A DNA stretch of 64,000 nt from a virus. Lineage: Duplodnaviria; Caudoviricetes. This document shows, one piece after another, positions 1 to 64,000 of this stretch. The notes beneath the pieces are model-generated. The model was not told where the DNA came from and made no database searches. It worked only from the letters and a program-made list of their open reading frames with translations. Position 1 is the first letter of the stretch. Every line of letters begins with the position of its first letter. The DNA is taken from IMG/VR virus record IMGVR_UViG_3300025011_000016, one strand, 5' to 3'. A program made the position numbers and the translations under genes.

Positions 1-339
1 TTGAATTTATTATATGTGGGTAAAACAACAAAGGAAATTATAGAAAGACTTGATCTTCCGAAAAAAAATAAATTTAAAAGTTTAATCGACAATATAAGAC
101 GACGAAATATGGAGAGGATGATAATAAATATTAGATGAAGGCCCAACGACTATTGAAAGATATGTTTTCCGTTCAACATATTAAGTAATGTAGATATACA
201 AGTCAATTAATGGTATATCGAAATATGAGGCAATCCCTTTAAATATAAGGGTTTGAAGATATAGTCTGGTATCCTATAGAAATATAGGGAAGTTCATAAT
301 AGAACTGCATTATCTGACGAATAGTGTGAACATATCTCG
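1..339 (+). mobile_element. Group I intron, 3' part (portal intron A), with C-terminal end of an intron-encoded ORF (1..138)
   Basis: R/P7 element CAACGACTA near 145, S element GAAGATATAGTC near 255, shared P9 motif GGGAAGTTCATAATAGAACTG, ends ...GAACATATCTCG at G339. The frame-1 ORF tail resembles the C-terminus of the HNH in the terminase intron. Confidence 0.8.
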
Positions 340-1134
340 TATTATGAATTTCATTAACGAAGCAGATCGAGAAATCCATGTCTGCATATACAGTGATGTA
401 TATTAAAAAACTATTTTAATTGTCGGGGATCTCCTTAATGCTTTATTTAATAAAGATTGGACAATCCGCAGCCAAGATTCTATTTAATAGAATAAGGTTC
501 AACGACTATCGAAAGCTTTTAATTAAGTTAGTAGAGTAGATTACATATTGATGGTAATCGAAGTGGAGAGCTCCAATATTAAAATTAATTAATTTTAATA
601 TTGGATGAAGATATAGTCTAGTATCCTAATGTAAATTAGGGAAGTTCATAAGAGAACTGCATGTGAGTTATGACATATGTGAATATATCGTATGCCAAAA
701 CCCTAGTCATGGCAAATGCTAAGTTTGTCGGTCGAGTTATAACACATCAGGGATCATTTAATGGATCAGTTACTGAATTCTATAAGAAACTAATGGGATT
801 TGCAACTGAAATACCTGAGAATTTAATCGATGAATTTGAATATATATTTGCTGCACCGAAAACATTAACTAATACTAATCTAACTGATCTTATATCTAAT
901 GCTGAACAAACTGCTACATTTATTGTGAAATCATTAACTGGTGATAATTCATCCCCTAGTGATGATGATAACTTATTAAAAGATTTGTTATTTAATAAAA
1001 TCTCTAGAGAATTCCTACCAATGATTCCATGGAGTACTGCTGATACAATATTAGAGGAGTGTAAGATAGAATTGGAGAAGTTGAAAGCTGAAAAGAAAAT
1101 GACTACTCCTGAAGGTACTGAAGACGTACAATAA
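340..1134 (+). CDS. Portal protein, 3' exons (340..367 and 691..1134)
   Basis: Spliced reading IMNFINEAD|YAKTLVMANAKFVGRVITHQGSF aligns by eye with the T4 gp20-type C-terminal region (ELKFxKFIxxLQxxF). It sits directly beside the tube/sheath genes. Confidence 0.65.
368..690 (+). ncRNA. ORF-less group I intron (portal intron B, 323 nt)
   Basis: P1 exon GCAGAT pairs with IGS GTCTGC (U.G). Core motifs GGACAATCCGCAGCCAAG, GGTTCAACGACTA, GAAGATATAGTC. Omega-G at 690; frame restored. Confidence 0.9.
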
Positions 1135-1178
1135 AAAAATAAGTCTATGATGGTTAATTCCATCATAGACTTATTTTT
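1135..1178. terminator. Bidirectional hairpin terminator between convergent portal and tube genes
   Basis: 19-bp inverted repeat AAAAATAAGTCTATGATGG / CCATCATAGACTTATTTTT. Confidence 0.8.
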
Positions 1179-1183
1179 ATTAT

Positions 1184-2044
1184 TTAATCTTGAATATTTA
1201 TATTTTCAGAAATTGGCCAGTTTTTGATAACTGGCGCGGTGAGAGCCGCAATTTCAGTCGGAAGATAACCAGATTGTACACTGAGATAGTTTCTTAAAAT
1301 TAAGAACTTGCTTATCAGTGCCTTAGCAACATCATTGATTTGAGGCGATTCGTATTTAGTACAAGTAAATGGAACGTCAACTTGTACGACTGGGTGTGAT
1401 CCGGCCTCATAATTAAGGTGATCTTTCTTAACATTTTTTGGCATCATGTTAGAAAGTAAACATGCATATTCAATATTATCAGTCCGTCCAGTTGGGTCTG
1501 TCGTCACATAAATTGCTTCTGCTGAATGATTAGTCTGAGAATATGAGAGGCTATTGGCGGCAGTCGCCATATCCATCGCCCCATGGTAATGTGCAACACC
1601 AGTGTGGGGGTCTGAAATGCCAGTTATCCACATATCAGTATATTCTCTTACAGGAGAACCTGCAAACTCATATAGTTTTAATGTAATTTCATTTGTTTCA
1701 TCTTTGGCAGTTGTTGCAACGTCAAATGATTTCCCAGCATACCCGCCAGTAATTTGTTCAAAGTCTAAAGTAGTTCCTTGGATTCCATCGACTCCGACAA
1801 ATCCATATTCAAATAAATGCTTTATTCGCTTAGTTTTTTCAGGAAGAACTAGTTGCAAGAACGGTGGCATTTTCACGAAAAATATCCTAGAGTAACCGAC
1901 TTTTAATGGATCATACTGTGCTAAGCTTTTTGATGTTACATCCAATCCACCTAGAAATAATGAATAATCTCTCATATCTTTTTCATGAGTTTTAATACCA
2001 CTTTGTAACGTTCTAACGTCTGTAGTACCGTTCGGTCCTGCCAT
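1184..2044 (-). CDS. Tail tube protein (phiKZ/AR9 type)
   Basis: 286 aa directly downstream of the sheath; T4 gp19-like pattern (ITLKLYEFAGSPVREYTDMWITGISDPHTG); high-expression codon usage. Confidence 0.7.
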   Translation of the reverse strand: MAGPNGTTDVRTLQSGIKTHEKDMRDYSLFLGGLDVTSKSLAQYDPLKVGYSRIFFVKMPPFLQLVLPEKTKRIKHLFEYGFVGVDGIQGTTLDFEQITGGYAGKSFDVATTAKDETNEITLKLYEFAGSPVREYTDMWITGISDPHTGVAHYHGAMDMATAANSLSYSQTNHSAEAIYVTTDPTGRTDNIEYACLLSNMMPKNVKKDHLNYEAGSHPVVQVDVPFTCTKYESPQINDVAKALISKFLILRNYLSVQSGYLPTEIAALTAPVIKNWPISENINIQD

Positions 2045-2072
2045 TTTGACTCACTCCTTTACTGTTTATTTA

Positions 2073-4472
2073 CTATACTCGTTTGTTAATATCAATTTCA
2101 ACAATACCACGCTTGGCCATAGTTCGGAAAATAACACTTAGATAACAGTGAATAATACTCCTCTCTTCTTCCCAAGCACTCATATCAAAATATACTTGGG
2201 CGTCTCTACATTGCTTACCGCGGTAATTGCTAAATACTCTATCCGCAGCTTCAGTGAAGTTCTTACGATCTTCAGCTTCGGCGAACTGATATCTTTTAGA
2301 GGCTGTCATACTCTCGACGATACGTTTCATCTCAAGTAAAACATGCATATTATTTTCTTCAGATAGATCTGACCATATAAGTTGCGAAGTGCCTTGTGTA
2401 CCCCGAACAAATGTATTCTCGGCGATACATTCAAAGTAGTTAACTCGGGCCACATATAGTGCTTCTTTGATTTCAGCATCATCGGCGTCTACAATTGGTT
2501 TTAGACTACCTCGAATCCCACCAACCAGTTTACCGAACACATCACCAGCAAGAGGGACATGTTTCCCGACGGTTTTGAAGTGTACTGGTAATTGACCGGC
2601 TAGAAAGTAGGTTGTCGTCACGGGAATACTCTTACCGGTAAATGCATCTCGAATGTAATAATGTTGACATTCTTTAGAGAAGATTCTATCACCAAGACTA
2701 CCAAAAGAGGTCGCCCAATTGATAACCGATGTGTTGGTATTATGAAGCCCAGCATCAACAAATCCATATGCGTCATATCGTTTTAACATTAAACCAACTA
2801 ATGCTCGTTTAACCTCATCAGAATAACACGCATCTAATATTAACTCAGCCGGGGTTTGTCTTTTACTAAGGATTTTAGGATCTGTAGTGCCTTCGAATGC
2901 AGCGATATATGCAGCATCGATTGCAGTTTCTCTCTCAGCCAATGTAGCCACATCGTATGTGAAAGATCCGTCGTCCCCACCACTCAACAATAGACCTTCA
3001 ACGTTGTCGAGGGAGACTGAATTAACACCAGCCGTGAACTCGATGGTCGGTATTACTACTCCAGCAGGCGTTAGACCTGTAATGACATCAAACGTTGCCA
3101 TTGTGATTGTAGTAGTCGGATCGACTGATGTTTTGTATAGTGTTAGTAGATCATTGAACGACGTCTCGCAGACATACATCCCCATTTTAGTACTACCAGT
3201 GTCTGGATCACTTATAACATCATTCATGAACAGAGATGTCACAGCGCTATCAACTGCATCGGGGAAGAATGATCCTGAGAAAATTTCTTTTCGGTGAATT
3301 CCGCCAACACTGTCAAGAACTTCAATCCTAAAATTTTTATAACCATTATCTTTGTCCATTTGTAAGTCAGAGCTTAAGCGAATTCGTAGATCGTTACCAT
3401 ACAATCCTCGGCCTAAAACATATGTGCCGAATAATGGATAAGTTTTAAATCCATCACTATCGGCCACTGTAGTTGCCATTGCATCCACAAGGGTAGAGAA
3501 GTCGGTTTTATCAGCGAAATCTGGAATAAAGACGGACTCATGTTTAATCACCAATTGAGTATTCGCAGGGATTACTGGTGCGGTATCCACTGTTAATTCA
3601 GCAAAAACGACTTCAGTGGCATCTTTGTACGCGGATAACTTAAAGGTATACCCGGTATCAGGAGTCAGCCCTGTCATTGTTCCAGTGAAAACTCCTGTTG
3701 AAATATCCACTGTCGTGGGCGAATATAAAGATCCAGCCGTACTCAATTTTTTATAAAGTCTGAACGCCACTCCAACTTGAGCAGTAGTTAACTTCCAATT
3801 AAATACAACACTAGTGGTTGTTATTGCTCCAGTGCTAAATGCATTTAATACATCTTCTGTAACAATATCCGAATTATATGTTATAACTGTTTTTTCACTA
3901 GGTGCTGATAAAATAACCCCATTTTTTCCAATTATATGATAAGTATGAGTACCTGTTGCAATAGTTGTTAAGTCATACGTGGTGACGACTCCGACTGATG
4001 CAATCTTGGTAACTCCTTCATATATGTCATAACCAGTTGCTCCGACCACAGCCGACCATGTGAATGTGAATTTAGCTGCATCTAAAACTACTTTGAAATC
4101 AGTAGGTGTTAATGGGTCCACTTCCACCACCTTAGCTTTTGCCAATACTACAACATTTGCATAGGTAGCATCATCGGGCATAACCCTCATACACCACGCT
4201 TTAGCTTGAGCCGTCAAAAGGGCGGTATATGGCATATATCCAGACTGACCGAACAATTTATAATTGGGATTACCATACTCTTCCAAATATTTGGAAGATA
4301 CATCAAAAGGCAACAACACTCCATCTCGTCCTTTAGACGAAGTTAGTGCACAAATAAATCTTACACCATCTTGAGGTGGACTAACTACTTCTTCAAAAAC
4401 GGTATTATCGTTAATGAAAGTTTCAGTATGGGGATGTAAATATGATGGTACGATTTGTCCTGTTATCGGCAT
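2073..4472 (-). CDS. Contractile tail sheath protein with inserted FN3-like domains
   Basis: 799 aa; N-term PSYLHPHTETFIND, C-term sheath fold motifs (LLSGGDDG, NNMHVLLEMKR, IVEIDINKRV); late promoter at 4505..4516. Confidence 0.85.
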   Translation of the reverse strand: MPITGQIVPSYLHPHTETFINDNTVFEEVVSPPQDGVRFICALTSSKGRDGVLLPFDVSSKYLEEYGNPNYKLFGQSGYMPYTALLTAQAKAWCMRVMPDDATYANVVVLAKAKVVEVDPLTPTDFKVVLDAAKFTFTWSAVVGATGYDIYEGVTKIASVGVVTTYDLTTIATGTHTYHIIGKNGVILSAPSEKTVITYNSDIVTEDVLNAFSTGAITTTSVVFNWKLTTAQVGVAFRLYKKLSTAGSLYSPTTVDISTGVFTGTMTGLTPDTGYTFKLSAYKDATEVVFAELTVDTAPVIPANTQLVIKHESVFIPDFADKTDFSTLVDAMATTVADSDGFKTYPLFGTYVLGRGLYGNDLRIRLSSDLQMDKDNGYKNFRIEVLDSVGGIHRKEIFSGSFFPDAVDSAVTSLFMNDVISDPDTGSTKMGMYVCETSFNDLLTLYKTSVDPTTTITMATFDVITGLTPAGVVIPTIEFTAGVNSVSLDNVEGLLLSGGDDGSFTYDVATLAERETAIDAAYIAAFEGTTDPKILSKRQTPAELILDACYSDEVKRALVGLMLKRYDAYGFVDAGLHNTNTSVINWATSFGSLGDRIFSKECQHYYIRDAFTGKSIPVTTTYFLAGQLPVHFKTVGKHVPLAGDVFGKLVGGIRGSLKPIVDADDAEIKEALYVARVNYFECIAENTFVRGTQGTSQLIWSDLSEENNMHVLLEMKRIVESMTASKRYQFAEAEDRKNFTEAADRVFSNYRGKQCRDAQVYFDMSAWEEERSIIHCYLSVIFRTMAKRGIVEIDINKRV

Positions 4473-4504
4473 AATATCTCAACCTCCTTAATTGATTTAT
4501 TTTT

Positions 4505-4516
4505 TATTTAAATGTT
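4505..4516 (-). promoter_or_regulatory. AR9-type late promoter AACA-N6-TA (sheath/tube)
   Basis: Minus strand AACATTTAAATA; identical copies precede the major capsid gene and the gene at 50585. Confidence 0.75.
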
Positions 4517-4527
4517 CTTTTATATAC

Positions 4528-5259
4528 TTACATCTTTATTATTTTTTCGATAGGAGATTCAGTTTCTTGTTTATTATAGTTCTTTATGTTCAGAGATGTA
4601 GTAATCATAGAATCTAGATCTTCGAAAGTTAAAGCAGCGAATGTTGAGTTTCTTGCACAAATTTCTCGTATATTCGCTGTTCTATATCCATATGGTGAAA
4701 CTGCAGGATCTTTACCTATTACTTTAGCAAAAGTTTGTTCAGGTTTTTTCTTATCACGGTAAATCTCAGCAATGATAAGTTCAAGAACAGTAGATGTTAC
4801 CTCTATCTTAACCCCATTAAGACTTAGGTTCTTTTGCCAAATACTTAATATTGATCCATATGGAATTGTTTTAGGTATCTTCCCCCTAAATAAGAAATCG
4901 ATAAATAATTCAACATTAGTTGCATCTTGTGCTATATTACTAGCCATTATCTTATTACCTTTATAAAATTTAGCTACATAATAAGACTCAACTTCACCAT
5001 CATCTACAAGTTGTATATCTTTTTTTTCACTTTCTGTTGGATAGATATATATCATTGATGGAATATTAAATGTCTCTAATTTCATAGGTGCACCTTTATT
5101 TGAAAATACTCTGGCATTAAATATCCCAAATACATTTATAGCAGACCCATAATTTTCAGCAAATTTAGACTCGAAGTAAAATGCTGGTATATAGAATTCT
5201 AAATAATCTCCAATGAAAATCATATTCACTCCGTCGTTTTTAATAACATCTTTTAACAA
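4528..5259 (-). CDS. Small beta'-C-terminal-like RNA polymerase subunit (probable virion RNAP)
   Basis: STFAALTFEDLDSMITTSLN...SPIEKII resembles beta' region H (SFLxAASFQETTRVLT). Size and position among structural genes fit the small vRNAP subunit of phiKZ-like phages. Confidence 0.6.
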   Translation of the reverse strand: MLKDVIKNDGVNMIFIGDYLEFYIPAFYFESKFAENYGSAINVFGIFNARVFSNKGAPMKLETFNIPSMIYIYPTESEKKDIQLVDDGEVESYYVAKFYKGNKIMASNIAQDATNVELFIDFLFRGKIPKTIPYGSILSIWQKNLSLNGVKIEVTSTVLELIIAEIYRDKKKPEQTFAKVIGKDPAVSPYGYRTANIREICARNSTFAALTFEDLDSMITTSLNIKNYNKQETESPIEKIIKM

Positions 5260-5361
5260 TTATATCACCCCCTATAAATTAGCAAAAAAAACATATGGAT
5301 AAAGGCTTAGTGCCTTTATCCATATGTTTTTGTTATTAATAGGAAGTAGGTATAGTTAAAT

Positions 5362-6381
5362 TTAATCTTTATAAAATAGATCAAGAACTCTTTGAATTGA
5401 TTTAATGAAAACATCTTTTGTTTCGATATTTGTAAAATTATCGGAAAAAAGGCTTTTCAAATAAACTGTAAATTGAGTTAGAAAAATACCATCAGTTAAT
5501 CTAGTAGCAGAATCTGTTCTATATGCGAAATATTTAATTACTGCAAATAGAAAAAGATTCGGGTATTGATGATATTTCTCCGGAAGATGTTTTAGTTCAA
5601 GTCCATCAAAACGAGTCAGATCAATTTTTATATTTAATTTTTTCATCGTTTTCATATATTTTTCATACATTCTTTCAGCATGTGATGAATAGTCACGTAT
5701 CGTATTCATTGTACTGAATTTAGTATAATGATTAAATAATGTATTTAAGTGCAATGCATCGTCAAAACTTTCTATACTACATTTAAATTTATTTTTACTC
5801 TCTTCAGTATCGGCATTATCGAAATCAGTTACAAGCTTTTGTCTGATAAATGCAGATAAATCACCGAATTGGGTTAATAAGTTATTTAATTCAGATTCAT
5901 TCTTTGCCATCTCACTCTCCATCATAACGAGACTCTCATCAATTTGAGCAACAGCAATACTGCTTTCTTTCTTATAAATAAGAAAGTCTCGTTTAAATTC
6001 AAAAGCCCTATGATCATTCTCCATCTCAATATCTAAAACTATCGGTTCACCATTCATTGTATATATTAGGTCAATATCATAGGGTGTTAATAATTTAATT
6101 TGTTTTACTGTTAATCTTGATATGGCTCGATCAAGATGATCCGACATCTCATCATTGTTAAGGACATTAACCTGTTTACCGATAATTTCCTCCCGCATGT
6201 CTCTCATATCATCAACATGTTGTTTCATGCCTAATAAATGAAAGGCACTAGTTGTATCAATAATAGGGGTTGGCACTTCCATAGATGGACTCGCTGGAGT
6301 ATATAATGTTTCAATTTCACCATCGGTCATTATGTCACGTACAAAACTACCCTCATCTATTAAATTAATCAATTCACCCAT
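5362..6381 (-). CDS. Hypothetical protein (339 aa), probably virion-associated
   Basis: Long ORF with GAGGGG RBS in the structural block. Confidence 0.6.
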   Translation of the reverse strand: MGELINLIDEGSFVRDIMTDGEIETLYTPASPSMEVPTPIIDTTSAFHLLGMKQHVDDMRDMREEIIGKQVNVLNNDEMSDHLDRAISRLTVKQIKLLTPYDIDLIYTMNGEPIVLDIEMENDHRAFEFKRDFLIYKKESSIAVAQIDESLVMMESEMAKNESELNNLLTQFGDLSAFIRQKLVTDFDNADTEESKNKFKCSIESFDDALHLNTLFNHYTKFSTMNTIRDYSSHAERMYEKYMKTMKKLNIKIDLTRFDGLELKHLPEKYHQYPNLFLFAVIKYFAYRTDSATRLTDGIFLTQFTVYLKSLFSDNFTNIETKDVFIKSIQRVLDLFYKD

Positions 6382-6441
6382 TTAATTAATCCCCTCTCTT
6401 ATCCCCACACTACTTTAATTGATTGTAATACATATTAGATT

Positions 6442-7194
6442 CTATAAACCTTTTTTTATAAACTTTAGCTTAATATCAGTTTGAATCTCATCCATAACAT
6501 CATCATATTCATTAACTAACAAATTAAAATATGCTGTAACAAAATTACCTGTCATAATACCATTTGTAATTAATTGTTTAATTATACTACCTTCATAGCA
6601 TTCATCATCTGTAACATATTCCATAAAGTCTAGTGCATCAATATCCAAATTAATTATATGCTTTATTATACTTGGTAAATTTGATAATATAATGACATCA
6701 TCTTTATTCTTAACTTGTTTCCGTAATGATATTGACGTCACATCTTTCTTTTTAGGAACTTTATCCATCCTCTCTACTAGAATCTTCTTATTTCTAGTAA
6801 TATAGGTATAGATGTATTTACTAATATTTTTTTTATAACGTAATATCATAAAGTTATATAGTGCTTCTCCTACCGATATTACAAAATTATCAGATTCTTC
6901 TGAAGTATCTATATCTAAACCAAATTTATTATCTATTTCATTAATAACGAAATCAAAAAAGCTTCGTAATGCTGAATTGATATTAATTATAACCTCCATA
7001 TTAATATCTTGATATTGGTATTTAACGACATCACATTTTTCTGTAATTGTATTAACATAGTTAATATTAGTTGATAATGGGTCATTAATCTGATCCCTTA
7101 TATTTTCTTTCATCAAATCAAATGGTAGATCGGTTAATAAATTATCTATAACCAAATCACTACTTACTTCAAAATTTTCATTATCATAAAACAT
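6442..7194 (-). CDS. Hypothetical virion protein (250 aa)
   Basis: AGGAGG RBS; late promoter AACAAATTCATA at 7228..7239. Confidence 0.65.
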   Translation of the reverse strand: MFYDNENFEVSSDLVIDNLLTDLPFDLMKENIRDQINDPLSTNINYVNTITEKCDVVKYQYQDINMEVIININSALRSFFDFVINEIDNKFGLDIDTSEESDNFVISVGEALYNFMILRYKKNISKYIYTYITRNKKILVERMDKVPKKKDVTSISLRKQVKNKDDVIILSNLPSIIKHIINLDIDALDFMEYVTDDECYEGSIIKQLITNGIMTGNFVTAYFNLLVNEYDDVMDEIQTDIKLKFIKKGL

Positions 7195-7241
7195 TGCATA
7201 TTCCTCCTATTTTTAAACATTTCTACTTATGAATTTGTTAT

Positions 7242-7303
7242 ATTCATAATTAAAAGATATATAAGTAAGTTTAAACTTACTTATATATCTTTTAATTATG
7301 AAT
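7242..7303. terminator. 62-bp perfect palindrome at terminase 3' end
   Basis: ATTCATAATTAAAAGATATATAAGTAAGTTT|AAACTTACTTATATATCTTTTAATTATGAAT, no loop. Confidence 0.75.
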
Positions 7304-10300
7304 TGAGTTCATCGAAGAAATCCAATGGTATACCTGTTTCTGATGACATATCATCATCAAAATTTTCAACATAATTTTTTGGTGGAATTAACATATCACT
7401 ATGCTTCATTTCCCTACGAGCTTTTTGGATTTCTTCAATTAATTTTATATTATAATCGTCTTGAGTTTTAACACCAACATCTTTAAAATATCCCTTGCTA
7501 TCATCCGAGAGTTCTTCATATAGTTCATCATATGTTAACCCTTTATTACGTTTTTCTTCGTCGGGTATATCTCCCCTGACAAAACCGAATCTATGAAGAT
7601 TATTTCCATGATAGAATACATATAGAACTATTAGATATGACATTATTGAATCGTCATGAAAAGAAGTCCCTGCAGCTATTTTACCAGTTTTAGTTTTAAC
7701 TAGTCGTAATAGATCATCAATAATATTACAGGTAACAAATTTATCTTTAAATTCATTCACATGTCGTTCAAGTAAACTCCTGTCGTGTTAGTAGTATTCG
7801 TTAGATACCACGATAACTTAACCGTTTAGGTTCTTTGAACCGTCCGACCAACGGCGAAATCTTTATTTACGTTAGTTAATAAAGATAGTTTAAATGTATT
7901 ATAAATATTAATAGCCGCATTGTTATCTCTATCATCTATATGTCCACATTGTGGGCAATTAAAGACTCTTTGAGATAACTTCATTTTAGTTTTAACTTTA
8001 TGATTACAAACAGAGCATGTAATGGTACTATTCGGTTCTGCTAAAATATATTCACTACCATAAAAACGACATTTATATTTTAACACCTGCGTAAACGTAA
8101 AGGCTCCAACTCTATGAATACCCCTATTAATACGCTTAATACCATCAGACTCTGTTAATAAATCTTTAAAACTAAATTCATCAACTACTACGTTTCTATA
8201 GGTCTTGGCTAAGAATGTAGATACCTTCTGAATATAATCCATTCTAATATTCACTATTTTGGCGTGAATATCATTAAGCTTGGTTCTCGCTTTTATATAG
8301 TTCTTTGATGGATTACGTTTATCATATTTCTTCTTAGAAACTATTTCCGAAAGCTTATCAGTTTTCTTCTCTAGTTTCTTAATCTTCCCTTTCGGAAATT
8401 TAGGATTTATGATATCTTTTCCATCAAAACAAACTACTGGATTATGTATCCCTAGGTCTATACCTATAGTATTTTTCTCATGGTTATGACTTGGATTATC
8501 TATTTCATATGTGAATGATACATAATATTTAAAATTCTCCATACTAATACTCATTGTTTTCATCTCATGATGATATAAGAAGCTTATATCTTCATATGTT
8601 TTTAATTCCATATGCCCATATTCTCTATTAATAATAAAAGAGAATTTATTTTTATCGAGAATCTTAACAGCAGCTTGCTTAATATATATTCTAAAAGAAC
8701 CATTTCCATGAATCTTTCTTTTGAAATGTAGTTTACATCGCTGCTTATTTTTAATATCTTTAAAGAACTTATTAACGGCTAAGTTAACATCACTAACCGT
8801 TTCATTTTTTATAGACTTATTATATTCTCCAGTCCATTCAAATCCAGGTTCCTTTTCTTTCTTAGAATATATATGAGTAATAAAATCAAATTTATCAAAG
8901 AACTTCCTTAAATCTTTATCTACAATATTACCATTAAATTCTAGGATCTTATTAAAATACTCTAAAGTATTATTATATACAAATCGTCTATAACCAAAGC
9001 ATTTGTTTAAATATGTTACTTGTTCTTTAGTTGGTCGTATTCTTGTTTTAAAAGTCTTAATCAATTTTTATTCACCTCCTTTCTTATATTATTTGTTAAA
9101 GGTATAATATAATTGTATTAGGAATGAATTAGTAAGACTTACGGTTAAGTTATTCTCTAAGTTTCCTTAAAGCACAGACTATATCTTCACCCATTATAAT
9201 AATAATTATAATGGGGCCACCCATTTCGATTTAAGGGATTCTCACCCACTCACTTGAGCCCTACTCCTTTACGGATAGTCGTTGAACCTAAATCTATAAA
9301 TAGATCATTGGCTGCAGATTGTCCAATCTTAAACATTGTTACTTTGTTGTAGTTTAAGCACTAAGGAGTTTCCCGCAATTAAAGTAGTTTCAATTACATA
9401 TTACTATGCAACGTGACTCATACATGAATCATAACTTCTCTGGACTTATCTCCGGTCCAAACACCATATAGTTTTCGTCTAGCTGATTCTAATTTTAACA
9501 TACCTTCTGAGTCAAGTTTATCATCAAGTCCGGATGAAACAAGATCTTTATCATTATCAAAGTATAAATTAGAGCGTATATCTGTTAATTTTAAAGAATC
9601 CATTATGGCTTCACCATTAAAATTACGTTCTATACATAATATAGACTTAGGGATATGATGTTTGATAAGAGTAGTTATAAATTTAATAGTCTGAACTACA
9701 CCTATATATGGTGATTTAAATTCAGCAACAGGTTTTATAGTATATGGGTCAAATACCGTAACGGCAGTATTATCTTTACCATAACCATTAGAGGTATCAA
9801 CTCCAACGAAGTATATCCTATCTTTCTTCAAGGGTTCATATATATCTAATTTAAATAGTTTATTTATAAATATTTCTTCCTTAATTGGCTTCTTCATTTC
9901 TTCAATAGTGGCCAAATCTTCTGCGGGGAAAGGAGATTCGGATGAACCCCTCATTCTTTGAAGGAAGACCTCTCTTTTAATCTTTACTGGATTATTCAGT
10001 AAGATCTGACAGATACTTTTAAACCATATTTCATCTTTACCAAGTTGTTGATATTGGTATTCAATATAGACGATTCCACTTTCAGAATTAATTGCAATAT
10101 ATTCATCTAAATCTTCTTTAGTCCAATCATAAAACTTTTCAGTCCAACGACAAGTTGTAGCGATAATCTTTAATGCGTCCTGACCTGCTGAAGTATCTAA
10201 ATCTCCCGTTTATATTCATATGAATCGTTAATTCATATAGTCCATACGGACATCCCTAAGTTTCTTTAGGATACTAGACTATATCTTCATCTCTTAATAA

Positions 10301-12014
10301 AGTAATTACTCATCAATAAGAGAGTTTCTTATTTCGATTTAAGGGATTTTTTTACCCACTCACTTGAGCCCTACTATTTAGTCGTTGAACCTTTCTCTGC
10401 TTAATAGTTATATTCTTTATTAATGTGATTCCAAAGTTTCCTATGCTTTATTGCAATAATTAGTGCGTAAAAACTATTATTTTCTTTCTTTTCTTTATAA
10501 CCATAAAAATTCATAATTTTCATCATAGATAACTTTTGTGTCAGCATATTACATATTTCTCTAATTGTTTCCTCACTATAAACATTATTATTGTTACTAA
10601 TTCCTCTACAATAATTATTCCCATGATCAACCGCGTGTAAATTATTTTCCGAATATGTTGTCCATTCCAAATTTTCAAAATAATTATTTTCAGTATTACT
10701 GTCTTTATGATTTACAATAATCCTCCCGACAGTTTCATCAAAACCTTTACAAAATTCCCATGCAACTAATCGATGCACACCTATATATCTTCTGACATTA
10801 TCATTATCTCTTAAATGTATCTTAACATATCCATTTTTATCTCTAAAATTAATTTTCCGTATTTTATCTTTCTTAATATCAAACACTTTCCCATAATTAC
10901 TAATCATATACCTATCTTTTTGTATATTCGGATAAGTAACTGGCCTGAATTCTTCCTTTTCCATAGCTATTATAATATGCATAGTATCGATTTCCTCCTT
11001 CTTTTATTAATTAGTTTAATTGAATGTATAATCTTATTTAAATATTAAACAGAGACTTGGCTGCGGATTGTCCAATTCTAAACATTATTATCTTAATCTA
11101 GGTTAATTACTCCCAGCCACTATTATAGAAATATAATAGTTTGATAGTCTAGACTCTAAGAGGTTCCCCGCAATTAAAGAAAATCCTATGTGATATCACC
11201 ATCACATAGCCCTAGTTAAAGGTGTACTTGTGAAAATACGTCCATATTGGGCATTATTCCTTTTGGCATTTTGAGAGGCTGTAAGATATGCTGGACCCGA
11301 TGCTTCAACTATAGTTTTAATAAAAAGGGTAAATTCAACTTCATCACAGTACTGAATCGGCTGAGTTGATCCGCGACCGATACCCTCAGCTCCTTCTACT
11401 GAACGAGCCGATGGTTTGGCAATTATTTTATTATTATTAGTTGGGTTGGAGAGAGATTTGACATTGTCGTCACCTTCTACTTTTTTACCCTCATCATTAT
11501 AAACAACTTTAAATTGTAAATATTTAGGTAATAAATCTCTCTGTTTTTTCATTCGCAACAAATTATCATTAGCATCCTCTTGACGCTTATTTAAAAACAT
11601 CATTTCTGAATTTGTTGTCCCGAACAAAAAGCTCCAATCAATAATTGCCAAAGCAGACTGTGTTTTACCTATTTGACGTGGAATTACCTCATATAAATCA
11701 ATTCCATTTAGGAAACACCAAGTAGCAGCTAAATTCGCCCTATTTAATTGATACGGAATTCCAGTTCCACCTTGATCTGGGATTAAACAAACTTCCCTTA
11801 AAAAATACCATGGATTAACAAGACACTCATTAATTATTCTGAATATTTGTTCGTCGGTTAAAAAAGGGGAGTATGGATCGACTCCCCTTAATGACATATC
11901 ATAGAGTTTCAAAAAGAACATATTATTCTTAATACCAAGTTGTCGTAAATCCATTGCAGTCTGTAGAAATGATATATTTCTGGTGTCTACATCATAATCA
12001 AATTTTCTAGCCAT
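7296..12014 (-). CDS. terL: Terminase large subunit, three exons (12014..11220, 10206..9428, 7779..7296), about 685 aa spliced
   Basis: Walker A PRQIGKT, Walker B YCDEVEF; junction FTSTP|GDLDT; nuclease FVGVDTS and HDDSIMS; junction REVM-M|SLLERH. Exon sum 2058 nt is a multiple of 3. Confidence 0.9.
7780..9427 (-). mobile_element. IStron-type element: group I intron carrying tnpB (terminase intron 2, 1648 nt)
   Basis: 5' flank ...TTATGAT; ribozyme core 9427..~9150 (TTAATTGCGGGAA, GGACAATCTGCAGCCAA, GGTTCAACGACTA, GAAGATATAGTC, GAAA-capped P9), then RBS + tnpB, ending ...ACACGACAG. TGT after P7 can pair with ACA before omega-G (P9.0); splicing restores the terL frame. Confidence 0.85.
7826..9064 (-). 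CDS. tnpB: TnpB RNA-guided endonuclease (IS200/IS605/IS607 OrfB family)
   Basis: KTFKTRIRPTKEQ HTH; RuvC I GIDLG, RuvC II VVDEF, zinc finger CSVC/CPQC, RuvC III DRDNNAAINI; catalytic D-E-D intact. Confidence 0.95.
   Translation of the reverse strand: MIKTFKTRIRPTKEQVTYLNKCFGYRRFVYNNTLEYFNKILEFNGNIVDKDLRKFFDKFDFITHIYSKKEKEPGFEWTGEYNKSIKNETVSDVNLAVNKFFKDIKNKQRCKLHFKRKIHGNGSFRIYIKQAAVKILDKNKFSFIINREYGHMELKTYEDISFLYHHEMKTMSISMENFKYYVSFTYEIDNPSHNHEKNTIGIDLGIHNPVVCFDGKDIINPKFPKGKIKKLEKKTDKLSEIVSKKKYDKRNPSKNYIKARTKLNDIHAKIVNIRMDYIQKVSTFLAKTYRNVVVDEFSFKDLLTESDGIKRINRGIHRVGAFTFTQVLKYKCRFYGSEYILAEPNSTITCSVCNHKVKTKMKLSQRVFNCPQCGHIDDRDNNAAINIYNTFKLSLLTNVNKDFAVGRTVQRT
10207..11219 (-). mobile_element. 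Group I intron with HNH homing endonuclease (terminase intron 1, 1013 nt)
   Basis: Core motifs flank the ORF, which lies between the Q and R elements (P6 region); omega-G at 10207; P1 is weak (CCT/GGG) but the frame gives TSTP|GDLDT. Confidence 0.85.
10401..10982 (-). CDS. NUMOD4/HNH homing endonuclease (I-HmuI-like)
   Basis: YMISNYGKV, VHRLVAWEF, VNHKDSNTENNYFENLEW motifs; AAGGAGG RBS inside the intron. Confidence 0.9.
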   Translation of the reverse strand: MHIIIAMEKEEFRPVTYPNIQKDRYMISNYGKVFDIKKDKIRKINFRDKNGYVKIHLRDNDNVRRYIGVHRLVAWEFCKGFDETVGRIIVNHKDSNTENNYFENLEWTTYSENNLHAVDHGNNYCRGISNNNNVYSEETIREICNMLTQKLSMMKIMNFYGYKEKKENNSFYALIIAIKHRKLWNHINKEYNY

Positions 12015-12032
12015 AAAGAGCCACCTTCTTTT

Positions 12033-13274
12033 TTATGACTCATATCCTTTTGGATATTTAATAAATACACCATATTGCTTTTCTTTGATCTGCATTTGTA
12101 TAATACGTTCTCTAGTTTTTTCAAGTTGAGTTTTAAGATTTATCAAAGTTTGTTTCGACTGCTTGACTTTAGTGATATCACCTTTATTAATAATATCAAT
12201 AGATGAATTAACTAGATCTAATTTATCATAGATTCTATCTAAGACATAAATGCGGTCGTCGTTATTTTGAATTTTGTCAACTTCAATTAGAATCATGTCA
12301 ATATCGATCTGACTAATCTTTTTGACATTACCCGCAACATCAAACCAATCAAGGAAGGACTCATTAACTATCTTAAGTTTAGTATCAATGATAAATTGTT
12401 CAGTTACCATATTTTTATAAGTATTAACATCCATACCAAAAAAAGCTTGTTTGATTGAATTAAAAACAACCCTAATGAAATGACTTGGATTTCTATATAA
12501 TTCGGTTTGTATAGCATGTTTTAGTTTATTCTTTCTAAATTCAAGTTCAGTGATATTATCAACACTCCATAGTATAATAGTTTTAACATCACCGTCCATT
12601 TCTCCAGAACTTCTATTAATCAAACTATTCCCTTTAGTTGCAATTAATTTAGTGATGAAGTTATCAAGCTCAGTTCCATAACCCATTTTAACAACAAAAT
12701 TATCTGCGATTCTCTCAGATTGTACGTTGGTATAATGGAAGTTCTTTGAACTACAAGCTTCGGCTATTACTAGATCAAATAATTTACGGATCTTATTGTT
12801 TTCACATAATTTCTTAACGGCATAATCAGTTTGCATTATTTGATAACGCAAAATAGAATTTACTCTTTGGGGAATAGAATTGGAATATACTACATGGCCG
12901 ATTTCATGTAATAACACAGCAGTAATTTCTGCTGGATTTGCATTGAGATTCTTGTCGTATAATATAATGGAATCAATCTCAACAAACCATTCTTTGTTAC
13001 CATTCCATATTTCAACAACAACATCAGCATGAGATTTTTGAGTTAGAATGGCATCAATCATTAAGTTGATAGTATTAATAGTTGGATATATATTCATACC
13101 AAAAAATTGATTCGTATCGTTCTCCACTATAGAGATATTAAATGTTAAATCAAATGATCTTTTGATTATAGTTGATATCTTTGATAAGTTATTAATAATA
13201 TCTACCTTGTCCTTTATAGCCGAAAAACATTTTTCAATCAGTAAGAAATCCTGAGACTTATTTCCTATTGTCAT
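12033..13274 (-). CDS. Zincin-like metallopeptidase, probable head protein
   Basis: LLHEIGH (HEXXH) plus ERIADNFVVKMGYG; lies between capsid and terminase. Confidence 0.65.
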   Translation of the reverse strand: MTIGNKSQDFLLIEKCFSAIKDKVDIINNLSKISTIIKRSFDLTFNISIVENDTNQFFGMNIYPTINTINLMIDAILTQKSHADVVVEIWNGNKEWFVEIDSIILYDKNLNANPAEITAVLLHEIGHVVYSNSIPQRVNSILRYQIMQTDYAVKKLCENNKIRKLFDLVIAEACSSKNFHYTNVQSERIADNFVVKMGYGTELDNFITKLIATKGNSLINRSSGEMDGDVKTIILWSVDNITELEFRKNKLKHAIQTELYRNPSHFIRVVFNSIKQAFFGMDVNTYKNMVTEQFIIDTKLKIVNESFLDWFDVAGNVKKISQIDIDMILIEVDKIQNNDDRIYVLDRIYDKLDLVNSSIDIINKGDITKVKQSKQTLINLKTQLEKTRERIIQMQIKEKQYGVFIKYPKGYES

Positions 13275-13362
13275 TTTTAAATCATCCTCCTAAAAAGTAA
13301 TAGTAAAACGAGAACTCTTCTTATAGAAGAGTTCTCGTTTTTTGCTTTTATACACACAAGTT

Positions 13363-15072
13363 TTAGGCTGTGGTACTGTAGAAGCCGTTGTTGGTCAAAG
13401 AGAATTCTCCTTGAATTGGAAGGACTTCCGTGGTCAAGTAACGGGCAGTTCCCATAATGTTTGGAGTTAATGGGGTCAGCGCGTTGCGGTAAATGTTTTC
13501 GATGTTTAAGCTGTATTTGTAATGCTTAAATGTAATGATTTCCTTACTTAATGGATAAGCGATTATCCTAAGGCCCTTAGACACAGCAACTTTCAATGAG
13601 CTAACAACATGGATTCGGTTTTTGTTCCCGGTCATGACACCGAAACTGTAATCCAACTGGATGCCGCCGATTTTCGTGTTTTCGTCAATTACCCATTTCA
13701 CATCATCTTGAATAAGGCTGATGTTATTCGGATTGCCGTATACAACAAACATGAGGTCCGTGGTTTTCAGCTTAGTTTTCAGCCGATCAATAAGACGATT
13801 AAGATTAAATTTCAACTCTGTGGCAATCCACGAAGAGTTCGTAACGAACACGTTCGCCGGAGGAATACAACTGAATGAGGAAGTTTCAACAAATCCTTCA
13901 GTGTAGCCGAAAGGAAGATTCTTTTTACCTGTCCATTTAGCGAGGCTGTCATCCATGAATGACATAACGGTACTGTCTTCGAACTGAGTTAAGACTTCAC
14001 TCATATCCGCAATGATCTCGGATGTGATATCCAAGTCAAGCAAAGCTTTGTTATCCTTAATTCGCTCAATAGTTAAACCAGTGTTGATTCTCTGTCCGTC
14101 AGGAATCTTCCACTCCATGGTTTCTCTTTCGCGATCGAGTTCGACAGTTTCCATGTTATTCTCGTTGGATAAATGGCCGCCAAATCTTACCTGAGTAATT
14201 TTACCAGCACTAGATGCAACGGATACCAAACCGGAATATTGATCAACTTGTCCCATGATATTGTCTTTGACAATTGCATCATTATCACCGGTGGCCGTAA
14301 CACTGAAGACAAATGAATTATTTGCTCCAAAGTTTGGTTGGATATTTAACCCTGATATGACTTTACTTACTGTCCCAGTTCCTGCTTCATCAGGAACTGT
14401 AATCTTGACAGCTTCAATACAGAAGTCATAAGCCAGCGAATCACGGGTTTCCATAGTCCCGCCTGATAATGTCATAATGGCCAGATCCTGAATAGGTAGT
14501 GTTCCCTCAGTTGGGTAAAACGCCGTGCTGATCAACTTACCTTTTGTTTTCTCAAGGACAGTTTTGTAACTGTCGTCGTAGAAAATATCTGGAATGTAAT
14601 ACTTGGCACCTGCTTTGTCTTTTAGGAATTTCCGCTCGAAGGCGTTTTTGATGATTGGTTTGGTTGGAACTTCGGTCATCACAATGTCTTTGGAATGACA
14701 CTCAATGAAGTTCTTTTTCAAAATAGGCAATGAAATGCCAACAATTGGTGACATATTACCGACAGACGATGCCTCTTTAATGATTTCCAAGGCGGAGTTT
14801 TCAAAAAGCTGTTCCAATTTTTGTGGCAGCATAGCGTAGTAAGGGTCCTCAAAACTTTCTTCTAAAACATCTCCAATGAGGCGTTGTTTATAATCTTCTT
14901 TAAGTGTGTCCACTTTAAGAATCTTTACGAGATCATCAATCGCGTCTACCGAATAAGCGCCCCGAAAACTTTCGAGGAGACTTTTCACTCCGTTTTTAAA
15001 ATCGGAATGTTTATCGACTGTAAAAGAGCCGATTACTGCTGTATGGTTTTTAGCTTCCAAGTATTCGTACAT
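13363..15072 (-). CDS. Major capsid protein precursor
   Basis: 569 aa, strongest high-expression codon bias in the window, late promoter 15106..15117, position beside prohead protease, probable N-terminal propeptide ending near IIKE|AS. Confidence 0.8.
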   Translation of the reverse strand: MYEYLEAKNHTAVIGSFTVDKHSDFKNGVKSLLESFRGAYSVDAIDDLVKILKVDTLKEDYKQRLIGDVLEESFEDPYYAMLPQKLEQLFENSALEIIKEASSVGNMSPIVGISLPILKKNFIECHSKDIVMTEVPTKPIIKNAFERKFLKDKAGAKYYIPDIFYDDSYKTVLEKTKGKLISTAFYPTEGTLPIQDLAIMTLSGGTMETRDSLAYDFCIEAVKITVPDEAGTGTVSKVISGLNIQPNFGANNSFVFSVTATGDNDAIVKDNIMGQVDQYSGLVSVASSAGKITQVRFGGHLSNENNMETVELDRERETMEWKIPDGQRINTGLTIERIKDNKALLDLDITSEIIADMSEVLTQFEDSTVMSFMDDSLAKWTGKKNLPFGYTEGFVETSSFSCIPPANVFVTNSSWIATELKFNLNRLIDRLKTKLKTTDLMFVVYGNPNNISLIQDDVKWVIDENTKIGGIQLDYSFGVMTGNKNRIHVVSSLKVAVSKGLRIIAYPLSKEIITFKHYKYSLNIENIYRNALTPLTPNIMGTARYLTTEVLPIQGEFSLTNNGFYSTTA

Positions 15073-15105
15073 AGTCTATAACACTTCCCTTCAGTTAAGT
15101 TTTTT

Positions 15106-15117
15106 TATTTAAATGTT
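15106..15117 (-). promoter_or_regulatory. AR9-type late promoter (capsid)
   Basis: Minus strand AACATTTAAATA. Confidence 0.75.
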
Positions 15118-15798
15118 TTAAGAATTAGCGATAAAAACATCTATTTTCTTAAGCATTTCAATATTTACTCTAAATGCCTCAGTAAAAAAGTTATATTGGT
15201 ATAAATTATTAACATATTTATTATTAGAAAACTTAAACACTATAAAATTATATATATGTCTTTTGATTAATACTAAATTGGAAAGAACTTGGGTAAGTAT
15301 TTTATTTATAAAGATATTTGTTTTATCAACATTGGATAGTTTACTGATAGTATTATTAGTTAGATTATACAAATTTATAAAGTCTGTCATAATTATGTTA
15401 TTCTTTTCATTCTCAGATCCATCTTCAGTATCTTCTGGTGTTTCTTCGTCTGGGTTATCAGTAGCGTCACCAAGATCGTCTGGATTATCTGAGTTTTCAT
15501 CACCACCTTCACCATCATCTTCCGTATAATCAGTAGTTTCGTCATCTGTAGTATCAGGGTCTTCATCAGTTTGAGGTTCTACGACTTCATCATCTTGTGT
15601 ATAGTCTGTTGCATCATCTTCTTCGGTATTTGGATCTCCATCACTATTAGTGTCAGGGGGGTCATCTGGTTTATCATCAATACTATCTGTGTAATCATCA
15701 GTTTCTTTATCAGGTTTAATCTGAATTGTTTTAGGAGGTTTTTTATTTTTAGAAGATATTCCAGTTTTTGCCTCCATCAATATATCCAAAAAGTCCAT
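15118..15798 (-). CDS. Acidic low-complexity head/scaffold-like protein
   Basis: D/E/T-rich centre with three TD(D)YT repeats and a helical C-terminus. Confidence 0.55.
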   Translation of the reverse strand: MDFLDILMEAKTGISSKNKKPPKTIQIKPDKETDDYTDSIDDKPDDPPDTNSDGDPNTEEDDATDYTQDDEVVEPQTDEDPDTTDDETTDYTEDDGEGGDENSDNPDDLGDATDNPDEETPEDTEDGSENEKNNIIMTDFINLYNLTNNTISKLSNVDKTNIFINKILTQVLSNLVLIKRHIYNFIVFKFSNNKYVNNLYQYNFFTEAFRVNIEMLKKIDVFIANS

Positions 15799-15818
15799 TT
15801 TATTTATAACCCCCTCAG

Positions 15819-17483
15819 TTAATCTAGATAATACTTTATTCTTCCTATATCATGTTCCAGTTTATGTTTTATACGCATTAGTTGATATTTCTTTTCTTTA
15901 TTTCGATCACCCCGAGCATCTTCAATCTTTTCATCACACATTTTTAATTCATTTTCTAATTCATGCAGAATCTCTTGTCTAGCATCACGATCTAATTTTT
16001 GATCAATCGCTATAGCTCCGAGTAATCCTATTACAGCTATAGCGGGGCTTACAGCAAATACAACACCTAAAGCAATACCATTTTTTAATATTTTAAATAA
16101 TTTGGCTTTAAACGCACCTTCAACAATCCGAGTACGTCTTTCATTTTTATCCATATCCTTAACAGCATTAATAGTATTACTAACAAGGGTATCTATGTGA
16201 CCTACAGTTCTTTTTGTGATATTAGGGGTACGCCCCAAATCCGATCCAATTTTTCGTGCACCATGAACTAATTTCTTAACACCCTCTTCATGTTTTAATG
16301 CGAGTTTACGGACAGTACTCTCTTCAAGTATAGCAGAATATTTATCAGAGGTTCTCATTAATTGATTAAAATTCTCTATAGTTACCTGAGATTCATTATC
16401 TCCAAATAATGTAATAAAACCCACACTGAATGCATGTTCTAATGTACCAAGTTCGTCATTATCATCAATAAATAATTCTGTATTAAATTCATCAGCGTCT
16501 TCTAAATCGTCGTCGAGATCTAAATCATCATCATCATAACCAATAATTTGACTACTAGTTGATAAACTTTCTTTTAGATATTTCTTCACCTGCGTAGTAT
16601 CAAGATTCTTTATTTTATAATCAAGTAATACTTTCTTAGCTTCAATTAACGATTGTTGATAATCATTTAATAATTTCTTTTTATTATCGTCCGATGGCCC
16701 TTTCTCAGTTTCAATTGATTGAATTTGTTTATTAATTACGGCTATATATGAATCTATATATTTTATGTTAATTTTATCGGAGATTAATTTATGGACTATA
16801 GCCATAGGTAGGCTAACAATCAATAATACTGATCCTGTCGCCAAAGTAACAGTAAGACCAATAACTAGTAATGTATTCCTAATAAGTATACCTACTAAGT
16901 GCGATGCGGTGACTTTACTTTTATTTGATTTAATATCCCTCAATAACTCTTGGTATTTATCCATAACTTGCGGTTCTGAATTTACATTCTGAATGATCTG
17001 ATCCATATCTTTATTAAATGAAGATTCTAATATAGGTTGAGGTAAGAAATTTAAATGTAAATTATATAAAGCTTCTTTCATTATATATGATGGATCTGTT
17101 TTGTTATTAATCAATGAATCAAGTAATCTTCCACATTCAGTTAATGTTGATATGAATTCAGGATTTAATGTATTTATACTCTCTACAGTTTTATATAGAT
17201 CAAATACTTTAGTTAATCCCTCTTTTTGAACTATCAATTCATTTAGAGTTAAATCATTTGTCTTTAATACAGTTAATAAGAAATCAGCTCCTGATCTGGG
17301 TTCTGAATAAATATATTGAGAATTCTCTAATATACTTTTTAAGTCCTGATGTCTAATGAAATCTAAGTATTTAATAGAATCTACAACACTATAATTTTCT
17401 TTTAATGAATCAAATCTTTGTTTAATTTGAGATGGTTTTTTAGCATCCAATATACGCTGGATATTAACATTCATCATCAACAC
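15819..17483 (-). CDS. Probable internal head protein (554 aa)
   Basis: Late promoter 17502..17513; acidic linker; candidate protease sites YLKE|S and ILEE|S. Confidence 0.55.
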   Translation of the reverse strand: MLMMNVNIQRILDAKKPSQIKQRFDSLKENYSVVDSIKYLDFIRHQDLKSILENSQYIYSEPRSGADFLLTVLKTNDLTLNELIVQKEGLTKVFDLYKTVESINTLNPEFISTLTECGRLLDSLINNKTDPSYIMKEALYNLHLNFLPQPILESSFNKDMDQIIQNVNSEPQVMDKYQELLRDIKSNKSKVTASHLVGILIRNTLLVIGLTVTLATGSVLLIVSLPMAIVHKLISDKINIKYIDSYIAVINKQIQSIETEKGPSDDNKKKLLNDYQQSLIEAKKVLLDYKIKNLDTTQVKKYLKESLSTSSQIIGYDDDDLDLDDDLEDADEFNTELFIDDNDELGTLEHAFSVGFITLFGDNESQVTIENFNQLMRTSDKYSAILEESTVRKLALKHEEGVKKLVHGARKIGSDLGRTPNITKRTVGHIDTLVSNTINAVKDMDKNERRTRIVEGAFKAKLFKILKNGIALGVVFAVSPAIAVIGLLGAIAIDQKLDRDARQEILHELENELKMCDEKIEDARGDRNKEKKYQLMRIKHKLEHDIGRIKYYLD

Positions 17484-17515
17484 CCCATTATAGTTTTTTA
17501 TTATATATTTGTTGT

Positions 17516-18436
17516 ATGCTAAAAAATAAAGACTTCTTTATAATCGGCCAGTATAAACATTATCATAATGAAACTGGTAATACTGAAAGGAGTAGATGTA
17601 ATATGTATAAACAACAAGTAGTAGCTTATTGCGTAATGGAGTCCACAATGGACCCTGTTAAACCAATAAATTTACAAGTCTTTGATCGGAATAATTCTTT
17701 CTTTTTAAGATTCCAAACATGTCTTCAAGAGTTTAATATACTAAATAGAAACAGACGTAAATATATTTTAGAACCAATGATGGAGTCATTACAAGCACCA
17801 CATATTAGTGAACTTATGCTTAAGCGATCATGGGCCGGTGAGGCTGGTCATCCTGATACAGATGAAGTTAAACGAATTCTTACTATAAATCCAAAATTAA
17901 CAAGTCATATAATAAATTCATTTAGTCTCAATGGTATTAAACTCATGGGTGAAATTGAAACACTCGATGATGGAATGTACGGAACTCAGATGACCAAAAA
18001 TATTCTTCAAGGTTTAGAACCGGCCTTTAGTCTAAGGGCATTAGCTCAATTAGCAAAACAAGGTGATGGTTCTCAAATAATGAGATCTAGAGCACATATT
18101 GTCACATACGATAGAGTTATTTTACCTAGTCATAATGGAGCATATCGTGATATGACAAAACCCATAGAAAAAATTATTAAGAATCTAGGAACTGTTGGCA
18201 ATACTATTACTGAGAATCTAACAGTTGCCGTAAAAGAATCTCAACTAATAGATTTCATTAAGATGGAATCCACAAATGTTAAATTAATATCTAATGTATG
18301 TGAAGTATCAATGGAATCAATGCAATTATCTAAAGATTTTAAACATGTTATTTTAAAAGAAAATGGTAATACATTCTTTGTAAATATTGATGATAAAATC
18401 AAACGTGACATTAATATGTTCATGAGTCACTTATAA
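17516..18436 (+). CDS. Prohead core protease (T4 gp21-like); real start probably ATG near 17582
   Basis: NRNRRKY, WAGEAGHP, PAFSLRAL, VTYDRVILPSH motifs; GGAG RBS before MYKQQ. Confidence 0.85.
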   Translation: MLKNKDFFIIGQYKHYHNETGNTERSRCNMYKQQVVAYCVMESTMDPVKPINLQVFDRNNSFFLRFQTCLQEFNILNRNRRKYILEPMMESLQAPHISELMLKRSWAGEAGHPDTDEVKRILTINPKLTSHIINSFSLNGIKLMGEIETLDDGMYGTQMTKNILQGLEPAFSLRALAQLAKQGDGSQIMRSRAHIVTYDRVILPSHNGAYRDMTKPIEKIIKNLGTVGNTITENLTVAVKESQLIDFIKMESTNVKLISNVCEVSMESMQLSKDFKHVILKENGNTFFVNIDDKIKRDINMFMSHL

Positions 18437-18519
18437 AATGAAATAATAGAGGTGGTGTAACTCCATCTGTATTATTTCATAATCGTTATTATAAACAATA
18501 CTATAAAAAAATATTATGA

Positions 18520-19488
18520 ATGGAGTTGTGTGGTATGAAACATATATTAACCTTTACTGTACCTAATGCGGATACAGTTACCGAGATACTGGGAGAATTA
18601 TTTAGATCTGAGGACGGTCCTTTTACTAGGACATATACTGATGATGAGTTCATTAATATCCAGAATATAATTGCATCTAATGATATTGAGATCATTTCCA
18701 ATGTAATTGATGATGTTGTTGATACTGATACTACAATTATTAGGGCCCGTAATACTGGTGTAGCGCATCGCAATGCCATAACAGTAGTCGACAAAATTCC
18801 AAAGATTACGATAACTGCCGCCGATCAGGCAGAGGTTGCAGGACTATTAACTGCTGTAGCGCATGGGATTGCTGTTGCTCCGGCCAATAGATATGGTACG
18901 GCAGGATCGAGTGCCATAGTAACAGTTACTCCAACAGTTGACAAATCGATAGATATAACCATTCCACGGTCTAGTAATGCAGAGTTTTACGACATATTTC
19001 TCTCAACTGATGTAGCTGGGCCATTGTGGGTTGCTCGAATTACTGAAGCTGAGCGTTTGGCCGGATGTGCTATTACAGCAGTAGGTGTGGTTGAAGCTGG
19101 TGGGGCTGCTGGTGTTGTAAATGTGGGAGCGGTAGGAACTGGTATTGCGAGCACCAACCTAATCCTAGTTCCTAACAATGGATATAGCCATACTGGCATT
19201 ACACCAGTATCGACTGTAGATAAACACAAGGCTTTTATTTACGTTAAATTGTCCGTAACCGATCTCAGGAGCGCTCCGGCTTTGAACATCGTACCATTTT
19301 TTCTAAATCAAGTTTCGGGTGAATATCATCAAGGCACATTAATAACTCTCAGATTGTCTGGTGATGGTGGTCAGAGTAATGCACAAGTTTTTGAAGTGGA
19401 TGTTGATGAGGCTGTAGAAATGAAGGTCCTTGTTGATTCGATTTTCGGACAAGGTGCGTCGGCCACTATTCATGTCGAACTGGTCTAA
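18520..19488 (+). CDS. Putative virion structural protein (Ala/Gly/Val-rich)
   Basis: Late promoter 18494..18505; beta-rich composition. Confidence 0.5.
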   Translation: MELCGMKHILTFTVPNADTVTEILGELFRSEDGPFTRTYTDDEFINIQNIIASNDIEIISNVIDDVVDTDTTIIRARNTGVAHRNAITVVDKIPKITITAADQAEVAGLLTAVAHGIAVAPANRYGTAGSSAIVTVTPTVDKSIDITIPRSSNAEFYDIFLSTDVAGPLWVARITEAERLAGCAITAVGVVEAGGAAGVVNVGAVGTGIASTNLILVPNNGYSHTGITPVSTVDKHKAFIYVKLSVTDLRSAPALNIVPFFLNQVSGEYHQGTLITLRLSGDGGQSNAQVFEVDVDEAVEMKVLVDSIFGQGASATIHVELV

Positions 19489-19580
19489 TATAAAGAATGA
19501 TATAAGTGATTTAAATCACTTATATCATTCTTTATGTATTACATTATTATAATAACTAAACGATAAGGAGTGATAAATTT

Positions 19581-20306
19581 ATGATGAATTTGAGTGAACT
19601 GATGACTTCTATAAAAATGGATCTGGGCATTTATGGATTAGCATTACCTTTTAAAAATGCAGATCAAGCTTTATATGATGTTATAAAACTAAAAACTTTA
19701 AAAACATTTAGTCCATTCAGCCCACAGATTTTTGAAATGGTTTTTGATCTAAAGACTTTAGTATGTTTAGAATCATTATATACTAAATCTAAATATGAAT
19801 TACCGGATATATTTGGGGATCGGCGTATATTATATATCCAAAATGTAAGTCCTCGAAGTAAATTACTTGGAAATGGTTATTTATCTCCCTCTTATGATGA
19901 TAATGTCGATTCGTATGAGGGGTTAATGATGACCCAAGCTAATGCTAATTTGGTATCAATGGCAGCACCAGCAATTACTTTCAAATTTGAATCTCCAAAT
20001 ATAATGTATTTATATAATTTTGCTACAAGTTATGGAGAAGTTACAATATCTTTTGCCGTCGAACACGCGCCCAATTTATCATCTATTTCAGCAACTACAT
20101 GGCAAACTTTTTATGAATTAGCAACTTTTGATATACAGGCATTCTTATATAATACATTAAAACATTATAGTGAAATTCAAACTGCATACGGTACTATTAA
20201 TTTAAAAATCGATGACTGGTCTTCTGCCGCTAGTGAAAGAAAAGATATGTTGGAGAAAATGAAGGATCTATTCCATTTAGATAATCTAGCTTTCTATGTT
20301 ATCTAA
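19581..20306 (+). CDS. Putative neck/head-tail adaptor protein
   Basis: 241 aa; AAGGAG RBS; layout reminiscent of T4 gp13-like proteins, family call weak. Confidence 0.4.
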   Translation: MMNLSELMTSIKMDLGIYGLALPFKNADQALYDVIKLKTLKTFSPFSPQIFEMVFDLKTLVCLESLYTKSKYELPDIFGDRRILYIQNVSPRSKLLGNGYLSPSYDDNVDSYEGLMMTQANANLVSMAAPAITFKFESPNIMYLYNFATSYGEVTISFAVEHAPNLSSISATTWQTFYELATFDIQAFLYNTLKHYSEIQTAYGTINLKIDDWSSAASERKDMLEKMKDLFHLDNLAFYVI

Positions 20307-20347
20307 TCTATAACGATCAACATTATAATAAAAAATAATTAGGTGGT

Positions 20348-20794
20348 GTGTTAATATTGGATTGTTTACAACGATTAATGGCTGCGCAAATATTATTTCA
20401 ACATAATCTAAAAATTTTACACTGGAACGTCATTGGTCTTGATTTCGATCCAGTACATGAATTACTTGGTGGGTATTATGAATATTTCAATGATCTTATT
20501 GATGATACTGCAGAATTTTGTAAATCATTGAGTGTTAATGTGATTAGTCTTCATGAAGCTATGGAAATTCTTGAGAATGATGATATTGCATTTATGAGTA
20601 TTAACGGTAGTGATTCATTTGTTTCTAAAGATTGTTTTGAAAAAGTTGGCAACATGTTTGATATTATGATAAAATTATATGATATGGCTTTCACATATGA
20701 TACTATTCCAGCATCTATCGTAAACAAAATGCAGGAATCTCAACAGTGGTTTAGAAAAGAGAGTCATTTCAAAAACAGACAACGTTTACGTTAA
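20348..20794 (+). CDS. dps: Dps-like ferritin family protein
   Basis: HNLKILHWNVIGLDFDPVHELLGGYYE...IDDTAE ferroxidase signature; late promoter 20319..20330. Confidence 0.85.
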   Translation: MLILDCLQRLMAAQILFQHNLKILHWNVIGLDFDPVHELLGGYYEYFNDLIDDTAEFCKSLSVNVISLHEAMEILENDDIAFMSINGSDSFVSKDCFEKVGNMFDIMIKLYDMAFTYDTIPASIVNKMQESQQWFRKESHFKNRQRLR

Positions 20795-20841
20795 AAAATA
20801 AATATATCGGAGTTACTTTAAAGTAACTCCGATATATTTTA

Positions 20842-21321
20842 TTAAAAAAAATTAATCATTCTCCTATTATGATACAATGGTGCGATCTCTAATATTAATG
20901 AGATTTCTTGAAAATATTTCGACATCATACATCTAGCAAAGTAATTGGCGTCATCCTCTTTATCTAATTTTGTCTTAAAGGTCTTTCCCCTAACATGCTG
21001 ATAACCATGTCTTAATTCATGAAATAGAGCAAAAACCATATATAATTTATTATAAGTAATTGAATGTTTACTATTACTGAAGTTAAATTTATAAATATAT
21101 ATTTTGTTATATTTATAATATATTCGCGCTATTGAATATCCGGTTAGTACATTAATAATGGATAAACCAATGTTTTCTGATATCTTATATTCTAACATGT
21201 TTAAATGAAATAAATATTTAAATCTGGATTTTAATATAATAACTCCAAAACCTAAATTATGATAACTCATTGGTAATAGTTGTATTAATTTAGAAACGTC
21301 CAATTCATTCATAATACTCAA
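20842..21321 (-). CDS. Small HEXXH metallopeptidase-like protein
   Basis: ALFHELRHGYQH and EDDANYFA motifs. Confidence 0.55.
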   Translation of the reverse strand: MSIMNELDVSKLIQLLPMSYHNLGFGVIILKSRFKYLFHLNMLEYKISENIGLSIINVLTGYSIARIYYKYNKIYIYKFNFSNSKHSITYNKLYMVFALFHELRHGYQHVRGKTFKTKLDKEDDANYFARCMMSKYFQEISLILEIAPLYHNRRMINFF

Positions 21322-22769
21322 TCAACCCTTTCATTATTATATTTTAATTCCAGTATCTTAACACACTTAGTTTTAAAATGTTTCAAACGTTTTTTGTACA
21401 TATCGTATACTCTGCCGAACCCCCTATCTACTAATTCAATATAGAATGTGTACTCACTTGACGAATATTCCCTTAATCTACCTGATATTTGATTAGCTGT
21501 TATAGCTGATGAATAAGGTTCAGTCATTATAAGTATACGCAAACCTGGGATATCAGAACCGGTTCCAGTAGACTTAGGAGTTGAACTTATGATATCTGAT
21601 GTTAAAGCTATCAACTTATCGTTATCAGATACTTCAGAATTATATATAGCAATACTTTTATTTGTATAATTAGATCGAATATAATCAGCAATGATTTTAG
21701 ATGACTCTATTTTAGATGATAATACTAATGTTTTTCCTTCCTTATCATTAAAATAATTTAATAAATATAATATTACATCGTGTATCATACCATTCCGCAT
21801 TTGATAGTCAATATATTTATTTCTATCGAAACCATGTAATCCTTTAATGGATGCTTGTATATCTAAGGTGGGTTTTGAATTAAAGATAACTGATATATAT
21901 ACTATATGTTTCCTTTTATCATCTTTAGTCTCTATGCCATATTTAGCTATATTCTTAAAACACAGATTGAAAAGTTTGTTATCTTTATGCTCTGAACGTT
22001 CGAAGTTAGCTGTTAAATAGAATGTCTTCTTAGTATTAGTATAGAAGTCTATTTTTAAAGTATTATAGAATTCAATATGAGCTTCATCGATAACCTTTAC
22101 TCCTATAGCTATTTTTTTAAATAGATTGGATATTTTATCCCAACCATTTTTCTCACCATAAACTTGTAAAGTTCTATGATTTACCATATATACTTTATAT
22201 TTTAATGTTTTACTTTTCAGTATCAATTCTATAACAGAACTACCTTCGATATTACATATATATGAATCATCAAGGTCAGTCATTGATAATAAGGAGTCAT
22301 GCCATTGTTTCTTAATAGCATTATTATGTGTAATAATAAGAGATTTAACTTTCATAAATGTTAAAGCCGCTATTACACAATAAGTTTTACCAAAACTGGT
22401 CTGAAGATTAAGGGATAACTGTGAATATTTCTTTGTATAATTAAATGGGATTTCTCCTAATAGATATGAAATAGATTTCCTTTGAATATCATCACGTGGC
22501 TCGGTTTTTAAACGAAATGAAGCTGGTTCGTATGGATCAGGCTTATAATCAATTTCAATATTAGCATTAAAACTTTTCTCAAGATAACTTAAGTCTAATC
22601 CTCTAGGAATTAATAATTGTTTTAATTCAGGATCATACTGAAATCCTTTAGTATCATACCTGAAGTATGAATCATTCCATATAGATAACATTTTCTCTAA
22701 GTATAAATTGTCTCCTAAATTATAATTTGATATAATAATAGATGTATGATTAACTGTTATTTTATTCAT
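21318..22769 (-). CDS. SF2 DNA helicase (UvsW-like)
   Basis: LQTSFGKT, VIDEAH, LTAN, QISGRLR motifs. Confidence 0.9.
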   Translation of the reverse strand: MNKITVNHTSIIISNYNLGDNLYLEKMLSIWNDSYFRYDTKGFQYDPELKQLLIPRGLDLSYLEKSFNANIEIDYKPDPYEPASFRLKTEPRDDIQRKSISYLLGEIPFNYTKKYSQLSLNLQTSFGKTYCVIAALTFMKVKSLIITHNNAIKKQWHDSLLSMTDLDDSYICNIEGSSVIELILKSKTLKYKVYMVNHRTLQVYGEKNGWDKISNLFKKIAIGVKVIDEAHIEFYNTLKIDFYTNTKKTFYLTANFERSEHKDNKLFNLCFKNIAKYGIETKDDKRKHIVYISVIFNSKPTLDIQASIKGLHGFDRNKYIDYQMRNGMIHDVILYLLNYFNDKEGKTLVLSSKIESSKIIADYIRSNYTNKSIAIYNSEVSDNDKLIALTSDIISSTPKSTGTGSDIPGLRILIMTEPYSSAITANQISGRLREYSSSEYTFYIELVDRGFGRVYDMYKKRLKHFKTKCVKILELKYNNERVD

Positions 22770-22772
22770 AAA

Positions 22773-23135
22773 CTACCACAACTTTCTAAAGAAATTACAG
22801 AAATTAAATATAAGATCATTCACAAAATTAATTATAGTAGATATACATTCCCGTACTGATAGATCACCTTCAGAAACTTTTCGCATTTCTTTAGGTTCAA
22901 TTACATCTAAATTATCAATTAAGCTATCCATTGTTTCAGTTTCAATAGATTTTATCGAGTTGTCCAAACGGATATTTATTTCTGTTCGCAACATATTAAG
23001 TCTATTTTTACTGCACATGGGAACACGATTCCCTAATTCATCATATTCTTGCCCACTGTGAGATATAATTTCCTTTTCAAATAAAGTAATTAATTTATGA
23101 TTACTCATATTCTGTATAGTTTTATTAGGCTTCAT
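22773..23135 (-). CDS. Hypothetical protein
   Basis: ORF with AAAGGG RBS, co-oriented with the helicase. Confidence 0.55.
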   Translation of the reverse strand: MKPNKTIQNMSNHKLITLFEKEIISHSGQEYDELGNRVPMCSKNRLNMLRTEINIRLDNSIKSIETETMDSLIDNLDVIEPKEMRKVSEGDLSVRECISTIINFVNDLIFNFCNFFRKLW

Positions 23136-23240
23136 TTATCCAACCCTTTCTTAATAAAAAAATGACATGTTATGAATAGAAATAAAACTTTCTATTCATA
23201 ACATGTTTTATTAAATATTTGTTAAACGGTTAATTATATA

Positions 23241-23756
23241 TTAAAATTCTCCTTTGGATACTGAATCTATAGCTAATTTAGCTGTTGGATCAAAACAGCC
23301 ACTTGAATTACGCCATTCGTTGTGAGATAAAATAACATCGGCTTTGTTATAAATCCTATGTATTTCTTTCTTAGCCTTCTTTAATTTATTAGCATGATCA
23401 GTATGTGCCATTTTTCTAAGATGATTAATATGTTCTTGACTATACCCAGATTTTGTCAATTCATTAATTAAATAATTAATAAAGATATCACTATTAGTAG
23501 ATTTTTCACATTTCATTTGATGTTGTAAATTCTTTGTAAGATTAGTAATATATGTAACTTTTTCATTTCGTTTAGTTCTTAAAGTTCTAAGTAATACAAC
23601 GTCGGGTTCATTACTTTTTACATCATATAATATTATACTCTTTGTTAATTTTGCTATTTCAATATGTAATAAATTTTTCTCATCAGTTAATTGCTTTATT
23701 AGAATCTCATTCCTTGATATGTATCCCCCACACCCCGAACACCGATTTATGTCCAA
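23241..23756 (-). CDS. Hypothetical protein with N-terminal CxxC and coiled coil
   Basis: MDINRCSGCGG; GGGGTGG RBS. Confidence 0.55.
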   Translation of the reverse strand: MDINRCSGCGGYISRNEILIKQLTDEKNLLHIEIAKLTKSIILYDVKSNEPDVVLLRTLRTKRNEKVTYITNLTKNLQHQMKCEKSTNSDIFINYLINELTKSGYSQEHINHLRKMAHTDHANKLKKAKKEIHRIYNKADVILSHNEWRNSSGCFDPTAKLAIDSVSKGEF

Positions 23757-23854
23757 TATTATCCACCCCCATTTTATACCATTATTCTCTTGTTTAAATC
23801 GAAGTATAATAAAAAAATAACTAGAGATAAAATCTCTAGTTATTTTTTTATAGT

Positions 23855-26676
23855 TTATGGTCTGGATTTAAAGAAAGAATCTATATAAGAAGCTTCTCTC
23901 TTTTTAAATGTTAATGGATTAATAAGTTGTCGTCCTAATGCCTGGAAGGATAAACCTATTAAGACAGAAGGATGTTTTTCTAATGCGGATTCAACAGTCA
24001 TTATTTGATACTCAGCTTTTTCACCATACTTACTGAAATCCGGTCTATATAAGATATCCTTACTGTGTCTTAATAGAGGGTGTATCAACAATTCACCATG
24101 AACCGCATCTGAATCAATTTTAGATTCGATTAATAGATCTAACATCTTTTGACATAACTCATCAACAGATCTACATCCAACATGATCACTTCTATTAAGT
24201 AAATACATGATGTTATAAAGAGGACGTGTCAATTCGTTATTCTCAATTTCTAATACGAATATCTTAGAATCATCATCAATTTTAGCAAAGTCAATTTCAT
24301 AAGCGTCTTTATGAGATTTACTCTTATTCATTAACTCAACTATATCTGGAGATATATATAAGTCTTTCTGATTCAATTCCATACATTCTATAATCTCACC
24401 AGATTTTTTATGTTTAACATGGAATATAGTTACAAATGTATTGAAATCAGTATCATCATATTCATTAATACTAATAATATTTTTATTAATAATAACTAAA
24501 GAATAATCATTTAAGTTAATGTCGTCATTAGTTATATTAAGAAGAATTTCATTTGCATTAATAGTGAAAAACTTATAGAAATCAGCATTGAATTCTATCT
24601 TTTCCGAAACTGTTGTTAGTAGGTGTTTAGTTGATAATACTCTCTGAGATACAGGTTCTGTTATTCTTGATCCAGCATATCCACCAATAGAGATACCTTT
24701 ATTGGTATGATATAGTTGCCCATAACAATGCCAACATATTCCATCTTTAGCTGAACAAGTTGCTGGAGATTTAACATAGATAGTTTTACCAACAATATTT
24801 TCCTCATGACCTTCAATGACGTTATAATCTCTAGTATTCTCAAGACGATAATATCTTCCCTGTAATCGTCTTAAATGCTCTTTAGTTTTGATTTCGTATT
24901 GAATTGAATGAATGCTATTACATGTTTTAACAGTAGGACTTAATTTTATTCCTGATGTTAAAAGCATTACTAATCGTGCAAACGTATTTTCATATAGATC
25001 GTAAATCCATACAGTTCTCTAATGAACTTCCCTATAACTATATAGGATACAAGACTATATCACCATCCAATGATGGATGATTCTTATTTCAGTTTAACTA
25101 TAAACTTACGAGCTTTTACTCTAGTCGTTGAACCTTTCTCTTAGTAAGAGTATTGGCTGCGGATCGTCCAATCTTCAATTAAGAAGTTCTAAGGAGTTCC
25201 CCGTCAATTAAAGAAATTTTCTCATTATATATTACTATATAATGCCACCTGTAATTGATGGCCAGATCTACCCATACGTAAGTTGACATTATTCGTTACA
25301 TAATGTAGTCCACAAAGAACTCCCTATATTTCTATAGGATACCAGACTATCTCTTCTCATTTAATTAAATGAGTCTCTCCATTTCGATTTAAGAGTTTTC
25401 ACACCCACTCACTTTGAGCTCTAAATTAGTCGTTGAACCTTTCTCTTATTATAAAGAGACTTGGCTGCGGATTATCCAATCTTAAACATTATTACATTAG
25501 TAGTTTAAGCAGTAAGGAACTTCCCGTCAATTAAAAGAGAAATGGCTAAAAATTAACCAGTTTATTCATAATTAATGATTTTCTTCCACCACGATACTTT
25601 CACATAGGTCGTTAATCCATGCAGTTCTCTTATGAACTTCCCTAATATTTATTAGGATACAAGACTATATCACAATCTTCTATATAGAAGATTCCATTAA
25701 TTTCGATATAACTTTATATCTACGAGTCACGCTCTAGTCGTTGAACCTTATTCTTATATAAGAATCTTGGCTGCGGATTGTCCAATCTTCAATTAGAAGT
25801 TCTAAGGAGTTTCCCGTCAATTAAAATAGTTTTACAACATAAGTCCACCTATGCCGCCCCAAGTTGTTTTAGGGAGTCAATATAGTAATTAGTGATGTTG
25901 GATAATCCCCCTACTATGAAGTTACTATTGATCGGATGGGGGATTGTATTTCCAGAAAGATCCGGCTTCAGCCCCCCACTAATTGCGAACTCTGCTAACT
26001 GTTTATGTTTAATCCCAGCACCAGATTTTAGTATTGGCTGTAGCATATTTCCAACAGGATCATTTTCTAAAATGGCAACTTGCTCATGCATTAGATCATC
26101 TAGTAATGATTCTATTTCCGTAGGTTGAAGTCCGTCTGGAATAACCGTTCGTATGATTTCGTTAAATCTAGGTATACGTTCGCTTACGTCAATAAACGTC
26201 TCAATATTAATTGATAACCCCAATATCATATTAAAGTCAGTTGATATTCTAGATAGATTGTGGATCATATCTGCAATTACTTTATTCATTTTAGTATTAC
26301 TGATAATCTTTCTAAATGGTAAAACTATCTTTCTATCAACATATGATTTGATATAATCTGCCGATATCTTACTACAATCAACTATATAAGATTCATTCAA
26401 TCTATCAATATAACCCAACTTCATCATCGGTGACCAAAACATATAATTTGTTAAGAAATGTCTTAATTGGAGAGTATGAATTTGTTCTCCTTCTTTATCT
26501 GAAAATTTAAAATACACTGGGCATGTTCTCAACTCCTTAACTTCAAACCCTCGTTTTAAATAATCATAGAACAACTCTAGATTAGCTTTGTAGTCCTTCT
26601 TAGTAGCCATTAAGTTTGAGATAATAAAGATCTTATTGGATAGCTCACTGATTATTTTTCCTACATCCGAATCCAA
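23855..26676 (-). CDS. Non-virion RNA polymerase beta' C-terminal subunit, four exons (26676..25871, 25591..25556, 25276..25258, 24982..23855), about 662 aa
   Basis: Spliced bridge helix YYIDSL|GGRKSLIMNKLV|MGRSGH|FARLVML; zinc motif CSAKDGICWHCYG; trigger loop AGSRITEPVSQRVLSTKH; region H IGLSFQALGRQL. Exon sum 1989 nt. Confidence 0.9.
24983..25257 (-). ncRNA. ORF-less group I intron (beta'C intron 3, 275 nt)
   Basis: P1 GCCAT/GTGGC; core motifs present; ends GAAAATACG. Confidence 0.9.
25277..25555 (-). ncRNA. ORF-less group I intron (beta'C intron 2, 279 nt)
   Basis: P1 TGGT/GCCA; core motifs present; ends CAACTTACG. Confidence 0.85.
25592..25870 (-). ncRNA. ORF-less group I intron (beta'C intron 1, 279 nt)
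   Basis: P1 CCCT/GGGG; core motifs present; ends GAAAGTATCG. Confidence 0.85.
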
Positions 26677-26797
26677 AAATATGACCTCCTTCTTTTATAA
26701 TACTGTTTTTTCTATTATTATAATATATATTTATAGGTTTATTTATATTGGAACATACAAAAAAAAAGAATACCGTTGATGGCATTCTTTTTTATAA

Positions 26798-27436
26798 TTA
26801 TAATTTTAAAAATAATCGTTCTTTAACATACTCAATAACTGAAATATCAGGATTCTTAATAAGTAAGATATTATCTAATCTATCTTCTACTGCAATACGT
26901 TGACATTTAATACATGGAGATTTAATACCCATTATAGAGGTGCTGTCACCCTCAACTGCCACTAACTGTACATAGTCAGTTGGATTTTCGATAATACTTA
27001 TAGTATGTGGATTTAATTTAACTGCAAGTAATTGAGTCTCCTTTGTTGGATTTTTAATATACAACATGGATTTAGGTGTTGATTCGAGAGCAATTTCAAT
27101 GATTGTAGGTAAAGGATTTTTGATAAAATTTAAGAATCTATGATCGGTTTTAATAACATGTAATTGAGCACTATAACATGGAGTATCGATTAATTTAATA
27201 CGTGTAGGCTCGCAGACTACTGCCATCATTTGTATTAAGTCAGTTGGATTTTCAATATATCTGATAGCTAAAGGTTCACTTATAATAGCGTACATTTGTA
27301 CTCTTTCAGATGCCCCTTTAATAAATTGAATAATATTACCATTTAATTGAACAGCCATTACGTGTTCGTCCTCTGTTGGATTTTGAATGTCAATAAAGTT
27401 TAATACATCCGCTTTTATTAATTCCTCGTTAGTCAT
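26798..27436 (-). CDS. Tandem-repeat helical protein (about 22-aa repeats)
   Basis: Repeats of PTxxxQxxAVxxxxxxIxxIxNP; GGAGGAG RBS; TATATATTAT box at 27474..27483. Confidence 0.7.
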   Translation of the reverse strand: MTNEELIKADVLNFIDIQNPTEDEHVMAVQLNGNIIQFIKGASERVQMYAIISEPLAIRYIENPTDLIQMMAVVCEPTRIKLIDTPCYSAQLHVIKTDHRFLNFIKNPLPTIIEIALESTPKSMLYIKNPTKETQLLAVKLNPHTISIIENPTDYVQLVAVEGDSTSIMGIKSPCIKCQRIAVEDRLDNILLIKNPDISVIEYVKERLFLKL

Positions 27437-27579
27437 AATAAACTCCTCCCAAATATTTTTTATATCTACAATAATAATATATAATTAAAATCTATATAAG
27501 ATATACGTTATATTAACTTTAAACATATTATTAAAATACTCTAAACAAACTTTATTTAAAAGAGGGTAGGTGGATTAAT

Positions 27580-29655
27580 TTGTCAGACAATGGTTTGATT
27601 AGTATACATGAATTAAATCATACTATAGGAGATAAACTTACGACTTTAACACATACTAAATCTGGTGTAGATTCAAATGGTATTTATACTATAGTGGCTC
27701 ATAAACGTCCAGATAATACAATAGCTAGAGTTACTACACTTACTGGTGGAGTTTCACCTAGTTATGATACATTAAAAATTGAATCATATAAATTAGATGG
27801 TATAACTATTGAAACTACTGAAAATATATCACTAACATATGATGCCAATAATCAACCTATAATATCTAATGATTTAATGAAATTGCATGGGTTAGTTGAA
27901 GCCTCCTTTAATGCGTATAAGGCTGATAATGCGATACAATTACTAGACAATGCGATAAGTCCAGATATCTTTACAGGAACTGATTATCAAAAAGTACAAC
28001 AAGCATTAGACAACGCTATAGTAACCAATATAATGAGATTACCCAACACGACATACACCATTAATGAGTTGGTTACAATAGGTAGCGTTATTTCTGTTGC
28101 AATTTATAAGTGTACAGTTGCTGGTACTACTTCTTCGACCCTCAGTACATCTATCGTGTGGCCTAACAATGTTGGAGATACGATTGTAGACGGTGCTGTA
28201 ACTTGGATGGTTGTTAATACCCCTAGAAGGGCTGTTAAGTTTGCTAGAATGTACGACATAACAGGACAAGGAGCATTATTGATTAATAAATTACCGGACG
28301 CTCAAGACAGAAATGTTTTATATATAATAGGCGTTGGTGGGGGCATTATAAAAAATGATGCTGGATTCATTTTTACGTCCATAGTGGAAAATGTTGGCGA
28401 TATAAATGAAAGTTCTATGCGATACCATAGCATAACAGGGGCTGGGACTATGGTGTGGGATGGAGAAAAGATAATTCGTACAAAGTCCCATGATTTTAAT
28501 TGCAGAAACGTCGATTCTATTATCTATTCCCCTAATAGATATATACAATCTATGCAATTTTTTCATGGTAATATAACAGGTGGTGCTGGTTGGGCCGCAG
28601 GGTTTAAGGAAAGTTACGACAGTACCTTTGATGATATTTTGATCGAATTAAGGGAGAATGGTATAGGTAACACGGAAGGACTCGCTGGGTTCCAAAATCG
28701 CAATTTAAGGATAACCAATAACGTTATTGAATCATTAACAGGGATCGCGATACAAGTTGGTAGTTGTTTAGGTGGGGCAATTGAAGATAATTACCTTGAA
28801 CATAATAAGGTAGCAGATATCGACCTACACACCATTAATAAATGGTATCACTATGGATTGGGAACTAAGGGTAATAGGATATCTATGCACACGGATAGAC
28901 TAGTTAGGCAACCTGGTTTATGGACTCGAAATACTGTATATGCTCTAAATGCGTACGTAGTTTCAGACGTTACGCCATATCACATTCATAAATGTATCGT
29001 GGCTGGGACAAGCGGAGGTTCCGGGGGTACTTATCCATTATTCTCAACAACTCCCGGTGGTACAGTAGTTGATGGTACTGTTACGTGGCAAGAAGTAGAT
29101 GCACCTTTGGGAGCAGCAGGAATAGTGGTTGGTAGTACGTTTTATGCTACTACTGCCGTACAGTTTGACAATGAAAAATCCTCGTGTGTCTTTCAGAATA
29201 ATAGTTGTGATGGTGACTTATATTTAAAACTTGGAACAGGATTGTTAGTTAGCAATGGCGATTACTCACTATTAACAAAACTATTAACTAATAATAATAT
29301 TATAGTAGCGACAGGTGTTAATCGTGTGGCTAACCAACCCCAAAACACACCCATTCCCGATAATAGATCAAGTGGAATAATACGGGGGTATAGATACCCG
29401 ACCACAGTAACCCTATTGGCATCTGAAACAAAAGTCGTTACCATACCTATAATAAATGGTATCTTTTATGCCCCAATAAAACCCGAGGACAGTATATCTC
29501 TATACTGTTCACCCTGCGACAATGTTCAGATTTTATCAATGGAACCTAGTCATATATCGGCGAACATTGGTCAGGTTAAGGTTAATCTAAGAAACCTCAC
29601 AGCCGCCGAGTTAACATTTACGCTTACAATTGCTGTGCTGAAAATATTTAGTTAG
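27580..29655 (+). CDS. Tail fibre/spike with parallel beta-helix and two short carbohydrate-binding-like modules
   Basis: NNVIESLTGIAI...IEDNYLEHN beta-helix rungs; repeated GDT(I/V)VDG(A/T)VTW modules; late promoter 27522..27533; GC above genome background. Confidence 0.7.
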   Translation: MSDNGLISIHELNHTIGDKLTTLTHTKSGVDSNGIYTIVAHKRPDNTIARVTTLTGGVSPSYDTLKIESYKLDGITIETTENISLTYDANNQPIISNDLMKLHGLVEASFNAYKADNAIQLLDNAISPDIFTGTDYQKVQQALDNAIVTNIMRLPNTTYTINELVTIGSVISVAIYKCTVAGTTSSTLSTSIVWPNNVGDTIVDGAVTWMVVNTPRRAVKFARMYDITGQGALLINKLPDAQDRNVLYIIGVGGGIIKNDAGFIFTSIVENVGDINESSMRYHSITGAGTMVWDGEKIIRTKSHDFNCRNVDSIIYSPNRYIQSMQFFHGNITGGAGWAAGFKESYDSTFDDILIELRENGIGNTEGLAGFQNRNLRITNNVIESLTGIAIQVGSCLGGAIEDNYLEHNKVADIDLHTINKWYHYGLGTKGNRISMHTDRLVRQPGLWTRNTVYALNAYVVSDVTPYHIHKCIVAGTSGGSGGTYPLFSTTPGGTVVDGTVTWQEVDAPLGAAGIVVGSTFYATTAVQFDNEKSSCVFQNNSCDGDLYLKLGTGLLVSNGDYSLLTKLLTNNNIIVATGVNRVANQPQNTPIPDNRSSGIIRGYRYPTTVTLLASETKVVTIPIINGIFYAPIKPEDSISLYCSPCDNVQILSMEPSHISANIGQVKVNLRNLTAAELTFTLTIAVLKIFS

Positions 29656-29660
29656 GGAGA

Positions 29661-29942
29661 GTGAAAAAAATGGCTATAATTAATAACGTTGAATTACCTA
29701 GTGGAATTATTGTTGAAAATGCCTATCGAAGAATTAGCGCTGTAAGCGGGAATAAAGAATTATTGGCGCTCTCGCTAGACTCATATATTTCTCAGCAGGC
29801 GTATGCCGAGGGTAAAAGTCTGGTTAATCAACAAGCATTTGCCTTTGCTCCTTCTGTTGATGAAACAGCACTTAATTTTATCAAGCAAGGATATGAATAT
29901 CTTAAAACTTTGCCCGAATTAGCAACCGCAGTTGATGTATAG
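29661..29942 (+). CDS. Small tail fibre assembly/chaperone-like protein
   Basis: About 90 aa directly after the spike; NFIKQGYEYLKTLPE C-terminus typical of such proteins. Confidence 0.5.
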   Translation: MKKMAIINNVELPSGIIVENAYRRISAVSGNKELLALSLDSYISQQAYAEGKSLVNQQAFAFAPSVDETALNFIKQGYEYLKTLPELATAVDV

Positions 29943-30039
29943 TTGACGCATTATACGACATAGATGATATTAAGTAAAATTCTAATTTTAAAATAATTAA
30001 TACTCGATAGATTAATCTATCGAGTATTAATTATTCGTT

Positions 30040-30513
30040 TTATTTGTGTGATCCACGGACTGGAATGGACGAATTTAGTTCACCGTGAACTTTAGCGGCA
30101 ACGCTCTTAACAATATTGGATTTTGTTCGCTGGGCGTTACTAACGGCTTGGCGAGCCATACGCTCTGCCTGGGCCCCATATTTCTTGTCAAGGAAATTTT
30201 CCAAGGCCCGTTCAATTCTCCATATAGTTATCAATTTTTTGAATTTAACATCTTTACGGGCTTTGGCGATTTCAAATATCGCCATCTTTTTCGCACGACT
30301 CATTTTAGCCTTTTTGTCTAAACGGACAATGGTTTTTTCGAGAAGGACTTGATCCCGTAATGCCGCTTGAACTTCTGTATGGTTTTCACAAAATGCATGT
30401 AATTCATCAGTAGTCATAACGTCTAACATAGCAGCCTCCATAATGAGGGCTTGAGATTCTGTACTAATTTCTTCAGTGCCAGATTCCAGTCCAGCGTCTT
30501 TACCAAAAATCAT
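30040..30513 (-). CDS. Small abundant virion protein
   Basis: Late promoter 30541..30552; high-expression codons; acidic N-terminus, basic C-terminus. Confidence 0.6.
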   Translation of the reverse strand: MIFGKDAGLESGTEEISTESQALIMEAAMLDVMTTDELHAFCENHTEVQAALRDQVLLEKTIVRLDKKAKMSRAKKMAIFEIAKARKDVKFKKLITIWRIERALENFLDKKYGAQAERMARQAVSNAQRTKSNIVKSVAAKVHGELNSSIPVRGSHK

Positions 30514-30671
30514 TATTCTTCAACTCCTATAAACATTTTTTATTTAATTGTTCATTAATATATTTTTACCACCATATGAAAACTAATTTCTATAGTAGAT
30601 AACAAATTAATGTCTTATTAACATTTTAATAAATATGAATTTATATATTATTAATTTAGTATTATAAAGAA

Positions 30672-31094
30672 ATGAGGATGATTTATATGTCAGAAAGAAG
30701 TACAGTAGTTATATTATTAAATAGTTCCGCTTATTTAAAAGGTGTAAAATGGATGAAAGATAACTCTATTTCAGATGAAAATAATCTATTGAAAAGTAAT
30801 GGTAATGTATATTATTTAAAAACCGGACATATTATTTTATTCTTTGAAGATAGTAAATGGTATTCTCATATTCAAGACGTCGGTAATATGATGCAGTTAT
30901 TAGCAACTCTTGATGATGAAGAATATCGTTTCGTTGAAGTTGATGGTTATGGTGGGGTTAATGAGATGGGTGATAATGATGGTCATGAGTTATATGCATA
31001 CACCCACTTAGTCATGCCTGATTTAAAATCCGAAGCAATAAAACTTGATCCAACTAAATATTATATCTTTATTAATATAAATGATGGTGAATGA
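30672..31094 (+). CDS. Hypothetical early protein, paralog of the next gene
   Basis: Shares SDExNLLKS and PxxYYIFI motifs with 31081..31491; TATATATTAT at 30642..30651. Confidence 0.7.
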   Translation: MRMIYMSERSTVVILLNSSAYLKGVKWMKDNSISDENNLLKSNGNVYYLKTGHIILFFEDSKWYSHIQDVGNMMQLLATLDDEEYRFVEVDGYGGVNEMGDNDGHELYAYTHLVMPDLKSEAIKLDPTKYYIFININDGE

Positions 31095-31491
31095 TATGAT
31101 TGTTTTATTATTAACAGGTGAAGCTTACGAAAAGATATTACTAGAATTATCAAACGATGCTGTTAGTGATGAGTTTAATTTGCTTAAAAGTTATGATAAT
31201 CTTTATTTATTACCCAGTGGAAATGTATTGTTATATATTGAATCTGATGATAATTATGATGATCAGGATATAGTTTTGGATGAGTATTTGGAAGAACATC
31301 TTGCTCTATGTGATTATCGTCTTATACGAATGAACTATGGTAATGTTGAATGGGACTGGGGTAGTTTATCAGCAGAAGAATTATATACTCTACATATCTG
31401 TACAATGCTTGATGAACCAGATTTACCTAAATTAAAACATATTGAACCTAATAGATATTATATCTTTATTAAAGTAGGTAATGTTAAATGA
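31081..31491 (+). CDS. Hypothetical protein, paralog of the previous gene
   Basis: Same motif order as 30672..31094. Confidence 0.7.
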   Translation: MMVNDMIVLLLTGEAYEKILLELSNDAVSDEFNLLKSYDNLYLLPSGNVLLYIESDDNYDDQDIVLDEYLEEHLALCDYRLIRMNYGNVEWDWGSLSAEELYTLHICTMLDEPDLPKLKHIEPNRYYIFIKVGNVK

Positions 31492-33422
31492 GTAAACAAG
31501 GTAAATTTCTAACTGATTGGAAAAATCATTATGTATCTATATTCTCTACCATGTACCCTGATTTAAACGAGAAGGAACTTAGTAAATTCATTAAAAGCAT
31601 TGCTTCGGAAAGAGCAGTTAGTCCAAAAGGAAAAATTCATAATAACTATAACCATAAGGAGATAGACGTTGATTTACTTACTTTAATTGATTGGTATGAC
31701 AGAACTAAACCTATAGCTGCTGGATTTGGAGTATTCTTTAAGAATCAGGATCAAGAACTCAATCCCTCAGCAGTAATGTTGGATAATTTCCTAACTTTAA
31801 GAAAATCATATAAGGACAAACTTAAAGAATTTGACAGGAAATCATATGAGTATGCCACATTTGATAGGCTTCAGGGAACTGAGAAAATCAACGCAAATTC
31901 CTTCTATGGCTGTTCCGGGAACCGAAAATCAAACTTCTTCAACCTCTATACGGCCAGTAGTACAACATCTACTGGCCAATCTATAATATCTACAACAGAG
32001 TTAGCCTATGAAGCGTTCTTAACTAATAATGTAACATTTATAGACTTAGATGATTGCATGAATTTCATGGAGAATATTATTCATGAGAAGAAAGTTTTAG
32101 ATGATAGATTCCTACCTAATATATCAGTAGAGTTATTAATAAAGAGATTAAAATCAAATTTCCAGGATTATAAAGATTCATATGAGGATATACTATTCTG
32201 TTATATATTAAACCTAAATCAGAGAGATATTAATAGAATATATTTTAAGAATAACTTATATGAATTTTCTAGTCTAAGAAAGATAAATAATATGTTAACT
32301 TCAGTTATGTTAAAAGTGGATGAGTTTAAAAATCCAAGTAAAGTACCAGATATTATTAAATCTGATTTAAAAGAACTCTGGGATTATTATGGGCAATTTG
32401 TTTTTTACAACCATTTTGCTTTTGATAGAATTCAAAGATTGAAGAACGATGTTCGTAAGAGTGTACTAGTTATAGACACCGACTCAAATTTCATTCATTT
32501 AAATCCATGGTTTATTGCAATACAGAGTAATATTGTTATGAATAATACTAAATTATTTAATAAAGATCCCGATCAAATGAAATTTATTATTATCAATATA
32601 ATGTGTTATTTTATGACAGAAATGATAACTTTAGTTTTAGCTAGGTATTGTAAATATTCACATGTGCCTAAAAAATACCGACCTAAAATTAATATGAAAA
32701 ATGAGTTTTTCCAAATACGAGTTATCCTAGCACCTAAAAAAAAGCGCTACGTAACTAATATACGACTCCGTGAAGGAGTTGAGATATTTCCACCACGTAC
32801 TGCTATTTCAGGACATGACTTTATGAAGTCTACTACAAGGGAAGCCACTAAAGTATTTTTTACTAATTTGGTTAAAACTAAAATGATAGATAGTCCAGAT
32901 ATCAATATATCTGAAATATTAAGAGAGTTGGAAAGATTCGAGGATATTGTAAGAACATCTCTTATTAATGGTGAGAAAGACTTTCTATTGCCAAAGTCCG
33001 TTAAATCGTTTTCTGCATATAAATTCCCATTCAGGGAAACGGGTTTTAGGGCGGTTATAGCATTTAATTACATTTACCCGGATATGGAGATTCAGTTACC
33101 TGAGAAATTAGACATTGTTAAAGTAAAACTTGGCACACTGTCTGAATTAGAAAAACTAAAAGGGGTGAATGAAGATTATTATAATATTTTCTTAGAAAGG
33201 GTATTTAATAATCCGGAAAAAGCTATTTCAGAAAAAGGTGTACAGGCATTTGCTATCCCACGTTCATTTCCAAATATTCCAGATTGGTTGAGGGTGTTTA
33301 TTGATGTCGATACTATTGTGAATGATAATCTGTCAAGATTTACCAGTATTCTTGAGTCTCTTCAATTAGAAACTATTAAGACATCCAGATATGAGTATTT
33401 TTCTAATATTTTAAAGATTTAG
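31488..33422 (+). CDS. Family B DNA polymerase, polymerase (C-terminal) part of a split enzyme
   Basis: Motif B QGTEKINANSFYG and motif C VIDTDSNF present; no exonuclease domain or DxxSLYPS motif A seen. Confidence 0.85.
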   Translation: MSKQGKFLTDWKNHYVSIFSTMYPDLNEKELSKFIKSIASERAVSPKGKIHNNYNHKEIDVDLLTLIDWYDRTKPIAAGFGVFFKNQDQELNPSAVMLDNFLTLRKSYKDKLKEFDRKSYEYATFDRLQGTEKINANSFYGCSGNRKSNFFNLYTASSTTSTGQSIISTTELAYEAFLTNNVTFIDLDDCMNFMENIIHEKKVLDDRFLPNISVELLIKRLKSNFQDYKDSYEDILFCYILNLNQRDINRIYFKNNLYEFSSLRKINNMLTSVMLKVDEFKNPSKVPDIIKSDLKELWDYYGQFVFYNHFAFDRIQRLKNDVRKSVLVIDTDSNFIHLNPWFIAIQSNIVMNNTKLFNKDPDQMKFIIINIMCYFMTEMITLVLARYCKYSHVPKKYRPKINMKNEFFQIRVILAPKKKRYVTNIRLREGVEIFPPRTAISGHDFMKSTTREATKVFFTNLVKTKMIDSPDINISEILRELERFEDIVRTSLINGEKDFLLPKSVKSFSAYKFPFRETGFRAVIAFNYIYPDMEIQLPEKLDIVKVKLGTLSELEKLKGVNEDYYNIFLERVFNNPEKAISEKGVQAFAIPRSFPNIPDWLRVFIDVDTIVNDNLSRFTSILESLQLETIKTSRYEYFSNILKI

Positions 33423-33434
33423 GGGTGTATATAA

Positions 33435-34139
33435 ATGAGGCGTTTGGATATTAAACCTGGAGAAAAATTTGGATTATGGACAATAGTTGATTCTCCAATG
33501 TTAATAAACTATTTAAAGAGAACTTCATTTTTATGTGAATGTAGTTGTTCTGATAAAACTCGAAGATATGTTAGCTCTAATAGTTTAGTTCGAGGAATAT
33601 CTACCAATTGTGGATGTGTGCGAAAAGTTAGTATTTTAAAAAGTAACACTAAGCATGGTTTTAGCTACAATAGATTATATGGTATATTATATGGTATGAA
33701 GAGTCGTTGTTTAAAGACTTCAACCATATCATATAAAAATTATGGTGGTAGAGGAATTAAAATTTGTGATGAATGGTTAGATGAAAAGACTGGATTAAAA
33801 ACGTTTATTGAATGGGCTATGAGAAGCGGTTATCAATCTAATTTATCAATCGATCGAATCAATAATGATGGTAACTACGAGCCATCTAATTGTCGTTGGT
33901 CAACTTCGTCCGAGCAAAATAATAATACTAGAAGTAATGTGCACATAACGATTAATGGAGTAACGAAAACTATGGGTATGTGGGCGAAGCAATATGGTAT
34001 AAATAAGGGAACTTTTAGTGGGCGCTTACGTAAAGGATTCCCAAGTACTATGCTTTTGAAACCACCCGGATATTTCAAAGATAGGTATCTTATTAAAATT
34101 AATCTCCCATCGGATGTTATAATCCATGAACATGATTAA
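33435..34139 (+). CDS. Free-standing HNH-type homing endonuclease
   Basis: CECSC...NCGC, YKNYGGRGIKICDEW, SIDRINNDGNYEPSNCRW. Confidence 0.85.
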   Translation: MRRLDIKPGEKFGLWTIVDSPMLINYLKRTSFLCECSCSDKTRRYVSSNSLVRGISTNCGCVRKVSILKSNTKHGFSYNRLYGILYGMKSRCLKTSTISYKNYGGRGIKICDEWLDEKTGLKTFIEWAMRSGYQSNLSIDRINNDGNYEPSNCRWSTSSEQNNNTRSNVHITINGVTKTMGMWAKQYGINKGTFSGRLRKGFPSTMLLKPPGYFKDRYLIKINLPSDVIIHEHD

Positions 34140-34222
34140 AGCTTATCGTGTAACTAATATAATAAATCTAGAATTGAAAAAACTTTAGTAATATTCTTAA
34201 AATTTAGAGGAGGAAAAGAACA

Positions 34223-35236
34223 ATGGATTTTTCGATTATTGTGCCTGGGGATTGTGATGCAAAATGTGGTTTTTGTTTCTGGAAACAAACTGAGGCCTGT
34301 GACAATTATATTACTAAAGTTGAATCCATAATAAGTGAGTTACCTGATGGTCATCTAAGTTTAAAACTAACTGGTGGTGAACCGACTTTAAGTCCGTATT
34401 TAAAAGACTTACTGCAACTCATAAAGAAATATAAATCTAAATTCAAAGATGTAACTTTATTAACAAATGGATCTAACTTGTATGACGTTATTGATGATTT
34501 AGGAGATATAGTAGATCATGTCTCTATTAGTATTCATCATTTTAATACTTTTATCAATGAACGTATAATGAATAGACGTTATACTACAACAAATGGACTT
34601 TTAATGAATAGAAGGTATAGTACGGCGGGTGAGCTTTTAATAAGAACTAACTCAAAATTAAATAGTTTAGGAATTGATGTAACATTTACTGCTGTTCTTA
34701 TAGATCAGTTCAATGATCATGGGGATATACTTGAGTATATAGAATTTGGTAAATCTCATGGGGCATCATCTATCTGCTTTAAGAAGATTAAAACAACTGA
34801 AATGACACTCGACCCAACAACAGAAGAGAACCTATTCAATAATACCAAACCGATATATATTAAGTCAGATACAGTATCTAGAGTTAAAATCCAACTTATA
34901 AATGGTATGAAAGTTATATGGAAAACTAGTTTACTAGAACCATCTAATTCATTTGATTGGTTTATTTATGAGCTAATATTACATCCAAATGGTCATTTAA
35001 CACGTGATTGGGAAAGTAAGAGGGATTTTGATATAATCAAAAGTGAAATGGCGCATATTAGCAGTAGTGTATTAACTAGGGCTGAATTTAATCAGGTATT
35101 CCGAGTTAGTACATGTAAACAATGTGGTGATGTATTGGAGGTACTCGATGGAACTATAAAAACCAATCATGTTCTCAAATGTAATAGATGTAATATAGTC
35201 TATAATCGTGAATTTTATCCGCCTGTGGTGTATTAA
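34223..35236 (+). CDS. Radical SAM protein
   Basis: CDAKCGFC (CxxxCxxC), LTGGEPTL, TNGS; C-terminal CxxC...CxxC ribbon. Confidence 0.85.
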   Translation: MDFSIIVPGDCDAKCGFCFWKQTEACDNYITKVESIISELPDGHLSLKLTGGEPTLSPYLKDLLQLIKKYKSKFKDVTLLTNGSNLYDVIDDLGDIVDHVSISIHHFNTFINERIMNRRYTTTNGLLMNRRYSTAGELLIRTNSKLNSLGIDVTFTAVLIDQFNDHGDILEYIEFGKSHGASSICFKKIKTTEMTLDPTTEENLFNNTKPIYIKSDTVSRVKIQLINGMKVIWKTSLLEPSNSFDWFIYELILHPNGHLTRDWESKRDFDIIKSEMAHISSSVLTRAEFNQVFRVSTCKQCGDVLEVLDGTIKTNHVLKCNRCNIVYNREFYPPVVY

Positions 35237-35420
35237 TATGAGAATTATCGTTACTGAAAAAGGAAGTATTGATCGGTTTGAAATAACTAATCTTAATTGG
35301 TTTGCTGAAAAATATGTTAGTTCTTTTGATAATATGCTTTACTCATTTGAGTTTATTCTAGATGATAAAGATAAAATTATTAGAGATGATATAAATATAC
35401 GTCCAATGGCAGAATTATAA
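35208..35420 (+). CDS. Hypothetical protein (start probably ATG near 35238)
   Basis: Short co-oriented ORF. Confidence 0.4.
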   Translation: MNFIRLWCINMRIIVTEKGSIDRFEITNLNWFAEKYVSSFDNMLYSFEFILDDKDKIIRDDINIRPMAEL

Positions 35421-35442
35421 AATTTAAAGGAGTTGTTAAATT

Positions 35443-35748
35443 GTGAGATATTTATTAGTAAATCAACATAGAGCATGGGAAAGGTACGACGAGCAAATAT
35501 TTGAAACAACAGATATTGAAATAATAGCTGATAAATTTATTAATAAACATAGGCCGTATGCTATAATTATGGATGGTCCTTGTTTATCAATCTATATATG
35601 TGAAGGTAATAATATTTTAAATAAGATCTCAATATCCGGTTATCATCCTGTAACAAAAGAAATAGTTGTATCTATATTAAAGGAATCGTCCTTTATTGAT
35701 CGAAGATCTGAATTTGGTACAACTGAAAATATACGAATGAGAGAATAA
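35443..35748 (+). CDS. Hypothetical protein
   Basis: AAGGAG RBS. Confidence 0.55.
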   Translation: MRYLLVNQHRAWERYDEQIFETTDIEIIADKFINKHRPYAIIMDGPCLSIYICEGNNILNKISISGYHPVTKEIVVSILKESSFIDRRSEFGTTENIRMRE

Positions 35749-35829
35749 TTCCATCAGTTCGTATTATATTTTATTAGACCACGAACTTTATATTAAGATA
35801 ATGAGTTAATTAATAGGAGGTAAAAACAA

Positions 35830-36642
35830 ATGGCGTTTAATACAAATAATGGTCAGAACAATTCACGTGAAGCTGCTAATGTTAACACTAAAGGACTTTC
35901 ATTCTTTAACAAAGATGGATACGATGGTGGAGCCGCATTCTTAATCGGGTATTGGAATGGTCTAATCTCATTGAGGATGCATCCTGCCCTAGAATTGAGC
36001 AAGCAAACTGAAACAAGAAAATTTGATTATGAGAAGGTAGTATCTACCGCGTTGACTCCTGAAAAAGCTTTTATTCTTGCTACAAAAATCGAAAAAGAAA
36101 TTCTTCCGGCTATTGAAAAAGATGAGGCTCATTCCGTTGGTATTCCAGTTGGAAGTGATTCATTGTTGATCGTTTCAACCGGTAAAAAATTAATAGGATC
36201 AATTGCGCCATATATTGCAATTCATAAGTCTCTTGATCCTAAAACCAAACTACCTTCTATGAGTATGTATTATTCATTTAACTCAGACATAAGCATTGAC
36301 AACTACGATGAAACTACCGGCGCATTTGAAATGGGACCTAGTCTCAATGCCGAGCTAATGGTATTCCTTAATGTCTTAAAGACATCCATTATCGGACTCG
36401 GAAACTCAACAGTCCACGCATCACGTTGTGTAGACAAATACTTTAAAGACAAATTAAACAGTGACATCGGTGAAATTGCTGGTAAACTTGGTATAACCAT
36501 TACCGGCCCACAAAAGAATTCATATGGTCGTGGAGATATTTTCTCTAATGGTGGAAGACAGGAGAATTCATCTCGAACTGAACCTCAGACTAATGTTGAA
36601 AATCTGAGTAATATTGATGATATTGAGAAGTTTCTAAACTAG
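35830..36642 (+). CDS. Putative single-stranded DNA-binding protein
   Basis: AGGAGGT RBS; beta-rich core, flexible linker, acidic/hydrophobic tail (NIDDIEKFLN); family call is inference. Confidence 0.4.
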   Translation: MAFNTNNGQNNSREAANVNTKGLSFFNKDGYDGGAAFLIGYWNGLISLRMHPALELSKQTETRKFDYEKVVSTALTPEKAFILATKIEKEILPAIEKDEAHSVGIPVGSDSLLIVSTGKKLIGSIAPYIAIHKSLDPKTKLPSMSMYYSFNSDISIDNYDETTGAFEMGPSLNAELMVFLNVLKTSIIGLGNSTVHASRCVDKYFKDKLNSDIGEIAGKLGITITGPQKNSYGRGDIFSNGGRQENSSRTEPQTNVENLSNIDDIEKFLN

Positions 36643-36643
36643 A

Positions 36644-37028
36644 ATGGGATTTCTTGGTTTTGAATCTAAACGTGAAAAAAATCTTAGGTTACAATTATTA
36701 GATGCTCAAAATGAAATTGGTAGATTAAAAGCCGAGAAGGAAGGTATTCCATTTTTCGGCACAAAATATTCTGATTCTGAGTAAAATTATGTGTTAATAC
36801 GAGACTTATAAATAGTGGCGATAACCAAGCCTGTTAATAATATTTATAAGTTGTAAAAAATCTTTATCGACTAACGTAAATAAAGATTTTCGCCGTTGGT
36901 CGGACGGTTTAAAGAACCTTAAACGGTTAAGTTATTATGGTATCTAACTAATACTACTAACACGACAGGACGATAGAATTAAAATATCCGCCGATGATAT
37001 AAGAAGAAGAGTAAATTCATCTAGATAA
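36644..37028 (+). pseudogene. Small gene interrupted by the IStron relic (5' part 36644..36775, 3' part 36969..37028)
   Basis: MGFLGF...GTKYSD ends in TGAT; joining it to the sequence after ACAG gives an in-frame DDRIKISADDIRRRVNSSR-stop. Confidence 0.45.
36776..36968 (+). mobile_element. Internally deleted IStron relic retaining the omegaRNA-like right end
   Basis: 36860..36970 nearly matches the tnpB 3'/right-end sequence at 7780..7900 and 45540..45651; no tnpB ORF or ribozyme core. Confidence 0.75.
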
Positions 37029-37094
37029 AATTAATAATGGGCTATAAAATAATATAGCCCATTATTTTTTTACTGTTACTAAGGAGGTTATTAT

Positions 37095-37793
37095 TTGTCA
37101 AATGAATTTACAACAAAAGATGAAATTATCTTTATAACATATGATGATGTCATTAAGAGTCGCAATCCATTTATTCTTAATCAAATATTACAAAAGTATA
37201 AATCATATTATAATGATTTCTTAGATTTATCCCAGATAGAGAATTTGAATAAGAAACAACTTGATTTATTTTGTCTTAAACGTCAACATAAAAATATATT
37301 TCATACACTTGCAAAAAAGGAATTTGATTGTAATACGGCTATGAAAGAAATTAGTGATAAATATTATGATATGTTTATTGAATCTGAATTATTGACTATA
37401 GGTAAATCATTGAGCTTTATTCTACATCAAAAATTTACTAAGAAGATATATATTCATAGTCAAGAATATGATAAGAAAATCCACTTAGACATTCAGATGA
37501 ACTATAACGATATGGACAAAGTTAATTATGTCACGGGCAACTTAATTAATGTTATTAATACTATCGATGGTATTACCTCATATATACTTGCTGATATTAT
37601 GGATGTATCAGCTTTATTGGCTACTGATAAGATAGCTTATACTAATATTCTAGTTGCTAACTATGGATACAATTTTACGTATATTGATAATAAGTTAAAT
37701 CTTCGAATGAATTTAGATGACGCTATAAAAGAGAGAATATTTAAATTTGCTACATTCATGCCAATTGATATTGTAAAAAGTGATTTTAAATAA
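37095..37793 (+). CDS. Hypothetical protein, possibly degenerate HAD-like fold
   Basis: IIFITYDDVIK N-terminal motif; AAGGAGG RBS. Confidence 0.45.
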   Translation: MSNEFTTKDEIIFITYDDVIKSRNPFILNQILQKYKSYYNDFLDLSQIENLNKKQLDLFCLKRQHKNIFHTLAKKEFDCNTAMKEISDKYYDMFIESELLTIGKSLSFILHQKFTKKIYIHSQEYDKKIHLDIQMNYNDMDKVNYVTGNLINVINTIDGITSYILADIMDVSALLATDKIAYTNILVANYGYNFTYIDNKLNLRMNLDDAIKERIFKFATFMPIDIVKSDFK

Positions 37794-37867
37794 ACTTAAA
37801 ATATTATAAAATACTACGGGTAAAACAATGTCTTAATGAATCTAACGAAATAATAGGAGGTAAACTA

Positions 37868-39679
37868 ATGGATTATTGTACTGACGGTTGTGGTTATACT
37901 GGTGAGAGTTATAAACGGAGGATTATAAATGGAGAGAACATCTTGAGTAATGAAGTAGTAATGGGCGGTGGTGAATATATTCCACTCGGGTTTCGAGGCA
38001 TACCTGAAGTTAAAAAAAATACAGAGTATCAATGGAATATATTGAGTGAGGACGAGTTTAAACAGCGAATACTCAATGTATTTAGTCAAGTATCATCGGC
38101 TTTAGTGAAAACTCTTGGTCCCTATGGATCTACGACTTTGATCGAACGTTTTGGTGAAATGTGTATCACAAAAGACGGCTGGTCGGTATTGAAGAAGATC
38201 CATTTCACTGAAGAAATTAATAATCATATCTTACAATTGTTATTTAATATAAGCTCGCAAATTATATTAAAAATCGGTGATGGAAGTACATCTTCGATCG
38301 TAGCAGCCGATTCAATTTTCAATAATCTTAGTAAATGTGAGGAATTAAAAACTATTAGATCCAAAGATTTAATGGATGTTGTAAAACATTGTGTTGAGCT
38401 AATAACGGGTATCATCTTAATTAATTCTACTAAGATAGATCCTATTAAAGATCCTGAATTTTCTGATATCTATAAACTTGCTATAATTTCAACGAATGGA
38501 AATAAAGAGGTTTCAGAAATGATACGCTTTATTTATGCCGATACGGGAAATTCCAGTATCGAATTTAATAAATCCAGAACGGGTAAAACTAACTTCGAGA
38601 TAGTTAACGGTTACAAATGCATGATAAATTATATGGACCCGATATTTATTACTAATGATGCGGGTACATGTGATATTACCAAACCGATGATGTTAATGTT
38701 CAATCATAAGATTGAAATGATTCATTATGAGAAAATAATACAACCTCTTATACAAGAGGCTCTTAATTCCGATAGAAGAATTGTTGTGATAGCTCCATAT
38801 TATGATAATCAATTGTTAAATCTAATCCGTCGTAATAGTAATATAGAATTTAGAGCAACTCAAAAATGTACAGTTGTGTATACAAAAGTGGCGTTAATAA
38901 GTGATATGCATAATGAATATTTTAATGATTTCTGTATGATGACCGGAGCTATGATGATTAATGAATCTGCGGCTGAGGATATAATTGAAGGTAAAATTAA
39001 TCTTGAAGAATATGTTGGAGAAGTTGGTAAGATTTCAATCGGCGATAAAACCAGCTTAATAAAAGATTGTTTTAAGATGAATACTGACGAACATCAAAGA
39101 TATATGAATGATGCTGTCTCTAAATATAAACGAGTTGAAGAAACTCACAGTCAACTCGGAGTAGTTAATTCGGAACTATATGATCTCAAACAACGAATTT
39201 CTAAATTACGTGGAAAAATGGGAATAATATCCGTCGGTGGTTATTCCACACTTGAAAAGGATAGTAACTTCGACCTTGTTGAAGATGCGGTTAAATCTTG
39301 TGAATCTGCATATAATTATGGATTCAATATTGGTGGGAATTTGGCGATCCCTATTACTATACAAAAACTATTATGTAATGATTTCGGTATACCTGAACTT
39401 GATAAAATCGTTTTGAGATTATTTGATACTGCTTTCAAAGAAGTATTCTTTAAAGTATTAAAGAATAAATATACTCATGAATCTGATGTATATATTAATA
39501 GTTTAGTAAACGAAGCAATTGATCGGAGACAATGTTGGGATTTGATTAACGAGAAATTCTCCGATGATGTCATCAATTCATGCCATACTGATATTGAGAT
39601 ATTAAAAGCATCAACATCTATAATCTCTTTGCTGATATCTAGTAATCAATATATATCTATTCCACAACCAACTGAATAA
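37868..39679 (+). CDS. groEL: GroEL-like chaperonin
   Basis: TLGPYG, ITKDGWSVLK, IGDGSTS, DLVEDAV motifs; about 55-aa N-terminal extension; late-type promoter 37824..37835; no adjacent groES. Confidence 0.9.
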   Translation: MDYCTDGCGYTGESYKRRIINGENILSNEVVMGGGEYIPLGFRGIPEVKKNTEYQWNILSEDEFKQRILNVFSQVSSALVKTLGPYGSTTLIERFGEMCITKDGWSVLKKIHFTEEINNHILQLLFNISSQIILKIGDGSTSSIVAADSIFNNLSKCEELKTIRSKDLMDVVKHCVELITGIILINSTKIDPIKDPEFSDIYKLAIISTNGNKEVSEMIRFIYADTGNSSIEFNKSRTGKTNFEIVNGYKCMINYMDPIFITNDAGTCDITKPMMLMFNHKIEMIHYEKIIQPLIQEALNSDRRIVVIAPYYDNQLLNLIRRNSNIEFRATQKCTVVYTKVALISDMHNEYFNDFCMMTGAMMINESAAEDIIEGKINLEEYVGEVGKISIGDKTSLIKDCFKMNTDEHQRYMNDAVSKYKRVEETHSQLGVVNSELYDLKQRISKLRGKMGIISVGGYSTLEKDSNFDLVEDAVKSCESAYNYGFNIGGNLAIPITIQKLLCNDFGIPELDKIVLRLFDTAFKEVFFKVLKNKYTHESDVYINSLVNEAIDRRQCWDLINEKFSDDVINSCHTDIEILKASTSIISLLISSNQYISIPQPTE

Positions 39680-39745
39680 TTAACAATTTGGAGATATGAT
39701 TTTGTCATATCTCCAATTATTTACTTTTAAAGGAGGAAATTAATT

Positions 39746-40501
39746 ATGTATATGGCGCAAAATCTTAAAGCCTTTATTAAAAATCCAGCAGGCCCTGGAA
39801 GTACTGCACAAGGTAACATACAAATTATACGAGATGATCTAAATAGAAGATTTCTTAAATTAGTGAAAGAGAAACCTATAACTCTTGATGTGTACAGAGA
39901 CAAAGATGAATATTATTTCCATTTTAAAATACCTAGTGAAACCGAACGAACTAATACATATGATGTGGTACTACATTTCACTATGGGTGAAGATGATTTC
40001 AAATACGACAATTTCATTAATAATTACTATATGATCTTCTTTTCCAATAGTCCTAATTTCGTATATACATTTGCATATACTTATAATGAATATGGTTTAC
40101 TTATTCCTCATTTGGCTAATAAATATAAAGATATCGTTTTAGATCAGAATCCTCTTGTTCGTAACCCCGGCGAAGTCGTTAACTACGATAAATCGATATA
40201 TTTCGCTTGTCATTATATAGAGGAAAATAGAAAATACCTAAATAAAATGCATCTTAATTCTATAGCTAAACCTTTTGACGTTAAGAAGTTTAATGAATTA
40301 ATTAGACCTACGGATAGAATCGACATTGATATAAAGAAAGAGGATAAGCGTCTTAGGGATGAAAAAAGAAAAATTAAAGAAGATGCACTTAAAAAACCTA
40401 AGAAGGTAATTGAAAGAGTTTCTGATACTGTAAAGAGAATAGTACCTCTTAAGAAGATAGTTGCGCGTAAGTCATCTAAACCTAAAATAAAATCTAAATG
40501 A
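39746..40501 (+). CDS. Conserved phage protein with basic C-terminal tail
   Basis: AAGGAGG RBS; lies between the chaperonin and the candidate RNAP specificity subunit. Confidence 0.6.
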   Translation: MYMAQNLKAFIKNPAGPGSTAQGNIQIIRDDLNRRFLKLVKEKPITLDVYRDKDEYYFHFKIPSETERTNTYDVVLHFTMGEDDFKYDNFINNYYMIFFSNSPNFVYTFAYTYNEYGLLIPHLANKYKDIVLDQNPLVRNPGEVVNYDKSIYFACHYIEENRKYLNKMHLNSIAKPFDVKKFNELIRPTDRIDIDIKKEDKRLRDEKRKIKEDALKKPKKVIERVSDTVKRIVPLKKIVARKSSKPKIKSK

Positions 40502-40540
40502 ATTTATATATTATTACTTTAAGAAAACATAAAAGGAGTT

Positions 40541-42630
40541 GTGTTAATGTCAAATGATGATATACGTTCAGTTATATTAGTTGATGAATGGGAACCTGAA
40601 GAAAGGGATGTGATTATCCGACATGATGGAAAACTAGTAATAATACCATTTGACAAAATATTTAACAAGGATAATATAACAAGTTTAAATACTTTTGTTA
40701 TTAAAAAAGAATCATATGTGAAACGTTTGGATCATGTACTGAATAAAGATGGCACTATATCTAAAGGTATATGTCATTATCTAAATTATTTCATTAAGTA
40801 TTATGATTTAGATAATGAGTTATTATTGTCATATATAAAACTCAAATACATTATTGACAATAAGAAAAAGTCTATTAAGTTAATATCTTTCATCAAGATG
40901 TTGTATTCTATTCTGTTTACAGAATCATTAAAGAATAAAATACGACACTTAGTAGAAGACAATTACCATGTTGATGTTACTTCACATAATGGTATTAAAT
41001 ATACCAAATCAATGGAATTTACAAATGAACATGCAAAACTATTAATGATGATCTCAATGAGTATGAAGATAATGGTTCCTATCATATTTCATTTTATCAA
41101 TTCGTCATCTATGTTAAAGGAACCGAATTATATCTTTCAATTTTATGAACGATTGTTCTATATGTATAAATATGATGAAGAGGTTGATATCTATAATAAA
41201 CTATGGGTATCTACATTGGCTAAAGTTAATGTGAATGCTACAAAACATCGAGTTATATGGGACCAGCGAGAAATATTTGGAACAGATCCGTTAATAGAGC
41301 TTGATAAACTATTAAAGGAGAAGATAATTTCTGAAACTATGTTCAAATATACATTTGATAAAAACATTATCAGTTTTAACAGTGTGGTAAAATAATCTAA
41401 TGCCACCTTTTCTTTAACTGACGGGAAGTTCCTTATAGCTTAAACTACTTAATCGTAATAATGTTTAAGATTGGATAATCCGCAGCCAAGATTCTTATAT
41501 AAGAATAAGGTTCAACGACTAGAGTGTGACTCGTAGATCTATAGTTTAGATTGAAATAAGAAAACTCATCTTAATTAAGATGAGAAGATATAGTCTTATA
41601 TCCTATATAACTATAGGGAAGTTCATAAGAGAACTGCATAGATTAACAACCTATGTGAACACGATGCTTAGAAAAACAGCTTGGTTACTTCATACGAGAA
41701 CCTTATGAATTCTCATTAATTGAGTTAAACAATAAAAAAGATCTCGACGGTTTTTTATAGAAGCCGGTTTTCTCTTAACTGACGGGAACTTCCTTATAGC
41801 TTAAACTACTATAAGTAATAATGTTTAAGATTGGACAATCCGCAACCAAGATTCTTAATACAAGAATAAGGTTCAACGACTAGAGTGTGACTCGTAGATT
41901 TATAACTAAATCGAAGTGGAGAAACTTCATAATATTATGAAGAAGATATAGTCTATTATCCTAAAGTAATTTAGGGAAGTTCATAAGAGAACTGTATAGA
42001 GTTATAATCTATATGAATATAAAGTTATCAGGATTAGATAAGCTTGAGATTAACAGTAATAAGATTGATGAATCTTTAATTATATTATCTGGGATTAATA
42101 TAAAGAAAACTATTAAGAGAATTAAGAATAAAATGAAAGTTAAGATCAGTGAAGATGAATTAGAATATTATAAGATCAATCATCACATTAATAAATTTCA
42201 TGTTAGTCTCATATTCTTTTTCTATGCTAGACATTTTGGTAATTATCGAGATCTTAATCTATTAACCCGAAGACAATATTTAACCTTACTAATACTTCTT
42301 AAACGTAAATTACAAATCCAAGGAAATACTTACTTACCCCAGGTTTTAACAAGTAACATTGAAGGTAAATTAAATACTCGTACAATTCAAAATACTAAAT
42401 TCTTAATGAAGATTGAAAATTCTTCTATATATCAATCATTAATGCAAGATAAATTTTCAACTTTAGAAGAATTAAAGAAATCTAATCTAATACTTAATCT
42501 ATTATCAACTATTCTTAATACAACATTTACATGTGTTGATTATGATAATCGAGACAAGTTGGGTACTACATTGGATATTAACTCTGATATGATATCCGAT
42601 GAGTTTCTTAATTTCTTGAATCAATTATAA
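40541..42630 (+). CDS. Candidate nvRNAP promoter-specificity (sigma-like, AR9 gp226/phiKZ gp68-type) subunit, three exons (40541..41388, 41667..41751, 42025..42630), about 512 aa
   Basis: Spliced frame FNSVV|LEKQLGYFIREPYEFSLIELNNKKDLDG|LSGLDKLE; exon sum 1539 nt. Size and position two genes from the chaperonin match my recollection of AR9 g228/g226. Confidence 0.55.
41389..41666 (+). ncRNA. ORF-less group I intron (278 nt)
   Basis: P1 GTGGT/GCCAC; P10 TCTAA pairs with exon TTAGA, fixing omega-G at 41666; core motifs present. Confidence 0.9.
41752..42024 (+). ncRNA. ORF-less group I intron (273 nt)
   Basis: P1 CGGT/GCCG; core motifs present; ends GAATATAAAG; frame restored. Confidence 0.9.
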
Positions 42631-42713
42631 CAAATCATTAATAGTAGTGAATCTTTTCGATTCACTACTATTAATAAGGAGGAATTCTATATGTATATAA
42701 AGATGAATAAATT

Positions 42714-43742
42714 ATGAATAATCTTGAGATGAAAAACCACTTAAGAAATAAATTATTACAAATTCAATCTGCCAAACAAAATGGCCCTAAACAAATCTTA
42801 TTAAGATGTCCAGTTTGTTTAGATTCACAAAAAGATCTTTCACATGGGCATTTTTCTGTTAAGATAGATATGTTCAATGATGAACCTGTAATATTTCATT
42901 GTTTTCGATGTGATATTAGTGGTATTCTCACACCAACTATGTTGCGTTCATTTAAGATTAATGATTTACAATTAAACAGTGGATTATTATCTTATAATAA
43001 AGCATCTTTAGGTACTAATAACAAATCTTTTACTTTATATAATAACAATCTAAATTTAAGAGTTCCAACACCTAGTGATAATGAAAGAACTTCATTAAAA
43101 CAAAAATATATTGAAGGAAGACTGGGTGTAAAATTTACCATAGAAGAATTGGTTAATCTAAAGGTTGTGTTTAATTTAGGAGAATTCTTAAAATTTAATG
43201 GTATTGATACTTTAACTACAAATAAATATAAAGCTAGATTATTACATAATGACTATGTGGGGTTTTTAACTGCGAGAAACGAGTTTATAAATTTCAGAGA
43301 TATTACTGGAAGAAATGAGAGATATGATAAATATAACGTATATAATAATCTGGATAACACTCGAAAGTTTTATACTATACCAAACTCAATAGATCTTTTG
43401 ACGCGTGATAAAATTACTATTAATATAGCTGAAGGTGTTTTTGATATCTTAGGTATATATCATCATTTATACGAAAAGGAACATAAGAATATTATCTATA
43501 CTAGTGTAAATGGTTGTGGTTTTGTATCTGTAATAAAATATTTTATTCAAATGGGAATCTTTGGTAATGTGGATGTAAATATTTATTCTGATAAAGATAA
43601 ATCACCTATATTTTATAAGAAGTTATATTATGAATTAAAAGACTGGATACATACAATTAATCTATTCTATAATGAAATAGGTAAGGATTATGGTGTTACT
43701 AAAGATAAAATAAAGATTATCAAACGAAAAATAGAAAGGTGA
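42714..43742 (+). CDS. DNA primase
   Basis: Zinc-binding CPVC...HCFRC; TOPRIM IAEGVFD and YSDKD. Confidence 0.85.
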   Translation: MNNLEMKNHLRNKLLQIQSAKQNGPKQILLRCPVCLDSQKDLSHGHFSVKIDMFNDEPVIFHCFRCDISGILTPTMLRSFKINDLQLNSGLLSYNKASLGTNNKSFTLYNNNLNLRVPTPSDNERTSLKQKYIEGRLGVKFTIEELVNLKVVFNLGEFLKFNGIDTLTTNKYKARLLHNDYVGFLTARNEFINFRDITGRNERYDKYNVYNNLDNTRKFYTIPNSIDLLTRDKITINIAEGVFDILGIYHHLYEKEHKNIIYTSVNGCGFVSVIKYFIQMGIFGNVDVNIYSDKDKSPIFYKKLYYELKDWIHTINLFYNEIGKDYGVTKDKIKIIKRKIER

Positions 43743-44059
43743 ATTATTATATGAATAAACGTATAACTGAGTTAACACGATATTTTATAAAAGGCTCATT
43801 GGTTGGAGAAATTGTCCCATCTAAAATAGATTCGTTTCTAAATGAATTGAATACCTTAATTATAAAATACTGCGGTGAAAAGTATTATCTTAGTAGTGAA
43901 GTGGAGGCTGTTGACTCTGAGACATATAAGAGTAAAACTGAGGAAATAAATGAAAAAGAAAGTGAAGGATTAGTCACATGTCCATATACCTCAGAATGGT
44001 GTGATAAGCTAAAGGATAAAGAACTTAAGTCAACTTTCATACCTCCTAAAACGACATAA
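43739..44059 (+). CDS. Hypothetical protein
   Basis: Overlaps primase stop (GTGA coupling). Confidence 0.5.
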   Translation: MNYYMNKRITELTRYFIKGSLVGEIVPSKIDSFLNELNTLIIKYCGEKYYLSSEVEAVDSETYKSKTEEINEKESEGLVTCPYTSEWCDKLKDKELKSTFIPPKTT

Positions 44060-44241
44060 AAAATGAAGATGGATAAACGATCATTTAAGATTGTTTATCC
44101 ATCTTCTTATATAAAAAAGAGGAGGACTGTGGGAAAAGGTAGTGAGCAATCTACCCTTTCTTAATTATCTGTTTAGTAAATTATTTACCAATATATAACA
44201 AAAGACATATAATTATTTTTTTTAATTATATGTCTTTTGTT

Positions 44242-45649
44242 ATATAGTCTGTGCTTTAAGGAAACTTAGAGAAATAACTTAATCAGTAGTCTTAATAATT
44301 CATTCCTAATAAGATATTATTATACTTATAACAAATAATATAAGAAAGGGGGTGAAGATAAATGATTAAGACTTTTAAAACGAGAATACGACCAACTAAA
44401 GAACAAGAGATATATTTAAACAAATGCTTTGGATATAGAAGATTCATATACAATAATGCTTTAGAATATTTTAATACCCTTTTAGAGCATAATGGTAATA
44501 TTATTGATAAAACATTAAAGAAGTTCTTTGATAAGTTTGATTATATTACTCATATATACTCTAAGAAAGAAAAGGAACCGGGATTTGAATGGACTCAAGA
44601 GTATAATAAGTCAATAAAGAATGAAGTGGCTAGTGATTTTAATATAGCTATTAATAAGTTCTTTAAAGATATTAAAGACAAGAAACGATGTAAATTACAT
44701 TTTAAAAGAAAGATTCATGGAAATGGTTCTTTTAGAATATACAAGACGAATAAAGGTAATGTTAAAATTATTGATAAGAAGTTATTCTCTTTTATTATTA
44801 ATAGAGAATACGGTCACATGCCATTGAAAACTTTTGAAGATATAAGCTTTTTATATCACTATGATATAAAAACAATGACTATTAGTATGAAGAATTTTAA
44901 ATATTATGTATCATTCACTTATGAAATAGATATCCCAAAGCATAAACATAAGAAAAATATGGTAGGTATAGATTTAGGAATACATAATCCAGTAGTTTGT
45001 TTTGATGGAAACGATATCATAAATCCTAAATTTCCGAAGGGAATTATTAAGAAACTAGAGAAGAAAGTTGATAAACTCTCAGTAATAGTTTCTAAAAAGA
45101 AGTATGATAAACGTAACCCATCAAAGAACTATATAAAAGCGAGAACCAAACTTAATGATATTCACGTCAAAATAGTGAATATCAGAATGGATTATATTCA
45201 GAAGGTATCTACATTCTTAGCTAAGACTTATAGAAACGTAATAGTTGATGAGTTTAGTTTTAAAGAGTTATTAACAGAGTCCGATGGTAATACGCGTATA
45301 AATAGAGGTATACACAGAGTTGGTGACTTTATGTTTACACAGGTGTTAAAATATAAATGTCACTTTTATGGTAGTGAATATATTTTAGCATTACCTAATA
45401 GTACCATTACATGCTCTGAATGTAATCATAAACTTAAAACTAAGTTAAAGTTATCTCAAAGAATCTTTAATTGTCCAATATGCGGACATATAGATGGTAG
45501 GGATAACAATGCTTCTATTAATATTTATAAGTCATTTAAAGGATCTTTATTAACTAACGTAAATAGAGATTTCGCCGTTGGTCGGACGGTTTAAAGAACC
45601 TTAACGGTTAAGTTATTGTGGTATCTAACAAGTACTACTAACACGACAG
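44242..45649 (+). mobile_element. 5'-truncated IStron copy: intron S/P9 remnant + tnpB + right end
   Basis: ATATAGTCTGTGCTTTAAGGAAACTTAGAG matches the terminase IStron just after its P7; upstream ribozyme core absent; ends ACACGACAG. Confidence 0.8.
44362..45594 (+). CDS. tnpB: TnpB, second intact copy
   Basis: About 80-85% identical by eye to 7826..9064; D-E-D catalytic residues intact. Confidence 0.95.
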   Translation: MIKTFKTRIRPTKEQEIYLNKCFGYRRFIYNNALEYFNTLLEHNGNIIDKTLKKFFDKFDYITHIYSKKEKEPGFEWTQEYNKSIKNEVASDFNIAINKFFKDIKDKKRCKLHFKRKIHGNGSFRIYKTNKGNVKIIDKKLFSFIINREYGHMPLKTFEDISFLYHYDIKTMTISMKNFKYYVSFTYEIDIPKHKHKKNMVGIDLGIHNPVVCFDGNDIINPKFPKGIIKKLEKKVDKLSVIVSKKKYDKRNPSKNYIKARTKLNDIHVKIVNIRMDYIQKVSTFLAKTYRNVIVDEFSFKELLTESDGNTRINRGIHRVGDFMFTQVLKYKCHFYGSEYILALPNSTITCSECNHKLKTKLKLSQRIFNCPICGHIDGRDNNASINIYKSFKGSLLTNVNRDFAVGRTV

Positions 45650-46078
45650 GATGGAGATATTGTATTTATTTAATATACCAGTTAATGTATTTACTTGCAA
45701 ATCTGTATTCAATTCAGGAAAATTCTCTAAAATCTCAAGTTTGAGTAAATCAAGATAAAGGGACGGCATAGTATGGCACAACTCCTTCCTATTTCTAGTA
45801 AGAGTATACCATACTAATGCCGTCAAATGCAACCCATATTGCTTGGATCAATAGATAAATATTTATTTTTATCGTATATATTATTAAAAATCTCTTCTTT
45901 ATAAATGTTTAAAATTAATTCATTCATCATATCATTACTTCCTTTCGTTATCAAATAATTAATAATTTGTTATCACGAAAGTAACTAATAATTCACGATT
46001 TGACAATTTATTAATTATGTCGTATAATGCGTCAACTACGACATTAAATCTACCAAAGATGGATCTGAATTTACAGAG

Positions 46079-46261
46079 TTAGTCACCAATTCCTGCAGGT
46101 ATTCCGCAACCAAACCATATTATTTTGGGACAATGCTCACATGATAAACAAATTCCTCGTCGTGAATATTCACCCTGTTTCGGACATTTCACATCTTTTT
46201 TGGCATAACAATATTCTTGCATTTTTTTATTGCTCAAAATATTTTTCACCCACCTTCCCAT
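46079..46261 (-). CDS. Small Cys-rich protein
   Basis: GGAAGG RBS; six Cys including CLSCEHC. Confidence 0.5.
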   Translation of the reverse strand: MGRWVKNILSNKKMQEYCYAKKDVKCPKQGEYSRRGICLSCEHCPKIIWFGCGIPAGIGD

Positions 46262-46282
46262 AATAAAAGAGCCTTTCGGCTC

Positions 46283-46531
46283 TTATAATCTGCACACACT
46301 TAATACATTTTCTAATCCTAATATCTCAATTGCTTTAGTTAAGACAATTTCAGATTTATCATTATCGTGATAAGTGCATCTACCATTTTTATATGCACCA
46401 CAACAACTGCAATTTGAACCACTTAAAAAACATGAGCTTAAACGAAATGTAAACGGGTTTTCCTTTTTACTATCTAGTTTTTTTAAATACTCTGTTAGGG
46501 ATTCGATAGAACTCATATTATTACCTCCCAA
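46283..46531 (-). CDS. Small Cys-rich protein
   Basis: GGAGG RBS before MSSIE; CFLSGSNCSCC...C cluster. Confidence 0.5.
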   Translation of the reverse strand: MGGNNMSSIESLTEYLKKLDSKKENPFTFRLSSCFLSGSNCSCCGAYKNGRCTYHDNDKSEIVLTKAIEILGLENVLSVCRL

Positions 46532-46596
46532 TATTAGAATAAACTCTAGATAATTTTGTTTTATCTAGAGTTTAAATTGATCATCTTTGTCTGTGA

Positions 46597-48777
46597 CTAC
46601 AATATAGATTGGGTTTTCATCCATGCTGAAATCAAGCCTGCAAAGTGCTGTTTACAGGAATCGGACATTGGATGTATATCGTCGTACATCCATATTTGCC
46701 GAAGTGATAAGTCATGCACCCACACACCATCAACTTGACGAGGGTTTTCGTTTAGATTTTCAAGATTTGAACCCACATGATTCGACCCGTTATAACCTGT
46801 ATCGTGCCATACATGAGACACATCCCAATATCCAGTGGTTGTAATTTGTGTCCTTGCCCTTACGTCACTTTCTTCCCATAGCTTATAAAGTGGAAATCCA
46901 AAGTAATTAGATGCCGTTTCCTCTGCTTCCCAAACATGTCCTAACTGATATCTACTGTCGTCATTGTCGTAATGCCCAACCATTAGTATTTTTATTCGTG
47001 GTTTACGTAAACGTATTTGTTGTACCAGATAAATAAACGCACCCACAGCATAATGCCTATCATTTGAAGTTGCTGGGACGCTAGTATAGGTTAAAGCAGA
47101 AGCGTCTCCTGTGGCATCATTCCTAAAATGCTCGAAAACAATTGCATCCGAAGTAGCAATGTATGACTCAATACGTCCAAGCATAGCACCTGTGATTTTC
47201 CCAGTTATGCTTAAATCACCTTCGATATCCATGGAATCATCCCAACAGTAAGAATATGCCAACCATCGCATACTATTATATGTTGCACCATTATTCGCAT
47301 AAACGTCAATTGGTTTTAAAGCCGGAATCCCTATAACAGGTGTTACAGGGTCTACACTAACATATGTATCTGCAAGCATATCCCCATAGCCAATAACACT
47401 TGTTACTTCTCCTTCAGTATAACCCTTTGCTATAAGATAGGCTTTACGATCCGTTGTTTTCCAGCAATCAAACAACCGCCTACGTTCTTCCTGTGTCATT
47501 GATAATGTACGCAGTACATTTGCCATCCATAGACCAGTTATTCCAAGGTCATCACCCAACTCAGAGGTATCATAAACAGAACCACCTATACGCATCATTG
47601 ACGAACCGACAGCTTTATTAGTCACGGTTGCTCCAATTGCCGTACCGACTAGGATAGGGTGCCCTTGTTCAGGAATTGATGTTCCTAACCACAAAATATT
47701 TTTACCGATGTATTGTCCATTCCCTTGTAGTGATAGTTCTTGCGAAAGTGCTTGCACTTCTCCATATGCTGCAAGTTTTCTTTTCTCAGAATAATAATTT
47801 ACAGTAAGACTTGACGTTAAATTTGTAACATTACTACCGTCAATCGCCTTAATAATAACTGCGACATATAGGTAATCACTATCAAAAGCGTATTCCGTAC
47901 ACCAATCTTGTATAAATTCAAAAGGCTGTCCATACCCATCGTTATTAGCATTCACGACAAGCTGAAAACCAGTTGCCGCCTCAAATCCGCTTAGATTATA
48001 CGTGGGAAGCACAATAAATGCCCTCGTATTGATAATAAACTTATTACCAGTAGCATCAATATTACCAGTTATCAGATTAGCATAAGCACTTATGACATCC
48101 CCACCATACCTAACAGTAGTTTCAACCCTTGACAATATAACTGTGTTATGACTTATAACACTTAAAATGCTATCTAAATCAATCCCAGTTATATCCGCAT
48201 CACTATTATCTTTTACTATAATGTATAAATATTTATGGCTTAACGGGTTTATATACACAGCGTTCGACGCAATCCATCCACCTATTGTTGTAATAGCAGT
48301 TCCCTTTATATCACACCCTTTTATAAGAAACTGATAACCTAGCTTGCAGGACAGGTTAGCGACGAATTCGGACTCAAGTATCACCCTAGCCCTTATGTTT
48401 GACACAACTTCTGAACCATCAGCATCGTTAAACGTGCCAATTGTTAAATCAGCATAAGATTCGGTTGCTGTGCCAGACAACTTATCGCCAACTAAATTAT
48501 CTATTTTGCCAATCTGCCCTCTTATTGAGGTTCCTATATTTGCATAGGTTGCTCCGTCTGCACCAACTCTACCGTCAATTAACTCAGCATCTCCAGTAGT
48601 GCTTCCTGCCGAAAGTGTTGCAAGATTTGTTATTCTTGCGCTTTCTAAATCCAAGTCTACTTGACGTGCTTTTGTTGCTAACTCCTGCACATTCTCTGCC
48701 TTATACGTCATAAGATCTTTCTTAATACCAGCACTTGGATCATACCTAGATTGCGACATAACTGACTCCCTCCCCAC
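46597..48777 (-). CDS. Tail-associated protein with C-terminal SGNH/GDSL hydrolase domain
   Basis: Fibre-type AELIDGRVGADG..Y..IG..IR motif; SGNH blocks WLGTSI, NKAVGSS, EHFRND, DDIHP. Confidence 0.7.
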   Translation of the reverse strand: MGRESVMSQSRYDPSAGIKKDLMTYKAENVQELATKARQVDLDLESARITNLATLSAGSTTGDAELIDGRVGADGATYANIGTSIRGQIGKIDNLVGDKLSGTATESYADLTIGTFNDADGSEVVSNIRARVILESEFVANLSCKLGYQFLIKGCDIKGTAITTIGGWIASNAVYINPLSHKYLYIIVKDNSDADITGIDLDSILSVISHNTVILSRVETTVRYGGDVISAYANLITGNIDATGNKFIINTRAFIVLPTYNLSGFEAATGFQLVVNANNDGYGQPFEFIQDWCTEYAFDSDYLYVAVIIKAIDGSNVTNLTSSLTVNYYSEKRKLAAYGEVQALSQELSLQGNGQYIGKNILWLGTSIPEQGHPILVGTAIGATVTNKAVGSSMMRIGGSVYDTSELGDDLGITGLWMANVLRTLSMTQEERRRLFDCWKTTDRKAYLIAKGYTEGEVTSVIGYGDMLADTYVSVDPVTPVIGIPALKPIDVYANNGATYNSMRWLAYSYCWDDSMDIEGDLSITGKITGAMLGRIESYIATSDAIVFEHFRNDATGDASALTYTSVPATSNDRHYAVGAFIYLVQQIRLRKPRIKILMVGHYDNDDSRYQLGHVWEAEETASNYFGFPLYKLWEESDVRARTQITTTGYWDVSHVWHDTGYNGSNHVGSNLENLNENPRQVDGVWVHDLSLRQIWMYDDIHPMSDSCKQHFAGLISAWMKTQSIL

Positions 48778-49186
48778 TTATAGATGAATCAATATAGATT
48801 TGATTAGCATTGGCTACAGCAAATGTGAATGCTTCCTTGGCACCAAGCTTCACCCCATAAACAGCCAATGAAACATTTACTCCACCGGCGAAGACACTTC
48901 CTGTATTAGTATCCAAACCGATAACAGTTACCTCCCGACATGGTATATTAGGTAATTGAGTTCTGGTTCCAGCAGTAGTGACTAATTTTAATGCCCCAGT
49001 TAATGACGTACTACCACATAATGCTCTATATATACTAGATAACCATCCTCTGGCTCCAGTACCCCCAGTTGCTTGTGATACACCAGTAGCATCAGTTCCG
49101 TCTAATATAGCTGCCGCAGAATGCGTTCCATCAGGATTTTCTACAGCTTTAAATGGTACACCACCAATAAGAATTATTTTATCCAT
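48746..49186 (-). CDS. Small tail/structural protein of temperate-phage type
   Basis: Gly/Ala/Thr-rich; GC higher than flanks; co-transcribed with the SGNH spike. Confidence 0.5.
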   Translation of the reverse strand: MDKIILIGGVPFKAVENPDGTHSAAAILDGTDATGVSQATGGTGARGWLSSIYRALCGSTSLTGALKLVTTAGTRTQLPNIPCREVTVIGLDTNTGSVFAGGVNVSLAVYGVKLGAKEAFTFAVANANQIYIDSSISGEGVSYVAI

Positions 49187-49337
49187 TTTAACTTCAACTC
49201 CTTTGTATTATGTTATTTTAATATTATGTTTAATTCATTACCACATGAAGATTAATTATACTATTTTATAAGTATTGGTTATATATCTTTACCTCTAACA
49301 ATTAACTAATAATAACTAAAATAGGTGGTGTATATTT

Positions 49338-50528
49338 ATGGGACATTTAATTGATGAAAAAAGGTTTATAAACAATAACATCTTTAAATATGAAGAGAGG
49401 ATGAATTCTCAATACTCAAGATTTCTAGATAAAACCCCTACATTTATAACGTATTACAATATAAATAATATTACATCTATAACAGATACAGGTTTTTTAA
49501 ATGTGGAGCGTATTATTGATTATAATTCTCCTATACGATTTAAGCGAATTGATGATCTTCCAATTTATGGACTTGATACAATTCTGCTAGATTTAACAGA
49601 TGACGAAATAGGCCTAGATACTTCATATGATGGTGAAGTAGTTATATTACCTAATACCATACGGCCACTTCCTAATGATTGTTTTACGATAACATATCTA
49701 GATAGTAATTATTTATTTATGGTAACAACTGTTAATTATGATACCATTAAGAGTAATAACTATTATAAGATTTCATTTGTTATTAGATCGTTAACACCCG
49801 ATATTAAAAATCAATTATTATTACAGGTTGAAGAAGTATATAACTGTGTTCTAACTAATATAGGAACGCAGGAGAAATGTATAATTCGATCTGATATATA
49901 CGAGAAAATTATTCTTATGAATGAAATGTATAAAGAAATCTGTGAAAAATATAAAATATTGTTCTATAATATAAGATATAACAGTTTTATGTATATTGAT
50001 GAAATCAGCCATATAAAATACTATGATAAATATCTAACATTCTTTATTAATAAACATCAGTTATTTAATGAACGATATGAATATGATACATTGTTTTTAG
50101 TAAATGAGGATGACAATCATAAATTTCCTCTTGAATACGATAAGTCATTTTATCACATTTTAGAAAAAAATAAAAAGAGTATGATTCCAGAGCATATTAA
50201 TTATGCAACTGGTAGTGTAGCTAATACATCATCTATATTCAGGTACTATAATGACGTATATGTAAAGAGTATATATTTCTCAGATATTGGTTTGCCATAT
50301 ATTGATGATATACTTATTAATAGCATAATCAATAGTATACCATCAGATAAGGTTAGTTATAAAACAATTATTGATTATTTTAATAATAATGTGAATGTTA
50401 TCGATACATTTGATATGGGACCATTGGCTGAGAACGATTATATTGAGTACGATTTAAATTCATTCATTCTAATTCCTATGCTATTATTTATTCTCCGTGT
50501 GTACTATAATAAATTCATGGCGAATTAG
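49338..50528 (+). CDS. Virion structural protein (possible head-completion/neck)
   Basis: Late promoter 49297..49308; YDGEVVILPNTIRPLPND motif; family call weak. Confidence 0.5.
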   Translation: MGHLIDEKRFINNNIFKYEERMNSQYSRFLDKTPTFITYYNINNITSITDTGFLNVERIIDYNSPIRFKRIDDLPIYGLDTILLDLTDDEIGLDTSYDGEVVILPNTIRPLPNDCFTITYLDSNYLFMVTTVNYDTIKSNNYYKISFVIRSLTPDIKNQLLLQVEEVYNCVLTNIGTQEKCIIRSDIYEKIILMNEMYKEICEKYKILFYNIRYNSFMYIDEISHIKYYDKYLTFFINKHQLFNERYEYDTLFLVNEDDNHKFPLEYDKSFYHILEKNKKSMIPEHINYATGSVANTSSIFRYYNDVYVKSIYFSDIGLPYIDDILINSIINSIPSDKVSYKTIIDYFNNNVNVIDTFDMGPLAENDYIEYDLNSFILIPMLLFILRVYYNKFMAN

Positions 50529-50584
50529 TTATTTTTTTCTAAAACATTTAAATAAATAAGTGAATTATGTGAGGTGATTATATT

Positions 50585-50830
50585 ATGTTAAATAATCTTA
50601 AAAAAAGTATCAGAGAGAATCAAAACAGAGAATTTGTCACTGAAGCTACAATTAAACATACTACTGATGATGATATACGAGATATATTCTTAAATGATGA
50701 TTTAATGGATGGTGCTGAAGATGATCCTGAAATTACTAAACTGATTGATAAAATCCCCGAGTATGGAGATGCTGAGGATATCGATCTGGCTACACTCGAA
50801 GAACAATATATACCTGAAGGAAAAATATAA
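50585..50830 (+). CDS. Small acidic late protein
   Basis: Late promoter 50543..50554; GAGGTG RBS. Confidence 0.6.
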   Translation: MLNNLKKSIRENQNREFVTEATIKHTTDDDIRDIFLNDDLMDGAEDDPEITKLIDKIPEYGDAEDIDLATLEEQYIPEGKI

Positions 50831-51212
50831 TTACGGAAAGGGGTTTGAATATAAAATGAAAGTTACTAATAAAATGGTTAAAGTCCTCTCTAATGATATT
50901 ATATATCCAAAGGGAGGAATTTCAGGTCCAATCCTGACTCCATATATGGAGGATGTTCGTACCATCTTCATCATGATTACCCGCAACATAAAAGTTGTTG
51001 AGGTTCTTTCTGATGGATCTGAAGTGGTCCTGAACACTAAAAACTTCGATGCCAAAATCACTCCAGACGTGATCGAAGAGATTGTTGAACCTATCGTGGA
51101 GACAAAAGTGGAAGTGGTTCCTGTAATCGAAGAGATTAAACCGGTTATCGCAATCGCACAACCCACCAACCAGCGCAAAAAACCTGAACCCGATGCCATA
51201 GAAAAAAAATAA
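50745..51212 (+). CDS. Late protein, real start probably MKVTNK near 50856
   Basis: GGISGPILTP motif; high-expression codons; terminator hairpin follows. Confidence 0.55.
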   Translation: MIKSPSMEMLRISIWLHSKNNIYLKEKYNYGKGFEYKMKVTNKMVKVLSNDIIYPKGGISGPILTPYMEDVRTIFIMITRNIKVVEVLSDGSEVVLNTKNFDAKITPDVIEEIVEPIVETKVEVVPVIEEIKPVIAIAQPTNQRKKPEPDAIEKK

Positions 51213-52020
51213 TACTAAAGAAACCCCATATGTGTAATCTCATACACATATGGGGTTTCTTTTATGTTTAAGCCAATAATGGTCATTTAAATTGTTAATA
51301 GATATTCTCATCTTAATGAAAATATGTATTAAATACCTAAAACACTTTTAACCATTTTTATTTGAGTAATATTAAAGTTTACTCAAATCCTCCGATAGTA
51401 TCGCCTTCTAAAATAATATCTTCGCCTTCATCCATAGAGGGCTACATATATTATAAGTAGATACGCGGGCAAACACACCATCAGTTTTCTATATCAAACT
51501 AAGAAACTAACATATTTTGTACATGATATAGAGCGTCAACAACTATGTTATATTTCCTTCTACACGTTCAGTAATTATGTCTTAAATATCAAATATTTAT
51601 CTACGTCTAAACAACTTTATATTACAATCTCTAAACTATATACCCTTCCTACTCAGTAAATTGAATAAATGATATTTATACGATTAGTATAGAGGTTAGA
51701 AACTCCACATATTAATTATAATATATGCAGCTTTTCACCACCTTCCCTAGTAAGAATTGTATAATACTTTAATTAAGTATCGTTACAAACTTAAGAGGGG
51801 CCTCACCACCTTTCTATATATAATATAGTAGGTTAGTGATAAGGGTTAATAATAAGGCTTTGCTATATAATCACCTTCATTTCTGTTAACTATTATTGTG
51901 GTGACACATTATAACCATCCTTTCTTATTTTATAATACTTATATTAGTATAATATATATTTTAATTATCTTAAAATACGATAATGAGATAGAGCTATGTT
52001 TTACACATAGCTCTATCTCA

Positions 52021-55000
52021 TTAATCATTTTCGAAACGTGTCATCATATATAGTGTATGAACACCCTCATTGGTTGTCTTTCTCATATTACTACCAGCGA
52101 TATTTAGAATATGAGCTTTAGATGTCATAATTTCAATAGCTTCTTTATTAGCTTCTTGACTAAATAAACCCTTTACTGTAACCTGATCCAAAATATTCAT
52201 ATAGATATTTAATCCATACAGTTCTCTTATGAACTTCCCTATATTAATATAGGATATTAGACTATCTCTTCAATAGAATAAATCTATTGTTTTCCCATTT
52301 CGATATATAACTATATCTACGAATTACTTCTAGTCGTTGAACCTTTCTCTTATATAAGAGACTTGGCTGCGGATTGTCCAATCTTCCATTAAAGAAGCTA
52401 TAAGGAGTTTCCCGACAGTTAAGGAAAATACGGCAATACAATGACCGTCGTACATGTAAACTCCATATTTTCATATGGCATGGACTATATCTTCACCGTA
52501 TAATAATAAATTATTAATTAGGTGTCCTGCACTTCCCAACTAACCCACAAATTAGTCAGTACACTACTAACTACTATATAATTATATGATAGTAATTTTC
52601 GTTAGTCTCTACATCTTCTCTAATTAATTTACATATTTTCACATATTGTAATTTTAACATGGGGGTTTTTATTTTGGGTGTATCATTTAGTTTAGACTCT
52701 ATTTTAATCAATATTTCATTACGGGAATTTTTATCACAATAGAATACAAAATATCCTTGAATAATACGTCCAAATCGAACCGCATGAGTTACAGAACTTT
52801 TATTACTATCTATTGAATCAGCAAATGACTTCGCTCCTTGGAATATATGAAATAACCCATCTTTAAATGCAATTATAGGTTTAGATTTATCTCGTTTAGT
52901 TTGTTCAGAATGTCTAAATAATTTTGTACTTTCACTCATCTTATATTTAGACTCACTATTCATAGTTCCACCGACCCCACCTGTTTTCTTATTATATCCA
53001 ATATTAGGATCATTTGCTTTTAAAGTTGATATCCAATATACCTCTTTTTCGTTCATTTCATTTTTAGAGGTGCATGTGTCTATTATACTGCAATCAAAAT
53101 TATTAAATCCATATTCATTAACTATTTTTATAATATGATATAAATTCGATTTCCTATTAAGCTTTTTATACTTATAATCCTTAAGTCGTGAATGTAGATT
53201 TATTGTCTGACCAATATAAATTTTACCATCTATATTATTTCTCAACATATATATTACACCAAAATGTTTTTTCGATTCAATTATTAGATCATCATTATAC
53301 ATAATAACCCCCCTTATTATATATAAGTTAGTATAAAAGTATTTTTTTACAATATATGAATTTCGTAAATCAATTAAAGCTTGACACGGTATTTCCAGCT
53401 ATCCATATTTCAGGACCTTAGGTTCTCTTACGAAGCTTATTCGTCAATGCTTATTTCACTTCTACCGTTAGCATGAGTATTGTGATACCCATACACCGCC
53501 TGTTAAGCGTTCACAGGATTTTTAACTAAGCTATTTCTAGCAAAGGGAGACAACAACTTTTATCTCCGTTTAAACCAGGTAGATATAAATTTGACATACT
53601 CACAGTATCTGCAAATAGAGTGGATATTTCTTCTTTAGGTAAACTAAGATCGATCCTAGGATAATTCGTATAGACTCTATTTCCAATAAACATCGGTATA
53701 GTTTGGTGGGTACTTAGGACTGATATTTTGTTAGGAAAGCTACTGAAATAATCTGAAATAGGATATCTCGTAACGAATACCATTTTATCTGATGTAACAT
53801 CAACTGCCGCTTGATATAAAATATCACACCAAGTTGCCTTCCTTTGTACTAAGGGAGATTCAGTTTCAGGAACCCCTGGTTTATAATCTTTTCCTATAAA
53901 TCGCATATATAATTTCTTCCCATCAGATCTAGGTTCCTCGACGGGAAGTTCAATTGGTGTAAATCTATCGGATACACTAAATATGAATCTATCAATTTGT
54001 TTTTTAAGATATTCTTCGTTGAAATATAATGAGGGATCTTTTAATTTCACATATCCCATGGAACCGTCCGGATTTCTTACAGGATACTTATTACCAACCT
54101 TCTCTAATTCTCTATGGAAGAAATTTTTAACCCAATTTATTATAAATGGTGTAAATAATGAACATGTTTGTGCAAGAGGAATACCAACATGATAAAAATC
54201 TATTTGCATCTCAGATGGTTTATTTGCTTTGAATATAGGTGCAGAAATTCGTTTATTCATATAGAATATAACTCTATACAGTTCTCTCATGAACTTCCCT
54301 AATTTTCATTAGGATACTAGACTATATCTTCAGGAAATTAAGAATTCCTGAACTCCCATTTCAATACAATAATGTATCTAACTCACGGTAAATTAATATA
54401 ACCATATTTCCGTGTGATAGTCGTTGAACCTTATTCTATTAGATAGAATCTTGGCTGCGGATTGTCCAAACTTAAACATTGTTACTTTAAGTGGTTTAAG
54501 TTCTAAGGAGATTCCCGACAATTAAGGAGCTACGTGCAGTAAATCCACACTCCTCGATCCGAAATCAACCGATTTACCCATTAAATTTTTTCTAATTAAT
54601 CCATTCTTCTTTTCTATTCTACCTTTGAGCAAATCATAAATTTCTACTAAGACTTCCTGAACCTTAGCCCTAGTTCCATTAAGTACAAAATCAAAATTAT
54701 TGGAGTTCCTCAACACAGTTGCGAATCTTAATAATTTAGCGTACTTATCATTGATCTCATGATGACTAATCTTACCCTGTGTTGCTGATTGTAAATTAAC
54801 ATCACGATAGAATGCTGGCACTACAATCCAGTACTCAGTAAATAAAGTATCTTTATCATACGATCTCAGCAAGTCAATTCTTTCACTACGTATAGAACTG
54901 GCATTCTTTTCAAAGTTTATTTTTTCCCAATTTTTATATAAGAATTCTAATCCAGTCTCACCAGATTCCTCAGCTTCAACCAATTGTCCATTTTTATCTA

Positions 55001-55271
55001 TTATAAAATTCTTTGATCCATATACAATAGATTGAAAATTTCTATTCATACGTTTTAATAACTTATAAACAAATGGGTGTAAGAAGTGCCCATTTAGTTT
55101 AATATAAGCATAAGTTTCTCGTCGTTCATTAACAGATACACCGAATATATTTGTAGATAGTAAACCACCAGATGTTGGTATACTACCTTTTTCAAATATT
55201 ATGATTTCAGTGATTTCTTGTAATGAATTAACTTGAATAAACTTCTTAATTGGTATTAAATCAATCTTCAT
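52021..55271 (-). CDS. Non-virion RNA polymerase beta' N-terminal (catalytic) subunit, four exons (55271..54547, 54249..53562, 52452..52444, 52188..52021), about 529 aa
   Basis: GLLSTNIFG, GLIRKNLMGKSVDFGSRSV|ISAP, TRYP, catalytic LNGD|YDG|DQVT. Exon sum 1590 nt. Confidence 0.9.
52189..52443 (-). ncRNA. ORF-less group I intron (beta'N intron 3, 255 nt)
   Basis: P1 ACGGT/GCCGT; core motifs present; ends GAATATTTTG. Confidence 0.9.
52453..53561 (-). mobile_element. Group I intron of a different sequence family, carrying a GIY-YIG endonuclease (beta'N intron 2, 1109 nt)
   Basis: P1 GGAGAT/GTCTCC (6 bp); P10 GTTGT with exon ACGAC; GACTA and GAAGATATAGTCC; lacks the family P3/P9 motifs. Confidence 0.85.
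52574..53302 (-). CDS. GIY-YIG homing endonuclease
   Basis: GVIYMLRNNIDGKIYIGQT...R, E and GYN motifs; NUMOD3-like RHSEQTK. Confidence 0.9.
   Translation of the reverse strand: MYNDDLIIESKKHFGVIYMLRNNIDGKIYIGQTINLHSRLKDYKYKKLNRKSNLYHIIKIVNEYGFNNFDCSIIDTCTSKNEMNEKEVYWISTLKANDPNIGYNKKTGGVGGTMNSESKYKMSESTKLFRHSEQTKRDKSKPIIAFKDGLFHIFQGAKSFADSIDSNKSSVTHAVRFGRIIQGYFVFYCDKNSRNEILIKIESKLNDTPKIKTPMLKLQYVKICKLIREDVETNENYYHIII
54250..54546 (-). ncRNA. ORF-less group I intron (beta'N intron 1, 297 nt)
   Basis: P1 GTGT/GCAC; core motifs present; ends GAATAAACG. Confidence 0.9.
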
Positions 55272-55641
55272 ATATTTCTTGCTCCTCGGAAATATTTTTA
55301 TTCATTATAGAAATATCTATTTTGTTTGAACTCTTAATGACATCTAGAGTAAAATATTTAGCGTGAATGTAAGTATTAGAACCCAATTCTGTTTTTAATG
55401 TCTTATTGAAATTATTTAATAATGGTTTTGTTTTAAAATGTATATATATTAGAAGTTTATCAGTCTGTTCATTACAGATTATCTTCTCTACATTTTTTAA
55501 ACATAGATTTCTTATTAATGAATAAAAGAATTTAAATTTCTCATAATGATAATTCAAGATGTTTTCAAATAGAGAACAGTCTGACAATTCAGACTTTGTT
55601 AATTGATTGAATATAATGATCATATCGTTTTCCATTCTCAC
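55261..55641 (-). CDS. Hypothetical protein
   Basis: GGGGAG RBS; overlaps the beta'N start. Confidence 0.55.
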   Translation of the reverse strand: MRMENDMIIIFNQLTKSELSDCSLFENILNYHYEKFKFFYSLIRNLCLKNVEKIICNEQTDKLLIYIHFKTKPLLNNFNKTLKTELGSNTYIHAKYFTLDVIKSSNKIDISIMNKNISEEQEIYED

Positions 55642-55682
55642 TCCCCCTTACTTTTTTACTACCAACAGGCTGGGGATCTATA

Positions 55683-55877
55683 TTACTTTCGCAATATAGA
55701 TTGTCTGGCTTGTTCACTCTTCATCCTTTCTGCTTCTTTCTTTCGTTCCTCTTCTATTTCTTCCCGTTCTCGTTTAAGACGCTCTATTCTAGTTTCCCTC
55801 ATAATAAGGGCCTCTCGATACGATAATTTATATTTAAAATCATCCATATCAAGCTGCCCTTTATAAAGTTCAAGCAT
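55683..55877 (-). CDS. Small charged coiled-coil protein
   Basis: Follows the hub-like gene, as small partner genes do in T4-like baseplate clusters. Confidence 0.45.
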   Translation of the reverse strand: MLELYKGQLDMDDFKYKLSYREALIMRETRIERLKREREEIEEERKKEAERMKSEQARQSILRK

Positions 55878-55903
55878 CTCATCCAGAAAGGCATAGAATT
55901 GTT

Positions 55904-57436
55904 TTATTCGACTTTTGTACTCATTGCCTGTTGATATTTGTAAAAAAGTATGGCTTCTAAATCCATTGGTAAGGATTGAGTGTGATATTTACAATTAGGA
56001 CATTGAACATTCATTAAACCGAATTCGAAACTCAATCCTTCTAGGATAGAATCTCCTTGTTTTGTCAAGATGATAATATCATTGTCAGTAAGGGAATAAA
56101 TCACTTTGGCAATTTCGAATGCCCCTTCAATCTCATAATATTCCTCTTCATTATCTGGATCGGGTATAAACATCTTATTTACGACAGATGATAAAACAGA
56201 GGCTTGATTATATTTAACCTCTTTATTTTCTGATAATTCCTTGATAGATTTATTAATAAAGTCATATGCCGACTGTACGAACACATCTACTATAATACCA
56301 CTTACTGGTAATTTAATAGTTTTCGTATTACTAACCGGAGCTTCTGCATAATGTGATTTGGCGCTTTCAACTGAATGTGATGCATCAATTGTGCTGGAAA
56401 CTGTGTGCTTCATAGCTTCAGTCATTTTCTCAGCCCGGATTAATGATTTTACCGAATAAAGATGACTGAATTCTGTAGGACATTTTTCACACTTCAATGT
56501 GATTTTATCATCATCTGGATAAGTTGCACATAGTAAACCATATAAGAATATGTTATAATCAATGGCCGCAGTATGGTGGAGGAAATCATTGTATTCCATC
56601 TTACCAATACTGGTATCTTCTATTTTAGAATGGATCAATGACCATTTCTTTTCAGTATCTAACAATGCATTTTGAGAATCGTTCATTAACGCCATTACTT
56701 CATACGTTGAACATCCTCGTATCGTGGCCGTATAACCGGATGCTAATAATACTATAGGGGTTGAATGTATATTAGAATGTCTTTTGATAAGAGTTTCAAG
56801 ACCGTCTTTTTTCTTAATCTTTTTACTCTTAATAGTTTTCAGACTTATCGTTTCAACTTCTTCAAGTATGATCTTTTTAGCCCGTTCAAGTTTATCTCTT
56901 TCAGCATCTGTGAAATTAATTACATTACCCATTCCGGTTTTATCAATAATAACTACTGCTTCATTATAAGTGCGATCAAATTCATCTTGTGTCATTTCAT
57001 CCGACTCTTCGTCATCATCTAATTTCTTCTGTTTAGCTTCCTCTTCCTTTTTGGCTATAATCTCGGCTGTATCTTTATCATATTCCTGCATATATTCACC
57101 AATACTATCCATCACATCGTATGATAAGCCAGGAGGTGCTGGTGCTTTTTGCACTTGCTGATCCAATTCATTCGTGTTAATAACAAGACCTGGACCATCA
57201 TATGATTCTTGGTTTTTATCAGATAAACTTACCCCATCATTAGGCAGTTGTGGGATATCAGTATTAACAACTACTGGTTGGTGTATTTTAATACCTGAAG
57301 CCCAATCACTTCCAATGGATACTGTAAGATCCTCATCAGTATCAGTTGGTTTAGTTATCTGAGTTGCAGTTTTTTTTAGCTGGCTTAAATCCATCCCAGT
57401 ATCTCTTAATACATTTTCGTCATCCATACCACTCAA
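55904..57436 (-). CDS. Baseplate hub assembly protein (T4 gp26-like C-terminal part)
   Basis: YGLLCATYPD..ITLKCEKC and VQCPNC zinc motifs after an acidic N-terminus; next to a gp25-like gene. Confidence 0.6.
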   Translation of the reverse strand: MSGMDDENVLRDTGMDLSQLKKTATQITKPTDTDEDLTVSIGSDWASGIKIHQPVVVNTDIPQLPNDGVSLSDKNQESYDGPGLVINTNELDQQVQKAPAPPGLSYDVMDSIGEYMQEYDKDTAEIIAKKEEEAKQKKLDDDEESDEMTQDEFDRTYNEAVVIIDKTGMGNVINFTDAERDKLERAKKIILEEVETISLKTIKSKKIKKKDGLETLIKRHSNIHSTPIVLLASGYTATIRGCSTYEVMALMNDSQNALLDTEKKWSLIHSKIEDTSIGKMEYNDFLHHTAAIDYNIFLYGLLCATYPDDDKITLKCEKCPTEFSHLYSVKSLIRAEKMTEAMKHTVSSTIDASHSVESAKSHYAEAPVSNTKTIKLPVSGIIVDVFVQSAYDFINKSIKELSENKEVKYNQASVLSSVVNKMFIPDPDNEEEYYEIEGAFEIAKVIYSLTDNDIIILTKQGDSILEGLSFEFGLMNVQCPNCKYHTQSLPMDLEAILFYKYQQAMSTKVE

Positions 57437-57456
57437 TTTAAATCCCCCTTATTATT

Positions 57457-57906
57457 TTAATTCGCGGTATTATCAAATTGATAATTAAACAATGTTTCAC
57501 CCGCAGAATTTTTACCAAAACCGAAAAGAACATCAGTTGTAACACCATCAATGATTATAGGAATTACAATGATTAAGACAGATTTCTCATTATAAGATGC
57601 AACAAAAGCTTTTACTTCACCCAGATTTAAATATGGAACTAAAGCATTACATTGATTATATATTTTTTCTTTTAGTTCTTCGGCATCGATTTGTTCTTCA
57701 AACTTATATAGATATGATCTGATATTAATACCAATCCATGGTAAACTTGGAATATTTCCAGGACGTAAAAAGAATAAGTTTAATAAAACCTGAACTATAG
57801 AATCTTTACTACTTAAAACTTTTTGTTGTTGAAAATTATCTAGACCAAAAACAATTTCCGATCCGAAACCTGCCAATATAAAATCACCTCCTCTGAGCAT
57901 ATACAA
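57457..57906 (-). CDS. Baseplate wedge protein, T4 gp25-like
   Basis: LFFLRPGNIPSLPWIGINIRSYLY pattern. Confidence 0.65.
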   Translation of the reverse strand: MYMLRGGDFILAGFGSEIVFGLDNFQQQKVLSSKDSIVQVLLNLFFLRPGNIPSLPWIGINIRSYLYKFEEQIDAEELKEKIYNQCNALVPYLNLGEVKAFVASYNEKSVLIIVIPIIIDGVTTDVLFGFGKNSAGETLFNYQFDNTAN

Positions 57907-57994
57907 ATACTGTATTATTTATTAATATGTATTCGAAATTAGATAGAATTAAGGATTAAGCTTATTAATACAAAAAAAATAGCCTTAGCTATTT

Positions 57995-58705
57995 TTATGC
58001 GATATTAATCTCATCACTCATAATAACTTCATTATATTTATTCTTACCACCTAATTCACTTATCTGAGTATCATAGTATTCATTTAATTCTTTCATATAT
58101 TTATGTATATATCCACTCATTTCAATTTCATCGATAATATTAATACCTTGCTGTATTATCACACAAACTGATAATGGTAATACAGTTGCACCAGTAAACC
58201 ATAATACACCTGAAGAAAATCCCGTTCCGGCAATACTTGATAATGTAGTAAATATACCTTTCCGTGATGATAAGTAAGTAACATCTTCAACATGCTTAGC
58301 ATCCATTATTATGGTTTCTACTCTAGATTCAATACCATTTATTAAACCCATAAGTGGATTGAGAAACATAAAGATGAACATCATTAAAAATAAATATTTA
58401 AACCCAGTTGTTAATACGATTGACAGGTATATTAGATTAAGTACAACTAAACAATATTTCATTTTAGTATAATATGGAAGAATTCTTTTCTGCCATTCAA
58501 GAGAACGGGTTCGACTATTGGTTAAATATGTTGTCCATATTAAAGATACTCCTTGTGAAGACATTTGAATTAATTGAAATAGAATAAGGCCTGTTATGAT
58601 ATTATCGAATATTAATTTAGCTATAGACATTGATACAAAAGCATTAAAGAATATTTGTAGACATTGTAGGGAAGTTCTCCGTTTAAAGAATTCTTTTTTA
58701 GTCAT
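57995..58705 (-). CDS. Multi-pass membrane protein
   Basis: Five to six hydrophobic segments; AGAGGT RBS; TATATATTAT box at 58737..58746. Confidence 0.7.
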   Translation of the reverse strand: MTKKEFFKRRTSLQCLQIFFNAFVSMSIAKLIFDNIITGLILFQLIQMSSQGVSLIWTTYLTNSRTRSLEWQKRILPYYTKMKYCLVVLNLIYLSIVLTTGFKYLFLMMFIFMFLNPLMGLINGIESRVETIIMDAKHVEDVTYLSSRKGIFTTLSSIAGTGFSSGVLWFTGATVLPLSVCVIIQQGINIIDEIEMSGYIHKYMKELNEYYDTQISELGGKNKYNEVIMSDEINIA

Positions 58706-58799
58706 TTTAACTACCTCTTTCTATTAATCTATGAGTATAATATATAGTTAAATACATTGAGTATACGATTCCCATAAATGTAGAAAACAAATACTTAAT

Positions 58800-59630
58800 A
58801 TGAAATCTAAGGATGGTGGATTTTTAATGAGTATAAAATGTCCTATCTGTAATGGTAAATTTAATGAATTGGAAGATGTCTATAGTCATATTGATGAGGA
58901 ACATAATGAATCTATACCTAAAAATTATATACCACAACAATATTATTATGCATTGAAAACTGGTAGAGAACATGGTGATTGTATAATATGTAAAAACTCA
59001 ACTAGATGGAATCCGATAACTGGTAAATATAATAGGTTTTGTGATGTGCCTGAGCGTAAATGTAAAATTAAATATCGAGATATATTTAAACAAAGAATGA
59101 TCGGTAAATACGGTAAGATTCATTTATTAAATAGTCCAGATCAACAAAAAAAAATGTTAGCCAATAGGAGTATATCAGGTGAGTATATTTGGACCGATAA
59201 TACAAAAATGATATATACTGGTACTTATGAATTAGACTTTTTAAAGTTACTTGATATATTGATGGAGTGGGATTCAAACGATATTATGAGCCCAAGTCCT
59301 CACCAATATTATTATGAATATGAAGGACAAACGAAATTTTATTTTCCGGATGTATTTATACCATCACTTAATCTTGAGATTGAAATAAAATCGGGTGAGG
59401 GTAACAGAAACGCCCACCCGAAGATTAAAGCTGTGGATGATGTCAAGGAGAAACTAAAAGATGAAATTCTTATGAGCCAAAAAGAATTTAGTTATATTAA
59501 AATACTCAATAAGAATTATGAGCCTTTCTTTGAATTTCTTATGAAAAGTAAACAGAACTTTATTGAATCCAAAGATGGTGAAGTATCTAAACCTATATTT
59601 ATAGTCAGGGAATCGATTGAGGTAAATTGA
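58800..59630 (+). CDS. C2H2 zinc finger + PD-(D/E)XK nuclease (TnsA-N/T4 gp4-like)
   Basis: CPIC...HIDEEH; YFPDVFIPSLNLEIEIKS; late promoter 58786..58797. Confidence 0.7.
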   Translation: MKSKDGGFLMSIKCPICNGKFNELEDVYSHIDEEHNESIPKNYIPQQYYYALKTGREHGDCIICKNSTRWNPITGKYNRFCDVPERKCKIKYRDIFKQRMIGKYGKIHLLNSPDQQKKMLANRSISGEYIWTDNTKMIYTGTYELDFLKLLDILMEWDSNDIMSPSPHQYYYEYEGQTKFYFPDVFIPSLNLEIEIKSGEGNRNAHPKIKAVDDVKEKLKDEILMSQKEFSYIKILNKNYEPFFEFLMKSKQNFIESKDGEVSKPIFIVRESIEVN

Positions 59631-59759
59631 TGATTTATACTAAAGAAAAAGTAGATGCTATTGTTAGACAAATAACTCCCGATTTATAAAAAAAAATAAA
59701 TATTAGAGAATGAATAATATGGAATTAATTCCATATTATTCATTCTCTTAAGTAAAGGT

Positions 59760-60323
59760 TTATTCAACTATACCATAATGCCGCATGTATTTATCCCATA
59801 AGGCATTAACGTCTTTTGCAACATGATCATCAATTTTAAAACATTTACCAACATATGCTAATATGGTATTTAGATTACTTATACCAGACTCATCAAATTC
59901 TATGGAACAATCTTCATAGTTTATGAGGTTCTGATAACTGTATTTAGATTCCACCTGAACTGGATTTGCATTGATAACGAAGTCACATTTACCATTTATG
60001 TCATTCAGCCAGTTACTCTCAATGAAGAAGTGAACCTTCTTGATTTGCAACATACGCTGTAATCTACCTAATATTCCCATAACTGCGATTTTTGAAATAT
60101 GTTCATATGAATAACAAACCGGAATAGTTTCTACGATTTCATTTCTGTTACCTAATTGTCTAGCTACGTTCTTGTAATAGGATAATTCTTTAAAATTGAT
60201 TTTCATCTGTGGGCCACACTCCTCTTTATTTTTATATCTAACTAATCGTATAATATATAGATGAAAATGAACATGATTATCTGTTAAAGAGTTCGTAACC
60301 TGACACCTAATGCAACTTGCCAA
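59760..60323 (-). CDS. Abundant early-type protein, real start probably MKINF at about 60206
   Basis: AGAGGAG RBS; TATATATTAT box at 60250..60259. Confidence 0.6.
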   Translation of the reverse strand: MASCIRCQVTNSLTDNHVHFHLYIIRLVRYKNKEECGPQMKINFKELSYYKNVARQLGNRNEIVETIPVCYSYEHISKIAVMGILGRLQRMLQIKKVHFFIESNWLNDINGKCDFVINANPVQVESKYSYQNLINYEDCSIEFDESGISNLNTILAYVGKCFKIDDHVAKDVNALWDKYMRHYGIVE

Positions 60324-60458
60324 AACGTTAGCGATAATAATATATAATACTCTCTATATGTCCCAAAACTTTCACTAGATAAATGTATTCCCAATGCAAA
60401 GCTTTTAAATCTCCAGTTATTCATAAAACTACATACTATCGGAGAAACCTCATAATCA

Positions 60459-60845
60459 TCATTCATACAATAACCTCTTTCTTTTAAATCTTTTAATTTC
60501 ACTTCGTAATGTAATAATATTCTTTTCATTTAAATAATTGAATTCTTTCATATCCATCAAAACATTTTCTAAATCATCAATATATAATACATTATATGCA
60601 ATTAGTTTATCTATTAAATAAGAAGATATTACTAATTCATATATACTACCAGATATAAATTTATGTAAATCATCATTTGTGTTTAATCGCTTAGATGTTT
60701 TTGCTTTTGAAATCATACGTTTAATAATACATCCAATTTGAATTTTAGTTATATTAAATTCAGCAGAAATATTTTCCTTAGACTCACCTAAACTATATTT
60801 TTTAAATATTTGTAAATTTCGCCCATATAAATTATCACGTGACAT
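60459..60845 (-). CDS. HTH + RNAP alpha-CTD-like protein (paralog 2)
   Basis: RNLQIFKKYSLGESKENISAEFNIT (HTH); SIYELVISSYLIDKLIAYNVLYIDDL (alpha-CTD-like). Confidence 0.5.
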   Translation of the reverse strand: MSRDNLYGRNLQIFKKYSLGESKENISAEFNITKIQIGCIIKRMISKAKTSKRLNTNDDLHKFISGSIYELVISSYLIDKLIAYNVLYIDDLENVLMDMKEFNYLNEKNIITLRSEIKRFKRKRLLYE

Positions 60846-61221
60846 TTCTTAAACCTAAATTGTTCTTATATACTTCTAAACTACCCTTAATATTAATAAT
60901 GATATTTTTACTTAGATATTGATCGTTCTCGATATCAGGTAATTTACTTTCAAGATCATCAATAGTATATATACCTAGTCTGAATAATTTATTTACAGTT
61001 AAAGTAGATAAATTTAAATCTTGAATTGTTGATTTTAAGAAATTTGGCCCAGTTCCTTTTTTGTCTAGACTCTTATCTAATTTCACCCAAGTCATTTGTC
61101 TAACTATTTCATTGATCCTACAATGTGAAAGATTGAATGCTTCACATAACTCAATAACAGATTCTCCGGCGTTATACCTATCGATAATTTTTTTATTACG
61201 ATTTTTAAGTTTTGTTGACAT
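60835..61221 (-). CDS. HTH + RNAP alpha-CTD-like protein (paralog 1)
   Basis: RNKKIIDRYNAGESVIELCEAFNLSHCRINEI (HTH); TIQDLNLSTLTVNKLFRLGIYTIDDL resembles alpha-CTD IEELxLSVRxxNxLKRAGIxTxxDL. Confidence 0.6.
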   Translation of the reverse strand: MSTKLKNRNKKIIDRYNAGESVIELCEAFNLSHCRINEIVRQMTWVKLDKSLDKKGTGPNFLKSTIQDLNLSTLTVNKLFRLGIYTIDDLESKLPDIENDQYLSKNIIINIKGSLEVYKNNLGLRNVT

Positions 61222-61335
61222 TTTAACTCCTCCTAATTATTTATTCCAATCATATAATATATAGTTGAAACGTAACTTTAATTAAGTGTTATTACATTAA
61301 TAACACTTAATTAAAGTGGAGGTGAAATATTATTA

Positions 61336-61756
61336 ATGTATAAATCATTTAAATTTCGTATATATCCTAATAATGAAACAAAGTAATATTATTGATAAAA
61401 TAATGGGGTGTACTCGATTCGTATATAATTATTTTCTTAATTTAAAAATTGAATATTATGAGATTAATAAAACCACTTTTACTTATAATATGTGTAGTAA
61501 AGAATTAACAGCATTAAAGAAAATTAATCCATGGTTGAAAGAAGCTGACTCTGTGTCCCTTCAACAATCAATAAGAGATTTAGATAATGCTTATCAAAAA
61601 TTCTTTAAAGAGAAAACAAATTTTCCAAAATTTAAGAGTAAGAAGAGGCCAAAACAAAGTTATCGAACTAATGCTAATAAGAATAGAAGTATTCTTATAA
61701 AAGATAATACAATACGTTTACCCAAACTTGGTTGGATACGATTTTGTAAAAGTTAA
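61336..61756 (+). pseudogene. tnpB: Frameshifted, truncated tnpB of a different lineage
   Basis: MYKSFKFRIYPNNETK-stop, then in another frame GCTRFVYNYFL...FPKFKSKK...RLPKLGWIRF; no RuvC or zinc finger. Confidence 0.8.
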
Positions 61757-61835
61757 TTTACGGGATCATACAAAATCTATTAAAAGCATGTTATCGAACA
61801 ATGTATTAAAATAAATATATGATAGGGGTTGTTAT

Positions 61836-63773
61836 ATGATGGATAAACAAAAGATTTATAACTTCATGGGAATTAATGAGAATCTGTTATCAGCTAAAGA
61901 TAGAAGAGAATTACCTGAAGATAGTTTCGGTTTACCAGTGCAACGAAAATATCCATTAAATGATGAAGATCATATCAGAAAAGCTATTCAGTTTTTTAAG
62001 TTCTGTCCAGCTTTTCAAAAGAAGGTTTTAGCTATCAATATCAATAAAAGGGCTAAACTTCTAAATATGAAAATAAAGATTAATCATGATAATCCATTCT
62101 ATAAATATGCAGATAAGCATATAATTACTGAATCTTTGGGATCAACTAATCATCTTGCTTTAGAGGGATTAGTTGATATTCCTGAATATGGTAATATCAA
62201 TACTAAAGTTTCTGAAATATTAGATGATATACAATCTAAAATGATGACTAGTGGAGGAGAATTATTGGATTTTGAAAAAAGCTTACAAGAAAATATTATT
62301 CCACAATTAGTCACTTCATGCAAAAATGATATTGAATCTGGTTTACATATGATGAATCCTCTACGTTTATTAAATATGATAATGCAGAATCAATATACAA
62401 CGGTTTTTCTATATGGACATTTTATTGTAGGTCCAAGTACTCAGGAGGATAATGAGATATTCTACAATATTATATCAGATATCTGTTATACTATGTATGC
62501 TAAAATATCAGGAACTGATAAAAATATTAAAGCGCAGATTAGTATATTGCAAAACTTAATAGATCATTTTAGCTGTAACATATTTCATATTGAAAGAAAA
62601 GTTCAAGAAGTTCTCTTTGATTGCTACATTCATCGGCGTGAGTTAAGTATAAATAGTGAAGAAATTATTTCATTCGATACTCTTAAATCTATGGAAGATC
62701 ATCTAAATGATTTCCTCAGTTCTATTAAAGATAAGGAGTCTTCTATGTTATCGATATTAAGTTTTCCAAAAGAGATAATGGATTCTGTTCTTAAATCCTC
62801 CGATATGAATCTACTTAATACTAAGAATTATTTAAACAATCTGAAAGATCAACTTAAAAATCAAATAAATATTATAATGATGACCAACCAAATAAGTTGT
62901 GTTAGAGATCAGTTTAATGACGATAAAACATTTCTATTAAAAGATGTACCTAGAGATAATATTGATATATTCAATATAATTGAATATTTACCAGAAATGA
63001 TACTTAGTAGAAACATTAAATATTACAATAAAGATTATAGTTTGTATCTTGATAGTAAAGATTTATTAACCTTTACAGGCCTAAGAAATTTACTTGATAA
63101 TATATATATGACCCATGATAAATATGGTAGTGATATATATTTTGGTATCAATAAAGATAAATTGTATATACTAGGTAAAACTAATATTGCAGGAGAGGTT
63201 ATAATGATCAAATTATATGATTGTAAGAATCTGAATGTTGAGAATAACTTTACAACTACTGATCCCAGTAAATTAACTCCTATGACTATAAGTAAAATAA
63301 ATATTCTGATGAATGAAAAGGAGAATACTCTGTTATTAAGTAATATATTAACTGAAGGGTTAGACATCGATAAAGAAGGTAATATTAGATATGAAATGAA
63401 ACCGAAGAAATCATATATGGATGAGTACGCAGATAATCATCGATTATTATTAGTTAATCTAAAAACTAAAAACTATGATGCTGCTAAAAAGAACTTAGCA
63501 TTCTTATTCGCTCTAATTAGTATTATTGAACGTGATGTAATTTACAATAAAAAAACAAGAATCACTGATGATCAACGTATAGATGCAGAAAAAGCTCGTA
63601 CTTTTGCAATCAATGATTTTAAAACATATTTGAAAGAAATACAGAAAGTTGATCCTAAATTTGATTTTACTAAATTCTATGAGGATGGAGGTTATGGCTC
63701 ATTAGTAATAAATATATCACATGATTCAATATTAGGAATTAAGAAATTATTCAAAACAATTATGCTTGCATAA
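61836..63773 (+). CDS. Large virion (head) protein
   Basis: N-terminal LSAKDRRELPEDSFGLPVQRKYPL..HIRKAI module seen in jumbo-phage head proteins; late promoter 61797..61808. Confidence 0.6.
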   Translation: MMDKQKIYNFMGINENLLSAKDRRELPEDSFGLPVQRKYPLNDEDHIRKAIQFFKFCPAFQKKVLAININKRAKLLNMKIKINHDNPFYKYADKHIITESLGSTNHLALEGLVDIPEYGNINTKVSEILDDIQSKMMTSGGELLDFEKSLQENIIPQLVTSCKNDIESGLHMMNPLRLLNMIMQNQYTTVFLYGHFIVGPSTQEDNEIFYNIISDICYTMYAKISGTDKNIKAQISILQNLIDHFSCNIFHIERKVQEVLFDCYIHRRELSINSEEIISFDTLKSMEDHLNDFLSSIKDKESSMLSILSFPKEIMDSVLKSSDMNLLNTKNYLNNLKDQLKNQINIIMMTNQISCVRDQFNDDKTFLLKDVPRDNIDIFNIIEYLPEMILSRNIKYYNKDYSLYLDSKDLLTFTGLRNLLDNIYMTHDKYGSDIYFGINKDKLYILGKTNIAGEVIMIKLYDCKNLNVENNFTTTDPSKLTPMTISKINILMNEKENTLLLSNILTEGLDIDKEGNIRYEMKPKKSYMDEYADNHRLLLVNLKTKNYDAAKKNLAFLFALISIIERDVIYNKKTRITDDQRIDAEKARTFAINDFKTYLKEIQKVDPKFDFTKFYEDGGYGSLVINISHDSILGIKKLFKTIMLA

Positions 63774-63878
63774 GTAAAATTGTGTACATTCAGTAAATCT
63801 GAATGTACACAATTTTTATTACTTACTACATCTAAAACATATCTATAAAGAAAGAAATTAAAAGGAGCTGTTATAATA

Positions 63879-64000
63879 ATGTTAAAAAGGATTAAAACAA
63901 ATAAATCTATTGAAATAACTTTAATGACTATAACATATATTATTCTCACATCTTTAATATTTTTATCATTTAGGTATAATACAAATAATATATCGTCCCC
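63879..64000 (+). CDS. Partial ORF with N-terminal signal/TM segment
   Basis: AAGGAG RBS; MLKRIK followed by a hydrophobic stretch; runs off the window. Confidence 0.45.
   Translation, partial: MLKRIKTNKSIEITLMTITYIILTSLIFLSFRYNTNNISS

Follow-up and report, generated by a model that had tools for sequence, protein, structure and literature searches.

The 64,000 nucleotides of viral DNA analysed here, referred to below as the window, carry on the minus strand a gene that is assigned by sequence comparison to the beta'-N subunit of the virion RNA polymerase (RNAP) of an uncultured AR9/PBS1-like jumbo phage from groundwater. The gene is built of four exons and three group I introns (A, B and C), all on that strand. 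Exon 1 (54547..55271) ends in ...GSRSV (AGT GT|) and aligns with BpSp gp212 and AR9 g145. Exon 2 (53562..54249) ends in ...LYLPGLNGD (AAC GGA GAT at 53562), exon 3 (52444..52452) consists of nine nucleotides, TACGACGGT, encoding Tyr-Asp-Gly, and exon 4 (52021..52188) starts with GAT CAG GTT and is translated as DQVTVKGLFSQEANKEA...FEND before the stop codon. When the four exons are joined, they give a 1590-nt in-frame coding sequence for 529 amino acids, which contains LNGDYDGDQVTVKGLFSQEANKEA and reads ...LNGD|YDG|DQV... across the micro-exon. The first catalytic Asp is the last codon of exon 2 (GAT), the second is carried by exon 3 and the third is the first codon of exon 4 (GAT); the three catalytic Asp codons are thus distributed over three exons, as the original prediction had proposed. 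These splice positions are fixed, in that a shift of one base destroys the protein read from the sequence. It had also been claimed that the ORF track misses exons 3 and 4 completely. This is true for exon 3, which is in no listed ORF, but exon 4 is part of one ORF of 59 aa, which begins within intron C and falls just below the default cut-off of 60 aa.

The spliced protein was aligned with the intronless BpSp gp212 with no break at any junction (39% identity, 528 aa, E 3e-120). Among the AR9 proteins the sole match of the window gene was g145, annotated as 'virion RNAP subunit' (38% identity, E 2.5e-53). By these alignments the window gene is classed as the orthologue of AR9 g145 and BpSp gp212, more similar to the virion form than to its non-virion paralogue. 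In addition, the close relatives P0005 and P0006 matched PHROG 2986 (RNA polymerase beta subunit). After splicing, the DxDGD-type motif GDYDGD is present, and the GxxxDxxxRSV motif is found as LMGKSVDFGSRSVISAP across intron A. A Pfam search of the exon ORFs gave no RNAP domain. The region had zero megablast matches among 50,697 phage records, and no relative came up when IMG/VR was searched with a protein pattern from exon 2. AR9 gp145 is a subunit of the virion RNAP made from a late gene, and the virion enzyme transcribes early genes (PMC5312081); by analogy with AR9, the product of the window gene would be expressed late and packaged in the virion. A long perfect hairpin (51979..52026, no strand assigned) lies over the stop codon, takes in the final 6 bases of exon 4 and is probably the transcription terminator of the gene. 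On both strands it was also flagged, falsely, as microRNA-like.

Introns A and C are both ORF-less, and both exceed the gathering score of 50 of the Rfam model RF00028. Intron A (54250..54546, 297 nt, 65.7 bits) is inserted at RSV|ISAP, starts after U and ends in G; an intron occupies the same site in the relative L004 and is absent there from P0005 and P0007. Intron C (52189..52443, 255 nt) matches the full model (positions 1-253, 69.8 bits), and its P1 begins exactly at the micro-exon, where ACGGU| pairs with GCCGU (intron nt 10-14) with a U.G pair at the 5' splice site. Its 3' end reads ...UUUUG, with the terminal G at 52189. Four other ORF-less introns of the window, and the introns occupying site C in the relatives L004 and L020, share 62-74% identity with intron C, and two further siblings in the window share 57-71%. 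With the site-C copies of these two relatives the identity is 67-70%, against 72-74% with sibling introns in its own genome. Intron C is classed on these identities as a member of an ORF-less intron family that has multiplied within this phage genome.

Intron B (52453..53561, 1109 nt) is of a different family. Its P1 pairs GGAGAU| with GUCUCC (53551..53546), again with U.G at the 5' splice site, the J8/7-P7' segment GAAGAUAUAGUCC is at 52494..52482, and the 3' end reads ...ACAUG with the terminal G at 52453. The RF00028 model was recognized in the 3' half only (P7, P3', P8, J8/7 and P9; 26.7 bits, E 2.5e-5), below the gathering score, and is interrupted by a 729-nt ORF. Although an Rfam search with the 5' half alone gave nothing up to E = 10, this half is a conserved structured RNA with 13 homologues, in which 11 of the 21 predicted pairs were changed on both sides (compensatory). 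The stems of the 3' half also show covariation among the window, L020 and L025. The ORF (52574..53302, 242 aa) lies in the sense orientation within the intron and is preceded by AAGGGGGG. Its product matched Pfam PF01541 with 45.8 bits (cut-off 22.6) and PHROG homing endonuclease families down to 1e-24, and the translation shows VIY...YIG together with the Arg, Glu and Asn positions. The ORF is therefore a predicted GIY-YIG homing endonuclease gene whose product would be active. At its 3' end the ORF runs over the conserved GAGACUA (P7 5' strand), as seen in the alignment of the ORF-less intron of L020 and the ORF-bearing intron of L025. A search for the AR9-type early promoter motif found none upstream of this ORF (43 matches against about 29 expected). 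Introns of the B family were inserted after a (G/A)-Asp codon in all of the about 12 distinct genes seen, and in one complete phage of 288 kb they occupy both beta' paralogues. As judged by these homologues, the family is widespread: it occurs in many beta' genes of phages, its insertion point is always behind the first Asp codon of the motif, and its members carry a GIY-YIG endonuclease gene or have lost it. All three introns of the window gene are predicted to be self-splicing.

The nine bases of exon 3 are shared between the two neighbouring introns. The P10 guide of intron B, GUUGU (53557..53553), pairs with exon nt 2-6, ACGAC (-4.4 kcal/mol), and the P1 guide of intron C, GCCGU (52434..52430), pairs with exon nt 5-9, ACGGU (-6.6 kcal/mol), and thus all nine bases except the first are used by the two guides. 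The overlap of P10 and P1 at nt 5-6, which had been noticed from the sequence at the outset, was confirmed. Furthermore, the P10 guide covaries with the exon in the relatives: the window has GUUGU/ACGAC, L025 has UCGUG/UACGA, L020 has AUCAUG/UAUGAU, L024 has CAUUAAG/UUUGAUG and L031, which was read by eye, has AUCAU/AUGAU. Since the two helices share two bases, they cannot be fully formed together, and splicing is therefore probably stepwise.

The junctions can also be read from natural alleles in metagenomic relatives. At this site L011 has no intron, L004 has C only, L025 has B only, and L020 has both, as does the window; in L031, intron B is shifted by 1 nt. The coding sequence at site B is unbroken in L011 and L004 (GGA GAC TAY GAT GGN), and the nine positions of exon 3 directly follow exon 2 in L004 and run straight on into exon 4 in L025. 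All alleles (none, C, B and B+C) restore GGDYDGDQ at exactly these junctions. The layout is more than chance because four natural allele types all restore the same motif, and the proposal of a 9-nt exon (52452..52444) between two group I introns is borne out by them. Across the relatives, there are at least three intron insertion points within 9 bp of the motif, namely GD|Y, YD|G (AR9) and DG|D. In L020, in which B has no ORF, the base preceding the 9-nt exon is A and not G. The terminal G of group I introns is near-universal. A terminal G was sought for the B-like intron of L020 by moving both splice sites, and none was found; this copy may splice in an odd way or fail to splice. That B+C recurs in two lineages might point to selection acting on the pair.

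We think it highly probable that three group I introns have colonised this gene, two of them unrelated to each other and inserted 9 bp apart in the DNA of the magnesium-binding DxDGD loop, and that the arrangement reflects accumulation of selfish elements and not a regulatory device. The anatomy of the gene, its exon junctions, the family membership of the introns and the allele series are observed directly. The relatives with none, one or both of the introns indicate that the arrangement is facultative, as is expected of selfish elements. In the proposed mechanism, the beta'-N mRNA would be translatable only once both ribozymes B and C have excised, and exon 3 would do double duty as the 3'-exon partner (P10) for B and the 5'-exon partner (P1) for C. 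Both orders of splicing should be chemically possible, and C would probably tend to leave first because it is small and ORF-less and has a local P1 hairpin. Selfish elements of this kind would pile up where imprecise loss is lethal to the phage.

A different reading of the same crowding is that B+C forms one selected unit of mobility and immunity, in which C hitch-hikes on the endonuclease of B and the pair destroys all homing sites in the motif. Co-conversion of C with B could be expected because the two are only 9 bp apart. The sites lost would be those of B and C and the AR9-type DYD|GD site between them, and the allele would be immune to the endonucleases of co-infecting relatives. The several insertion points in the motif, the presence of B-family introns in both beta' paralogues of a complete genome, and the occurrence of the B+C module in the second lineage, L020, with its ORF lost, are consistent with such a unit. 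In phiPA3, the endonuclease of an intron in an RNAP gene is reported to confer a competitive advantage against phiKZ (PMC11620839, via PMC11878797). However, B is found without its ORF in L020, so the endonuclease is dispensable for persistence, and chance co-occupation of a crowded hot spot fits the data equally well. We consider this explanation possible but rather unlikely.

The original prediction had gone further and proposed that the P10/P1 overlap fixes the order of splicing, that skipping of exon 3 gives a dead polymerase, and that late transcription is timed by the two introns acting together as a switch. The overlap is real and B+C is present in two lineages. Exon skipping would indeed give an in-frame GD|DQ product without one catalytic Asp, and skipping with group I introns is reported for the phages Twort (PMC3073962) and SIOphi (PMC11878797). 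On the other hand, the overlap argues only against simultaneous helices; the pairing of the other intron survives whichever intron leaves first, and in placozoan cox1 half-spliced RNA intermediates of both orders have been found around a 1-nt exon (PMC5436844). The forced order is therefore not upheld. The skipping route also lacks its guide: the guide of intron B does not truly pair with exon 4 (-1.4 kcal/mol; the value for exon 3 is -4.4 kcal/mol), and a hybrid ribozyme is unlikely because B and C belong to different families. In the literature we found no report of phage exon skipping between unrelated introns; in the available text, the three Twort introns are described as similar (PMC3073962), and the relatedness of those of SIOphi is unstated (PMC11878797). 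The switch itself fails on the function of the gene, which encodes a subunit of the virion (early) polymerase, is a late gene in AR9 and so does not drive late transcription, and on the relatives at 63-68% protein identity that do without B, C or both. A timing switch is thus very improbable, and selfish accumulation is preferred for this layout.

That the arrangement is an artefact or a dead gene, produced by a mis-join of repeated intron cores or by a non-splicing intron B in a pseudogene, is hardly credible: the cores are indeed repeated (about 10-15x the phage depth), contigs break there and Rfam gives nothing for the 5' half of intron B, but single contigs from two samples span 52357..54318, across the micro-exon and both flanking intron parts, with zero differences (L013 included), all four exons are open and conserved up to the stop codon, the core elements, P1 and P10 of intron B are intact and covary across homologues, and the same layout arises independently in L020. 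Contig 'joints' such as 52361 to 54256 were considered as deletions and rejected, as they are cross-matches between the sibling introns A and C. An intron-less variant of this phage was found in none of the contigs of four DNA runs, although contigs cannot show absence. A search of sequencing runs listed no RNA data set for the stretch, and three metatranscriptomes of the same study contained next to none of its sequence words.

With an exon 3 of only nine nucleotides, ORF-based annotation cannot see the catalytic centre of this essential phage enzyme, and RNAP genes of metagenomic jumbo phages will often be mis-called as fragments. The locus is also a model for crowded group I splicing, in which the allele series (none, B, C and B+C) offers ready-made controls. 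For intron ecology, the B family has become a specialist for a single codon boundary in the universal DxDGD motif, in many lineages and in both RNAP paralogues, and with at least three insertion points within 9 bp the active site resembles the scene of an arms race between homing elements. The general picture of phage introns is unchanged, and the present case is a compact and extreme example of it.

Related forms of this layout were known before. The nearest is AR9 g145, the orthologous gene, which bears out the earlier statement that an AR9 RNAP gene contains introns. It is a late gene with two group I introns carrying the endonuclease genes g147 and g146, and one intron, with its homing endonuclease gene, lies in the same catalytic motif. 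However, this single motif intron is at DYD|GD, 6 nt past site B and 3 nt short of site C, there is no micro-exon, and its endonuclease is annotated as Hef-like, whereas that of the window is GIY-YIG. The second AR9 intron (after RYPIEQY) is absent from the window, and intron A of the window is absent from AR9. Among phages, group I introns in tandem, separated by short exons and subject to exon skipping, are described for Twort orf142 (Landthaler & Shub 1999, as cited in PMC3073962 and PMC11878797) and for rNDPL of phiNIT1 and TerL of SIOphi (PMC11878797); in phiNIT1, cDNA showed a 'small exon between two introns'. As in the window, several self-splicing group I introns stand close together in one essential phage gene. 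The three introns of Twort are described as similar (PMC3073962), in contrast to B and C, which are of different families; furthermore, the exon of the window is 9 nt long and fully used by two guides, and the host gene is an RNA polymerase. In mitochondria, mini- and micro-exons shorter than about 4 codons are known from fungal genes in the MFannot paper (PMC10352661), and placozoan cox1 contains an exon of 1 nt (PMC5436844). These cases resemble ours in that independent group I introns flank the exon on both sides at conserved residues and that the exon escapes ORF-based annotation, but they are from organelles and involve other intron subgroups, whereas the window is viral and known from DNA sequence. 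Finally, phiPA3 also has a mobile group I intron in a jumbo-phage RNAP gene, with a possible benefit from interfering with intron-less competitors; this Pseudomonas phage has one intron with the HNH nickase gp210 and no micro-exon (PMC11620839), whereas in the window two unrelated introns meet on nine bases of the active-site motif.

In the present study, the virion-RNAP beta'-N gene was read on the minus strand as four exons interrupted by three group I introns. Exon 2, read from the sequence, ends in ...CTA CCT GGT TTA AAC GGA GAT with its last base at 53562, and is followed by intron B (53561..52453), which starts with AAAAGUUGUUGUCUCC and finishes in ...UUUACAUG. The nine bases of exon 3, TACGACGGT (52452..52444), separate this insert from intron C (52443..52189; start CAUUGUAUUGCCGU, finish ...AUAUUUUG), and exon 4 continues in frame as GAT CAG GTT ACA... 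until the stop at 52021. Intron A (54546..54250), a third insert on the same strand, lies upstream. The bases flanking the exon junctions differ, which rules out a shift by even one base. Conceptual splicing of the four exons gave an in-frame CDS of 1590 nt, which encodes 529 aa and reads ...LYLPGLNGD-YDG-DQVTVKGLFSQEANKEA...; the reading LNGD-YDG-D confirmed that the three aspartates of the catalytic DxDGD motif are each carried by a separate exon.

All tblastn matches of exon 2 were beta'-like RNAP subunits from jumbo phages of the AR9/PBS1 type (BpSp, Goe21, Listeria LPJP1, Staphylococcus jumbo phages and phiR1-37). The spliced protein aligned with intronless BpSp gp212, which reads ...LGGDYDGDTVSLRGVFSLEANKEA..., over 528 residues (39%, E 3e-120), unbroken across every junction. 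The sole AR9 match to the gene was g145 (2.5e-53), for which the AR9 record gives a join of three pieces and the annotation virion RNAP beta'-N subunit, and close relatives of the protein fall in PHROG 2986, 'RNA polymerase beta subunit'. At the end of the gene, a long perfect inverted repeat (51979..52026; GAGATAGAGCTATGT...ACATAGCTCTATCTC) straddles the stop codon (52023..52021), with its 5' arm at about 52020..52006. This repeat is probably a bidirectional terminator; a microRNA reading, from a weak Rfam match on both strands, was judged false.

At the level of DNA comparison, the strongest evidence for the exon junctions is a natural allele series among relatives of the protein from metagenomes, 52-68% identical to it. 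One locus, L011, has no intron at the motif (GGT GGA GAC TAT GAT GGC GAC CAA). The 250-kb contig L004 has intron C only (GGA GAC TAC GAT GGT, intron, GAT CAA; Rfam 76.4 bits) and also possesses intron A, while L025 has intron B only, its ORF included (GGC GGA GAT, intron ending ...UCUAG, TAC GAC GGA GAT CAG). B alone is also found in the 259-kb contig L031, at a site shifted by 1 nt (GAT T, intron, AT GAT GGT GAC CAA), and in L010 a B intron starts at GGAGAT and the contig stops within it. The 95-kb IMG/VR contig L020 has an ORF-less B, TATGATGGT and C (76 bits). All spliced products of the series, again by conceptual splicing, read GLGGDYDGDQV. The motif intron of AR9 is at another site (GAC TAC GAT, intron, GGT GAT), and therefore at least three insertion points exist within 9 bp. 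An assembly artefact was rejected, since contigs of two samples (L013 among them) span 52357..54318 with zero differences.

The L020 arrangement (L020:3535..3909, identical in L021 and L028) is a second case of B, a 9-nt exon and C, in a related phage and with a B that lacks the ORF. An A precedes the exon there (...GGUAAAAUA, then UAUGAUGGU) instead of the near-universal terminal G, and shifting the L020 splice sites did not recover a terminal G. L015 seems to share this feature (...CAAAUAA, then CGAUGGAGAU). In L008:7240 (relative P0007) and L009:7221 (relative P0005), intron A is absent and another intron follows RYP..DYFG, near the first intron site of AR9 (after RYPIEQY); no intron occupies that site in the window. 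Each relative examined differed in which intron sites of the beta'-N gene are filled.

Introns C and A matched Rfam RF00028 at 69.8 and 65.7 bits (gathering score 50), and the P1 of the model for intron C begins at the micro-exon. Intron B carries a 242-aa GIY-YIG ORF that follows AAGGGGGG and matches Pfam (45.8 bits, cut-off 22.6) as well as PHROG homing endonucleases. Its 3' part was recognized by Rfam as P7, P3', P8, J8/7 (GAAGAUAUAGUCC) and P9 (26.7 bits, E 2.5e-5), and its 5' part had no Rfam match. A search of viral and metagenome contigs with a 22-base core pattern yielded 17 loci. Thirteen distinct homologues could be aligned; they share the invariant blocks CUGUGAACGC.UAACA.GCGGUGU, GCUAACGGU, CUAAGAGA and AAUACCGUG, and 11 of 21 predicted pairs stay paired through two-sided changes. 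When the window is aligned with L025 and with the L020 copy, which lacks the ORF, stems of the 3' half covary; in the same alignment the 3' end of the endonuclease ORF overlaps GAGACUA, the conserved P7 strand. Because of these invariant blocks and covarying pairs, intron B is, as judged from sequence, a real and conserved ribozyme-type RNA.

In the predicted P1 of intron B, GGAGAU pairs with GUCUCC (intron nt 11-16), and in its P10 the guide GUUGU (nt 5-9) pairs with ACGAC, exon nt 2-6. The P10 register is common to the homologues, exon nt 1 facing the base that adjoins P1, and the guide changes in step with codon usage: UCGUG with UACGA in L025, AUCAUG with UAUGAU in L020, AUCAU with AUGAU in L031 (read by eye) and CAUUAAG with UUUGAUG in L024. 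The placement of this P10 on exon 3 thus gained comparative support. For intron C, ACGGU pairs with GCCGU (nt 10-14) and two intron-internal pairs extend P1 as a local hairpin of -6.0 kcal/mol; the computed duplex energies were -6.6 kcal/mol for P1(C) and -4.4 kcal/mol for P10(B). The two helices do overlap, as proposed in the original prediction, exon nt 5 and 6 being common to both.

A translatable message would need the excision of both ribozymes. Docking of two cores on one 9-nt segment, with P10(B) and P1(C) in competition, would make a simultaneous reaction unlikely, and splicing of B and C is probably stepwise because two bases are contested and both cores need the same segment. A forced order does not follow: if C left first, exon 3 would join exon 4 and P10(B) would be free to form, and if B left first, exon 3 would join exon 2 and P1(C) would be left intact. 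Both orders are documented by RNA intermediates in placozoan cox1, where two group I introns flank a 1-nt exon (PMC5436844). Our guess is that C is often excised before B, as C is small and ORF-less with a local hairpin P1, and B is 1.1 kb long with a translated ORF.

The proposed skipping of exon 3 holds in one part, since GD joined to DQ is in frame, but the joined product would have no P10 (guide against exon 4, -1.4 kcal/mol), and splicing from the 5' site of B to the 3' site of C would have to combine introns of two different families into a hybrid. Exon skipping is reported in SIOphi (PMC11878797) and in Twort, whose three introns are described as similar (PMC3073962). The idea of a timing switch for late transcription fails, as the enzyme, judged from AR9, is probably the early polymerase carried in the virion rather than the late one, and both introns are optional in close relatives; such regulation would also presuppose a programmed product. 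In the AR9 transcriptome study, gp145 is a virion-RNAP subunit, these subunits all come from late genes, and early transcripts are the product of the virion RNAP (PMC5312081). That homing elements have gathered at the active site is in line with the customary explanation, by which inexact loss from such a site is lethal (PMC12908238).

In all of the approximately 12 distinct genes found with a B-family intron, a (G/A)-Asp codon lies directly upstream (LNGD, LGGD, MGGD, MGAD, LGAD, LNAD, LAAD, MNGD), and in genes with a readable downstream exon the site is the first Asp of DxDGD. These homologues include L015, L022, L023/L033, L024, L027, L029, L030, L031 and L032. Both beta' paralogues of the complete 288-kb phage G004 hold such an intron (after MNGD and LAAD). 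By this comparison, the family has specialised in a single codon boundary of beta'-like genes in very different phages. The C family consists of ORF-less introns with a common core and 3' tail, in at least six copies in the 64-kb window (57-75% identity). Intron C resembles its own genomic siblings at least as much as it does the site-C introns of L004 and L020, which is compatible with inheritance or re-invasion at the site. In the source metagenome, the cores of introns C and A (52134..52484, 54240..54590) had a summed contig depth about 10-15x that of the flanking phage sequence, and contigs break there, which suggests a dozen or more related copies in the phage or its neighbours.

The group I introns of the window number at least eight, intron B included. 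Three tandem ORF-less siblings of 279, 279 and 275 nt (24983..25870, minus strand; Rfam 67.8-69.1 bits) split the bridge helix of another beta'-like gene as DSL/GGRKSLIMNKLV/MGRSGH/FARLV, with exons of 36 and 19 nt between them. The close relationship of the three makes exon skipping by hybrid folding seem more likely there than at the 9-nt exon. Further introns above the Rfam gathering score lie at 9155..9437 (minus, 83.9 bits) and 358..641 (plus, 64.1 bits). A denser array than that of the window was found in a 65-kb viral contig (L024:326..3098), with four Rfam-positive introns and one B-family intron within 2.8 kb of an apparently single beta'-like gene (LNAD/FDGD).

A limited literature search retrieved no phage RNAP gene with a described micro-exon, and no phage exon as short as 9 nt. 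Introns in jumbo-phage RNAP genes are already known from the AR9 record, the MarsHill preprint and phiPA3. Phage introns arranged in tandem, with short exons and with exon skipping, are likewise known (PMC11878797, PMC3073962), and so are organellar mini-exons between group I introns, including that of placozoan cox1 (PMC5436844).
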